From Blepharisma stoltei ATCC 30299 (Eukaryota > Protista > Ciliophora): DNA of 64,000 nt. The position numbers and the translations under genes were made by a program. Location of the stretch: NCBI GenBank assembly GCA_965603825.1, contig CBFDEM010000057.1, forward strand, positions 794,818 to 858,817. The letters run 5' to 3'. The notes under the pieces are model-generated. The model made no database searches and was not told the DNA's origin. It worked only from the letters and a program-made list of their open reading frames with translations. Positions 1 through 64,000 of the stretch are shown here, in pieces (within the stretch, counting starts at the first letter, position 1; every line of letters starts with the position of its first letter).

Positions 1-449
1 CATTGACCTCTGTCCACGATCTAGAACTCGGCCTCCAAACCTATTATTCAATTGACGGGCACAGATTTACCTTAAATAAAACTTTTTCAGAAGTAAACGA
101 GGCTGAATATGACGCTTTATTTATCACTGGAGGCGGCGCACCTGAATATATAAGATTAAATCCAAGGGTCATTGAAATTGTGCAGCATTTCGCGAATAAT
201 AATAAACCTATAGGCACTGTAGGGCATGGAGTGCAAGTGTTAGCAGCTGCTGGAGTGCTTAGGGGGAGAAAAGTAACTGGGTATATTGCATGTGAGCCTG
301 AAGTCGCTATATCTGGAGGCACTTATGTGAAAAAAGACTGGGGAGAGACCAATGTAGACGGAAATCTTGTGAGCTGTGTAGCTTGGTCTGGGCATGAAAC
401 TTTTGTTGCTGAGTTTTTGAAGGTTTTAGGGACAACAATTGAGCTTTAA
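1..449 (+). CDS. DJ-1/PfpI family (glyoxalase III / DJ-1D-like) protein, 5' truncated by window
   Basis: Motifs YDALFITGGGAPEY, KPIGTVGHG, GRKVTGY, DGNLVS..AW; ends TAA at 449. Confidence 0.85.
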   Translation, partial: LTSVHDLELGLQTYYSIDGHRFTLNKTFSEVNEAEYDALFITGGGAPEYIRLNPRVIEIVQHFANNNKPIGTVGHGVQVLAAAGVLRGRKVTGYIACEPEVAISGGTYVKKDWGETNVDGNLVSCVAWSGHETFVAEFLKVLGTTIEL

Positions 450-540
450 ATAATAAATATCTTTTATATGAGACTTATAATTATAATAAAAACACTAATT
501 TAATACGAAATTTTTTATTTCATAAATACTGGGGAAGCTT

Positions 541-1158
541 TTAAAAATCTCTAGGCTCACGAGTTTCCAAAAACGTTTTAAGTGTCCTTGACGAGTTTAA
601 AAACCTGACTTTCCACTGTCTCAGCTTATTATGCCCTTCTAATGTCTCTGGGTGAAATTTTTCAATGATATTATGAAGTACAGCAAATACATGGAAATCT
701 GCCCTAGTAGGATGATTTCCCACAAAGTATCCGCTTCCTCCATTATTTTTATCAAGCCTTGCCTCTATTATTCTAAGCCACTCAGGGACTTTTTCTGTAA
801 ATACTTTACTAAGTCCTTCAAAGTCCTTATTAAAGGCTAAAGGAGTTATAGTGCTGCCAATATCTTCGCATAAGTCGCACAAAGACTCAGTCCAATAGGT
901 TTCTTCACCTTCTGCAGCTCCATAGCCAAATTTATTGCAAAGGTAACGAGAAATTGACTGAGTTTGAGCCAGCCTGTGCCCGTCTACATCTACTATTGGC
1001 AGTTGGGAAAATTCAGCAAAGCCTGAACCCTTCAGCTGAGGCCATTCTTGGAATTGAATTTTATGGTCTTCGAAAGCAGCCCCGGCGTAGTGAAGAATCA
1101 TCCGGATAACGTCAGCTCTCCCATATATGTCGAAGTAGTGAACAGTTATGCCTGACAT
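541..1158 (-). CDS. Glutathione S-transferase (sigma-like)
   Basis: Likely start MSGITVHYFDIYGRA at 1158 (upstream ORF extension is AT-rich non-coding); FSQLP and LAQTQSISRYL GST N-domain motifs. Confidence 0.9.
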   Translation of the reverse strand: MSGITVHYFDIYGRADVIRMILHYAGAAFEDHKIQFQEWPQLKGSGFAEFSQLPIVDVDGHRLAQTQSISRYLCNKFGYGAAEGEETYWTESLCDLCEDIGSTITPLAFNKDFEGLSKVFTEKVPEWLRIIEARLDKNNGGSGYFVGNHPTRADFHVFAVLHNIIEKFHPETLEGHNKLRQWKVRFLNSSRTLKTFLETREPRDF

Positions 1159-1492
1159 TATTATATAAATTTGGTTTGGAAAGGAAATTCCAATGGTGTT
1201 AGATTGGCTACTTAAAACAATTAGATGGCAATAATAAAAAGATAAAGAATGTGACTGATTGGAATCAGCCAAATTTATACTTTTTGTATGATTTTTTAAT
1301 AGAAAAACATTCAATTTAAGGTATAATTTATTATAAATAAGGGCAGTAGGCTTAACAAAAATTAAATTATTTATTTTAATATAGAAAATAAAAAATTAGA
1401 TTAAAACAATCAAACTGAATAATTATTGTAAATAATCTCCAGCATTTTACGCTAAATTTTGATTCGCTTTTCTAAGCTGTCAGTTAATAATA

Positions 1493-2188
1493 ATGGGTTG
1501 TGGTAAAAGCAACGCTCAACAGCCAACTCCGCCTACTAAGGTCTCAGCTGGATCTAAGCCTACTTTCCAAAATGTAGTTTATCACTATTTCCCTGTTTAT
1601 GCAAGAGGAGAAGTTGTCCGTCTGAGTCTTCACTATTTAGGTGTCGCCTACACAGAAGACTTCGTCACTTTCCAAACTTGGCCAGACTTTAAGCCAAAAA
1701 CAGAATTTGGACAAATTCCAGTGTTAGATATCAATAATCTGAAACTCGCGCAAACGAAATCAATCATGCGTTATCTTTTTCAATCCTTCAAGCACTATCC
1801 AGCAGATAACTTCCAAGCTTACAACGTTGAAAGTCTGGTTGATTTAATAATTGACATGAGAAATCCTCTATATGAAGCACATGTAAAAAAAGCCCCAGAG
1901 CAAGTTGAAGCCCTTTACTCAACAAAATATCCTGAACAGCTGAAAATGTTAGCAAAAAGATATTCAACGTATGGGTCAAAGAAGTTTATGGTCGGCCAAA
2001 GTGTGACTGCGGCTGATTTATATGCATTTGAGTATATATACGACTGCTTTATGACTCCTTTAACAAAACAATACGAAAATTTGCTTGATCAGCATTGTCC
2101 AGCAGTAAAGGTGTGGGCCAAAGAGTTTTTGGAGTCATCACAGGCATTGAAAACGTATTTAGCTTCAAGGCCTGAAAGACCATTTTAA
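1493..2188 (+). CDS. Glutathione S-transferase (sigma-like) with N-terminal MGCGKS acylation-type extension
   Basis: HYFPVYARGE, FGQIP, LAQTKSIMRYL; divergent from the paralogue at 541-1158. Confidence 0.9.
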   Translation: MGCGKSNAQQPTPPTKVSAGSKPTFQNVVYHYFPVYARGEVVRLSLHYLGVAYTEDFVTFQTWPDFKPKTEFGQIPVLDINNLKLAQTKSIMRYLFQSFKHYPADNFQAYNVESLVDLIIDMRNPLYEAHVKKAPEQVEALYSTKYPEQLKMLAKRYSTYGSKKFMVGQSVTAADLYAFEYIYDCFMTPLTKQYENLLDQHCPAVKVWAKEFLESSQALKTYLASRPERPF

Positions 2189-2331
2189 CTAATCATAATA
2201 TTTATGATAAGAATTTCTAATGACGTATACTTATTAATGAAAATCCCTATCTATAAATCTGAATCCAAATTTATATTAATTTTATCAGCCTAACCGATTA
2301 TTCTTATTAAAGCTTTAATTATTTTATACAT

Positions 2332-2709
2332 CTAATTATATTTTCTCAGTGTATGAAACATTGGTTTTAATGTATGCTTTTCCTCGTAGCACTTTTTACA
2401 GAATTTCGCATAGTTGCATTCTTTACAGTAACCTTCAGCGTTTTTTAAACAATTTGAGCACAAAAATTTCACTATGTAAAAGTTACCCCTAGTGACCGTT
2501 GAATAGCCGATTCAACTTAATGATCTTTGATGTAATGGTGAATTTTCTGGGCTACTATTGTCTAGATAAACATTATTTGAATAAGGAGGGGAGTCAGGCA
2601 TTACTTTTATTGGAGAACTCAAAGGAGAACGGGGAAGCTGGGAACGTGAAGACTTTGGCTTTCTTGCTGTGGAACAACAGCAGAATTGGTTTAGCAAGCC
2701 AGCTATCAT
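2332..2709 (-). CDS. Small B-box-type zinc finger protein (one UGA-Trp, probable 15-nt intron)
   Basis: Reading through TGA at 2512-2514 gives CSNC..YCKEC...FCKKCYEEKH...H, stop TAG at 2332-2334. Confidence 0.65.
2472..2486 (-). other. Probable 15-nt spliceosomal intron GTAACTTTTACATAG (in-frame, no stop)
   Basis: Matches the GTA/A10/AG consensus of the other introns; not required to keep the frame open. Confidence 0.6.
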
Positions 2710-2985
2710 TAATTATTCATATTTTGTTATGAAAAAGATAAGCTTAATATTCGTGGCCAGAAATTAAGAAATTAATTATTCTCAATGAAAGCTTATCTAA
2801 TAAGTATCAATTATATATTGCTTTGACTGCGTGATTCTTAGGATTTTATATAACAAGTATTTAAATATTCTCCCCATTTTTCCTTATGATGCTATTTTTA
2901 AAAGATTTATTTCTCTAAATAATATTTTTATTTTATATCACTTGTAAGATTATTGATTTTTGTGATCTTCTGATATCATAAAGAA

Positions 2986-3975
2986 ATGGTCTGTTATAAA
3001 GGAAACGGAGTAAAGGTCAAGCTCAAACTTATCAATCCCTTGCTCTTTATAGACAATAGTGATTTTTTCCTAGCATTTTCCAGTTTTTCCAATCCTTCTC
3101 TACTTGCGAAGCAGCTTAGCAATAAAAAGAAGTTCATCATTTCACGCTCAGAGTCTGGCTACAATATTGTGCAGAACCGTATTGTTTTGATTAATTTAGA
3201 TAAAAGCCCACAAGAGGCTTTTTATGAAGTCTTCCAAATCATTGTAAATGCAGAGCCTTCCCAAGAAGGAAATAAGAAAATTAAAAGAATTCTTTTGGCT
3301 TTTCCTGAAAATCCAGACCTATGACTATATGCAATAGAAGAAGTAATAAAAGCCCTGTTGAACAGTTCTGGCATAAGAGTATCACTGACTATATGCTTGA
3401 AAAGCCAAGAATTAGAGATAATAAAAAGTCATTTGAGGGATTCCAATTTTCATACTGAATTAAATGTGAATAACGTAAAAAGGCTTAGAAGATACTTTTT
3501 TTCAAGATTTATCTGTCAATCTTGCTCAGAGTTCGCTTATAAACCTTACGTTTCAAGATGCTGCTACTCAATTTATTGCAATTCATGTGTCAAAAATTTA
3601 TATTGCAAGGTGTGCAATAATCGATGTGAATTTGAAATTAATTTAGCAATAAAAAAATTAGTCAATGAATCACCTTATTATTGTAACTGTGGAGAATCGA
3701 TAAAAGTAAAAGACATTGAAAATCATATGCTAAGTTGTGCAGCAAGCTTATTTCGCTGCAAATTTATAGGCTGCTCTTTTGAAGGCTCCCAAATAGAGCT
3801 TATGGATCACGTTTTTCAATTTCACACAGAAACAATACTAGAAAGAATGAATGAATATGCAGAAATTGATATAAGCCAGAAGCAGCGGCTTATCCAATGC
3901 AGAATGTGTGGAGATTTTAGCGAATCTCAATGCAAAAATTGTTTAAAAAGCCTTCCAATAGCTAAAAAATTATAA
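2986..3975 (+). CDS. RING plus SIAH/TRAF-type zinc finger protein with a possible degenerate macro-like N-terminal domain
   Basis: Two track ORFs join in frame through TGA 3322-3324; CQSC..CC..YCNSC..CKVC RING-like motif, then C-C..H..C and CKFIGCSFEG..LMDH...H fingers. Confidence 0.75.
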
Positions 3976-4001
3976 TAATGCTTAAGAAATATTGATATTA
4001 T

Positions 4002-7000
4002 TTAGAATTTATTGAGATCTGCAATGATTTTTCCAATCTCGCTTGTTTTTTCATGGCTTTCTCCCAGTGTAGATTTAAATATAGAAAACGCTTTTTCTAA
4101 ATAAATCAAAGCAATTTGTTTATTTTTGATATTTGCAAGGCCCATGTAATGATAACAAACCCCAGCCGCTTCACTATTTTTTCCTGATTTTCCTTTAATT
4201 ATTTTTAATGACTCTTTTAGGTGTTTCATAGCATCATTATCCGAGCCAAGTTTTAATTGGCAGTACCCGAAGTCACACAAAAACTGGGCTTTGGCCAGCT
4301 CATCTTTTTCATTTTCACAATAGTGGATTTCGTCAGCACTTTCATATTCTAATATAGCTTCATTTCACATAGACGCTCCTAAATAAAACCCAGCTAGCTT
4401 GTTATAAGCTTTTCCCACTTCTAGACTTCTGTCGCCGAATTTTATTTTTCTTATTTCTAGGACTTGCCCCATGCATTTTTTGAATCCGTCAGATTTGCCA
4501 ATTTTCGAGTAATTTTCAGCTGCCTTGACTAAAAATTCAGTCTCATCTTCGTCAAAGCCTTCTTTAGTGATTTCAAAGCAGTCTAAGTAGCATTGTATAG
4601 CTTCTTTATATTTCTGCATGCTTTCTGCAAATTCAGCTGTTTTGATTAGTAATTCTAATGTCTCTTCGTTATTATGTTCTATGTTGTTTTTCGCTGCTTC
4701 TACCTGTTTAAGGCGAAATTCCAAAGCCTTTTGTGGGTTATTCAGTTCACGGCAGATTCTAAATGCAGCATAAGCCCATTGAGCAACATCTGATGTCAAG
4801 TGCTTTGGCTGATCTAATAAATAATTCAAAGCTCTTTCATATAACTCAAGGGCTTCTTCTGGCTGATTTTGGTTTTGTGCAAGCTTAGCTAGAGATGCAT
4901 AAGACTTGCAGCACTCATAATGAGAAGTAGGGACAATTTTTTGCCTTATTTCTAATGCTTTTTCTAGGTATTCAGTAGCTTCTGGGATCTGACTATCAGC
5001 TAGATGTAATAGTCCTATTCTTTCACAGGTGTGTGCACAAAACAAATGGTCTTCTCCAACAGTTGTTTTTATGATCCTTTCTGCATCTAGTGCATATTTC
5101 ATTGCTTTTGGCTTATTTGTGCAGCATTTTGACAGGAAATATAAAATTTTAGCTATTTTTAGGTCATCTAGGCCATATCTTTGGACCCTGATTTCTAATG
5201 CACATTTTAAGTGATTTAGGGCTTCTTCACTTCTTTTACAAGCAATATAAAAATTTGCAATTAAAATATGATAATCACTCAAAATATCATGATGTGTCCC
5301 TACAATTTTACAAATCGGCTCCAAAAGGTTTTCTGAATAATCCACAAGCCCAGATAGCTCTTCTGACATCGGAGGAGGCTGAGATATTAAGCTAGAAATA
5401 TATGCCAAATAATGGCAGCATTTTTTGTAGAGCTCTAAAAATGAAAATCCCAAAGCGATTTTTATAAGAATGATTAAGGTAACAATCACATTTTCAGGGG
5501 CTGAAACTTGGTCTTCTATTATAGGCTCATATGGTCTTAAAATTTCATGAAAATCTTGATTGAGGACTCCGATTTCTATAATTGACTGTGAAATAGAAAA
5601 TATAGCATCTGGAGAAGTTAGCCCAAGGATTTCTTTGGATTTTAATATTTTTTCCAGCTCATTAAACTTGCCTAACTCACTGAGCGTGCTACAAATTCCT
5701 ACCTTTGAGTACAGCAATAAATCTTTGTTTTTACATTCCTGAATAATTTTTGTAAATAAATCCGAAGCTTCACGAGTCTTATGGAGCTTTAAATTGCAAT
5801 AGGCTTCCCCATAATAAGCTTGATATCTATCCGGATGGTTATATTTTGTCAAAATTTCAATAGAATGATTAAAGCTCTGTGCAGCCTCAGAAAAATTCAG
5901 CTCCACCTTCATTTCATACCTTCCTTTTTCATAAAAAACAATCCCAGCTTCTAATGAGCTTTCTCCTATAATGTATTTTGATAATTTTTTTATATGCAAA
6001 GACGCTTTTCCTGTTATGCAAAATGTCGATAAAATATCTAAATCCCCAATTTCTTGTGTAAAAATCTGCTGCAGTGCCAAAGTCAATTGCTGGGTTTGAT
6101 GAGTTTGCGAGACTATAATTTTTGCTATAAACGGATGGATTTTTATTCTGTGTTTTTCATCTTTTATTATAATTCCTAACTTATTGAGGGTATAAGTAAA
6201 AACTTCGTATTTAGAAGCGTCTGATATTTTGGTTATATGGAAAAATACTTTCAAAGCAATGTCTTGGGAAATCCCTGATACGTCAATAAATGTGAGGCAG
6301 GATAAGAAATTTAGGAAATATGGGTGGTCTTTGGAAAGGCGATTTGCGGTACATTTTCAAACTGTTGCAGCTGATAACTCGAGTGGGGAAAAGCCTTGGA
6401 ATTCAATTTTTTTTAGGGATTGTTTGCATTCAGAATGCAAATCTTTGTATTCTTCAGGGGAGATTTTATAGTAATTGATATATCTTCCTATTAGTTCTAA
6501 GGAAATAGGCATGCCTTCGGCTATTCTTAAAATTGAATCATTAAATAATTCTGTGTATTTGCTTAAAATTAAAGCACAGGTTTCAGATAGGATTGGTTTA
6601 ACTTCGATTATGTTTTCCCATTCAGGAAGCGAGGATGTGACTATAATGTGTCCTTTATTTGGTAAAAAATTCCTAATAGACTCTAAGTTTTCAGCATCGT
6701 CGAATATTAATAATGCAGGCTTGCTTTGGTTGTCTAAGTATTCTTTTATTGAATAAATATTGTCATCAAAAGTGTCTCTGATATGCAGCTCAATTTTTCT
6801 AAATAATTTCAAAAATACAAAAGAAATGTTATTGGCGGATTGTGAAGGAATAAATAAAATAGCAGAATAAAGATCATTGTAAACTTGTGAATATTTAACA
6901 GCTAAAGCAGTTTTTCCTATCCCTGAGTCTCCAACTAAAGCAATTATTTTGTTTTGGGCTGATCCAAAACTATTTCTAATTAGTTGCACTTCTGAATCTC

Positions 7001-8456
7001 TCCCGATACCTGAATATTGGATATAAGGATGAATGATTGGCTTTTCTTCGTCTTCTTCTTCGTCCTCATCTTCTTCACTAATTCTTTTATGATACGTTTT
7101 CAAGCATTCTCTATAAAAATCTGAAAACTCAAACATTTTTTTTACATTTGGATGACTTTCTTGTAAAGCCCTTTGACTGAGAATTAAATCAATTTCTTCA
7201 TCAAATTTGTGGGTTTGCTCTTTGATTTTAATCAAAGTTTCTATTGTTTTAGCTCGAATTCTCCAGTCGTCAATTACATCTGGATCTCTGAAATTACTGA
7301 GTTTATTTAATTGTTCTAGAAGATCAGGATTTTGGGTATGCAAAATTAAAATTTCCACTGTATCTAATATAGCAACAATTTGTTCCCAGGTAGATTTCAT
7401 GCTTTTTGTGATAAATTTAATTAAAAGCTCAATTGAAGCATTTGTGGTCGCTTTTGGCTGCTCCATGTATGCTAAAACTATTAAATCGCTCAATAAGCTA
7501 CGCCCTTTTTTGACAGAGTCTTCAATATAAAGCTTGGCTGTTCCTATGCTAACATTGGGGGTTTCATTTAGCAATTCATTGACCATAAGTTGGATATATA
7601 CAGATAAATGAGGTAATAGAGGGACTCCACTGCTAATTTGGGTGACAATTTGGTCAATTGAATTTATGTAAACTGCAAAAGTGGTTTCTGGGTATGTGCT
7701 TTCGCAGATTCTTAAGAGATCTTTTATTTTAGTCACATAGTCTTGAAGAGGCATTTGATGTTCTTCTTTAAATGAAGGAATTAATTTAGAGACGACCATA
7801 TAAGCTCCTAAATATCGCCTTGCTTGTTTTGCTAGTCTCTCCCTAAAAATTTCCCATTTTTTTCATTTATAAATGACTTTTTTAGTCAAGAGCTCCAAAA
7901 ATCTTGCCCCAATTTCATAGAGTTTTACAGTCCCTGGGAGTCCAATGCTTTCGATTTTTTCAATTATTTCCCCTTCAATGGACCCTTCTTTAAACGAATT
8001 AAAAACCTCATCAATATAGCCAAGAATTTTTTCTTCTTGTCTTTCGTCATGCTTAAATGAGATTGCGGGCGATCCAGGGTCTTCTTCAACTTTTGCTTCT
8101 TCTTTTATGTCTTCAGTAGTCGGAGTGTTGTCAAAAGGCTTAATAATTGAACTACTCGGCCTACGGTCTGTTGGTGGAACTATTGAAGCTGATGCCTTTC
8201 GAGGTTTTTGACCATTGCTTGTGGCACAGTTTCCTCCTCCGCATAAGCCACTTTTACCAATGACTATTACATTGTTGGCTTTATAAAATGTTATATTTCA
8301 TTTATTAAGTGTTTTTGTTTGTGGGTTGTCAATGTGGATTTTGGCGTTTGGAGATATAAGGACTCCTTCTTTAGTAAAAACTTTAGAAGCATGCTCGGGT
8401 TTATCTTTATTGAATTCTATAAGGAAGCCTTCTCGTGTTTCAATATAATCTCCCAT
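4002..8456 (-). CDS. NLR-like STAND (NB-ARC-type) NTPase with C-terminal TPR array, 1484 aa
   Basis: Single frame from ATG 8456 to TAA 4002 with in-frame TGAs; Walker A GDSGIGKT (6909-6932), Walker B LLIFDDA, GMPISL (GLPL-like), IHPF (MHD-like), multiple kinesin-light-chain-like TPRs. Confidence 0.85.
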
Positions 8457-8529
8457 TTTACTAAAGAGAATAAGAAATCTTATATTGTGGGAAAATAATT
8501 CAACGATTATTACAAAGTATTATTTGAAT

Positions 8530-8829
8530 TTAGCTGCGATTTGTATTTGATAGTGAACGAAAATACGCCCTACGGACATCAATTAGCTGCTGAGTCTTCT
8601 CATCAGCTTTTGGAGGTCCTGCTAAATTTCGACTTATTCGCTGAGATTTAGGACCATGCTTCATAATAAATTTTGGCTTGAAAGTAGGTGTCATCAGCTC
8701 TTCTCTTTTTTCTATAACTCCAATTAGCTGTGATAAATTTAAGCTTCCTATTTTGATATTTTCTTTTGATGGCAGCATTTGGACACGAACTCTTGGAACT
8801 TGACTTGATTTGCTTTTCAAAATTTCCAT
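8530..8829 (-). CDS. Hypothetical protein, 99 aa
   Basis: ATG-TAA ORF with coding-like GC between AT-rich flanks. Confidence 0.6.
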   Translation of the reverse strand: MEILKSKSSQVPRVRVQMLPSKENIKIGSLNLSQLIGVIEKREELMTPTFKPKFIMKHGPKSQRISRNLAGPPKADEKTQQLIDVRRAYFRSLSNTNRS

Positions 8830-9153
8830 TTTAAATATTTATTTGAATAATAATCGAAAACTTAGGACCATCTCAATAGATATTCATTTATATTGATGGT
8901 TAGTCTAATTTTTGATATTTTTAGATAACTAATGGAAAACGCTCAAGCATTTTTCAATATAAACAATGGGATATTCTAGGTCTGATATTAATCCTTTACT
9001 TTAAAGTGCCCATAAAAAGTCTGTTTTAATAATTAATTAAATCTAGATAGTTAAAGTTTTATATTAATTATCAATTCCTTCATTATTCAATCATAAATAA
9101 TATAAATCTTCAACAAAATCAGCTCAATCTACAGCACAATCTTTCATATTTAC

Positions 9154-10386
9154 TTAGTTATCTATTTTAACTGGTGTCTTTAGTTCCTCCTCTATCAAAA
9201 AATACGCATACAAGTCACTAAACGGCATCTGATGTCGATCACCACCAAATATATACATAACATCTTCATGGACAACTGCCGAATGTCCATCTCTCTGATG
9301 AGGGGCTCTCCCTTGTACCCTCCCTTCCAGCGAAATATTGATCGTCCTTACATCCATTTCTGTGTTAGCCCTCGGCTTTGGAGTCAACGGGCTAAAAGAT
9401 TCTTTTTTATTCAAATTTGAATTCACAGTATGCCTCCTTGACATAAGATGGCACTTATGGGCTTGCTTATACTCTTCAAGCTGAGCTGCCGAAACAGGAT
9501 CTTTTACCTGATGGTCATTTTGGAACAAAGTCCAATCATTCGTCAAAAACCCATAAGAGTACATCTCATTGGTCTCCTGGGTCTCGTCTTTCATTCCTCC
9601 AAAAATAACCATGACATCTTTATATACAATTGCGGAGTGCCCAGACCTGCCTGCTGGGATTCTTTGCTTTGGGACGACGATTTCTCATATAAAAGTATCA
9701 AGCTTTAGCCTTCAAAAATCGCTGAGTTTTTCTCCTTCATTGCTGGAGCCTCCATAAATGTATAGGTCGTTATGATAAAGGACGGCTGCATGGTTCGATC
9801 GAGGTTCTGGGCCGTTATTTGTGTCTTCTAATTTTCATTTGAAATTAGAGAGGTCTAAAGTATATACTTTATTTGTACGGGTTTCTTCGACAAAACCGCC
9901 GAAAACGATCATAGATGAGCTTATTCCGTTTTCATATAGTGTAGCTGTATGGGAGTCATGGGGCGGAGGAAAGTCAGGAGGATTTGAAGTTATTTTTTCT
10001 ACTCGCCGATTTAATATATCAATTACCCAGGTATCATTAAAAGCCTTTTCTCCATTGGTTCCTCCAAAAATATACATGAAATCCCCTTTCACAATCGCAC
10101 TGTGCCGACACAAAGGCACCAATCCAGGAATTTCGAATTCTTCCCAAATTTCAATGTTTTTATTATCGAGGTCAAAAGCCCATAGACCGCTTTGCAGGCC
10201 ATCCTGGATGTTTTGACCACCATAAATCAGCATTCTGTCCCTCCAGACGCAGGCTGAATGATAACTTCGCCGACTTGGGTGGATTCCAAGCGACCTGATT
10301 TCCTCCCACAAATGCTCAGTATTTTTTTGAAGTTTGGTATTGATTTTTAAGAATGAAAACTGGTCTCTATGACGCTTTGGCTCCAT
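9154..10386 (-). CDS. Kelch-repeat beta-propeller protein
   Basis: Repeated R.GH/HSA..YIFGG units; ORFs join through TGAs at Kelch Trp positions (NFKW, DFW, FIW). Confidence 0.88.
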
Positions 10387-10791
10387 GATAATAATTAGTA
10401 TAGAGAAAATTATAAAAAATTAATCAAAATTGAGAGAATTTCTAGTGGGAAATATGGATCAGTGAAAGAAACAGGAAAATAGGACTAATCAATAATATGC
10501 TAGGAGATTTTATAGGAGTCTCAAAAATAATTAGGAAAATATAATTTAAGAATTAATTATAGAATATTCAATTATACAAATAAACAAATAGCTGCAATAA
10601 TAATTCTGTTTCCAACACTAATACTAATTTAGGAAAAAAAACTATATTGTTTCACATTAATTTGATAATAAAATACAAAATTTCATCAATTTCTCTATTT
10701 TAAACAAACCTAATAAATTATAAATTTATTATTAAAATGCTATTGCGGTTAAATTCAAAAGATTTTTAATACAATTTTATAAAATTTTAAT

Positions 10792-11235
10792 TTACAATTG
10801 TCTAAGAGGAATTCTTTTTCTTGTTTTAACAGGCGAGAAAAACCCTTCTGGGACTTCTATATTATCCAGAACATGGTCTAACTGTCCTTCCAATCTATTC
10901 ATGTGTTCATAAAAAGTATTCCTAATTTCTGGTACTGTAAAAACAGGCTTAGGAAGTGGAGGAGTTTTTGATACGTCTTTTAAAATCACAGGTGGGTTAT
11001 TTTCTTTATTTTGATTTTGTTTTATCATCAATTTTCATACCAAGCTTGGGGGTCTTCTATCACTTGCTGATGAACTTCTAGGTCGTCTTGATGATGCAAA
11101 ATGTTGGCTGAAATATTCAGGGATAAGCTTGGCTTCGATTTTTTTCTTGTTTGCGACCATTACAGGCTTGTTAAGGTTTGCTGAAGGCGGTCTAGGTTTT
11201 ATACAGTTGGGTGTGATTGTAGGCTTGATAGACAT
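10792..11235 (-). CDS. Hypothetical protein, 147 aa
   Basis: Two track ORFs in the same frame joined by TGA 11035-11037. Confidence 0.65.
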
Positions 11236-11411
11236 TTTTGATTTTAAATTATGATTTCATAAAATAAACTGTTATCGATCAATTTTTTGACAGAATAATT
11301 TTGATTTTAAATTATAAGTATTTGCTATTATTCTTAAATAAATTAGCAAAATTTATTCCTAAAATTAACATTCTTATAAAAATTGCCAGAAAAATCTATT
11401 ATTATAAGAAA

Positions 11412-14114
11412 TTAAAAAGCGTTATCCCAAGCTTCTGACTCTTGGACATTCCCTTTTTTAGCAGGCACTATATCTTCATCTTCTCCTAAAGAATTCAGCA
11501 CGCTTTCCAAGCTCTTTGGATTTTTCATAGCTTTTTCAATTTCTTTATCCAGCTCAGGCAGATGAGGAACATAAGGAGTTGGCAGTAATTTACTTAATAG
11601 CCTTTCCCAGTCAACTGTACAAAACCACTCATTTCTTTTTAAATTTTCAATGCTCCCTCCTAGTCTCATCGCTGGATTTTTGCTTAAAAGCTGCTCAATC
11701 ACTGTCCTAACTGCACTTTTTTTATTTAAATACCCAGGAAACTGTATTTTTCTTGCCAAAATTTTTTCATAAATTGCGTAAGGCTCGTCTTCGTCATTTC
11801 CAAAAGGCAAACAGCCACAAATAAATTCAAATAACATTATTCCTAAGCTCCAATAGTCGACTGCTATCCCATAGCCTTTTCCTATAATAATTTCAGGTGC
11901 CATATAATGAGGAGTCCCTAAGATTGTATAAGTCCTTCCAGAGACAATTTTTGCGGTGCCAAAATCAATTAATTTAGGGTAGCCTTCGTCGTCAATCATA
12001 ACATTTTCAGGCTTTAAGTCACGATAAATAATATCCCGCTCATGAAGATGCTCTAAAATGCAAAGAAGGCAGGATGTGTAGAATAAGGAATCTTCTTCGT
12101 TTACAAGGCCAAGCTCTCGGAGAACATCAAAAAGGTCCAGACCTCTCACATATTCAAACAAAAAATATAATCTTTTGTTATCTTTAAAAGTCCTGACTAA
12201 TTTTAATATAAAATTGTGGTCAATTTCCATAAGAATATTTCTTTCCAGCATTACCATAGACTGTAATTGATATTCTTCGATTTTTTTCCTTGAAACTGCT
12301 TTAAGTGCATATAAAGATCCTTTAGCTCTATGGGCGGTCAATATAACATTTCCAAACATGCCTCTGCCAAGCACTTTAACTGGCACGAGCTCTTCAATCT
12401 CAATTTTATCATCTTGCAAAAATATTCTTTTTAATAGCCTCGTCCTTAAAGCTTCATCAATTATATTCAAAAAGTCAGACTTCCTTAATATCCAGCATGA
12501 AGATTGGCCTTTAGATATCACAGTTGCTGTCCTATTTTTATCAAAAAGCAGGGACCTTTCACCGAAATAGTCCAATTTTTTAATAGCCCTTATCATCTGA
12601 CCATCTTGGTAAACTTCAACTTTTCCTGATCTTACTATAAAAAAAGAATCCCCTGGGCTGTTTTGTTTGACAATTTCAAAGCCATCACTGTATTCCTGTA
12701 CAAGTAAAGCGTGGCTTAAAGCTTGCAATTGGTCATTACTTAGTCCTCTTAAAAGCTGAATTTTTTTCATGACTTGTAAAGCTTCATTATTAGCAGTGGC
12801 ATGCTCATACCTTCCTCCAATACAAATTTGGAATTTCTCTTTTGTAATAAATGCACAATCAGTATCTGCATCAGCTAAAATATCATACTCATAGGTTTCT
12901 GCTGACTCATTAGTAATTTCTTCGTCTCCTAGACAATTAAATTTTTCAATAATTGTATCAGAATACTTTAATTTTCCTTTTAATATAATAATAAGCTGTG
13001 CACCTTTAGCTGCGCCTCTTTGAATTACGCGTGTGCCTGCTTCATAAGTATTAATTTCCATTGCAGCAATCAGTGAATTCGCTTGTTCACTAGTCAATTG
13101 GCTTAAAGTTTTGCTTTTTTCAATCGCAATTTTCTGCGAATTTTTATAAATAATTTGATGCAGATGATTTCCAAGCACTTTTATTAATTTTTCTCGCCCA
13201 ATAGCAATACAAGTCACATTTTCATCAGCTGTAATAGTAGCTGTTCTTGCACTTCCATATAATAATGCCTGCTCTCCAAAATACTCTCCTCTTCCCATAC
13301 GTCTGATTTCTGCTCCTTTTTGTGTACAAATTACAGTGCCTTCTTTTATTATATACAATAAATCCCCAGGATCACCTTCATTTACAATATTTTCCCCACT
13401 TGAAAATTTGAAGCTTGACAATGCAAAAACCAAGACTTCTTTTTGTTTGGCAGTTAAAATATGAAATAATGGCACAGTATTGACAAAATTTTTGTTTTCT
13501 TCATAATAAGTCGCGTTTATTTTTTCAAGGGCTTTTCGGAAAGTGTGCCGAGTCAAGCCCCATAAGCCTACTTTTGTGATTGTCTTTACAGTTGCACTTC
13601 GGGGTGAATCATGGAGAAGGGCAAGCTCTCCAAAACTATCACCTGCGTGAAGTACTTTTACTTGATTTCCATTAATAATTACTTCGAGATCACCACTTTC
13701 TACTACGAAAAAATTATTTCCAGGGTTGTTCTGCTCGAAAATTATTTCTCCAGGGTCTAAATCATAATATTTCATATGGAAAACTATGGCTTGGTGAAGA
13801 TCCTTTCTCAGGCCTTTAAATACAAAATGCTTTCCTAAGGCTTCCAGTATTATTTCTAAGTCTCACTCCGTCTTTTGGCGATCAGAAATTACTGCACTTG
13901 GTGCATCCTGCCTAGTTTCAGCTCGCTCCCTATGAGCAATTCCAACTGGTTTTTTCTTCACACTTCTCCTAGTATAAGAATCCTTTAAATCTCCCCACTC
14001 AGATGTAGCCTCACTTTCATATACAGACCTTGGCATGTCGCCTCTCTTAGAAATAAGTTTACTTTTACTATGATTTAGAGGAGCGCTTTGATGAGAACTA
14101 AGGCAGCCTCCCAT
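11412..14114 (-). CDS. PKG: cGMP-dependent protein kinase (alveolate type, four CNB-like domains), 900 aa
   Basis: MGGCLSS N-terminus joined via TGA 13863-13865; FGELALL..SPRSAT, FGEQALL..ARTAT and FGERSLL..NRTAT cNMP cassettes; AGC kinase GRGMFG, YRDLKPEN, DFG, GTPHYMAPE. Confidence 0.92.
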
Positions 14115-14237
14115 ATAAAATTGATAAATGGATTGTAATTTAAATTTGAGAATACGTCATCTAAATAACGTCGCGAATAATAATTTTTGTGCTCATGCTC
14201 TACTAATAAAAAGAGAAGGATCTCAAGTATAATTAAT

Positions 14238-14915
14238 ATGAAAATAGTTTCGACCAAAAAAGGCCTGAAAATTAGAAGTGGAATTTTAAGAGAACAATAC
14301 ATATGGAGTAAAGATCCTGTTGTGAGAAAAAGAGAAGAAAACCAATTTCCTATGCCAGTTTCACATTCAGAACACCAGAGTATATTTTCATATAATCTTA
14401 ATTTATCTCCTGATACATCAATTACAGGGAGAAGTGCATTCATGATTGATGAAGATCCTTATGAAGTAAATAGACCGTTCGTTGGGAAAAAAATTCCAAC
14501 GCCGTTTAGATCCCTTAGTAAAGATATTGATATAAAAGGCAACCTAATGCACCCTGATAATGAAATAATCCCTATTAAAGCAAGAGCTGAAGATATTGCA
14601 ATTTCATGTATGCCTTGTAAATCAAGCAAAGAATTGCAGTTAATTCGATTACATAATAAGCGTAAATTAGAACAGGAAAATATACACAAAAAATTAAGAG
14701 AAAAAGTAAACCAAGAAATTCCAACGAAAAAATTTTTGGAGGATGTAACAACGTTATTGGAAAAATGCAGATCAGAAAATACGATATTTGAGGTAGTTGG
14801 AAATGATGATAGATTAAAAAATATTGCAAAATGGCACTTAAAAGAATATAAAAAAGGCTGAGATATGAAAAAAACGTTTTTAAGCAGAAATGGTCATAGT
14901 ATTATACAAAATTAA
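14238..14915 (+). CDS. Hypothetical protein
   Basis: ATG 14238; read-through of TGA 14859-14861 to TAA 14913-14915. Confidence 0.6.
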
Positions 14916-14933
14916 TTTAATAATTCAGTTAAT

Positions 14934-15479
14934 TTAATTTTTTGTATAAAACCCAGCAATCGCCAATCTATTTGAATAATTTGGTAAAAATTCGTCATGT
15001 TGATTTTCCCATCCTTCATAGTGTACATACAAGTCTGAGTACCCCTCTCCACCAACCACAAGTTTAACCACTCCTTTCCTCCATATTCCCTCCTCATCTT
15101 TAATATCAATCTTTTCCCCCACTTTAACATTTTCCATTACTTTTGAATTTTCCTTTATTTCCATCCAAAACTTTTTCCTTGATAAATATTTAAAAATTTC
15201 ATTTTTGTCTATTAAAGATACAATAATTTCATCTAGCATCAAGTTTGGGTAAAAATCAGTTTTTTTGATATTTCTATTACAAATTGGGCAATTCTAAATA
15301 AAATTTACGTCATTTTCAAGTAAGTGCTCAGTGATACAGACTTCACAAAAAGTGTGGCCACATTCTACGGTCGCGTTTAATACAATTGGCTGCTTGCATA
15401 AAATACATGTAAAGTTGTAAGGAGAAAAATAATATTTCGAGGCAAAAATTTCGCTCATAAATTCCTTGACTTTTTGCAT
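14934..15479 (-). CDS. C3HC4 RING finger plus Tudor/chromo-barrel-like domain protein (one intron)
   Basis: CILC..CGHTFCEVC then, after the intron, NCPIC; C-terminal VGEKIDIKD..GIW....V...YVHYEGW...DE. Confidence 0.82.
15294..15308 (-). other. 15-nt intron GTAAATTTTATTTAG
   Basis: Removal deletes an in-frame TAG and restores the final CPIC pair of the RING. Confidence 0.9.
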
Positions 15480-15519
15480 GAGGGGGGTTATTGATTATTT
15501 AATTTCAATTATACTTAAT

Positions 15520-16170
15520 CTAATGACAGCAACCTTTTTTCTTTTTTGGGGTTTCAGTGATTAAGCTTTTCCCTTTTAGAGTTCTGTCAACAAGGTCTCG
15601 TGAGTGCAAGCTTTCTGCGAGACTCATTTTTACTATAATCATTTTGCTTACAGCTTCAAAAAGTTCATTCACTCCTTCTCCACTTTTAGCGGAAGCTTCT
15701 AAAAATTCGCATTTTGAGCTTTCAGCGTATTTTTTACCCTCATCATAGCTGACTTCTCGCCCTTCAGCTTTATCTATTTTATTTCCTACTAAAAGTACAT
15801 TTTCTATACTTTCTATTGAATTATTTTCTCTGTAATCATTGATTCATATTTTTACATTATCAAAGCTTTCCCGATTGCATATATCATATACAGCCACGCA
15901 GCCATTTGAAGACCTAAAATAACAATTTGTAATAGGCTTGAACCTTTCTTGTCCAGCAGTGTCCCAGACTTGAAGCTTTACTTTTTTATTGTCAATTATC
16001 AAACTTTTGATTTTAAAATCTACCCCAATAGTGCAATTATAAGCTGTTTCAAATTCTTCGTCTACATACTTGGAGAGAAGGGAGCTTTTGCCAACTGCAG
16101 CATCCCCAATGAGAACTACTTTTACTATATAATCAAAATCCCTAAAGCTCTTTCTGGCTGGGTTTTCCAT
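15520..16170 (-). CDS. Rab family small GTPase (Rab1/Rab8-like)
   Basis: GDAAVGKS, TIGVDF, WDTAGQERF, TGA at the conserved W (NVKIW), GNKID, EASAK, C-terminal KKKKGCCH prenylation motif. Confidence 0.93.
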
Positions 16171-16299
16171 GAGTTAGATTATAGCATTATCCATTTTAAG
16201 TAAATATGAGATAAATAAACATAAAAATATATAAATTAATTTGAATAATTACTGTAGGAACAATTTAATTTAAAAAATAAAAGATTATTTCGATTTTCG

Positions 16300-16818
16300 T
16301 TAAGTTTGCCAATTGTCGTTTTTTGTCATTTGGTCTTCTATAATACCTTCAATCATCAGAAAATGATTTGGCCCAAACTCCCATTTCAAGTTATTTCCTT
16401 TTTTGCATATATATTTGTATTCCAAGGTTCCCACCTTATCTTTTTCAATTGGAAGAGTCCCTTTCCATATATTCCCTTCACTCCATTCTAATTTAAAAGC
16501 ATGCTGTGGGTTTCAATTGCCGATTTTTTCGTGGTTTCCACATACCCAAATTGATTCCCCAAAGGAAGTTTTGTAATTTATATGAAAATGAACATCAGAT
16601 GTATGTTTTTCGCTAAAATCTATCTCTTTAGCTTGTAGTTTTCCAGCTTCAGTATAGTGTTCTTTTCTTGGAGCATTCGTTGTTTCGGCTTCTTTGCTTT
16701 CTTCTTGGGTTTCTTCACGTGATTCTTTATGGCTTTCCTCATGAGATTCCTGGTGGCTTTGATGGATTTGCTTGGTTGTTTTCTTTCCTGATGTCTTATC
16801 CGATTCTGACGGCTCCAT
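16300..16818 (-). CDS. CBM20 starch/glycogen-binding domain protein
   Basis: VHFHINYKTSFGESIWVCG...GNW(TGA)...LEWSEGNIW...EYKY...KWEFGPNH. Confidence 0.85.
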
Positions 16819-17584
16819 TATAAATGAATATATTTTTTAATTTAATCCATTAAAATGATCAAAGATTATTATGTCTCAGAATTGCTACAGCTTAAACCTT
16901 ATACATTAAAATGATATTTTATCCAAAAGTTTTCGGTTATAAAGTTATAAATAAGCAGAATTCTTGATTATTTTGATAAAACATTATTAAGGCGAAAGAT
17001 ATTTTGATAATGGAAAATTTTCAAATTTTGATATCAAATATTTACTCTAATTAGCGATAGTTCAAAAAATTATCCACATTTAAATCAAGATAGATTTGAA
17101 TACAAATAATAAAGTTATTTGTGAAAAATACGCTTGATATTTATTACTTATCCAAAATTAAACATATCCAAAAAAATCCAGCAAGTTTTTTAGCCTAAAT
17201 TTGAGTTAAAAAATTATTTTGTGAAATATTTTTGAGCGAATTTATTTCTAATAATTTTTTTATTATGAGTTCAATTTTTATTAAACATTAATAATTCGTA
17301 TACTGATTAGATGTGGCATCTCCATCTATCAAATATGAGCTTGGCCAATTCATCAATATAGGTCTTCCTACCCAAAACTTCATCAAAAATTTCTTTATGC
17401 GGCAAAATAATCCAAAAAAAATTTTTTATAAATTTTAGTATTCCCTCTTATTCAGCCACAATCTTTATTTTCTTAATTCTTAATTTCCAGCCAGCCCAAA
17501 GTCTTCAAATCTTCACATTTATTACTGTACATGCTGAAAAAATGAATGGCATTGTCATCGAGCATAAATCAATAATTAATATTG

Positions 17585-19123
17585 ATGGGCTGTTGTACAT
17601 CAAAGAAGCCAGATAAAAATTCCAATTCGCCCGAAATCATTATCACGACTAATAAAAACATAGAAAAAATTGTATTTTCCGCTAAAACCCCTAACACTAG
17701 ATCAGTTACCGTTCATGAAGTATCTAAAATCAGAAGATCTTCACATGTAGCACATAAAAATGGGCCTATCGAAGAGTACTTCAATGTATTAGAAAAAATT
17801 GGGTCTGGAGGGTATGGGAACGTTTTTAAAGGGACTGATAAGCAGACAGGTTTTTTTAGAGCTTTAAAATGCATCAAAAAGAACAAACTCAAAAACACAA
17901 ACCTAATGAGCGAGGTTGAACATCTACAAGAACTCGTAATCATAACTCAGGATCATCCAAACATCTTAAGAGTTTTGGAGGTGATTGAAGATTCGGAGAA
18001 TTTTTGAATAGTTACAGAGCTCTGCAAAGGACCTAACCTCTTTGAAAAAATCTCGAAATTCGAAATATTTAGCGAAAATCAAGCTGCGGTGTACATGTAT
18101 GACATTTTGTCAGCACTGAGCCATTGTCATAAGGCAGGGATAATCCACCGTGACATTAAGCCAGAAAATTTGCTTTTCGAGACCAGCAACGAAAATTCAG
18201 TCTTGAAAATCATTGATTTCGGGACATCACGTAAAATAACTGAAGATATAAAATGTACAGAACTTATAGGGACTGTAATTTTAAATTAGCCATATTATGT
18301 CGCCCCAGAAGTGCTTGAAGGTGCCTATGATGAAAAGTGTGACCTGTGGAGCTGTGGGGTTATTTTGTATATAATGCTTTCTGGATACCCTCCTTTCAAT
18401 GGGTTGAACACTGGGAAAATTTTTAAAAAAATTAAGCATGCTTTATACACGTTTTCTAGTGAAGAATGGCAAGGGATTTCTGAAGACGCCAAAGACCTCA
18501 TTTCTAAACTTCTTCAAAAAGACCCGAATCAGAGACTCAGCGCAGAAGAAGCGTTGATGCACAAGTGGATCAAAAAAAGATCTGACACTAAAAATTTCTC
18601 TGTGAATTCCAGCACCATAAGCCATTTAAGGCATTTTAACTCATCTTGCAAGCTAAAAGTGTCAGCTTTAAGCTATATAGCGAATCATTTGAGTACATTA
18701 GAAGAAATTACTGAAATAAGGGAACTATTTTTAAAGCTTGATCTCAATGGAGATGGCAAACTTAGCAGAGAAGAACTCAAAAAAGGCTGCAAAGTCCTTG
18801 GACTCAATAAAGCAGCAGAAATTGAAGATATAATGGAAAGATGCGATGCAGATGGAAATGGGTATATTGATTATACGGAATTTATTATTTCTACCATGGA
18901 TTGGGAGAATAAGTTATCAATGGATAAGCTTAGGGAAACGTTTAAAGCTTATGATACTGATGGGAGCGGAGCAATCAGTGTTGAAAATTTAAAAAATTTT
19001 TTTGCAAATGACTTAAGTTTAAATCCTGAAGATTTTGAAGAAATGCTGAGGGAGGGAGATATCAATGGGGATGGAATCATAGATATTGACGAGTTTATGC
19101 AGGTTATGAACTTCACGACTTAA
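17585..19123 (+). CDS. Calcium-dependent protein kinase (CDPK), two introns
   Basis: MGCCTS acylation motif; kinase [19 protein letters not shown]|PYYVAPE; four EF hands; TGA at 18005-18007. Confidence 0.93.
17936..17950 (+). other. 15-nt intron GTAATCATAACTCAG (in-frame, no stop)
   Basis: Removal restores the canonical kinase EL|DHPNI motif. Confidence 0.85.
18275..18289 (+). other. 15-nt intron GTAATTTTAAATTAG
   Basis: Removal restores GT|PYYVAPE in the activation segment. Confidence 0.95.
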
Positions 19124-19243
19124 GTCAGTGTATTGAATATATATACTAATCAATTTCTAATATAATAGTAAAATAATATAGGATTGAAAATTCTTAAAAA
19201 TTTCTCAAATTCAAAATAAATTCTAATCACTTAATCTAATCCT

Positions 19244-20323
19244 TTAACTTAAATATAAAGCTAAAGACGCTAAAGCTAAATAAACTGCGCTATCGTCTTC
19301 TTCATAACCAGGGTCAAACAATCCCATACTTTTCGCACAATTATCAATAACTCCTGATTGATAAAGAGCCCAGTAACTGAATTGTTGATTCATAAGAACC
19401 CAATGGTTATATTGATCATCCGAAATAGACCCACAAGCCCACAAAGTTGCTACATCTCCAATATGAGTTCTATCTTCCGCACATTTGCTCTCAGAATATT
19501 GCATATCTTCGTAAAGGCTTCCTATATGGTCATAAGCCATAGACATATATGACGCACAATACCCAATTGAAGTGTTAGTTCCAGAACATAAGCAAGGCTC
19601 AGAGGCAATCACGTCGTCATAGACAACACTTTTATAGGTACAAGTGTGGCCAATTCTGCATTGGTAAGGAGGTCCTAAAAGTTTTCCATTAGCATAGACC
19701 TTGATAGCATCACAGTACCCGTTAGAAGTTAAATAATTGCTCACACAGAATTTTGCATCATCAGCTTGCTCACTATAATAGATGCTGAAAAGCTTGGTGC
19801 ATTTCTTTTGGTTACAGCCATAGCCAATGTCGCATTCATAGTCCTTTGTGCATGCTGAGCCTTCAGATAAAGTAGTTTTGCAGTATCCATTGCTAGTGCT
19901 AGTTAAGTTATAGCAATATGAGCCAGCCTTACAAATGCTATGTGAATCGCAATAGCTGTTATAGGCATGTGGTTCACATATTCCATCAGTGCAGAAGCCT
20001 GACACACAGTTCCAATCTTGGCAGCAATGATCGCCTGGGGCTTGAGTTTTTGTATAGGTGCTGTCGTTGCATAAGTCTACATAAGTTTTAAAGCTGTAGT
20101 TTACACAGGTCGAGTTTTTCCAGGTGGCTGAATAGGTAGAGAGTTGAGAATAGCTTGAGCATTGATAACCAGCTAGACATGGGCTTACGTTAACCACATT
20201 TGAAAGGACTTGGATACAGTAGTTAGGGTTGGTGTCAACACATTGTGTTGTTAGACAGCCATCGGAGTTGAGGGAGTAGGAAAATAGTGGAAAGGTTAGA
20301 AGGAGGAGTAGCGGATAGACCAT
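19244..20323 (-). CDS. Cysteine-rich secreted/surface protein, probable GPI or C-terminal anchor
   Basis: N-terminal signal peptide, many Cys in Dickkopf-like CxxDxxC..C modules, hydrophobic C-terminus; distinct T/S/C/Y-rich composition. Confidence 0.8.
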   Translation of the reverse strand: MVYPLLLLLTFPLFSYSLNSDGCLTTQCVDTNPNYCIQVLSNVVNVSPCLAGYQCSSYSQLSTYSATWKNSTCVNYSFKTYVDLCNDSTYTKTQAPGDHCCQDWNCVSGFCTDGICEPHAYNSYCDSHSICKAGSYCYNLTSTSNGYCKTTLSEGSACTKDYECDIGYGCNQKKCTKLFSIYYSEQADDAKFCVSNYLTSNGYCDAIKVYANGKLLGPPYQCRIGHTCTYKSVVYDDVIASEPCLCSGTNTSIGYCASYMSMAYDHIGSLYEDMQYSESKCAEDRTHIGDVATLWACGSISDDQYNHWVLMNQQFSYWALYQSGVIDNCAKSMGLFDPGYEEDDSAVYLALASLALYLS

Positions 20324-20969
20324 TTATTGATTTATAACTGAGGATTAGATTTAAAGTATGAAGCTAAGAAAAATAATTAAATTTAGATTAGATAATTAAA
20401 GAAACTATCTTTGAAGAGGTTGACTGGCTGTGTGATAAATGATTAAAGATGACATCCGTTTAAATTTTAGTTTATTAAATCTTGATGCTCTAATTTTATT
20501 GAGTGAATTTATGTCTAAGCAATATTAAATTTTTTCCACTGGCGATTTTGAAATTAAAAATTAACCGAGCTTAAAGCTGCCTTTCATAGTAATTGATAAT
20601 CTGATCATCTTTTATATTGAATTTGCAATCAATAAGATTTAAAGAATTTTACGATGATATTTTATTTAATAATAATTTATCCTTTGTTCTTGTATTGAAA
20701 TCAATATTAGATTTATTAAAAACTGATTTAATCTAAAATAAAATGGATTTTTTTCTCAGATTCGCACTTTTCATATAAAATTCAACTATTATTAGGCTAT
20801 TCTAAAGTAAAATTCCCAAAAATTACAAATAAAAATGATGAATTTTCAGTCAGCAAATAATTCAAGATAAATTAAAAATAAATATTTATAATATACACCT
20901 TAAAACAATAATAATTTTCTTTATTATTTCTTTTCGATATCATCATCAGCTTAGCAAATGTAATTTTAA

Positions 20970-22373
20970 ATGTCATTTTTTCTGCTATTATTTTTCGATC
21001 AAGTTTTCTCATTCAATATCGGCTTCTACAACTTACTCCCCTACTCTCACACTACAGAAGACTGTATTGCTCTCGATATTTGACAAAAGATTTCTACTCA
21101 GCTAGGCATTTCATACACTATTATTAACTTAGCAAACGAAACCCAAGGAATTGATTGTGTAAACTCAGGGTCTTGTGATGCCTGCATCACAGGAATTGAT
21201 AGCCAACTTACTTTAAGCTACCCTTTATTTTATGTAAAATCCATCTAGGACCGCGGCTTATTAGTAACAGTAGATAAAAGACCAGGATATGTCAGTAAAT
21301 TTCTATGACAATTTTTGATTTTAATTGTGTCGATATGGCTGCCTCTACTAATTATCGTCTCTCATATCATTTATTTTGTGGAAACCCGAATTTTATACCC
21401 AAATAATTACCCTTTAGCAATTTTAAACGCAATATGACTAATGGTCACTTTTTCAACTATCAAAAAACCTTACGCAAAAATATGAGCCTTGATCTCAGGA
21501 ATTTTTTTGCTTTTTGTAATGATGCTTATTATCGCTGACTTGTCGTCTTCAATAGCAAATGCAAATCTCTACGGGTCAATTTCAACGGAAAATATAATGG
21601 ACATGGACCTATGTGCACAATATTGAACAAATTTTAATACAGATGCGAGCCATGACACATTAAAAAATTGTTTAAACGACTTAAAGGATGAGGATTATGA
21701 TGGGGTGTTAGCAGGAAGGCTTGAATTGAGCTATTTTGTAAAGCAGCATGATTCATGAAATGATGACAGCAGCTTAATTTTGCATGACACTATAAGTAAT
21801 GAAATATTTTTCCATTTAGGATTTTCTTCAAAAAATACAGAGCTTTTGACAGAAATAAATAAAATATTGCAAGATTTGTGGACGAATAAAGTCATTTTTC
21901 AGATCACACAGAAATATTATGAAAATTTAAGCATCAATTATAGAGAAAAATATACGGTAATTTTTAGGATTGCGCCGCTGGTGCTGGCAGGGTTGACGAT
22001 TATTATAGTGTTTATTGGAGCATTGCTGGTGATTGGGCTTGTAAAAATTATAAAAAATAAAAAAGAAGTAAATCAAAAAGAGATTGAGGATGGAGCCAAT
22101 AGCTCAAGAGCTTTACTCTCAGCAAGAGAACATGGAAATACGCTTTCTCTTGAGCGATCAAACCTAAGAGCCCAACAAGGAGCTGGAAGGCCTGAAGGGG
22201 AATGAGTAAACAAAGCCGTTAACATCGAAGACGAAAATGCTCACAAAATCAAAAATATCCAAGACTACGAAAACGAGCTCTCCGCTGTGCCCCCAGCCAG
22301 ACCTTCCCTTGTTGCAAGTGACAGCTTAGCTTCTCTATTCAAACCTGAGAAATCTAAGACTAATAAAGACTAA
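20970..22373 (+). CDS. Ionotropic glutamate receptor-like ligand-gated channel (S1-M1-P-M3-S2-M4, no ATD), ~462 aa
   Basis: Signal peptide; PBP lobe (IALDIWQKISTQLGISY..GSCDACITG..LSYPLFYDRGLLV); M1; pore helix NAIWLMVTFST; M3 IIADLSSSI (SYTANLAAF-like); S2 (YDGVL..FHLGFSSKNTELLTEINKIL); M4. Needs several UGA-Trp and one intron. Confidence 0.78.
21234..21248 (+). other. 15-nt intron GTAAAATCCATCTAG
   Basis: Removes the only in-frame TAG of the iGluR-like frame. Confidence 0.88.
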
Positions 22374-22414
22374 TATTTTCATATAAAAATTCACTCATAT
22401 TTCCATTATAAAAT

Positions 22415-23968
22415 ATGTATCGCAGACTCATAGCTTTATCTCGGTCCTTTTCCACTCATGAAAACATCTTCAAGCAGTATCTCAAACAAGCTGAGCAAAT
22501 TGCTGAAGAAGAAAAGAAAAAAGCTGAAGAAGTCAAAATAGATACAGAACAACTTCTAGGGCCTAAAGAATCAGGTTTAATAGACCCAGCACTAAAATAC
22601 CTTAAAGCAACTAAACTTATTGAGAAAATTATCAAGACAAAATCAATCGAGAGAATACAGCTGATGATTGAAGACGCCTTATATGACGTATCGAAGAACT
22701 ATAAAGAGAAAAAAGACCAAGAAGAAGATGTGCTTAAACCAATGGAACTAGTTCAAAAACTAACAGAGTTATGGGTCGAAAGACCAGATCTAAAAGTTTT
22801 GGATGTCCCTTCAGCATCTATTTTCCGAACGATTCTAATCAGCAGTATATCTGAAAATAAAGGATATTTTGGGAAATTCCAAAGAATTACTAAAAATGAA
22901 GAAGGCGAGTTCAACCCGTTCTTTTATGGAGAATTTTCAGAAGAATTTTGCAAGAATATGATCAAAGGAATAGGAAAAACTGCTCCAGGGGTTAGAGTTA
23001 TTAGAAGAGTGATAGACCATTTGGCGGCCTATGACATTGAACCAAGCACAGAGCTTGTCAATTTGATCGTCGAAGAATCCGTACAAGGAAGGTGGCCAAA
23101 GGTTCTCCTCACAACCCTTGAATACGCTGTCAAAAAAAGAACTAAAATTCCTTTAGAAACCTGGAGCAAAGCCATAAAATTTTTCCGCTTTTGCTCCGAA
23201 CACTTCGATAAAGCCAGCATCTGCATCAACTTGGCTATAAAAACAGGAGTCGACCCTGACTATGACTTAATCGAGCCACTTGTAGCCAAAAATTTAAAAC
23301 ATGGAAGAATTGAAGAAGCTAAAGACTTAGTAAGCATGCTCAGAAAAGAAATCCTCAATAGAAACAGAGTCAACGCTATTCTTGTCAGAGAAGAGCAAGC
23401 CAAAAAGACTGTAGAAGTCATGAAAAAATTTATCAACACCTTATTGGATGCCCGCAAGCCAAAGCCAGCCCATGAATATTATGATGAATATATAAGAGAC
23501 CCATACACCAATAAAATCAGCGAAAGCTATGAAATTGGCTTCAAGCTTTACCAAGACATTGGCGACGTCAGAGATGGAATTTGGCTCTATGAGTTTATTA
23601 AGGAAGACAAAAAATTCGAATGGAACCAAAAGCTCGTCACAAGCCTTCTCAAAATGGTCAATGAATTTGGAAAGCCTGCCCTTGAAGCCGCTATAGATAA
23701 AGCCCAACAGATTTTTGTGAATAAAGAACTTTACAGCACTTTTGCACTAAATTTATTGATTACTTATTTTGGAAGGCATGAAGTGTGGGATCAATTGCAA
23801 GCTATAGTTTTAAAGCTTTTGGAGACTAAATCTGAGGTAAACAAGTATACAAAATTAACATTGGAGAGGCAGATTGAAAAATGCTTAAATCCCGCTTATA
23901 AGAGGCAGATTTTAGATAAAGTCAAACTCATTGAATTTCCTGAAGAAGTCCCAGAAGAAGCTAAATAA
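22415..23968 (+). CDS. Predicted mitochondrial alpha-solenoid (PPR-like) protein
   Basis: MYRRLIALSRSFS presequence-like N-terminus; helical repeats such as GVDPDYDLIEPLV..GRIEEA and FALNLLITYFGR. Confidence 0.65.
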   Translation: MYRRLIALSRSFSTHENIFKQYLKQAEQIAEEEKKKAEEVKIDTEQLLGPKESGLIDPALKYLKATKLIEKIIKTKSIERIQLMIEDALYDVSKNYKEKKDQEEDVLKPMELVQKLTELWVERPDLKVLDVPSASIFRTILISSISENKGYFGKFQRITKNEEGEFNPFFYGEFSEEFCKNMIKGIGKTAPGVRVIRRVIDHLAAYDIEPSTELVNLIVEESVQGRWPKVLLTTLEYAVKKRTKIPLETWSKAIKFFRFCSEHFDKASICINLAIKTGVDPDYDLIEPLVAKNLKHGRIEEAKDLVSMLRKEILNRNRVNAILVREEQAKKTVEVMKKFINTLLDARKPKPAHEYYDEYIRDPYTNKISESYEIGFKLYQDIGDVRDGIWLYEFIKEDKKFEWNQKLVTSLLKMVNEFGKPALEAAIDKAQQIFVNKELYSTFALNLLITYFGRHEVWDQLQAIVLKLLETKSEVNKYTKLTLERQIEKCLNPAYKRQILDKVKLIEFPEEVPEEAK

Positions 23969-23985
23969 TAAAAAATTCTTTAAAT

Positions 23986-25398
23986 ATGTTTTCCCATAGC
24001 TCTTCTTCTCAGAGGATTTCAGACATTTTCAGCATAACTAGAACCCCAGAAAGTGAACTCTACCATGAAGAACGTCAAATTTTGAGGCAGCACATTGGGA
24101 GGCTAAACAGATCATTTGACGGTAAGGAAAAAATTTTGAAAAGTTTTGAAGATTTATTGAGAGCTGTGCACTTTTTTGATAAGCCTGATATAATCCCAAC
24201 CCCTAATGATATGGATTGGATTAAGCAGCAAATTTTAATTAGGCAGGAAGACACTCAGGAATCATATAAGAGACTATATGAAGATGAAAAGAAATTAAGA
24301 AAAGATGAAGAACAGGATTGAAGGGAAAAAGAAAAGAAATGGAAATATTTAGAAAAAGAGTGGGAAGAGTCTATAAAAAGAGGTAAAATAGCAGAAAATG
24401 AACAGAGGAATAGGAGGGCTGGGGAGATTGAAAGAGAAAATGAAGGACTGAAAAGTATGGTGAGAGAGATGAGGAATAAATGTGAAGAATTGGAAGGAAT
24501 AAATAGAAATATGAGAAGGGAGCAGGAGGAAAGAGATGTAATTATAGAAGAGCTGAAAGAAGAGGTAGAAATATTGAGAAGTACAGTAAGGGAGTATAGA
24601 AACAAATATGAAGAAGAATGTGAGGAAATGAGGAAGTTGAAGACTGGGTTTAAAGAAAAATATTTAGCAGAAGAACTATTGCAAGCCAAAAATAAATTGA
24701 ATGCGCTGCAAGAAGAGTATGAATTTACGTTAAACAAACTTAAAAAAGTTGAGTCTTTCAAAGAAATAGAAGGGAAAAGAGACCCAAAAGATATTTTCGA
24801 GCTTGAAAAAAGAAATAAAGAGCTTGAAGGAAGACTGCAAATTTTAGAAAAGGCCTATGCAAGCCAACTGGATATTAATGAAAAAAAGAAAAATGAAGAA
24901 AAAATTAAAATAGAAGAAAATCCAGAAATATGGATAGAAAATGGTTTAGATAAAAACCAAGCTAATCAAATTTCAGCAAAACTGATAAATCCTTTCCAGA
25001 AATTAAATAGCGCAGACTCATTAAATCTTGAAGATAGACTTCTTCAAACCCCGCTTTCTAATCACTCAGAAAAGGACAATTTAAAACATTTATTTTCAAT
25101 TAAGTCAAGCCATGACAGCACTCTTGATCCTAAAATCCATAAAAACCTCAAAGGAGAATCCAAAAAATTTAAGAAATCATTAAAGCACAAAGGCTCATCT
25201 ACAAATCTTCATACTGACCGTTCTGATTTTTCAAGCAGAAGGGATCATATTGACGGAAGTTCACAAATGTCAAAAACAGACAGAAAAAGCAGCAGGGAAA
25301 GACTCACAACAGAAAAAGGAGACTTTTGTGAGGTCTGTGTCAAAGTCCATGGCCACAAATGGGCGAACTCTCCTTATAAAGAAAAAATAAATAATTAA
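23986..25398 (+). CDS. Coiled-coil protein
   Basis: Two ORFs joined in frame through TGA 24319-24321; E/K/R-rich heptads. Confidence 0.75.
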
Positions 25399-25403
25399 AC
25401 AGT

Positions 25404-27038
25404 TTATTTACAGGTTATTTTCTTACTTAGAAAGTCTTCGCTCAAAAACGACTTTGATTTCTTTGTAATAGGCTTCTTCCTTGGGGATAGCTGTGGCCTA
25501 GAGCTTTGGCAAATCCAAGGATGCCTTGAAGCTTCATCAGGGTTCAGCCTTTTGTCTGGGTCCCAGTTCAAAATATCTTTTACGAATTCTAGAAACAGCC
25601 CATCATTAGTCCCAACCATAGCTGCCAGTGGCCTTGTATTTGGATATCTCAATTTCCCTCTCGAATTTGGGACAATTTTTGGCTGTCCGTCCGGCTCAAA
25701 AAATAATTTTTTCCTAGTGCTTTGTTCCAAAATATTAGGAGGCGGGACACCTAACACCTCAATAATCCTTAGCAGCTGCTCATGCTCATTTTCTCCAGGA
25801 AATAATGGGTACCCAGTATGAAGTTCTACCACAATGCACCCAAAACTCCACATATCAATCCCTGTTGTATAAGGAATTCCTAATATAATTTCAGGCGCTC
25901 TATAAAACCTTGACTGAATATATGTATAAATCCTTTCTGCTTCAAGACAAGAAGAGCCATAGTCAATTATTTTTATTGCAGACTCATTAGGGGATTTTAG
26001 TAATATATTTTCTGGCTTTAGGTCACAGTGGATTATGGAATAAAGTTTAGTGAATCGCATAGCGACTAAAATTTGGACTGCAAATCTACGGACTAGAGAT
26101 AGAGATAAGCCTTCAAAAGAGTTAAGTTTTAAGAACTCGTAGAGATTGATGGATAAAAGCTCAAAGGTAATTATCAAATGTTTCCGAAACATAAAATTGT
26201 CCTTTATTCTAACAATATTAAATTTGTCCTCTGGGTCTTGGGCTTTCAATAAATCAAGGACCTTCACCTCGACAGCGCCTTGTTTAATGAACCTCTTTTT
26301 ATTTTTTATGATTTTCAAAGCAACAATCTCTCCGTTCTTATGATCCATACATTTCAATACTTGCCCAAAAGATCCTTTTCCTAAAAAGCTCAAAGCCTCA
26401 TACCTATAGCCAATATGATCCCCAATGACACAATTATAATTTCCTTTTTCATCGTCATACCCATAGTTGAAATTTTCATTTTTCGCATGGATTTTGGGAG
26501 CTCCCGACCCTATAAAATAAATTTCTTTATAATCCAAAATTTCTAATTGTTCATATTCAGTTAGCATATTTCCCATGTTTTTCAAGACTTCCCCAGGTGA
26601 TAAATAAAGTTTTAGATTTTTTTTTGACTCAGTTGATAATGATTTTAAATGTGACCTTGCAGTTCTGGTTCTGCTTGAATTCAAACTTTGTAAAGAGCTT
26701 GAAGGACTGTTAAAGCTCAGGTTTATTTGTTTAGTAGCTCGGCTTGATAAAAGCCCTTCAAAGACACGACGGGACGACGAAGAGTTGTTTAATGAGTTGT
26801 TGGAACTTGATTTATTTTGGATTGGGAGGATTGGCACTTTTTTGGATCGAGTTGTTGTTAAGCCAGATGGAAGCTTTATTTGACGGCGAGGGGAAGCTTG
26901 AACTTTGGTTAAGCCTAAGAAAAGCTTAGGTTGTGGATGAATACGCTTAACAGAGCCTTCGTCGAAACTGTTTCCTATAGACCGAGACGAGGCTTTGAAT
27001 CGATGTACACGGGTTAAGGGTTGGGCGTCAAAAGACAT
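25404..27038 (-). CDS. DYRK-family (class 2-like) dual-specificity kinase
   Basis: DH box YDDEKGNY, GKGSFG, HCDLKPEN, YTYIQSRFYRAPE. Confidence 0.93.
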   Translation of the reverse strand: MSFDAQPLTRVHRFKASSRSIGNSFDEGSVKRIHPQPKLFLGLTKVQASPRRQIKLPSGLTTTRSKKVPILPIQNKSSSNNSLNNSSSSRRVFEGLLSSRATKQINLSFNSPSSSLQSLNSSRTRTARSHLKSLSTESKKNLKLYLSPGEVLKNMGNMLTEYEQLEILDYKEIYFIGSGAPKIHAKNENFNYGYDDEKGNYNCVIGDHIGYRYEALSFLGKGSFGQVLKCMDHKNGEIVALKIIKNKKRFIKQGAVEVKVLDLLKAQDPEDKFNIVRIKDNFMFRKHLIITFELLSINLYEFLKLNSFEGLSLSLVRRFAVQILVAMRFTKLYSIIHCDLKPENILLKSPNESAIKIIDYGSSCLEAERIYTYIQSRFYRAPEIILGIPYTTGIDMWSFGCIVVELHTGYPLFPGENEHEQLLRIIEVLGVPPPNILEQSTRKKLFFEPDGQPKIVPNSRGKLRYPNTRPLAAMVGTNDGLFLEFVKDILNWDPDKRLNPDEASRHPWICQSSRPQLSPRKKPITKKSKSFLSEDFLSKKITCK

Positions 27039-27205
27039 ATTTAATAGAAAATGTTAATAGATATTAAAACTGGAGAATTATGGAAATGAAAATTTTCTGG
27101 TTTTAGGGGATTTTATATTATTTAGAAGAATCGATTTATGAATTATATAAATATTTGTGGATTCTCCATATATAAAATATAAATTGTGGCTTTTTGCATA
27201 ATAAT

Positions 27206-28624
27206 ATGCTTAGGAGATCAATTTGCCAATTTTACAAAAATTGCCAAGAAGCAATATCAGACATACCTTCAGGCTCTTCTATTGCAGTAGGCGGGTTCGG
27301 CACAAGTGGAGTCCCTGAAAACTTGCTTAAAGCTTTAAGCAAAAAACCAGTTTCAGGCTTAAAATTCATGAGCATAGACTGCACAATTGATAACTATGGC
27401 ATCGACTGAGTTTTAAAAAACAAGCAAATTTCCCACCTTACCGTCTCATTTGTTGGAGACAGCCAAAACTTCCAAAAACAATTTTTTGACGGAACTCTTT
27501 CCGTCGATTTCACACCTATGGGAACTCTTGTAGAAAAATTCCGAACAGGAGGTGCAGGAATCCCTGCATTTTACACAAAAACAGGCACAAAAACCCCTTA
27601 TGTCAGTGGTCTCCCAAAACGTTATAAACCTGGAGGCCTTGAAGTCGCTGAATACAGCCTTCCTAAAGACACAAAAATGTTTAATAACAGAGAATACATA
27701 CTAGAGCCTTCCCTAAATGCAGATTTTGCCTTCATAAAAGCCTGAAAAGGCGACAAATTAGGAAATTTAGTATTTAAAGGCAACTCCCAAAACTCCAACC
27801 CAGACGTTGCCAAATGTGCAAAAATCGCTATAGCAGAGGTAGAAGAACTGGTAGAGCCTGGAGAAATTGACCCAAAGCACGTCCATTTGCCTGGCGTTTA
27901 CGTTGATAGAATAGTAAATCCACCAGTTTATATAAAGCCAATTTTACATTTGAAGCATAAATCTGATTTTGAGGTTTCTGCAGCTGAAAATCTTATATTG
28001 ACAAGGGCAGCTAAAGAAATTAAATCAGGGATGATTGTAAATTTAGGCGTTGGGCTACCTGTTTTTCTCCAAAAATACTTGCAAGACAAAAATATTATTC
28101 TTCAGTCAGAAAATGGCCTGCTAGGAGTTGGAGACTACCCAGAGCCAGGTCAGGAAGACCCTGATTTGATTAACCCTGCAAAAGAAACTATTACAATGAA
28201 CCCAGGAGCTGCGCTTTTTGAAAGCTCTGAAAGTTTTGCTATGATCAGAGGATCGCATATTGACGTTAGTATCCTCGGGGCTTTGCAAGTCTCCTTAAAT
28301 TGTGACATTGCAAGTTGAATGATCCCAGGAAAACTAATCCGAGGAATGGGCGGCGCTATGGACTTGGTAGGGTCTGATTCAAGAAAAATAGTGACTATGG
28401 TGCACAGCTTTAAGGATCAGTCAAAAATTGTGGAAAAGTGCAGCTATCCTCTAACAGGGACTAATATAAGTATGCTGATAACTGAGCTTGGAGTGTTTGA
28501 AAATAGAGAAGGGAAGCTTACATTAATTGAATTAATGCCAGGGGTAGATTTGGAGCTTATTCAGGCAAAAACAAAATGCAAGTTTGAGACTTGCTCAAGC
28601 TTGAAAAGTGTAGGACAAACTTAA
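27206..28624 (+). CDS. OXCT1: Succinyl-CoA:3-ketoacid CoA transferase (fused alpha/beta, mitochondrial)
   Basis: VGGFG..GVPENL, GGAGIPAFYT, KAW(TGA)KGD, VNLGVGLP, QSENG, IASW(TGA)MIPGK..GMGGAMDLV; four track ORFs in one frame. Confidence 0.92.
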
Positions 28625-28691
28625 TTTTACCGATAATTTTAATATAACCCTATAGTATCCCTAAAATTTAAATCATAATTTAAATAAAATT

Positions 28692-29519
28692 ATGTCTAAC
28701 GAGCCAAGAATTTGGACCTTACAAGACTTCGAAATAGGCAAAGCCCTAGGCAAGGGAAAATTCGGCCATGTCTACCTCGCCAGAGAAAAGCGAACCCACT
28801 ACATAGTCGCTTTAAAAATGCTCAGCAAGAGGCAGCTTCTAGAAGTACTCACTATTTAGTCACGCATGGAGCGACAGCTTAGGCGGGAAATCGAAATCCA
28901 ATCCCACCTCAAACACCCCAACATTTTACGACTTTTTGGCTATTTTTGGGACGAAAAACGCATTTATTTGATACTAGAATATGCTCCAAATGGCGAACTT
29001 TTTAACGAACTCCGCATTGAGAGGAAATTTTCTGAGCCAAAATCAGCAAATTATATAGAACAAGTAATTAATGCCCTAATGTGTTTGCATGAAAACAATA
29101 TAATTCATAGAGACATCAAGCCAGAAAATTTATTAAATTCTTGCGGAGTAATAAAAATCAGCGACTTTGGGTGGTCTGTGCATGCGCCGACGACAAGAAG
29201 GAAGACACTGTGCGGAACACTTGATTATTTGCCGCCGGAAATGGTGTGTAGGGAGGAGTATGATGAGTTTATAGACCATTGGGCGTTAGGGGTGCTAACT
29301 TATGAATTTTTAGTGGGGGAACCGCCTTTTGAAAGCAGAGAACCGAGAGAGACTTATAGAAGGATTGAAGGGCTGCAGTATAATGTTCCAAGTCATATAA
29401 GTGAAGAAGCTAGAGATTTTATATCGAAGCTCCTAAAGAGAAATCCCTATGAAAGAATGAGCTTAGAAGAAGCACTAGAACACCCGTGGCTGGTAAAACA
29501 CAGAAATAGTATGGTATAA
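28692..29519 (+). CDS. Aurora kinase (one intron)
   Basis: [59 protein letters not shown]. Confidence 0.95.
28845..28859 (+). other. 15-nt intron GTACTCACTATTTAG
   Basis: Joins the Aurora N-lobe exon to the downstream ORF and removes an in-frame TAG. Confidence 0.93.
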
Positions 29520-29648
29520 CTATGTAACTTTTTATTTTTTTAATTAATTTATTGAAAAAGATGATTCTTGATATGGAAATCTATTATGAGCGATTTGTTT
29601 ATATTTCAATTAGGGTGCAAATTTTATAAGTGGAATAATAATTATAAA

Positions 29649-29894
29649 ATGGAATTAGGCACCTTGGAATTAGACTTAAAAGGCAGCATCAAAAATGTAA
29701 CTCATAAATAGAGCTCAGGAGAATTAGAAGGATGGCCTGAAGAAAATAGAAAACGAGTGCTGACGATGCTGGAAGATTCTGGTGCGCTTTTAGGCTCAGA
29801 TTCTTTCAGAAGACTAGTTGTTGCTTATACAGGCTATGAGTATTTAATTACAATTACCCGAGATTCCATATTAGTTCTATTAAGAGAAAATTAA
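29649..29894 (+). CDS. LAMTOR4: Ragulator subunit LAMTOR4-like roadblock protein, 76 aa (one intron; absent from ORF track)
   Basis: [16 protein letters not shown]|SSGELEG...[30 protein letters not shown] resembles the LAMTOR4 SSGDLE and FKRLSV motifs (recalled, not searched). Confidence 0.75.
29697..29711 (+). other. 15-nt intron GTAACTCATAAATAG
   Basis: Consensus match; removes an in-frame TAG. Confidence 0.85.
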
Positions 29895-29938
29895 CTAGTC
29901 ACTTTACTATGCATTTCCATCTATCTTTTGTAATAAAT

Positions 29939-31006
29939 ATGCTTGATATTCGTGTAGGAGGCAGATATCGAATTGGCAAAAAAATCGGCAGCGGGTCGTT
30001 TGGAGAAATTTTCATCGGCGTCGACATCCAGACCAACGAAGAAGTTGCTATTAAGCTTGAAAAAATCGATTCAAGGCATCCTCAGCTTATTTATGAAAGT
30101 AAACTGATACGGTTGTTGCAGGGTGGACCCGGACTTCCAGGAATTCTTTGATATGGGGTCGAGGGCAACTATAACGCAATGGTCATGGAGTTATTAGGCC
30201 CGAGCCTCGAAGATCTCTTTAACTTTTGCAATCGGCGCTTTACCTTGAAAACTGTACTTATGCTTGCTGACCAAATGATCTGTAGGGTGGAATATGTCCA
30301 CTCTAAGAATTTCATACACAGAGACATCAAGCCTGACAACTTCTTAATAGGTCTTGGCAAGCGGAGCAGCCTTCTGCATATAATAGATTTCGGGCTGGCC
30401 AAAAAATACAGAGATCAGAAAACTCATAAACATATTCCTTATATTGAAGGAAAAAGCCTTACAGGGACTGCGAGATATGCCTCAATTAACACCCATATGG
30501 GCATTGAACAGTCAAGAAGGGACGATTTGGAGTCAATAGGCTACGTTTTGATGTATTTTTTAAGAGGAAGTTTGCCATGGCAAGGAATTTCAGCTCACGG
30601 AAAGCAAGAAAAATATCAAAAAATAAAAGAAGCTAAAATGAGCTCAGCGGTAGAGGCACTATGCAGAGGATTTCCACCTGAGTTTGTAATATATCTTAAT
30701 TACTGCAGAGAGCTGAAATTTGAAGATAAGCCAGACTATGGGTATTTGAGGAGGCTATTTAAAGATCTTTTTGTAAGGGAAGGGTATGAGTATGACTATG
30801 TTTTTGACTGGACACTTTTAAATTATTCTAATGCAAGGCCACAAAGACATAGGCAGAGGATTGAGGAGGAGAAAAAAGAAGCTAGAGATGTGAGCAGAGA
30901 GGTAATAAATGAAAGCTCAAACAAAGAGATCGAAATAAAGCCTATTGAAAAGCAGGATACGAAAAAGTCTGATAAGAAAAACAAGAGTAAGTGCGATATT
31001 TTTTAA
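29939..31006 (+). CDS. CK1: Casein kinase I
   Basis: [20 protein letters not shown](TGA)[36 protein letters not shown]; C-terminal CDIF CaaX-like. Confidence 0.95.
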
Positions 31007-31028
31007 TAAAATTGTAAAATATAAAAAT

Positions 31029-32507
31029 TTATAGTAGCATGGAGAGCTTGGATTTTATTGATTCGAGTATCATGAAGTTAACGTTGTCTTCGGCTTCGAT
31101 TGTGCTTAGAGGCGAAAGGCTTTTTAGAAGACTTTCATGGCGCTTGGCTTTTCTTTCGAGGTTTTTTGCGTATTTGTGGATGTCTGTAGGCTTTTCGAGA
31201 GACTCAAAGGACTTGTAAGAGTTTTCAAGTAGCTCTTTAGCTTCAATTTCTCTAAGCCGCTTTTGGTCTTCTAGATAGTTACGTCTAGTAGGTCTAAAAG
31301 AAGATGACTCCTGCATGATACTCAACTGAGAGCTGCTACTATCACTCTCCGAGCTTATCCTACTATGCCTTTTCATAGTAGTTTTTGATCTTCTAATTAC
31401 AGGTGCCCTATGTGACAAACTTTGTGATTTTGGTAAAATTTCTCTTTTTTTGTCAATTCTTTTTATGCTTTCCTCTAACTCCTGCTTTTTCTGCTTATCA
31501 ATTATCGGTGGAAAATGCTCAATCACGATTTTCCCGTACTCAATTCTTTTATTCGCAAGCAATTTTTTTTCTAATGACATATATTCTTGCTTTTCACGTT
31601 CTTTTCTATCGTTTTCAATCACATCACTCATAAATTTGCTCGAATATGTTGTAGGGCTTTCTCCCCTGCTTGCGCTTTGGGATTTTATTTTTGATTTTTC
31701 ATCAATATATTTTTGGTATTTTTCTATATGATTTTCTATTTCTTCGTGCCTTACTGGTGAATAGATTTCTCGTTTTTTGATTAAAACCGTTTTTCTTCTT
31801 TCCATTTCAGGTCTAACTACTTTTTCTTCGTATTCGTCTTCTATTTTTTTATATAGCGGCTTTTCTTTGGAAAGGCTTTTCATCTCGGTTTTTGCTTTAA
31901 ATAAATTCAATTTTCTTTGCTCTCTTTTAACCACTAGTTCGTCAACTCGCTTTCTTTTAGCAAGATTAATCCTATCCATCTCGAGCTGCTGTTGCCATAA
32001 GGACTCCTCATATTCTTTTTCTTCTTCTTTTATTTCTTTAAGTTTCTGCTCTTCTTTTTCCTTCAACTTTTTAGCTCTTTCTTTTAACAATTTTTTGGCA
32101 AAATCAGCTGCATATTGATATTTTTCGTTTTCTGAAGTAAAAACAACTTTTTTCTTTTCTCTAGGCTTGCTTTCTATCATTGATTTTGCTTTTTCTTTCT
32201 TTTTTTCTTTAATCTCATGTTTGATCTCTTCAAAAAAATCATCATCACTTTTTTCATTAATTTCTTCTTCGCTTTCTACATCACAAATAACGGGCTCCAA
32301 TTCAATGACTCCTTTCTTTTTTTCTTTTCCGTTTCCTTTATTTTCTTTATTTTTCACAATTTTCACAAAATTTCCACCAAGACTTGCTATAATATTTTTC
32401 TTAACTCTTTTTATAACACTCCACGCTGCAAAGTCTTCATAGTCTTTTGATCCAATTGAGTTTAGAAGGACTTCCATATAATTTTTTAGCCTTTTTCGCT
32501 TCGGCAT
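31029..32507 (-). CDS. Charged coiled-coil protein
   Basis: 492-aa K/E-rich ORF; start uncertain. Confidence 0.7.
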   Translation of the reverse strand: MPKRKRLKNYMEVLLNSIGSKDYEDFAAWSVIKRVKKNIIASLGGNFVKIVKNKENKGNGKEKKKGVIELEPVICDVESEEEINEKSDDDFFEEIKHEIKEKKKEKAKSMIESKPREKKKVVFTSENEKYQYAADFAKKLLKERAKKLKEKEEQKLKEIKEEEKEYEESLWQQQLEMDRINLAKRKRVDELVVKREQRKLNLFKAKTEMKSLSKEKPLYKKIEDEYEEKVVRPEMERRKTVLIKKREIYSPVRHEEIENHIEKYQKYIDEKSKIKSQSASRGESPTTYSSKFMSDVIENDRKEREKQEYMSLEKKLLANKRIEYGKIVIEHFPPIIDKQKKQELEESIKRIDKKREILPKSQSLSHRAPVIRRSKTTMKRHSRISSESDSSSSQLSIMQESSSFRPTRRNYLEDQKRLREIEAKELLENSYKSFESLEKPTDIHKYAKNLERKAKRHESLLKSLSPLSTIEAEDNVNFMILESIKSKLSMLL

Positions 32508-32585
32508 CTTCTTGAAAATCCAGACTATTTAATATCAATTTATTCATGCACTCTGCATCAAATTGGACATATTTTTTAGCCACTC

Positions 32586-33395
32586 ATGAGCCAGCAACGC
32601 AAGCAGCAAAGAGAAGAGGACATTCAGCTTTTACTTGCAGTTAAAGCACACCTTGGCACTCCTAATGTTTCAGAGCAAATGAAGCCTTATGTTTTCCAAA
32701 AACGTGCAGATGGCTTAAACATCATCCACCTAGGCAAAACCTGGGAAAAATTGATGCTGGCAGCCAGAGCTATCGTTGCTGTCGAAAACCCAAGCGACGT
32801 CATAGTCATCAGCGCTCGTCCTTATGGCCAACGTGCAGTCCTCAAATTCTCTCAATACACTGAAACCTCTTATCTCGCTGGCAGATGGACTCCAGGTACT
32901 TTTACAAACCAAAAAATCCCTAAATTCATGGAGCCAAGACTTATCATTGTGACAGACCCACTTACAGACCACCAAGCTTTAATCGAAGCTTCATATGCGA
33001 ATGTCCCTACTATTGCATTTTGTGATACAGACTCACCAATGAAATTTGTCGATATTGCGATCCCTTGCAATAACAAAGCTAAGAACTCAATTGCTATGAT
33101 GTATTGGCTTCTAGCAAGAGAAGTGCTTTATTTAAGAGGAGCCTTAAGCAGATCACAACCATGGGACGTAATGGTCGATTTATTCATATGGAGAGACATT
33201 GAAGCTGAAGAAAGAGCTGCCAAAGAAAAAGGAGAAGCAGTAAGAGAAACTAGACAGAGAAGAAAAGAGCAGTATGATGAAGCAGGAAACGAGGAACCAG
33301 CTGAAGGAGTAGCTAACGAAGAAAACTGGGGCGAACAAGACAACTGGGATGCAGTACCAGAAGGTGAGGGACAACCAGCCGCAGGTTGGGAATAA
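32586..33395 (+). CDS. RPSA: 40S ribosomal protein SA (uS2)
   Basis: [48 protein letters not shown]. Confidence 0.97.
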
Positions 33396-33443
33396 ATAAT
33401 TCCATTTTAGAAAATTAATAGGATATAAATTTGAATTGGCGGT

Positions 33444-35048
33444 ATGGACAGACTAAGTGTTGATAGAATTGAAGACAGGAAAAAAAACTACCAGAAAGGC
33501 GTTGACATACTTGAAATGAAAAAAAAGCGAGAAGAAGGGGCGATCCAGCTGAGAAAGAAAAAGAGAAATGAGCACATCTGCAAGAAGCGAGCCATGGGAG
33601 TTGACAGAATTGTGGCATCAAACGATATGAGAGACTATCAGCCAAACACATTCAGCTTCCCTGCTGAAATGGTGCCTGCTGTATTAGAAAAAAGAGACCA
33701 AAGATTGGCAGCTCCTGATTATTCTGCGTTCCAAAGGTTCACTCTCTTGGTCCATTTTATAATAGCTGAAGAAGATGAAGCTGTTTTAACCGAAGCTGCA
33801 AAAGTGTTAAGAAAACTATTAGCAGGGAACAGCCAGCCTTCTTTAAAAACCCTTGTTGAGATTGGAATCAGTTCAAAATTAATAAAATTGCTGAGCTCAA
33901 AAAACGAGAATTTATTATCTGAAGTTTCCTGATGCTTAATTAATTTATCGTCAGGCCCCGCTGATATTTCAAGTGTTATGCTAAATCAAAACATAGCCAA
34001 AACTTTGGCTCAAGTTTTGGAAAAATGCGAGTCAGTTGAGCTTGCAAATAACTTTGCATGAATACTCGGAAATATTTCAGCAGACTCAATAGATAATAGA
34101 GACACTATTTTGGAGACTGGGGTGGTAAAAACACTTGTAGGCTTTATAAATGAAAATTTTAATGGGAGCTCTTTTGTGATTTGGACACTAAGTAACTTGT
34201 CGAAAGGGAAACCAATGCCAGAGGAGCATATTATTTTAGACCTTTTGAAGATTTTCCCTAGGGCTATTGAGACAGATAATGAAGATATCCTGGTAGATGC
34301 CTGCTGAATTTTGTCTAATATAACTGATGGTGAAAAGTACATTGATAAAGTTTCTGATATTGGGATTATTCCTAAATTGATAGACTTATTGGCTCATCCG
34401 AGCCAAGATGTGCAAGGATTCGCGTCAAGAGTAATCGGAAATATTATCGTCAACTCTGATAAATATACCCGGACACTGCTGAATTTAGGAATTTTAGACA
34501 ATTTAGGAGCTTTATTGTACCACCCTCGCAGGTCATTAAAAAAAGAAGCTTTATTATCATTGGGCAACTTTTTGTTTGGAAATGACGAACAAGTCGAGCT
34601 TGTTATCAGTCACCCTTGCATGAAAAATATCGTCAGATTCTTATTAGATGCTGACCAAAATATCCGATATGAAGCTTTATGGGCTATTGGCAACGCCACC
34701 CATACCAGCAATCGAAATATAATTAAAAAATTAGAAAAATACGAAGTTTTGAAATCCCTTGTGGAGAACTTAAAAGACAAGCACCCTAAGACTCTTGTGG
34801 TAGCTTTAAAAGCTATTGACTGTATATTAGAAGCAGGGACTCAAACGAGTGCCGATACAGGAATAAACATGCTGGCCTATAAGTTTCAAGAACTTGGAGG
34901 GGTTGACATGCTTGAGTTCTTACAAAGCCACCCCAATGTGACGATTTACAATATTGCAGTCCACATTATGATGAAATATTATGGAGTTGAAGAAGACGTG
35001 GACGAGAACTTAAACGGCAGCGAGTCTAATGGTTTTGTGTTTAGTTAA
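33444..35048 (+). CDS. Importin alpha (IBB plus armadillo repeats)
   Basis: IBB RE..IQLRKKKR....KKR; ARM W-x-x-x-N motifs, three of them encoded by TGA (33930, 34059, 34305). Confidence 0.92.
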
Positions 35049-35051
35049 TAA

Positions 35052-35660
35052 TTAAAGTTGTTCTGTTATAATTTCAAGCCTCGAAAACTTTTTCGAAGTT
35101 TTTTTCTTCACTATTTCAAAATCAGCGTCTTCTTTAATTTCAACGACTTTGGGGGACTCGATCTTTTCATATTCGTCATAAGAAGGCAGCTCATTTTCAA
35201 TAGGGCTGGAGATCTTTTCAGATTCTTCATAAGGAGGTGGATTATTTTTAATTGGGGTGTCTAAAAGCTCATCAATTTCTATTTTTTCAGGCATTTTTTC
35301 ATCTGGATCAGGTATTTCGTCTTCGTCCCCTAGGTTAGGTGGCGGTTGGTAGCTTCTTTCCTCTTCAGTCTCATTAATAATTTTAGACAAATTTTCAATA
35401 CTGCTGTTGTCGCTCACCAAGATATCAGGCTCATCCACAGGCTCATGGATTTCTGCTGACTTGGGCTCTCCAGTATTCCTTGAAGAATGCCGAGATCTTG
35501 ATCTTGAACTTCTTGATTTAGACCTCCTATACGCCTTCGTTGGGGCAGGCTTCAGCGATTTTTCGAAAAAATTAGAAAAACCATTGACAACTTCATTTGG
35601 GAGCTGAGGAGGCAAAGGCACCAAAACTTGGGTGGTTTCTTTGGTGGAGCAAGAACCCAT
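35052..35660 (-). CDS. Low-complexity acidic protein with MGSCST acylation-type N-terminus and PPxY-like motifs
   Basis: ATG at 35660; PPPYEE and LPSYDE repeats. Confidence 0.65.
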   Translation of the reverse strand: MGSCSTKETTQVLVPLPPQLPNEVVNGFSNFFEKSLKPAPTKAYRRSKSRSSRSRSRHSSRNTGEPKSAEIHEPVDEPDILVSDNSSIENLSKIINETEEERSYQPPPNLGDEDEIPDPDEKMPEKIEIDELLDTPIKNNPPPYEESEKISSPIENELPSYDEYEKIESPKVVEIKEDADFEIVKKKTSKKFSRLEIITEQL

Positions 35661-35773
35661 ATTCAGTTTAATTATTACTTCTAGTATTAATGATATAATT
35701 TTTCCTAATAAATCCGCAAGCAAAGTGTTTTTACTACAAAAGAGTCAGCACTAACATTTATTTATAAATAAAA

Positions 35774-36277
35774 ATGCACATTAGACGAAGATCTGCGAAA
35801 GAACTGAAAATTATAGACATCAACTCAGACCCAATTTTGGGCGCTTTTAGGCATGTGAAATCAAGGAGTAACTTAGAAAATGATATAACGAAATATGTGT
35901 ACACTAAGCAGACTTTTAAAAGGAGGGATTTTTCACTTGTTAAATATGATGAAATTCAAAACAAAAGTTTTTTAAGTATAAAAACTACACTAGATATCAA
36001 GCCTGCAAGTATCAGGCATGCCCTAGAGAAAATACAGAAGCCTGAGTCTATTTCACAATATCGAAGGATGCCTTCAAGAAATAAAATAGTCATCAGGGTA
36101 CCATTGGCAAAGCTTCTGCCAAGGTCGAAATCTCAAATTAATTGGATAAAATGCATAAACCAACCGTTTGTGAGTGACGGAAATCGCAGCCTGCCATATA
36201 GAGATGGCGATCTTTATCTGAAGCGGAATTTCAGATCTTTTGGATGGAATATCCAAAACCAAATAGCTGCAAGTTAA
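35774..36277 (+). CDS. Hypothetical basic protein
   Basis: 167-aa ATG-TAA ORF. Confidence 0.6.
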   Translation: MHIRRRSAKELKIIDINSDPILGAFRHVKSRSNLENDITKYVYTKQTFKRRDFSLVKYDEIQNKSFLSIKTTLDIKPASIRHALEKIQKPESISQYRRMPSRNKIVIRVPLAKLLPRSKSQINWIKCINQPFVSDGNRSLPYRDGDLYLKRNFRSFGWNIQNQIAAS

Positions 36278-36322
36278 TTAATTCAGTAATCGATTTATTC
36301 AATAAATTAAAGAAGCCATAAT

Positions 36323-38002
36323 ATGTCTGTTAGAACATCTCAAAGTAGCTATCATAGCGGGTTTTCAACCCCACACAAAGAAGTGAACTCAAGCACCAAG
36401 GCAAATAATGAAGTTCTTATTTTAACAATAAATCTTGGAAATTCCAAAGATGACATAGTCATCCACGAGTTTGATGACCCCAACATCCTTGCTAAAAGGT
36501 TCTGTGAAAAACATAATTTAGGGCTGGAAGTCGAGTCTACACTAGCAGAACACATAATTTTCAACCTTGAAAAAGTCCTTCAAGATTTATCTAACATTAA
36601 TCAAAGATTGCAACAGAAAAACAGCGAGGAGAATTTTATTTCCAATGAAAATGTAAAAAAAGCTGTAACCCCAAAACCTCGGGTGGCAGCCCAGGAGAGA
36701 GTAAACGAAAGCAGGCTCTCAAAGCAAAGCTCAGCTGCCACCATGGTCAGCTATGAAGACAAATCCCCAAGTCGGTCCTTTTATAAGAATCCTGGAAACC
36801 GGCTCTATCAGCTTGGAATGATTCAACAAAAAGATAGGGAAAATAAGTCAAAGCTCTACCAGCAGCAAAAAATGCAAAAAGAGTTAGAAGAGGTCACGTT
36901 TACCCCAAGAATTAATACAAAAAGAATAAAAAAAGTTAAAAACACTGAAAATTTGCTGATTGAAAAAGGCAAAAAAGTTAAAGAAGTGCTAAAACTGAAA
37001 ATTAAAGACCAATTGGAGACAGACAGAAGGAAATGCACATTTACCCCTGAGCTGAATCCAGTCAGCTCTAGACTGGCAGCTAGGGATAGAAGCGCTGATA
37101 GAATTAATTATCTTTGTAAAGAAAAAGAAGAAAGCAAAAAGAAAATCCAAGGAAAAGCGGACGAATAGTATTTTTTATATAGTTTCAAAGAGCTTTGTCC
37201 ATTTACGCCGAATAAAATTTATAAATCTTATACGAAATCGGAACTAAATGACAGCATAGATAGATTGACGAAGTCGAAAATTCAGTCTGAAGATGAGCTG
37301 GAAAAGTAAGGAATAGGCAGGTTAAGAGAAAAACATCTGCAAGACCTGAAAAAGGATCCAGTGACTGGGCAGGAGTTTTTTACTCCTCAGATTAATAAAG
37401 GTCCGAGGACTGAAAGGCAATATTCGAATGTATGAGAAGATTTGTACTATAAAAGGTCAAATAGTCAAAGCAGGCTTTCAATATCGCCACAGAAAACATA
37501 TAAAAACGCAAGATCAGAAAAAATTATGAAAAAATTAACGGGAGAAAAATATTATGAAATTTTTCAAAAATTAAAACCTCAAAAAGGCAAGATTTTGCAT
37601 AATGAAATTGATGCATCGTTGCTAGAACGCGAGCTTTTGCTAATTATTCAGCCTTTAATTGATGAAATGAAATCAGCTAGAGAAAGCTTGTCTTTTGAAG
37701 AGTTCTGTGGAGCCATGGATGCTCTTATGAAAGTTCTCACTCCTCAAGAGAAAAATTATTTAATTTTCAATAGAAAAAAGCCTGAAAATGATAATCCATT
37801 AACAAGCAGGTCCCAATCTCCATCCTCAAGAGCAATTTTTCAAACATATGATAGGCTGATGAAACATAAGAGAAATTTAGAAGAAAAATTAGAAGAGCAG
37901 AGAAGGTCGAATGAAGAAAAATTGCTGAGTGAGTGTACGTTTATGCCAAATACAAGACAAAAATTAGAAGATTCTTTTAGGAATCTCAGCTTTGAAAATT
38001 AA
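36323..38002 (+). CDS. Ciliate cytoskeletal-type protein with (C)TFxP repeats (two introns)
   Basis: VTFTPRIN, CTFTPELN, CPFTPNK, FFTPQIN, CTFMPN repeats; frame continuous after removing two 15-nt introns and reading one TGA. Confidence 0.78.
37168..37182 (+). other. 15-nt intron GTATTTTTTATATAG
   Basis: Consensus match; removal abolishes the junction TAG. Confidence 0.88.
37306..37320 (+). other. 15-nt intron GTAAGGAATAGGCAG (purine-rich)
   Basis: Removes an in-frame TAA; A at position 10 retained. Confidence 0.82.
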
Positions 38003-38016
38003 TGTTTATAAGTAAT

Positions 38017-38724
38017 TTATGGCTGCACTGAGATTCTTTTTTCGACTCTATCTACTAAGCCTTCTACATATTCTTTGGCAGCTGCTTCAGATGGAGAGGC
38101 TAAAGAAGGAATCATTGAGGACTCATAATGCTCTTTGGATTCTTCGACTCTATGATGAGATTCATGATGCTCATGATGTTCTTCACTATGCTCGATATGG
38201 ATTTCATGACGGGTTTCCGTTATGACTTGGCGAGTTTCTGTGATGACTTGATGGGTTTCTGAAGTCACTTTGTGATGTGCTTCTTTTGAGTGCTTTTCAT
38301 CAATTTTTGACTCAGTTTTATGCTCCTGGACAGCAATATCTCTAGATTCACTTCCTCCTGATTTCTTCTTCTCATGAGCTACTTCTTGATTTTTTGGCCC
38401 TGAGCTTGGCTTTGCTTCATGAGATTGGTGAACTTGGCTTGCGGCTTTTGGCTCTGAGCCAGGCTTGGTGGAGTATTTTACTTTATCTGGCTCTTTTCTT
38501 ATGATTTTTGGATAATCGCATGGTCTTGGTGCTCTTGGATTTGCTTCATCCCACACAAATTCTTTTCCCTAAGTAAAATTTACAGCTTGTTTACATTTAA
38601 AATATTCAGCTGCAAATACTATGATATCTTGAGGCTGCAAACGAAGGATTTCTCTTGTTAAATCACGCAAAATATTAGGGAATTCTGGAGGAATAGGAAA
38701 CTGTTGCAGGTATTTGGATGCCAT
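38017..38724 (-). CDS. RIIa dimerization/docking domain protein (ropporin/RSP11-like) with His/Glu-rich tail
   Basis: MASKYLQQFPIPPEFPNILRDLTREILRLQPQDIIVFAAEYF; one intron. Confidence 0.85.
38569..38583 (-). other. 15-nt intron GTAAATTTTACTTAG
   Basis: Joins the RIIa exon to the downstream ORF and removes a TAG. Confidence 0.9.
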
Positions 38725-38899
38725 AACTGCTTTTAAATTATTAACTTATTTAGGAAATTCATGCTATAAAGATTAAGGAAAAGCATTTATCTGCTATAAT
38801 AAGTATTAAGCCTATTAATTATATTAAAATAATTATTATTTAAAGTAACACAAGAAGAAAATAATTAATGAATTTCAATTAGTATTATTAATTTCTATG

Positions 38900-40903
38900 C
38901 TAATCAAGCTTTCTATAGAACTCTTGATTGCAGATACAAAATTGAGGATTTATCCCAATTTCCCTTGCAGCCATTTCACAGTCCCCTCCATATTTATCAG
39001 TTCTTATTACACCTAAAATCTGCAAATGCATTTTTTGCCCCATAAAAGCAATTGGCTCAATGTAGGGCTTGTCAGTCTCAAATTGTTGGTTAATTTCATT
39101 AGAAAAAGAAACCATACTCCAAGTATCATACTGCGCTCTTTTATTTTCCATTATTGTAAACATTATTTTAAATAAATGAGTATCTCCATTGATATTTTTA
39201 TATCCTGCATAAATAATTTCATTTAAATTAATTTTCATACATAAAGATCCCAGTTTGGCATTTTTCATTGTAAAAACTTCAGAATTTATATAGTAAACAA
39301 TTGAGTCAGTTATTTTATTTACTGTCCTTTTAAGTTCTCTATCTTTATATGTCATTGTAACATCTGAAAAATCATCAAAAGATCTAATATTTATAGGCTC
39401 TGGTAAATAGCTGGAACAATATCATATTGGTATTTCTGCATCTCTGCAAGTTCTACCATCAGGAATTTTCTGAGAAAATAGACTGTAAAACTGTGGATAT
39501 TTGCTTTTGAACTCTAAATTATTTTGAAAATGTGCTAAAAACAGCATGGACTCCTTAAGATCAGGCTTAGAATTTAACCTAAGCGTATTGTGGAGTAAAT
39601 TATCCTGCGCATCCATAGACTTCAAAAATTCATTTCTGGCCACAATAAAAAGAGCTGGTAGCCTATGCTCTTGAATAGAATCAGAATCATATAAAAACTC
39701 CCCATACCTCATCCCATGGTCTGCAGCCATTACTATCACAACTTCATGTGTTTTACTTACATTTTCTATATAATATTTAATATACTCCTTCAAATCATAA
39801 TCCAAGGCTTGGGCATGTTGGCCTGTGCCTTCATGAGCTGCATCAAAATGGTTATAAATCCATTGATTTGCATTTGGATAAAGTTTATTAAAAGCCTTAG
39901 AATATTCCATTAAATAGTAATGGGACATGTGTGGCCCAATACATCTTTGCTTTGTTGTGAGCTGCTTCGCAGCTCTATAATCCCCATATATATAAAATGC
40001 ACAATAAAATGATGACAAACAATGGTCAACTTGCGGGATCCTCCCCATTGATTTTGGGACATTATGAGGGCACGAGTCAGCTCCTCATAAAGTCATGAAT
40101 CCTAATTTTTTTAGCTGAAATCATATAGCTTCTTCCTTAAAAAAATCTACATCTTGGTTGCCTAAAAATCTTGAGACCCATTTGTGTCCGAATACCCTCA
40201 TCATATTTTCTGAGGTGTCTGCCCCTATTATATTGTGAAGCTTAAAATCAAAAGCTGACCATTCAGAATTAAAATTAAGCTCATTAAGATAGCTTACGGT
40301 CGAAGTTAATTTTCGAAAAAAATGGCGCCGTGAAAAACTGTCAGGGACTAAAAAGAGGATTGTCATAGGTTTTTTGATGGTTTTTCTCAAATTAAGGGTT
40401 TTTATGGTATTTAAAGTTTCATAGTAAGATTCGCCCTGAAAACGTGGGGATAAATATTGCATGTTTACTATTTCTTTATTGAAGCATGAGGCTACAGCGA
40501 ACTCGTGGTGAGGTTCGATTGGGACTGGATTTATATTAAAAAATTGTTTTGTCAGGAAATCCTTTGATTCTGTTGGGTTTGCAACTTTGATAAATTTGTG
40601 TGGGCCGAGGACATAAAACGGGTTTTTACTTTTGGTGCAATTAATTTCTAAGGTATTTAAGCTAAAATCCATATAAATACTTCCTGAATTCGCCTTTGGT
40701 TTATCTTCACAGCGAGGGTAAAAGTAAGGCGGAAATATTTCTTCTCCTTTTTCTACTGAAAATCCAAATACTGATGGTGATGCTGAAATGTTCATATATT
40801 TTAAAGTTTCTGTATCATCTATTCCAAATGAGGCAACGGAAGTCGAAAATAAACTGTAGAAAGTAAAAAAAATTAAAATTCAGGGTTTCTGATCTTGCAC
40901 CAT
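38900..40903 (-). CDS. DUF229-like alkaline phosphatase/sulfatase superfamily protein with N-terminal anchor
   Basis: DSFSRRHF, AADHGMRYG, QEHRLP motifs; three track ORFs in one frame via TGA. Confidence 0.78.
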
Positions 40904-41139
40904 TTTTATGGCTAATATCTTGGATTCATATCAAATTTCTTTTTAAGGTGAATAAAAATAAAGTCTATAGGTAATAAATGGATAAAAAATAACTAATTGA
41001 AAAGGTCACTAATATTTTTATCATCCTTATTAACTCAATTGATTTAAATCCTTATTACATAAGCAATCATAATTAAATTCCAAGAAGGTATCCATCTGAA
41101 GACTCTTAATGTCTTTTAAGAAATTTATATAACTTCCAA

Positions 41140-42075
41140 TTATTTACCCATTATAAGAGCTATTTCGGAGTGCACTTTCTTGACAAATCCTGGAATGTGT
41201 TTTGCAGATGTCGACTTAATAATAGATTTTGGAACTTTTCCTCCAAAGTTCGCAATATTTATATAAACAACTCTACTTTTATTCCCAGCCTCATCAGTAG
41301 GAATTGTTTCAACATAATACCCACTAAGCTTCACAGTGGCTCTCACAAAGCTCTCCGTTGGCTCCAATTCCCCATGCTCACATGAAGTATTTATTATAAC
41401 CGACCCATTAAGTGCCTTCACTACCCTGCTCACAAGTAGCACATCTCTAGGAGAAATCATAGGGACTTTTTTGAATTTCGAGTGGGTCACCACTATATCT
41501 GGCGGATATTTCGCTATAATGCTTACACTTTCCAAACTTTTATCCCACCTACATCTGTCTTCTGCATTTCCTAAAAATTCAAAAAATTCTTTGGCTGCAT
41601 ACGGCATAAGCCATTGGGCCTTCATCATAATTCCTTCAGGGACTTCTTTCGAATATATCAAAAACCCATCTTTATTCATCATTTCTTGGCTCCCTTCTTC
41701 TTGTAGAGGTAGCTCGAGATGCTGGACAAATTCAGTGGTCGCTTTATCTAATAAACTCACGAGAAGTTCTACATCAAAACTTGGCCCTTTTGGCTTTTCG
41801 TTGAGCTCGACCAAGGCGACTGACTTTTTTTCTTCTTGCAGCGGGTCAGTGTTTTTTGTGTCAAAACTGGTCCCTCTTGGAGTTTCGTTGAGCTCGACCG
41901 AGGTGACTGATTTTCTTTCTTCACGAACTGAGCTAAGAGGCTTTGTCTGGGCTTTTGGCTGAGAAAGGAGAAGAGGCGTGGTATTGGTCTCTTGCAATTC
42001 ATTTTCTGGCAATGAAGAGTCTTCTTCTTGTGACGTGAAGCATCACACGCACGTCTCTGAAACTGCGTTCCCCAT
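41140..42075 (-). CDS. START lipid-transfer domain protein with MGNAVS myristoylation-type N-terminus
   Basis: RCRWDKS, SPRDVL, FVRA, NFGGKVPK; start at 42075 via TGA 42043-42045. Confidence 0.85.
41774..41925. repeat. Imperfect coding duplication, 87-nt period (EERKSVTSVELNETPRGTSFD / EEKKSVALVELNEKPKGPSFD)
   Basis: tcaaaact...ttcgttgagctcgacc...gactga at 41774 and 41861. Confidence 0.85.
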
Positions 42076-42106
42076 CTATTATTTTAGTCAACTAAGAAAT
42101 ATTAAA

Positions 42107-43702
42107 TTAATCATCATATGGTGAGTAGTTTATTTTTTCAGTTTTTCTGTCAAGTTCCATTTCGTAGAGTTGGACCATTTGTTTGTATTTGCTGATTGTG
42201 TTTTCTAGCTTGATGGTTTTTACACGATTTGTTCTGGCTGTGAAGGCAAGTTCGTTTTTTAGATTTTCAATTTCTTGGGTGAGGTGGGTGGTTTCTGCTT
42301 TCTTTTCTTCGTGAAGCTGCTGGATTTCGATGTGCTGGGATTTAGGGATATTGACTGAGGCTAATAAAAATTCAATTATTGCTATAGCGCCTTCAAAGCA
42401 TTTTTCTACTCCATAAGCATGCTCAGGTAAGAACTCAATAATCCCCAGCAGCAAACTTTTCAGCTGCTTGGTATAATTTTTTAAAAATTTGTTACAGTAT
42501 TTATTGATACTTTTTACCTGTGAGTTTACCACGCTAATTTGCTCGCCTTGAAGAATTTGCAAACTAGTCAATATTGCTTTACCATTAGAGCGTATTTCAT
42601 GTATATCTTTAATAAGGCTCTCTTTAGACGGCTTTATATCGATATCAGGAGGAATTGGAATAAATGACTTAAATTTTGATTCTGATGCTTTTGTGTGTTT
42701 TAAAAAAGAAAAAGCTTGTCTGTTTTTTATGGGTGGAATAAGTGAATTTGTCTCAGTGACGAATGATTTTTCTTCTGCTTCAAGCATACCGCTATCAGTT
42801 ATTCTAATGTCAGGTGAAGACTTCTCAGAATGAAACTCGTCAAATTGGATCCTGAATAAAACAGTGTCAGTGTCTCTTATTCTTGTAGTTTTTTCTCCGA
42901 TTTGAAGCTCTAAATTTAACCCTGATTGGGCTGTCTCTTGATAAGGCCTTGCTGTGTTAAATTTTTCTGGTTTCACAGTGGAGTCAACATCTCTTTTTGA
43001 ATATTTTTTTGTGCTTAAATTTTTAATTTTCATTAAAATTGCGAGAGAGTTTGGCTGAGAATTTTGGGTTTGGATTAAGCACCATTCACAAACCCCATCG
43101 CTATTTTTCCCAATCACTGAACTTTCACATTTGCAGCATCGGTCAAGCTGATCTTTTGTGCTTAAATTAATCGCTTTTGCGAGATATGGCTTATCAAACT
43201 CACTTAAAGTTATTCTGGGGAGATGTGTCTTCATATTTTGGCTACTAGTTCTGCAGGTACATCCACAAGTTTGGCATGGTTTATTCGTTTCATTTTGAGC
43301 TTCAGTAGGGATATTTATTAAAATATCGAGAACTTTAAGCAAAATCCCTGCGTTTTCGTTATTTGAAATAATTTCAAAATTTGTTTCAAGGTGCTGCTTT
43401 ATTCGCTTGAGATGTATAAGAGATTTTATTATTTCGCCATGCTGAGATTGGCTGATTTTTTCTATTTCTGATTTATCTTCATAGTATGTGTACTTGTCTA
43501 TTACTTGGTTAACTCTTTTAAGGCTTTCGTGGTACTCTGCAAGTTTCTCTTCTTGAGTTTTGTATTGGCGAAGTTTTAAACGATTGCCTGAGCTTGGAGC
43601 GTCTTCACGGAAGGTTCTGTTTTGAGGAGTATTTCTATAGAGAGGGCTTTGACTTTTGTATGATTTTTGGATTTTATCCAAATAATTTAATGATTTATTC
43701 AT
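42107..43702 (-). CDS. Hypothetical protein with Cys clusters and a C-terminal coiled coil
   Basis: 531-aa ATG-TAA ORF. Confidence 0.7.
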   Translation of the reverse strand: MNKSLNYLDKIQKSYKSQSPLYRNTPQNRTFREDAPSSGNRLKLRQYKTQEEKLAEYHESLKRVNQVIDKYTYYEDKSEIEKISQSQHGEIIKSLIHLKRIKQHLETNFEIISNNENAGILLKVLDILINIPTEAQNETNKPCQTCGCTCRTSSQNMKTHLPRITLSEFDKPYLAKAINLSTKDQLDRCCKCESSVIGKNSDGVCEWCLIQTQNSQPNSLAILMKIKNLSTKKYSKRDVDSTVKPEKFNTARPYQETAQSGLNLELQIGEKTTRIRDTDTVLFRIQFDEFHSEKSSPDIRITDSGMLEAEEKSFVTETNSLIPPIKNRQAFSFLKHTKASESKFKSFIPIPPDIDIKPSKESLIKDIHEIRSNGKAILTSLQILQGEQISVVNSQVKSINKYCNKFLKNYTKQLKSLLLGIIEFLPEHAYGVEKCFEGAIAIIEFLLASVNIPKSQHIEIQQLHEEKKAETTHLTQEIENLKNELAFTARTNRVKTIKLENTISKYKQMVQLYEMELDRKTEKINYSPYDD

Positions 43703-44493
43703 AATTATGCTGAAATTTTAAACTTGAAAAGATGTCTTGTGTTTGCTTCATTTATTGCGTATAATAGACTTGCTATAAATACTAAAGCAACAGATGCAAG
43801 AAACAGAATTCGTAAAAATAGTAGCTAGATTCTTGCACCTTTTCTATATAATTCACCAGATTCTTCTGTGTTCATTCGATTATGATGCTAATAATTATCT
43901 TTTGAAAACTTATTGATGATTCAAATAATAGTTTAATAACCCCCTTCAAATAATTGTTGAGAGTTTCTTACGATATCTAATTTAATCTTGATCATTTATT
44001 ATAATTTAAGGAAAATATTAAATTATTGAGTAATTAATAATTTAAATAAATTTACGAAAGAGCGTCTTATAAATGTTCGTCCATCGATAAATAGTAATAT
44101 TTTGAGTTTTAAATTCTTAAGTTTTGTAAGATAAGCAGGAAATTTCACCCGCAGTCTAATAACTAAAGAATTAATTTAAATTAGATGAGCAATTATATTG
44201 AGTTTCGCTTCCTCCTAATTAGGCAACTTCAACCGTTTAATCGTTATAAAATAATGCAAGAGAAAACTAGCCAAATAAGGAATTTATTGGGAGGAAATTC
44301 TTACGGTACTACAATTATATTAAGAGATGCATAAAAAACTGATTCCTTATTCATTGAGCTAAGATTTATTCTTTAAAAGCTATCAAATAAAATCAAAATC
44401 CCAACATTTTCCATTCAAAAACTATTCATTCCACCTCATTTATAGGCGTTAGTATCATAATAAGAATTAATATGGAAATAAATATAATTCAAA

Positions 44494-45855
44494 ATGATTC
44501 AATCAACAGTTGTATCTGGCTTACATTCTCCGAGAGAAACCCAACGTTTTATAAACTGGGAATCAAAATACGCAAAAGCCCGCACTTCATATTTGAAACA
44601 CAAAACAAAAACTGAGCCAAGTGGCCTCATTTATATTCAATCAGAAGACATCTCAATCACCAACTTGCAATCCTCAAAGCTCAAATTCGCTGAAACAATT
44701 TGTGCAACCCTTGCCTTAGCTGGCTTCGTTTGCGGAGCAATTTGTTCAGACCTGACTTTCTCTAGTTATATTTACAACAACAAAAAAGTCCAAGTCACAA
44801 TTTCTTATATATTTTGCACAGTCACTACAGCCTTACTTCTTATGGCAATATGCTGACGTACATCAAGAGAGCTTAAGTGAGAGCAAGCCAAAGGGATTTT
44901 TTCATACCAAGATGACTTAATTTCGACAGGAAAAGTCAAATGGCTTGTAATAGAAATTGTAATAAATGCGATACACCCTGTATATGGCTTTGAGGACTAT
45001 CAGTTGTCTACCTATAACAACGTATATGATGTAAACTATTCCTATACTTATACGTCGGTTTTTACAGTATGAATGCTGATAAGAGTTTACCACTTAATTC
45101 GTGTTGCAAGTGTCTTGAGTGTATATAGGTCTGAAAGGGTACAGAGGCTATGTCAAATGACTGGAAGCTATGCAGGCAGCTGGTTCGCTGTAAAATGCAT
45201 GATGAAAGATGTCCCAGTCTATTTATTGTCCTCAATGCTTATTGGTGGAGTTTTTATACTTGCGTTTTGCTTGAGGATTTTTGAAAGGCCGCTGGACGAA
45301 TACACAGGAAAAGCCTTCGCGGAGTATGGGAATTCGATGTGGTGCGCTATAATTACGATGACAACTGTGGGTTATGGAGACTATTTTCCCGTCACAAGTG
45401 CTGGAAGGTTATTTGACGTGCTTGCCTGTATGTGGGGGGTCCTTTGTGTGTCTCTCATGGTGATTACACTAACGAATATGCTGAAATTAGATGCAGGACA
45501 GGAAACGTCCCTTACCATTTTGAATAGACTGTGGTTTAAAGAAGAATTAAAACAGTTAGCAGCTTATGTCCTCACTTCAGCAGTGAGGTATAGGTTTTAT
45601 GTGAAGCATTATCCGGATGATAAAAGAAAAATAGCTATTCAATTGGGGAGATTTAGGCATTATTTTAATGATTTTCAGAGCTTTAAGATAAAACAAAGGG
45701 ATTTGTATGATTTTGACTCTTTTGAGGACAGAATCGAGAAAAAAATGATTGATATCATAGAGGATAGTGAAGCAATTGAAGAAGCGAAAAAAGAAATTGC
45801 TGGAATTATAGAGTACTTGCAGGCAACAATTCCAGTGAAGAATAGTGAAAAATAA
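44494..45855 (+). CDS. SK-type (small-conductance Ca2+-activated-like) potassium channel
   Basis: EIVINAIHP, MLIRVYHLIR S4, LRIFERP, NSMW..ITMTTVGYGD pore; joined through TGAs at 44854, 44878, 45070. Confidence 0.9.
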
Positions 45856-46041
45856 TATTAATAAGTAATTAAATACTTGATGTTTTATTATAATTGAGAA
45901 ATATTATATTTTTAATTTTTAATAAGAAAGATCCATATTTAAAGATACTATAAATTACATCTTTTTTTGTATTAAAAATCAAATAAATCAGAAACCGCTG
46001 CAATTAAATGATATTAATTTAATAAATACCTTAAATTAAAA

Positions 46042-46953
46042 CTACGCCCTTGGAAGATTTACTCCAGGCCCAGCAAATTGAGGGTTTTGAGCCTGCCCTG
46101 ACTGTGCATTCAGAATTTGCTCATACCCATAGCTTCCAGGCTGTCCAGGATACTGTCCTTGATATTGAGGAGGTGCATATTGCACTCCTGGCTGGCCCAT
46201 CACATACCCTTGCGGATACCCTTGTTGATACCCTTGATTTTGCTGGTACACAACCCCAGGATTCCTCACATACTGCATCCCATAGTAGCTCTGTCCTGAG
46301 TAGTTAACTATAATCCATTGATGCGCCACATGCGAAACAATGATATAAAGAACCACCACAATTGGTATAAAAATTGTCAAAAATAATGCGATATTCGGCC
46401 CATCTTTTGTGCAAGTCCCAGGATTATTATCCGTCTTTACATTATACTTGCAACTATCGTCGAAGCTTGCATCAGTCACATTTACCCATGTAAAAAATGC
46501 AATAAAATGAAAAACCATCGTTAAAATGGCTTTTAAGGACGAGTAATGCGGCCTCCTTGTATAGTGGCAGTCACAGCCACAGCGGACTACCCAAAAAGTA
46601 AAGGACCCAAACCACAGGAAAAGAGAAACCAGGGATAAAAATTCAAAAACCTCAAACCAGCCGCCTCCATTCCAAAGGTTATTGATTTCGTCACAAAAAT
46701 TATTAGAAGCGATGATATTTGTGTCGCAATAGTCATCATAAAAGTCGTCGTAGGAAATATCAGGATGTTTACCATTGAAGTATTTAACATTGCGGAGCGA
46801 GCCTTTTATGTGAATTGGTCCTTTTATTTCTGTTCACTCGGGAAGAGCAAAGGAGATCATCATCAATGCGGCAATTAAACATTGAGCAAGAAAGAAAACT
46901 GCCCACCAAATCCTAGTGTCAATTTTTAGAATTTTGGTTTGGATAAGTGGCAT
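46042..46953 (-). CDS. Four-TM claudin/amastin-like membrane protein with Q/G/Y/P-rich tail
   Basis: ATG 46953, TM1, LPEW(TGA)..KGSL, Cys pair in loop, three more TMs, QGYQQGYPQGY tail. Confidence 0.72.
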
Positions 46954-47329
46954 ATTTATATTTTATTCACCATTTAGGTAATCATATAGAATCGTTCTGT
47001 AAGAAATAAGGAACTAGGGAGTAGAAGAAATTAAAAGTTATATATGAATGAAGAGGGTTCTATTGAAATTCAAGTAAATAAATGACGCTTATATAAAATG
47101 CGTATTATCTTGATGGAATAGATAATAAGAGCTCCGTTATTTTTTATTATTTCATTATAATATAGCTGCTCAGTCTAGGTTTAAATAATTAAATCCTTCG
47201 AAAGCAAAATAAATAGCAAATATGATATAAATATAAAAGCAGTTCTTATCTTATCCTAAATTAGCTGTTATAATAATCTATAGAAAGATTACTTTTAGAG
47301 GCTTGATATTTGGGCTTATTTTCTCTGGA

Positions 47330-48030
47330 TTTTTTTAGAATCTAGTAAATTTTTAATTTCAGTGTGCCAATATCTGCCTGCAGATCTTTTAATCCATTTT
47401 TAAAGCATTTGCATCTTTATCTACTGTATTTATTGAGCTTTTAAATTCAATTCTCACTTCACTTAGAACATCATATATTGAATTTGTTGTATTTTCATGG
47501 AAATAATCATGTCTTTGAGTATACTGCATTTTTCCCCCTTTTCAAAGTAGCCCACTTTCTTATGCTAAATAAATATAGACTCAACAATTTTTCTTTTTCG
47601 CATAACAAGTATAAATTTGCTATAATGGATCTTAATCAAATAATTAATTTTTCCATTTTGAATACTAGATTACTTTTCTTTTGTGCCAAGTTCTTGGTCT
47701 TCTTTTGATTTTTAAAAAGAGTATCCCCGTACAGAGATAAGCAAGTTTAATAGCACAGTAGCATTAATTCAATATAAGCATTGCAAGAATGAAAAATCAA
47801 TATGTCAAAACCTCCAGCTTCGAGTTCATAAGTTTTTCCATGCTGATAGCATATCATCTGTTTCATCTGCAGTGAAATAAATAGTGGTAAAAGCAAGAAT
47901 AGAACACAGAAGGATAATCAGAAAGGAAAGTCATACGAATCGAGCGATTAAATCAAACGCGAAAATAGAGTAATTCTACCAAGAAAGTAGCGGCAACTGT
48001 TAAATAGCTCGCTTTGCAATAGCTTTTATC
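47330..48030 (-). pseudogene. Degraded copy of the C-terminal channel region of the WD40-TRP-like gene family
   Basis: Fragments SFLIILLCSILAFTTIYFTADETDDMLSAWKN, TYELEAGGFD, VLLNLLISV and QYTQRHDYFHEN match the neighbouring gene but are split by frameshifts and TAA. Confidence 0.78.
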
Positions 48031-48266
48031 ATCTCGCTCTAAAGTTCCCCATATATAAACAATGATAAATCGAAAAAATACCTAAAAGTTTCAAAAGCTT
48101 TTAAAGCATCCTTTTCAATACGCTGAAAAACTCGTTACTTCAAATAAAAATAGATAAACATTTGCATTTATAAAGATACCCCGATAATCTTCATTACGAG
48201 CAATTAAGTGAATTTTATAAATAAAAATTAATTACAGATTATCAATCCTCAAAATTGTGATAATTA

Positions 48267-51200
48267 TTAGCGATTTTGCCTCATTTCATTAAGCATCTCA
48301 TCTATTTTTTCTTCAAAAGCTTTATCTCTTTTTTCAATTTTATTTTCTAAACTTTGCATTTCTTCTTTGAACGCTTCCATATCACGAATTTTCAGCCTTC
48401 CATACAAGCCCTGAATCTCTTCTTTTAACCATTCTTTATTAATTGCATTTTTTCTTAATTCAATTATATCCTGCTTTAAACACCTAATTTCTTCCCTTAA
48501 TTCTTTCACATTTTCATCTAGGGCATCCTTTTTTACATTTTCTTGAAAATAATCGCATCTTTGCATGTATTGCCTTTTTCCTTGATTATGGTTTCTCCTC
48601 CAAAACAGCACAGTCTCTATCTCAATAATAACTCTCAGCATTTCTTCCAAGTCAATTTCTTGGGTAATCTCTTTAAGTCTTGAAAAAGAATCCCCTAGCA
48701 CTGAAACTAATAAATTCAATAGAACAATTACATTGATTAAGCTCGCCACTGTGAAATAAAGATACTGTAAAATTGAGAAACCGTCATTATCAAACTGTCC
48801 GATTTCAAGCTCATAGGTATTTTTCCACACTGATATGATGTCCATAGATTGATCAGTTGATGCATAAATCACTGAAAAAGAAAGAATCGAATATAAAAGA
48901 ATAACCAAAAATGATATCGCATCGTAAACTGCATGTAAAATCAATCTAACGTAAAAACGAGTCATATCAAAAGCACGGAAATAAGAGGATCCTCGAGCGA
49001 AATTAATGGCCGCTGTAAAATATGTGAGGGGATAAGGGCAGTCGTCATTAATGGTGAGGATGCTTCATATAAGGCACATCGCCAAACGAGTGGTGTCTAT
49101 ATAGAATCATGGATCTGAAATGCAGCCTCAAAAGTCTGCATAAATTTGGACCACTTCATAGAGCCCAAGGAAAATATTTACAAGTATAAAGGCACAAAAA
49201 ATTGAGGAGTCTTGAGTGAATACAGCAAAAATCATCAAAGCAATATTTGCCCAAAAGACCAAGGATTGAGCTAGAATAATACATTTTAGTGAATCTCATT
49301 TTAATTTTATCAAGGTCCGAATAAAATCTGTTCTGTAGATTTCAAATTCTTTTCTATTATTAATTGCTTTGAGCATATTTAAGCTTTCAGATGATCCCAT
49401 TGAAAAATTTCATCCAAAATAGCTTGCTCAGAACTGCACCAGTGTTTCTTCTTTATTTATAATGCTATCTGATTCATACACAAACTCATTTCTCCTCAAT
49501 ATTACTGTGGGAGAAAAAATTGTATTTGGCAGATCTTTTTTTGGCACTGCAAAACCAACTAATTCATCTTTTTCGCTTTTAAAAATACAAGCCAAAAGCA
49601 AAACCAGATTTTTTAATTTTATCTCAAAAAGATGAGGAATATCGTCTCTTATAGCATGGACTGATATAAGCAGCGATTTTTCATCCTTAATTTTTGATAA
49701 ATAAAGAAGTATCTCATCAATGCATCTTCTTGATTTCTTAGTAATTGCATATGTAAGCGGGCTTGAGCCATTCAAATCTCTGATAATAGGCGGCTCATAA
49801 TTAAGTACTTTACTTAGACAAGAAATATTATCAAAATAGCAATAATAATGCAAGCAATTTATCCTGAGTGGATAAATCGTGATATCAGAAAATCTTTTAA
49901 TACTTTCATCATCTTCTGCTCTAATGACCTTTTTAATTGATATTTTTGTCATAGTTTTGTATAACTTATCAGAATAAGTGGATATTTCTTTCAATTGAGT
50001 AGGGTGGCTGATCAACTTTTGGAGATCATAAACCTCAACATTTTGTCGGGAGCCTGCAATAATTTTCCAATCTTCATAAGGTGATTTTACTAGTTTGATG
50101 GGTCTTTTGTGGTCTGTTATTGTGGCTATTTTATTTCAATCAACAAAGCTCCATAAAATCATTTTCCCATCATTTAGACCAGCTATAATAAATTTATCAT
50201 TATCAATTAGTTCTATACAGTTCGCTACATCAGAATTGTCCAAACTCACGATTTCTTTTCTTTCATCAATGTCCCATATTTTGATAGTTTTGTCAAGTGA
50301 GCTTGAAACTGCATATTTTTCATTTTTAGTCAATTTTAGGCACTTTATAGCATCAGTATGGCCACTTATTACAGCAATTTGAGCTTTTATTGAAATATTT
50401 CAAATCCTAATAGTTTTATCGTCTGACCCTGATATAAGAAATCTCATATTAGAAAACACTTTTAAGCAAGAGATCGCTTTTGAATGGCCGAATAGGATTC
50501 CATCTAAATCTCACTGATTTTTATTCCACAAACAAATCTGGCAATCTGCTCCTCCTGAAATGGCAAAATCCTTTGTTTCTTCTATACACAGCACATCAGA
50601 CCCATGACCTTCTAGAGACGCAATTTCATTTCAGTTTCCTATGCTTCAAACCTTAATGAACTTATCTTTTGAGCCAGACAGTAAATATTTATTATCTGCT
50701 GTCACAAATAATACTAAAATCGAAGCTAAATTTCCTGATAAATCTGTAATTCATTTTCTATTTTCAACGTTTCATACTTTAATTTCTCCATAACTTCCTG
50801 ATATCAAATATTCCCCATCTTTAGTGATTTCTAGGCATTTGATTTTACTATGATGGCCTTGCAGCGAGCCAATTTTGCAATTTTCGATAGCATCCCAGCA
50901 AATAATTGAAGTATCACATATACTTGAAAAAAAGTTTTGGCCATCAGCTGCAATATGAATATATTCAAATTCTTTCAAAAATCTACTGTCTAAGTCACCG
51001 TTTGAAGCCAAACTGAAGTCATTTTTTTCCAGACTTCAAATTCCTATGCTTTCTACTGTATTTGCAATAAGTCAATTTCTCTCATCAGTTTCACATAATG
51101 TAAGAATGGACTGATCATGCAATTTCAAGCTTTCCACCTCAGCTGCTAGCTTTATATTGTATATTTTTATTGACCCACTAAATAATCCAGCGATTAAAAA

Positions 51201-52130
51201 TCGTGAATCTCTTGAAAACTTGATATCCTCAACATAATCATGCAAATCCAATTTAAATGAAGCTATTTCTTTCCTTTTCAAAAGTCCTCATATTTTAATC
51301 TGTTCTCTTGCAAACGCAAAATATTTTCCGTTTTTGCTGATTTTTATGCTTGGGATATTTTTCATTCCTGTGTGAATAACAGCCTCAACGCGAGTTTCAG
51401 CAACATCTCAGAACCTTATAGTTCCATCATTGGAGCACGATAAGACCCAGTTTTCTTGGCTAGTTAGCTTTAAGCAATTGACATTTTCAGTGTGACCCTC
51501 CAAAATTGCAATTAAAAATTTGGTTTCTAAGCTCCACACTCTGATAGCTTTATCTTCTCCTGCTGAAAATAAAAAATTGTTTTTTGTGATTTGGATACAA
51601 ATGATTACTTCACTGTGGCCTTCTAATTTTTTTAACTTTTGGCCGTCTTCTAAATTTCATATAATGAGTCCTGAATCTGTAGATGCAGTGACTAACAATT
51701 TATTATCATTTGTAATTCCCAGGTCATTTACCATATGTATGCCTTCTAATACTGCAATGTGTTGCATTAGTCTTGGATTTCATATTCGCACGGTCCCGTC
51801 CCTTGAATGTGAGCACATGTAACTTCCATCTTTTGAAAGCTTAAGTAGCAAAATTTGGTCATTGTGGCCTTGAAGGCTCCCTATTCATGATTTCTCTTCT
51901 AAACTATAAATTTTTATTGAGCCATCAATGATTCCACAATATAAGAAATTTCGACGAGTTATTATAGAGTGGGAAGCTTCCTTCAAAATCGTAGGCCTAC
52001 CATAGTCAGGCAAACCTTTTAAGATGCTTTCTATGGATAGCAGTGAAGGAAACGACTGAACAGTCTCTTCTGAGAACTCACTAAAGGTGTCTAATGGTAT
52101 TGTTTTTGAAGTTACCGTGCCAGATTTCAT
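48267..52130 (-). CDS. WD40-repeat / ankyrin-like / TRP-like ion channel fusion, 1287 aa
   Basis: One frame with ~20 TGA codons; repeated GH...IKIW(D) units; NCLHY..GSSPLTYAI ankyrin-like segment; TMs with FRAFDMTRFYVRLI, ELEIGQF pore and VIVLLNLLVSVLGDSF S6; coiled coil. Confidence 0.85.
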
Positions 52131-52301
52131 TTATATTTTTATCAAAGGCGATTAAATGGCTATACTAAATTTATGAAAATTAAAAATTGTTTGAAAATAT
52201 TAATCGCATCAGAAATTTATGAAGGTATAACGGTACTTCGAGAAAATTTGCCTGGTTGAAGGAGTGACTATCTGCCCATACTCTTATTCTAAGAATTATC
52301 T

Positions 52302-52397
52302 ATGCACGTCTTATACTAGAAAGCATATAAAGCTTCCTAATAAGATCCATGCAAGTCTTAAACTAGAAAGCATATAAAGCTTCCTAATAAGATCCAT
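52302..52397. repeat. 47-bp tandem duplication (2 copies, 2 mismatches)
   Basis: atgcacgtcttatactagaaagcatataaagcttcctaataagatcc / atgcaagtcttaaactagaaagcatataaagcttcctaataagatcc. Confidence 0.92.
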
Positions 52398-52699
52398 ACC
52401 CTTGATTTTATTTTTGGAGAGTTTTTCGAAGGTATAGAAGAGGCAGTTCTTTTATATCTTACAGGAAAATGGCTAAAAAGAAAAATTTCAGCGTCTCTCA
52501 GGCACACATATTACTTGAAGAATGGCTAGAATGGAAAATTTCTGAAACTTTAAATAAATTGAATGGCTAAGAATTAGAAAATGATTTTTGAAGAGCTTGC
52601 TTGGTAAATGAGCAATCCAAAAGCTTGTGAATTATCCTTTTCGGGATTGTATTAAAATATATCATCAAAAGACATTACTTTATATCATGAAAGATGTCG

Positions 52700-53125
52700 A
52701 TAATAGAAAAATGATGTAGAATTTATAACACTGAAAGTCAAAGCAGCGAGACAAAAACCTTGGGGATTCCAGAACTGCTTGGCTGAGATAACAGCACAGT
52801 GTTTAATAGGAACATTTTGGTTTTGAATTCAAAATAGAAATCTTTTGTCGTATGCAATTAAGTTTGACTCGACCCGCTCCTTTATGAATTCACAGCAGAT
52901 AAAAGAAAAACTCTAATAGATTTAAAACATAATTCTTTTGATTGAAGGTGGCAAGATTCAGCTTATGAAAGCCAAATTGAAAGCGACGCTACTTGGATAC
53001 GAGTTTCTGACTCAAAAATCTTGGGAAATATTTTTTCTTAATAAAGGAGTGATATAAATTGGATGCCATTATAGATAGAATTGCTACAGAATACTGCAAG
53101 TTTACTTGAACAAAAAAAGTGACTA
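52700..53125 (+). pseudogene. Degraded, internally deleted paralogue of the Kelch-like family gene at 59906-60961
   Basis: IYNTESQSSETKTLGIPE, RNLLSYAIKFDS, YEFTADKRKTLI, YESQIESDATW and NKGVI* correspond in order to motifs in the intact gene; stops and frameshifts present. Confidence 0.7.
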
Positions 53126-53192
53126 AAGTTTTTTACATTAATTTAAACTTTAATATATCAATCCACAACCTTCTCGAAAATGGTTATTAAAA

Positions 53193-54440
53193 ATGAGCTC
53201 AGACTCATGTGATATTGAAAGCTGCGAAAATGATGCCAATTTTATGTGCAATTGTGCTAACCCCGAAACATTTTTATGCTCATCCCACATAAGCAAGCAT
53301 CTTCAAGATTCTCCAGGTCCCCATCACGCCATTAAAATAAACTCCGAAAAAAAAATCCAAACAAAGACTGAAACAATTGACTACTTAGCAAAACAAACAG
53401 AAAAGCTCAAAAAACTCAAAAAAAGCTTATGCAAAGAAATAGCATCAAAAATCATAATGATTGAAGCCAGCCTTCTCAGCTGTACAAAGAAAATTGACAG
53501 AAAAATTCTAAGTATCAACCTAAAAATAAAAGACTTGATTTCTTCGGAAGAGAAATCAGAAAATGACCCTAACCTTAACACTTTTATGAAGCTGTGGAAG
53601 AGGAGAGGATCTTTAAATATCGATGACCTGGAAAAGCGAGGATCTGTCGATATTGTCATACCTGAGAAAAAAGGATCAGTTGATGTCAATTGTCTGAGAA
53701 GAGGATCATTTGACTGTGTGGTCAGTGAAACTGTGAGTACGATAAATAACTATAGCTTGCAGAATTTAATGAGAGAAATAAACTTATTTATGAGGAGTGC
53801 TGAAAGAATAAAAATCCATGAGTGGAATGATTCTCCTACAAGTACCAAGATGTTTGACGATAGCATTACACCAACGATTAAGGAGCTTCCAGAAACAAAC
53901 AAGAAAAAATATAAAAAAAAATTTAAAAAAGTAAAAAAGCAAGCTGAAATTGTTGAGGAAGAAGGAAGCTGTAGAGGATCTATAGAAAACTTAAAAGAAA
54001 TGGAAGAAAAATTGATTAAAAGTTCAGAAATTTCAAAGATTAATGGTAAAATAAATGGAAATGAAAAGCAAGCACCAGCCCCTATTCAAGTAAATCTAAA
54101 TATTAAAGAAAATGACACTAAGCGTGAGGATAATGACAGCTTTAAAAGCAAGCCTTTGCAAAGTTACTGCTTTAAAAATGTTCCAAGAATAAATTCAAGA
54201 GAGTCCTTAAGTCCGAAATCAAGCGAAATGAAAATTGAGGTTAGGGCAAGCTTAGAGTGCTGCTGTTGTGGAGAGTTTTTTGACTCTTCTGAAGTAGTGG
54301 AAAATTTCTGTGGTTGTCTTACATGCTCTAAATGCAATATTTTGGAGATGAAAAAGTGCTATCATATGAGGGGATATTTTGTTAATGAAGTCTGCAAAAA
54401 TTGCCAGAGGCAGAGACAAGTGACTGGGCATCGTTGGTAG
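53193..54440 (+). CDS. Zinc-finger (B-box-like N-terminus) / coiled-coil / RING-like C-terminus protein
   Basis: CDIESC..FMCNC....FLCSSHISKH; C-terminal CCCC..CGCLTCSKC..CKNC. Confidence 0.75.
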   Translation: MSSDSCDIESCENDANFMCNCANPETFLCSSHISKHLQDSPGPHHAIKINSEKKIQTKTETIDYLAKQTEKLKKLKKSLCKEIASKIIMIEASLLSCTKKIDRKILSINLKIKDLISSEEKSENDPNLNTFMKLWKRRGSLNIDDLEKRGSVDIVIPEKKGSVDVNCLRRGSFDCVVSETVSTINNYSLQNLMREINLFMRSAERIKIHEWNDSPTSTKMFDDSITPTIKELPETNKKKYKKKFKKVKKQAEIVEEEGSCRGSIENLKEMEEKLIKSSEISKINGKINGNEKQAPAPIQVNLNIKENDTKREDNDSFKSKPLQSYCFKNVPRINSRESLSPKSSEMKIEVRASLECCCCGEFFDSSEVVENFCGCLTCSKCNILEMKKCYHMRGYFVNEVCKNCQRQRQVTGHRW

Positions 54441-54907
54441 CAGAGTGAAATTCTAAAATAAATGTAAATAGATCTATAGTTTATAAACCAAAGCCTTAAA
54501 GGTTAATTTTATTTAATCTTTTATATAAATTTCTTTATTATTCATAATAAATAATTCCAAATTAAATAAATACCAAAAATGAATGCATTTGACTCAATGA
54601 TTTAAGAAATGTGAAAAATGCATAATATTAATTAAATTATTTATTATAAAGATCTCAACGACATCAAAATAGAAAAAAATTAAGCTTGATGAATCATCAT
54701 AAAAGCAAAACTAGGCGCAATCATTTCTGATAAAATTTTATTATTTTAACAAATAAAAAAATTTTGCGTTAAAATAGCTTGGGTTGCTCCAACGCTCAAA
54801 ATTTATTGTCAAAATTCACCAAAGTATTTTGTTGTAATAATCTTTCCATTGAATTTTGACAAAGTTTATGAATTTCTTTTATTTCTCTCATTTTATCAAT
54901 AAAGGAA

Positions 54908-56401
54908 ATGGCATTAAGTATCCGCCCACCTTCTGTTCTAACAGTAGAGCCATCCGGGTTTGGCTTTTGGACTGGCTACTTTTTCGCCGTCAACTGCGTT
55001 GTAGGAGCTGGCTTTTTAAGTCTCCCCTGGGCTTATGAAAACGGCGGGTGGCTTTTTTGCCTGCTATATCAAATTTTTATGACAATTTTTAGCTTGATTC
55101 TTTCACATATGGTTTTTGAAATAATGGGCCGTGTTGAAGTTCTCACACGAATTCAAGAACTCGGTAAAGATGTTCCACAGCTCGATTTTAAGCTTCTAAT
55201 TTTTGGAAAATCAAAAGGAGAACAATTAATTCCAATTACAGATCAAGAGCCAAAAATTACCTCAAGAAGAACAGACTTATCAGAAATCGCCAGACTGCTA
55301 TTTGGCGAGCATTTCGGCCGATTATATTTAGTTATTTTATACATTTATCAGCAAGGGATTCAAGTTTCCTATGCTTCAATTTTTTCCACATCTTTTGCAT
55401 CAAATATCCCTTTAGGGAATCTTGACACTTGTGATGTGTATGAGGAAGCTGGGTTTTATAATAATTGCAAATGAAAATATTGGATTTATTTGCTGATTTT
55501 TGGGGGATTTATGGTATATTTGACACTGAAAGGAATGGAAGAGCAGGTTTGGTTCCAATCCTGCATGACTTTTATGAGGTTTCTTGTAATGAGCTTAGTT
55601 ATCATTACAAGTATTTATGATATTGCAACAAATAATAGCAACGAAAGTGACAATCGAAATAATATAGAAATGCCGCCTTTAATTGCCTTTGAGCATCTTG
55701 GGTCTGCAATACCAATTGTCCTTGTAGCTATGGCATTTCAAAACTCGATTCCTACTATTGTGCAGCATGTTACAGATAAAGAAACAAACTTAAGGAAAAT
55801 AGCGAATGCTTCTACCTTGACTGCTTTTGGGTTTTATATGCTATTAGGAATGCTTGTTCCCGTCGCAATTGATGATGTCCCAAGCATGTCTACTTTATCT
55901 TATAGGAATTACACAGCTGGGCATGAAAGGCATAATCGTCCTTGGTGAACTTATATTATTGAGTACATTGTGGTCATTTTTCCAGCACTTGACGTATTTT
56001 CGAGTTTTCCTATACAAGCTATTACGCTTGCTGATAATTTGTGCACAAGATATTATGGGAATATTCCGAAATTTCATATGCCAAAGAGAGGAGTGAGGTT
56101 CTTTAGACTGCTAGTTGTCATCCCTCCACTTATTATTGCATTCTTAGAATATAATTTGGTAAAACTAATATAGGGATTTATATTGGAGTGGACTGGACTA
56201 TTAGGGATCTTATTGATACCAGCTGCAATACCAATGATGCATTTAGCGGCTAGAAGATTAGTTGATGGAGAATCTGTGCATGATATAAATATTGTTCCAC
56301 CTGTAAGCTATATATAGATGCTGTGTGTCATTTTAAGCGTTGCTCATGTATTTATCGCAATTTTAGTTGTAGTTCTGAATATTTTAGAGTCAACGAAATA
56401 A
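54908..56401 (+). CDS. Amino acid/auxin permease family transporter (TMEM104-like), two introns
   Basis: AVNCVVGAGFLSLPW, FQNSIP, FPALDVFSSFPIQAITLADN; TGAs at 55472 and 55946. Confidence 0.88.
56159..56173 (+). other. 15-nt intron GTAAAACTAATATAG
   Basis: Consensus match; removes a TAG and the TM segments continue. Confidence 0.88.
56303..56317 (+). other. 15-nt intron GTAAGCTATATATAG
   Basis: Consensus match; removes a TAG before the last TM helix. Confidence 0.85.
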
Positions 56402-56490
56402 ATGGAGATTTATTTACTAATCATATATTTTTCGTTTATTAAAAAGCGTAATTCTGCTTTATTATTTAATTATTATTTCATTGTTGAAAT

Positions 56491-58548
56491 CTATAATAAA
56501 TCTGTCACATCTTGCTCTCTCTCCTCGTTTAGTATATCACCTAATTCAGCTAATTTTATTTCTTTGATTTCTATATGGTATGCTTCTTCAAGTCTCTTCA
56601 AGGCTGATAAATCTCCATTGTCGCTGATAATATTTATTGCTATCCCATGTCTTCCAAATCTTGAGCATCTTCCGACTCGATGAATATAGCATTCTTCGTC
56701 AAACTTTCTGGTACGTAAAAATCTTGGCAGATCAAGATTGACAACGCATTTCACTTTAATATTGTCAATGCCTCTCGCAAGCAAATTTGTTGTAACAATG
56801 ATTGAATATCTTCCAGCTTTAAAATTACTCATTGTAGACTCTCTTCTTGATGTCGTCATGCTTTTTCCTATAAGTAAGGCAACTGATCAGTCCATATCTG
56901 AAAGAGAATTAAAGACTGTTTGGGCGCGGTCACGAGAATTTACAAACACAATTGTGACTCCGTTTTGGGCTTTCTTTAAGAATTTAACAAGTGTTCTTAG
57001 CTTGTCAGATTCTCGAGAAACGATATAATAGTGATCAATTGTAGGGGAAATCAAATTCATTTTTTTGACAGAAATCTCATTTACATTCCCAAGTAATTTT
57101 TTCATATTATCTTTAGTATCTTCAGGAAAAGTAGCCGAAAACAGCAATGCCTGCATATTTTTCCCTAAAGATTTTGTAAGGAAAATTTTAATTTTCTGAT
57201 AAACATCTAAATTATCCTTTTTATCCCACAAAAAATCAGCTTCATCCATAACAACAACTTTCAAATCTTTTATACTTATATACTTTGACTTTAAAGACTT
57301 AAAGAAAGTCCCAGACGTGCAGACTAAAACTTGTCCTCTGTCTTTTTCATGGTTCCTAATAATTAGTCCCACAGAAACTCCGCAATATTTTGCAAATCTC
57401 TGATATTCCTCATAATTTTGTTTCGTCATTTCATATGTATGGCATATACATACAGCCTGAGTGTTAGGATTTGATGTATCAATTCTGCATAGAGAACCAA
57501 TTACAAAGGTAGCAGTTTTTCCTGATCCTGTAGGTGCTTGGGCTATTAAGCTATCATGGCCTTCTTTTAATATTAAATCAATGCCATAGTTTTGAATTTT
57601 TGATGGGAAAGAATATCCTACTCTTTCAATAGCTCTCAAGACGCGGGCTGGTATAGGAAGCTCATTTCATTCTTTGTTATACCGGAATGTCGAGAGCTCA
57701 TCAGGCTCTTGCAACTCTTCTGATTCTTGGAAAAGGATTCTTGACTGGCTATCATTTTCAGAAATATTGTGATGGATAATTTCCGCCCTTTCTAAGGCCC
57801 CTCTGCGATAGTCGACCCATTGATCGAAATTGGCTTCATTTTCATTTGGATTTTTTTCTTCTTCATTGTCCTCAAAATCAAAAATTTTGGATGACTGGAC
57901 AGCTGGCTTTGGATCAGATGGGACTCAAATAGAAGAATCTAAACTGAGTTGAGCAGTCTGACAAGTTTTGCATATTTTTTCTGAAATTTGGCTTAAAGAT
58001 GAACAGTTTATACAAGCAGGGCATCCACAGTCAAGAGTTTTCATAAGCTCTTCTCCAAAGGATTCGTGGCATGATTGACACTCTATGATATTCTTGCTGG
58101 CTGGAATGCTTTTGACTTCTTTATTTTCTTTTTTCAGGAGAATTAAATAGGCCTCATTGAGTGTGTTATAATCCTTTCTTAACTTTTCATTTTCAGATTT
58201 AAGGTCTTGGATACTCTGTTTATTGGCTTCCTCTAAGCTATCTTTTTCAATTTTCAGATTAAAATATTTTTCTAAAGCTTCAGTTTTAGCTTCTTCTGCC
58301 ATTTTAGCAGTCACATCAAGCTTCGTCTTGAGATCACTTATTTCTTGTATAAGCTTATCATTTTCTTTCGTTTTATCTTCTAGGGTACTTCTTGAGCAGT
58401 GATCATTATTTGAGTTGCCCTTTTTATTTATGGCTTGTTTATTCTTGCAAGAGGATTCTGAGTGTTTTTGGATTCTAGTGTTTTGAAAAAGCTCTCTTGA
58501 TGATATATTTTCATCGAATTCTTTGAATAAATTGATTTGAAAGCACAT
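56491..58548 (-). CDS. DEAD-box RNA helicase (DBP5/DDX19-like) fused to an N-terminal coiled coil and RING-like zinc finger, 685 aa
   Basis: Three track ORFs in one frame via TGAs; PSKIQ, IAQAPTGSGKT, MDEAD, FSAT, LARGID, HRVGRCSRFG; N-terminal CQSC..LDCGCPACINC..CKTC. Confidence 0.82.
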
Positions 58549-58898
58549 GGCTAAGAATTATTTATTTATTAAATCAAAGAGCCCCATTTTGACTAATTAA
58601 ATAAAAAGGGGAAATTTTAGAATTTAATTATATTGCAACTTTTAGATATATTTAAATTCATCTTCAAGATGATTATTTTCATATACGAAATTTTAATTTC
58701 ATCTTAGATTAGATAACGATTGCTTAGAATAATTAATAAGCCAATTGCTCTAGTTTTATATTATCTCTTTAAATAATCTTAAATAAGCATGAATTTACTT
58801 TGTCTCTTAATTTTAATAGCAAAACTTAAAGAAATTATTTGCAAAATTGATATTTAAAATTATGAAGTGAATGATAATGATGCTCATTTATAAATAAA

Positions 58899-59519
58899 AT
58901 GATATCGCAAATTCTTTTAGCAACTTCTTTGTTTTTTGGGATCTTCAGCATTATCTGCAAATGACGGAAATATTCCACTTTGAGAATTAAAAATCCTTTT
59001 GAAATATCAGAATTAATCTCAATTTTATCAATACTCTTTTGGAATATTCTTGAATTAATTTCAAATTATTCCACATGTCTAGTTGGAAGGCAAGAGTTTT
59101 GCTTATTTTCTCTACTTAATCTTCAAGGAATCTGTTTGCTTGCTTTATCAATAAAAAAGAAATGAAATAACTTGTTGACTTTGTAAATTTTATTTAGAGG
59201 GCTGATCATAGTTCAATCGCTAGCATTATTTGTTGAAGGGACCCTTGAAATATCATTAAGAAGGGTAGAAATTTTAGGATTTTTATTAGGAATTTGTGTA
59301 ATGCTTTACAAGGCAAAAACTGAAGGGAAAGCTAAAATATTTAAATACTTGCAATGCGTATGGTTTTTATTGACATCGATTTTATTTTATTGCCTTTTGC
59401 CTACAGCTTATTTAGAATTTACTATTACACACTATGACATAGTTATTTTATTGCCCATTTTCCTTATATGTGACATGAAATCAGGGAGAATCTCATCTGA
59501 CACAGCATCAGTCATTTAA
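58899..59519 (+). CDS. Multi-pass membrane protein, ~201 aa (one intron)
   Basis: Continuous hydrophobic frame after reading two TGAs and removing intron 59183-59197. Confidence 0.6.
59183..59197 (+). other. 15-nt intron GTAAATTTTATTTAG
   Basis: Consensus match; removes an in-frame TAA. Confidence 0.7.
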
Positions 59520-59905
59520 ATTTTAAATTAAGAGTAACTTCGCTTATTAATTTTAATGTTTCTCATATTTATCCAAAATTTTCATAATTAAATGAATTTA
59601 AAGAGATTTGAAAATTTTAGGTCCAATAAAGCCATATAAAAAAGAAAAAATTATAGAACAATCTAATGTATAGACTATTTAGAGCTTATGATCAGGCAAA
59701 ATTTGTCCTTAATATTAAAATTTCCCTTCATTAACGTTTCAAGCATTTGCAATTTTAATAGCATTTGCCAAATAATTTTTAACAATTGCCAAGTCTATTT
59801 CAAGTATTAAATTTCTGTAGATAAATAATTTAAGCAAAGACTTGAAGCTTCATTTGAAAGATATTTATATAAATTCTACTTTAATAAGAATTTTTTCATA
59901 ATTTT

Positions 59906-60961
59906 TTAAAGCCTACTCATGACTTTTTTACTTAAATCAAATTTGTAAGGACTCTGATTAGGGCTTGTTATGATATATATTCCTCCTTTATTATATAAGC
60001 ACCGCATTGGGTATGGATCATTGGGGATTTTTGAAGTTCCTATTTTTTTCCAAGTATATTCATCTCAAATTTCGCTTTCATAGATTTTTTTATTAAAATA
60101 TCCAATCAAATACAATCTTCCTTCTATTTCTATTAGTTTCTTTCTTGTCTTCTTTGCAAATTCATAAGGGATACTTGAGAAAGAGTCGATGTCAATTGAA
60201 TATTTCAAAAGATTTCTATTTTTATATCTGGAAATTATGATATTTCCTTTAAATATAACAATATTGCAAATGAAATCAGTGAGCGGCATCGGTATTAATT
60301 TAATCCACCGATTTTGATCAAAATCAAATCTGCTAGATAGATTTAAAGGAACATTATACTTAGATCCTCCAAAGCAATAAACACTTCTGTTGAAATATAT
60401 AGCTGATGAGTAGCCGCAAGGCGTTCCAGATGGCAGCAATCGAATATTATAATGACTATCAATTTTTAAAGTAATCCCAGAAGCTGGATAAGCATTGTTT
60501 CCAGAACAGAATAGCTCGCCATATGGAAGTTGAGCAATGCATGTGGCATAGCTTAATCATTCTGGAGTCTCCAAAACTTTCAACCCTTCTCTTTCGCTTT
60601 CAGTGTCATAAATAATCAAAGTAGTTTTATTATATTGTCAATCAATAAGATAAAGAGATGCTATTTGATGATAGGCTTTGACATATTCTTGATATGCTAG
60701 GGTCAGTTGTAAATCAGAATCAAAATTCTGATTTTCATATAATTTGCAAATTCTTCTGAAATCTTGCTCTGTTTTTGGGTCATTGTTTGTTTTATTTAAA
60801 ATTGCAGATTTTTTGGCTCTTAACTCTTCAATAGTTAGTGTTTGGCTTACGAGGTCTTGATTAAGATGATTTATAGCTGGTTTTCTTATGTTACTGATAT
60901 CTAAGTCTGAATTTCATTGAAAATTAATTAAGCTATCTTGACTTTTAGAGCTTAATTCCAT
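59906..60961 (-). CDS. Divergent Kelch-like beta-propeller protein, 351 aa, last gene before the telomere
   Basis: CIAQLPYGELFCSG, SAIYFNRSVYCFGG, RFDFDQNRWIKLIPMP; open frame with four TGAs. Confidence 0.75.
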
Positions 60962-61454
60962 TTATACATTTCTAAAAGATTGGAACAACTATTTTTGATT
61001 TTATCAAGGAAATAAGCCATTAAACATCAAGAATTGATGTAAATTTCTTTCAGTCAATAATAGTCCCTATTTATTAATGTCCATTGAAAATAATAAATGT
61101 ATTGCCAAATTCAATACTTTCTTTAAATTTGTTTCATCCAAAAAACTAATAGCAATAAAATTATATCGGTTAATGCTGTAAATAATCCTATAAGTAATTG
61201 CTATCAATGTGATTTCTTCACATTTCATGTATAGATCCCTACAATTATATTTTGCAGCACAGGAAGTACTTGGATATCTGTATTTTCTAATTGGGAATTT
61301 TGAGAACTTTATTTTATAGCTGAAATGCCATGGTATTGGCGATACTTAATTAGTTCGCTTCATCTGCTAAAATTAATTTTCCTTTGACTCTAATTGTTTA
61401 TAGGAATTTTCCATTCAGCTTGCTATTTTTGACTAATCTTTTATAAAACATCTA

Positions 61455-64000
61455 AGGGTGTTAGGGTGTTAGGGTGTTAGGGTGTTAGGGTGTTAGGGTG
61501 TTAGGGTGTTAGGGTGTTAGGGTGTTAGGGTGTTAGGGTGTTAGGGTGTTAGGGTGTTAGGGTGTTAGGGTGTTAGGGTGTTAGGGTGTTAGGGTGTTAG
61601 GGTGTTAGGGTGTTAGGGTGTTAGGGTGTTAGGGTGTTAGGGTGTTAGGGTGTTAGGGTGTTAGGGTGTTAGGGTGTTAGGGTGTTAGGGTGTTAGGGTG
61701 TTAGGGTGTTAGGGTGTTAGGGTGTTAGGGTGTTAGGGTGTTAGGGTGTTAGGGTGTTAGGGTGTTAGGGTGTTAGGGTGTTAGGGTGTTAGGGTGTTAG
61801 GGTGTTAGGGTGTTAGGGTGTTAGGGTGTTAGGGTGTTAGGGTGTTAGGGTGTTAGGGTGTTAGGGTGTTAGGGTGTTAGGGTGTTAGGGTGTTAGGGTG
61901 TTAGGGTGTTAGGGTGTTAGGGTGTTAGGGTGTTAGGGTGTTAGGGTGTTAGGGTGTTAGGGTGTTAGGGTGTTAGGGTGTTAGGGTGTTAGGGTGTTAG
62001 GGTGTTAGGGTGTTAGGGTGTTAGGGTGTTAGGGTGTTAGGGTGTTAGGGTGTTAGGGTGTTAGGGTGTTAGGGTGTTAGGGTGTTAGGGTGTTAGGGTG
62101 TTAGGGTGTTAGGGTGTTAGGGTGTTAGGGTGTTAGGGTGTTAGGGTGTTAGGGTGTTAGGGTGTTAGGGTGTTAGGGTGTTAGGGTGTTAGGGTGTTAG
62201 GGTGTTAGGGTGTTAGGGTGTTAGGGTGTTAGGGTGTTAGGGTGTTAGGGTGGTGTTAGGGTGTTAGGGTGTTAGGGTGTTAGGGTGTTAGGGTGTTAGG
62301 GTGTTAGGGTGTTAGGGTGTTAGGGTGTTAGGGTGTTAGGGTGTTAGGGTGTTAGGGTGTTAGGGTGTTAGGGTGTTAGGGTGTTAGGGTGTTAGGGTGT
62401 TAGGGTGTTAGGGTGTTAGGGTGTTAGGGTGTTAGGGTGTTAGGGTGTTAGGGTGTTAGGGTGTTAGGGTGTTAGGGTGTTAGGGTGTTAGGGTGTTAGG
62501 GTGTTAGGGTGTTAGGGTGTTAGGGTGTTAGGGTGTTAGGGTGTTAGGGTGTTAGGGTGTTAGGGTGTTAGGGTGTTAGGGTGTTAGGGTGTTAGGGTGT
62601 TAGGGTGTTAGGGTGTTAGGGTGTTAGGGTGTTAGGGTGTTAGGGTGTTAGGGTGTTAGGGTGTTAGGGTGTTAGGGTGTTAGGGTGTTAGGGTGTTAGG
62701 GTGTTAGGGTGTTAGGGTGTTAGGGTGTTAGGGTGTTAGGGTGTTAGGGTGTTAGGGTGTTAGGGTGTTAGGGTGTTAGGGTGTTAGGGTGTTAGGGTGT
62801 TAGGGTGTTAGGGTGTTAGGGTGTTAGGGTGTTAGGGTGTTAGGGTGTTAGGGTGTTAGGGTGTTAGGGTGTTAGGGTGTTAGGGTGTTAGGGTGTTAGG
62901 GTGTTAGGGTGTTAGGGTGTTAGGGTGTTAGGGTGTTAGGGTGTTAGGGGTGTTAGGGTGTTAGGGTGTTAGGGTGTTAGGGTGTTAGGGTGTTAGGGTG
63001 TTAGGGTGTTAGGGTGTTAGGGTGTTAGGGTGTTAGGGTGTTAGGGTGTTAGGGTGTTAGGGTGTTAGGGTGTTAGGGTGTTAGGGTGTTAGGGTGTTAG
63101 GGTGTTAGGGTGTTAGGGTGTTAGGGTGTTAGGGTGTTTAGGGTGTTAGGGTGTTAGGGTGTTAGGGTGTTAGGGTGTTAGGGTGTTAGGGTGTTAGGGT
63201 GTTAGGGTGTTAGGGTGTTAGGGTGTTAGGGTGTTAGGGTGTTAGGGTGTTAGGGTGTTAGGGTGTTAGGGTGTTAGGGTGTTAGGGTGTTAGGGTGTTA
63301 GGGTGTTAGGGTGTTAGGGTGTTAGGGTGTTAGGGTGTTAGGGTGTTAGGGTGTTAGGGTGTTAGGGTGTTAGGGTGTTAGGGTGTTAGGGTGTTAGGGT
63401 GTTAGGGTGTTAGGGTGTTAGGGTGTTAGGGTGTTAGGGTGTTAGGGTGTTAGGGTGTTAGGGTGTTAGGGTGTTAGGGTGTTAGGGTGTTAGGGTGTTA
63501 GGGTGTTAGGGTGTTAGGGTGTTAGGGTGTTAGGGTGTTAGGGTGTTAGGGTGTTAGGGTGTTAGGGTGTTAGGGTGTTAGGGTGTTAGGGTGTTAGGGT
63601 GTTAGGGTGTTAGGGTGTTAGGGTGTTAGGGTGTTAGGGTGTTAGGGTGTTAGGGTGTTAGGGTGTTAGGGTGTTAGGGTGTTAGGGTGTTAGGGTGTTA
63701 GGGTGTTAGGGTGTTAGGGTGTTAGGGTGTTAGGGTGTTAGGGTGTTAGGGTGTTAGGGTGTTAGGGTGTTAGGGTGTTAGGGTGTTAGGGTGTTAGGGT
63801 GTTAGGGTGTTAGGGTGTTAGGGTGTTAGGGTGTTAGGGTGTTAGGGTGTTAGGGTGTTAGGGTGTTAGGGTGTTAGGGTGTTAGGGTGTTAGGGTGTTA
63901 GGGTGTTAGGGTGTTAGGGTGTTAGGGTGTTAGGGTGTTAGGGTGTTAGGGTGTTAGGGTGTTAGGGTGTTAGGGTGTTAGGGTGTTAGGGTGTTAGGGT
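61455..64000 (+). repeat. Telomeric repeat array (TTAGGGTG)n = (CCCTAACA)n, ~2.55 kb, runs to window end
   Basis: Near-perfect 8-mer tandem array with the G-rich strand running 5'->3' toward the end. Confidence 0.98.

What the first reader, a model, noticed from the sequence alone, without database searches (positions are those of the whole stretch)
8217..8456. Ubiquitin-sized leader ending LCGG followed by a cryptic myristoylation motif on an NLR-like protein
Seen: with UGA=Trp the protein starts at 8456; residues 71-74 are LCGG and are directly followed by GNCATS and a disordered linker. Established: ubiquitin is 76 aa and ends LRGG, DUB/ULP proteases cut after GG, and N-myristoyltransferase needs an exposed N-terminal Gly (other proteins here start MGCCTS, MGGCLS, MGNAVS, MGSCST). 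Inference: a degenerate Ubl pro-domain is cleaved to expose G-N-C-A-T-S for myristoylation/palmitoylation, giving protease-gated membrane targeting of a STAND receptor. From memory, ciliate NACHT-WD40 proteins often carry a similar LRGGGC motif, which would make this a general, little-described module. The segment is invisible in the ORF track.
Basis: partly seen in the sequence, partly recalled or inferred. Interest (0 to 1): 0.8.

Follow-up and report, generated by a model that had tools for sequence, protein, structure and literature searches.

The report
Symbiont-type cleavable cap on ciliate receptor
A conserved ciliate signalling protein starts with a small cap that is not ubiquitin but resembles the cap on proteins that amoeba-dwelling bacteria deploy against their hosts; it ends in a ubiquitin-like cutting signal whose removal would expose a hidden membrane anchor, though cutting has not been shown.

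Summary
Observation confirmed. With UGA=Trp a 1484-aa STAND NTPase-TPR protein starts at 8456 and reads LCGG|GNCATS at residues 71-80. The motif is conserved: GLxGG|G is invariant, and Cys at +3 is kept in 8 of 9 homologues down to 24% identity, including Stentor. It matches instead an uncharacterised prodomain of Amoebophilaceae/Cardinium effectors (hhalign 93-94%, P about 1e-7; P 1e-4 with the selecting motif removed), probably the published APD1/APD2. That domain has 51 matches in one Amoebophilus genome, and in 21 checked copies its GLxGG is followed by Met (17) or Gly (4), like a released native N-terminus. Best reading (0.55): a protease cuts after LxGG and exposes Gly75/Cys77 for myristoylation and palmitoylation. 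Cleavage, lipidation, the protease and any immune role are untested. The scan noted this gene, and ubiquitin-type caps elsewhere in this genome, before; the APD link was not among its notes, and I found no paper on it.

The parts
4002..8456 (-). Whole coding sequence, 1484 aa, prodomain - linker - helical domain - STAND NTPase - TPR
   Evidence: orthologue L056
8235..8456 (-). Prodomain, aa 1-74: six predicted beta strands, no helix; related to the Amoebophilaceae effector prodomain
8235..8249 (-). G-L-C-G-G (aa 70-74), ubiquitin-tail-like putative cleavage signal on a flexible tail after the last strand
   Evidence: invariant GLxGG in 9 ciliate-type and 12 bacterial domains; low pLDDT from residue 72
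8217..8234 (-). G-N-C-A-T-S (aa 75-80), cryptic N-myristoylation (Gly75) and S-palmitoylation (Cys77) peptide
   Evidence: Gly invariant; 9 of 10 homologous peptides fit the Prosite-type myristoylation pattern and carry Cys at +3; inference only
8298..8300 (-). TGA read as Trp53, the codon that hides the leader from a standard ORF track
   Evidence: aligns with TGG-Trp in the orthologue
8061..8216 (-). Poorly conserved basic then acidic linker, aa 81-132
7092..8060 (-). Family-specific domain without Pfam match, weak HEAT/ARM-like resemblance, aa 133-455
6057..7010 (-). STAND NTPase region with Walker A (6909-6932), Walker B (6696-6713) and a GxP motif; sensor-1 Arg absent
4005..6056 (-). TPR array (TPR_12, TPR_10; weak NPHP3-type and kinesin-light-chain-type matches)

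Best explanation
Residues 1-74 are a small all-beta prodomain, related to the prodomain of Amoebophilaceae/Cardinium effector proteins, that presents a ubiquitin-like L-x-G-G tail on a non-ubiquitin fold. A protease acting in trans (most likely a DUB/ULP-type diglycine protease, identity unknown) cuts after Gly74. The new N-terminus G-N-C-A-T-S is N-myristoylated on Gly75 and probably S-palmitoylated on Cys77, which, with the basic residues that follow, anchors the STAND-TPR protein to a membrane. Shown: sequence, conservation, predicted fold, profile similarity to the bacterial domain. Inferred: cleavage (about 0.7), lipidation given cleavage (about 0.8), the class of protease, whether cleavage is regulated or constitutive, and the cellular role.
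For: Motif invariant over 24-53% identical homologues with leaders of 64-74 aa. Fold: six strands, no helix, tail unstructured; bacterial domain gives the same six strands plus a two-helix insert at pLDDT 85. Profile-profile match 93-94%, P 1e-7 to 3e-7 end to end; P 1.1e-4 after removing the 11 residues used to select the bacterial set, 0 of 200 column shuffles reach the score. Bacterial domain has 51 matches in Amoebophilus sp. 36-38, lies behind a signal peptide and lipobox and ahead of varied cargo, among them NB-ARC-TPR. After its GLxGG comes Met in 17 and Gly in 4 of 21 profile-confirmed copies, as expected if the cargo is released with a start-like N-terminus. The same genome holds a true 76-aa ubiquitin-like cap followed by LKGG|GCANSK, the same design on another cap. 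Precedent for cleavage-exposed acylation sites: AvrPphB, ORF4, NopT (PMC2708883).
Against: No experiment shows cleavage or lipidation. Most DUBs read the ubiquitin fold as well as its tail (own knowledge), and this fold is different. One homologue (P0010, GNSSPK) has lost the Cys and breaks the myristoylation pattern. The pattern is permissive. The ciliate model has modest confidence (pLDDT about 75, pTM 0.50, 13 sequences). The bacterial set was chosen by the C-terminal motif; the motif-free match covers only 23-40 columns and would not stand out in a database-wide search, and the bacterial profile did not ring in this genome. The 21 bacterial copies are paralogues, 13 from one genome.
Confidence: 0.55

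Rival explanations
1. No cleavage: GLxGGG is a conserved structural or binding tail of the beta domain, and Cys77 is at most palmitoylated within the intact protein.
For: Glycine-rich ends are often structural; no protease is identified; the motif follows directly on the last strand.
Against: The tail is predicted unstructured in both families; the residue after GG is Met or Gly in bacteria and always Gly in ciliates, hard to explain without a new N-terminus.
Confidence: 0.22
2. The cap is cleaved, but not to allow myristoylation: the cut releases the cargo or tunes its stability, or falls one glycine later and exposes Asn76.
For: Bacterial cargo mostly begins with Met, which is no myristoylation site by itself; three glycines in a row leave the register open; P0010 lacks the acylation pattern.
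Against: Ciliate copies keep Gly, Cys at +3 and a small residue at +5; bacterial GG|M copies fix the register after the second Gly.
Confidence: 0.14
3. The leader cleaves itself, as Hint, SEA or Nup98-type domains do.
For: A dedicated fold always sits right before the site, in bacteria and ciliates; a few bacterial copies have Cys or Ser after GG.
Against: No conserved polar catalytic residue in either alignment; the residue after GG is usually Gly or Met, not a nucleophile; no match to known autoproteolytic folds.
Confidence: 0.06
4. One reading: the leader is a degenerate ubiquitin-like (beta-grasp) domain.
For: Length 74 aa and an LxGG end; real ubiquitin-like caps of this design exist in the genome.
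Against: No helix predicted; no beta-grasp among fold-search rows; no Pfam ubiquitin match; hhalign to this genome's ubiquitin-like domains under 0.5%.
Confidence: 0.03

Closest known systems
Amoebophilus prodomains APD1/APD2 (Zhang et al. 2012, PMC3482391)
   Same: Conserved domain behind a signal peptide and lipobox, ahead of variable effector domains including STAND NTPases; the bacterial family found here fits this description and matches the ciliate leader by profile.
   Different: Described as Amoebophilus-specific and as an anchoring or clustering domain; the section read mentions no GG end, cleavage or eukaryotic member. The ciliate version lacks signal peptide, lipobox and the helical insert. 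The paper's alignment was not available, so APD1 versus APD2 is not settled.
AvrPphB / ORF4 / NopT effectors (PMC2708883)
   Same: Removal of an N-terminal prodomain exposes an embedded Gly and Cys for myristoylation and palmitoylation and gives membrane targeting.
   Different: They are self-cleaving cysteine proteases with other cleavage motifs (GDK); the ciliate protein has no protease domain and is a resident eukaryotic STAND protein.
Ubiquitin and Ubl fusion precursors (polyubiquitin, UBA52, RPS27A, FAU; own knowledge)
   Same: N-terminal cap ending LxGG, cargo follows directly.
Post-proteolytic myristoylation of BID and of aphthovirus VP4 after leader removal (own knowledge)
   Same: Cryptic Gly exposed by a protease.
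   Different: Different proteases and motifs; no diglycine-ended prodomain.
NB-ARC-TPR STAND proteins of bacteria and fungi; NPHP3 (myristoylated NTPase-TPR protein of cilia; own knowledge)
   Same: Helical N-terminal part, STAND-type NTPase, TPR array; weak TPR_NPHP3 match below cut-off.
   Different: Found as a single copy here and syntenic among relatives, unlike expanded NLR repertoires; NPHP3 is myristoylated at Gly2 without a cap.

Membership tests
Ubiquitin-like (beta-grasp) domain | Beta-grasp fold with a central alpha helix | tested here: not met
   AlphaFold2 gives six strands and no helix; no beta-grasp in PDB or Atlas fold searches
Ubiquitin-like (beta-grasp) domain | Profile similarity to ubiquitin families | tested here: not met
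   No Pfam match for 13 leaders; absent from PF00240 hits in the genome; hhalign under 0.5%
Ubiquitin-like (beta-grasp) domain | C-terminal LxGG on an exposed tail | tested here: met
Amoebophilaceae effector prodomain (APD1/APD2-like) | Profile similarity over the whole domain | tested here: met
   hhalign 93-94%, P 1e-7; motif-free control P 1e-4, 0/200 shuffles; weak enough that a genome-wide scan missed it
Amoebophilaceae effector prodomain (APD1/APD2-like) | Same order of secondary structure | tested here: met
   Six strands in both; bacterial two-helix insert absent in the ciliate. The two models were not superposed.
Amoebophilaceae effector prodomain (APD1/APD2-like) | Preceded by signal peptide and lipobox | tested here: not met
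   The ciliate domain starts at Met1; bacterial members have the lipobox
Amoebophilaceae effector prodomain (APD1/APD2-like) | Identity of the bacterial family with the published APD1 or APD2 alignment | not testable with these tools
   Supplement held only as an index
STAND NTPase (NB-ARC-like) | Walker A GxxGxGKT and Walker B hhhhD | tested here: met
   Invariant in 10 homologues
STAND NTPase (NB-ARC-like) | Sensor-1 Arg, GxP motif and winged helix | tested here: inconclusive
   GxP present, sensor-1 Arg replaced here and in most relatives; NB-ARC score under cut-off
STAND NTPase (NB-ARC-like) | C-terminal repeat sensor | tested here: met
   TPR_12 E 1e-28
NLR immune receptor | Ligand-triggered oligomerisation and defence output | not testable with these tools
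   No known effector domain at the N-terminus; single copy
Post-proteolytically myristoylated proteins | Embedded Gly with NMT-compatible residues | tested here: met
   9 of 10 peptides fit the pattern
Post-proteolytically myristoylated proteins | Demonstrated cleavage and myristate incorporation | not testable with these tools
   Needs experiment

The most novel reading that the evidence does not exclude
A small beta domain of unrecorded fold is a general, portable 'cut after LxGG' tag shared by intracellular Bacteroidota and heterotrich ciliates: endosymbionts use it so that a diglycine protease releases dozens of surface-tethered effectors with start-like N-termini, and ciliates have adopted it to gate lipid anchoring of a STAND protein, possibly as a sensor of such protease activity.
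Probability: 0.25. Interest if true: 0.85.

Novelty: new variant of a known kind. Interest (0 to 1): 0.64.

Why it matters
It would give a testable function (proteolytic release after LxGG) to a prodomain found on dozens of Amoebophilus/Cardinium-type effectors, so far proposed to be an anchor, and extend it to eukaryotes. It would show a diglycine processing signal on a non-ubiquitin fold and a route to conditional membrane targeting of a STAND protein in ciliates, whose STAND proteins are hardly studied. Myristoylation predictors that look only at Met-Gly starts miss such proteins.

Tried and rejected
Paralogue searches in the own genome with leader, NTPase and leader profile: single copy (first-look limits apply). 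Motif patterns in the own genome: no enrichment over controls; only L100 is a real cap. Word searches with the leader found only itself; Atlas by features, NCBIfam, Pfam and PDB sequence searches were blank. Metagenome scans gave noise only; one hit came from a human-gut metagenome assembly, was not taken for human DNA, was not examined beyond a blanket profile scan and gave no match. Viral scans could not be run; plasmids blank. Fold searches of both models gave no match (best Z 3.8 and 3.6). An NTPase tree was too poorly resolved to give a donor or direction, so gene transfer from endosymbionts is a guess. A 15-nt GT..AG stretch lies over the motif but is rejected as an intron: the putative RNA contig is unspliced there and the residues are conserved. 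P0016 and P0128 have GG-ended leaders that did not score against the profiles and are not counted as members; P0141 fits only by its motif. The protein was searched in pieces by reference until the database's own full-length record (P0003) was returned. Ten paper searches found no description of this module.

Full report
Source and gene. The window ends in telomeric repeats and reads best with UGA as Trp; its assembly has 41.46 Mb in 64 contigs. From my own knowledge this fits the macronuclear genome of Blepharisma stoltei. The minus-strand frame 8456..4002 encodes 1484 aa, identical in length and start to a protein held by NCBI/UniRef (P0003). Its four TGA codons all face Trp codons in a syntenic orthologue from another UGA=Trp species (L056). 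The architecture is leader (1-74), linker, a family-specific domain (133-455), a STAND-type NTPase with intact Walker A and B, and TPR repeats.

Observation. LCGG at 71-74 and GNCATS at 75-80 are as described. No Met lies between residues 1 and 220. A run guessed to be RNA covers 5600-8424 without gaps and breaks before the upstream gene; another organism's contig spans the region at about 92% identity without indels. The leader is under purifying selection: synonymous sites are saturated against the orthologue while 40% of leader residues and 76% of residues 64-80 are kept.

Conservation. The large search returned full-length homologues at 24-31% identity. They lie on gene-dense eukaryotic contigs with shared neighbours, and one further relative is Stentor coeruleus OMJ87656.1; I take the unnamed ones for heterotrich ciliates by inference. 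All have a 64-74 aa leader ending G-L-x-G-G followed by Gly; Cys follows two residues later in 8 of 9. This is the most conserved block of the first 330 residues, and LxGG occurs nowhere else in 10,388 residues of these proteins. Nine of ten post-GG peptides fit the Prosite-type myristoylation pattern; P0010 is the exception.

The leader is not ubiquitin. AlphaFold2 on 13 leaders gives six beta strands, no helix, pLDDT about 75, and an unstructured tail from residue 72. Foldseek, VIA-align and Atlas searches return no beta-grasp protein and nothing significant. Pfam's ubiquitin model lists 150 places in this genome but not this one, and profile comparison with the genome's own ubiquitin-like domains gives under 0.5% probability.

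What it resembles. I recalled a similar ending in Amoebophilus proteins and tested the lead with a pattern scan of GTDB genomes: 11 of 31 loci carry one domain family, 9 of them from Amoebophilaceae, Cardinium or Cytophagales. Its profile matches the ciliate leader end to end (probability 93-94%, P 1e-7 to 3e-7). Because the set was selected on the C-terminal motif, I removed that motif: the N-terminal strands still align in register at P 1.1e-4, and none of 200 column shuffles reaches the score (24.6 against a maximum of 13.4). The bacterial domain folds at pLDDT 85 into six strands in the same order with a two-helix insert and has no PDB match. It has 51 matches in Amoebophilus sp. 36-38 and 15 in another genome, sits behind a signal peptide and lipobox, and precedes ankyrin, Sel1 or NB-ARC-TPR cargo; L115 thus has the same overall plan as the ciliate protein. 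This fits the description of APD1/APD2 in PMC3482391, where the domains are called lineage-specific and are proposed to anchor or cluster effectors. I could not see that paper's alignment. The similarity is weak in absolute terms: the bacterial profile did not ring in this genome.

Evidence for cleavage. In 21 profile-confirmed bacterial copies with the full GxxGLxGG pattern the next residue is Met in 17 and Gly in 4; a further genome shows Met, Ser and Gly three times each. These copies are paralogues and not independent, but the pattern is what ubiquitin-type fusions show, and it fixes the register after the second glycine. In ciliates that position is always Gly with a nearby Cys. The same genome also encodes a true 76-aa ubiquitin-like cap followed by LKGG|GCANSK (L100), so the design exists there on two unrelated caps. 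Neither alignment has a conserved catalytic residue, which argues for a protease in trans.

Mechanism and confidence. Most likely (0.55) a diglycine protease removes the prodomain, N-myristoyltransferase modifies Gly75, Cys77 is palmitoylated, and the STAND-TPR protein is anchored to a membrane, in the manner shown for AvrPphB, ORF4 and NopT after self-cleavage (PMC2708883). Rivals: no cleavage (0.22), cleavage without myristoylation (0.14), self-cleavage (0.06), degenerate ubiquitin (0.03). Whether cleavage is regulated is unknown. The gene was found once in this genome and is syntenic among relatives, which fits a conserved signalling or ciliary role as well as immunity. The NTPase tree is unresolved and gives no direction of transfer.

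Novelty. Cleavage-exposed myristoylation and the bacterial prodomain are each known. Not found in ten paper searches: the LxGG end of this prodomain as a processing signal, its presence in eukaryotes, and its coupling to a cryptic acylation site. The library lacks most subscription journals. Earlier scan notes mention this gene as NLR-like and ubiquitin-type caps elsewhere in the genome, none the prodomain link. Verdict: real feature, new variant of a known kind, interest 0.64.

Noticed in passing
L100:1285-1530 (G000:C60, about 562000-562250, +): True 76-aa ubiquitin-like domain (Pfam E 5e-13) ending LKGG and followed by GCANSK, a strong myristoylation-type peptide, on a protein of more than 570 aa; may be one of the caps noted earlier by the scan.
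   Followed up: partly
G001, G004, G006 (Amoebophilaceae-type genomes): The effector prodomain's GLxGG is followed almost only by Met, Gly or Ser, suggesting release of cargo with a start-like, stable N-terminus.
   Followed up: partly
L127:144-1339: A MAG labelled Myxococcota has two copies of the prodomain, each followed by GG|C and a Cys-rich peptide; L101 (labelled Clostridia) has one too and may be a mis-binned contig.
   Followed up: no
P0016 residues 50-141; P0128 residues 1-77: Bacterial-type NB-ARC-TPR proteins with other GG-ended leaders (VKGLGG|T, LKLMGG|GSKGSK) that do not score against either profile; possibly more distant members.
   Followed up: partly
window 2986-3975 (+) and 8559-8828 (-): Both neighbours, a Sina-type zinc-finger gene tail to tail and a 90-aa gene upstream, are conserved in the same order around the orthologue L056.
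   Followed up: partly
L012-L017 (G000 C16, C27, C43): Three loci each with two NB-ARC-like matches about 3 kb apart, a STAND family separate from this gene.
   Followed up: no
window 61360-64000: About 2.6 kb of 8-bp telomeric repeat; the window lies at a chromosome end.
   Followed up: no
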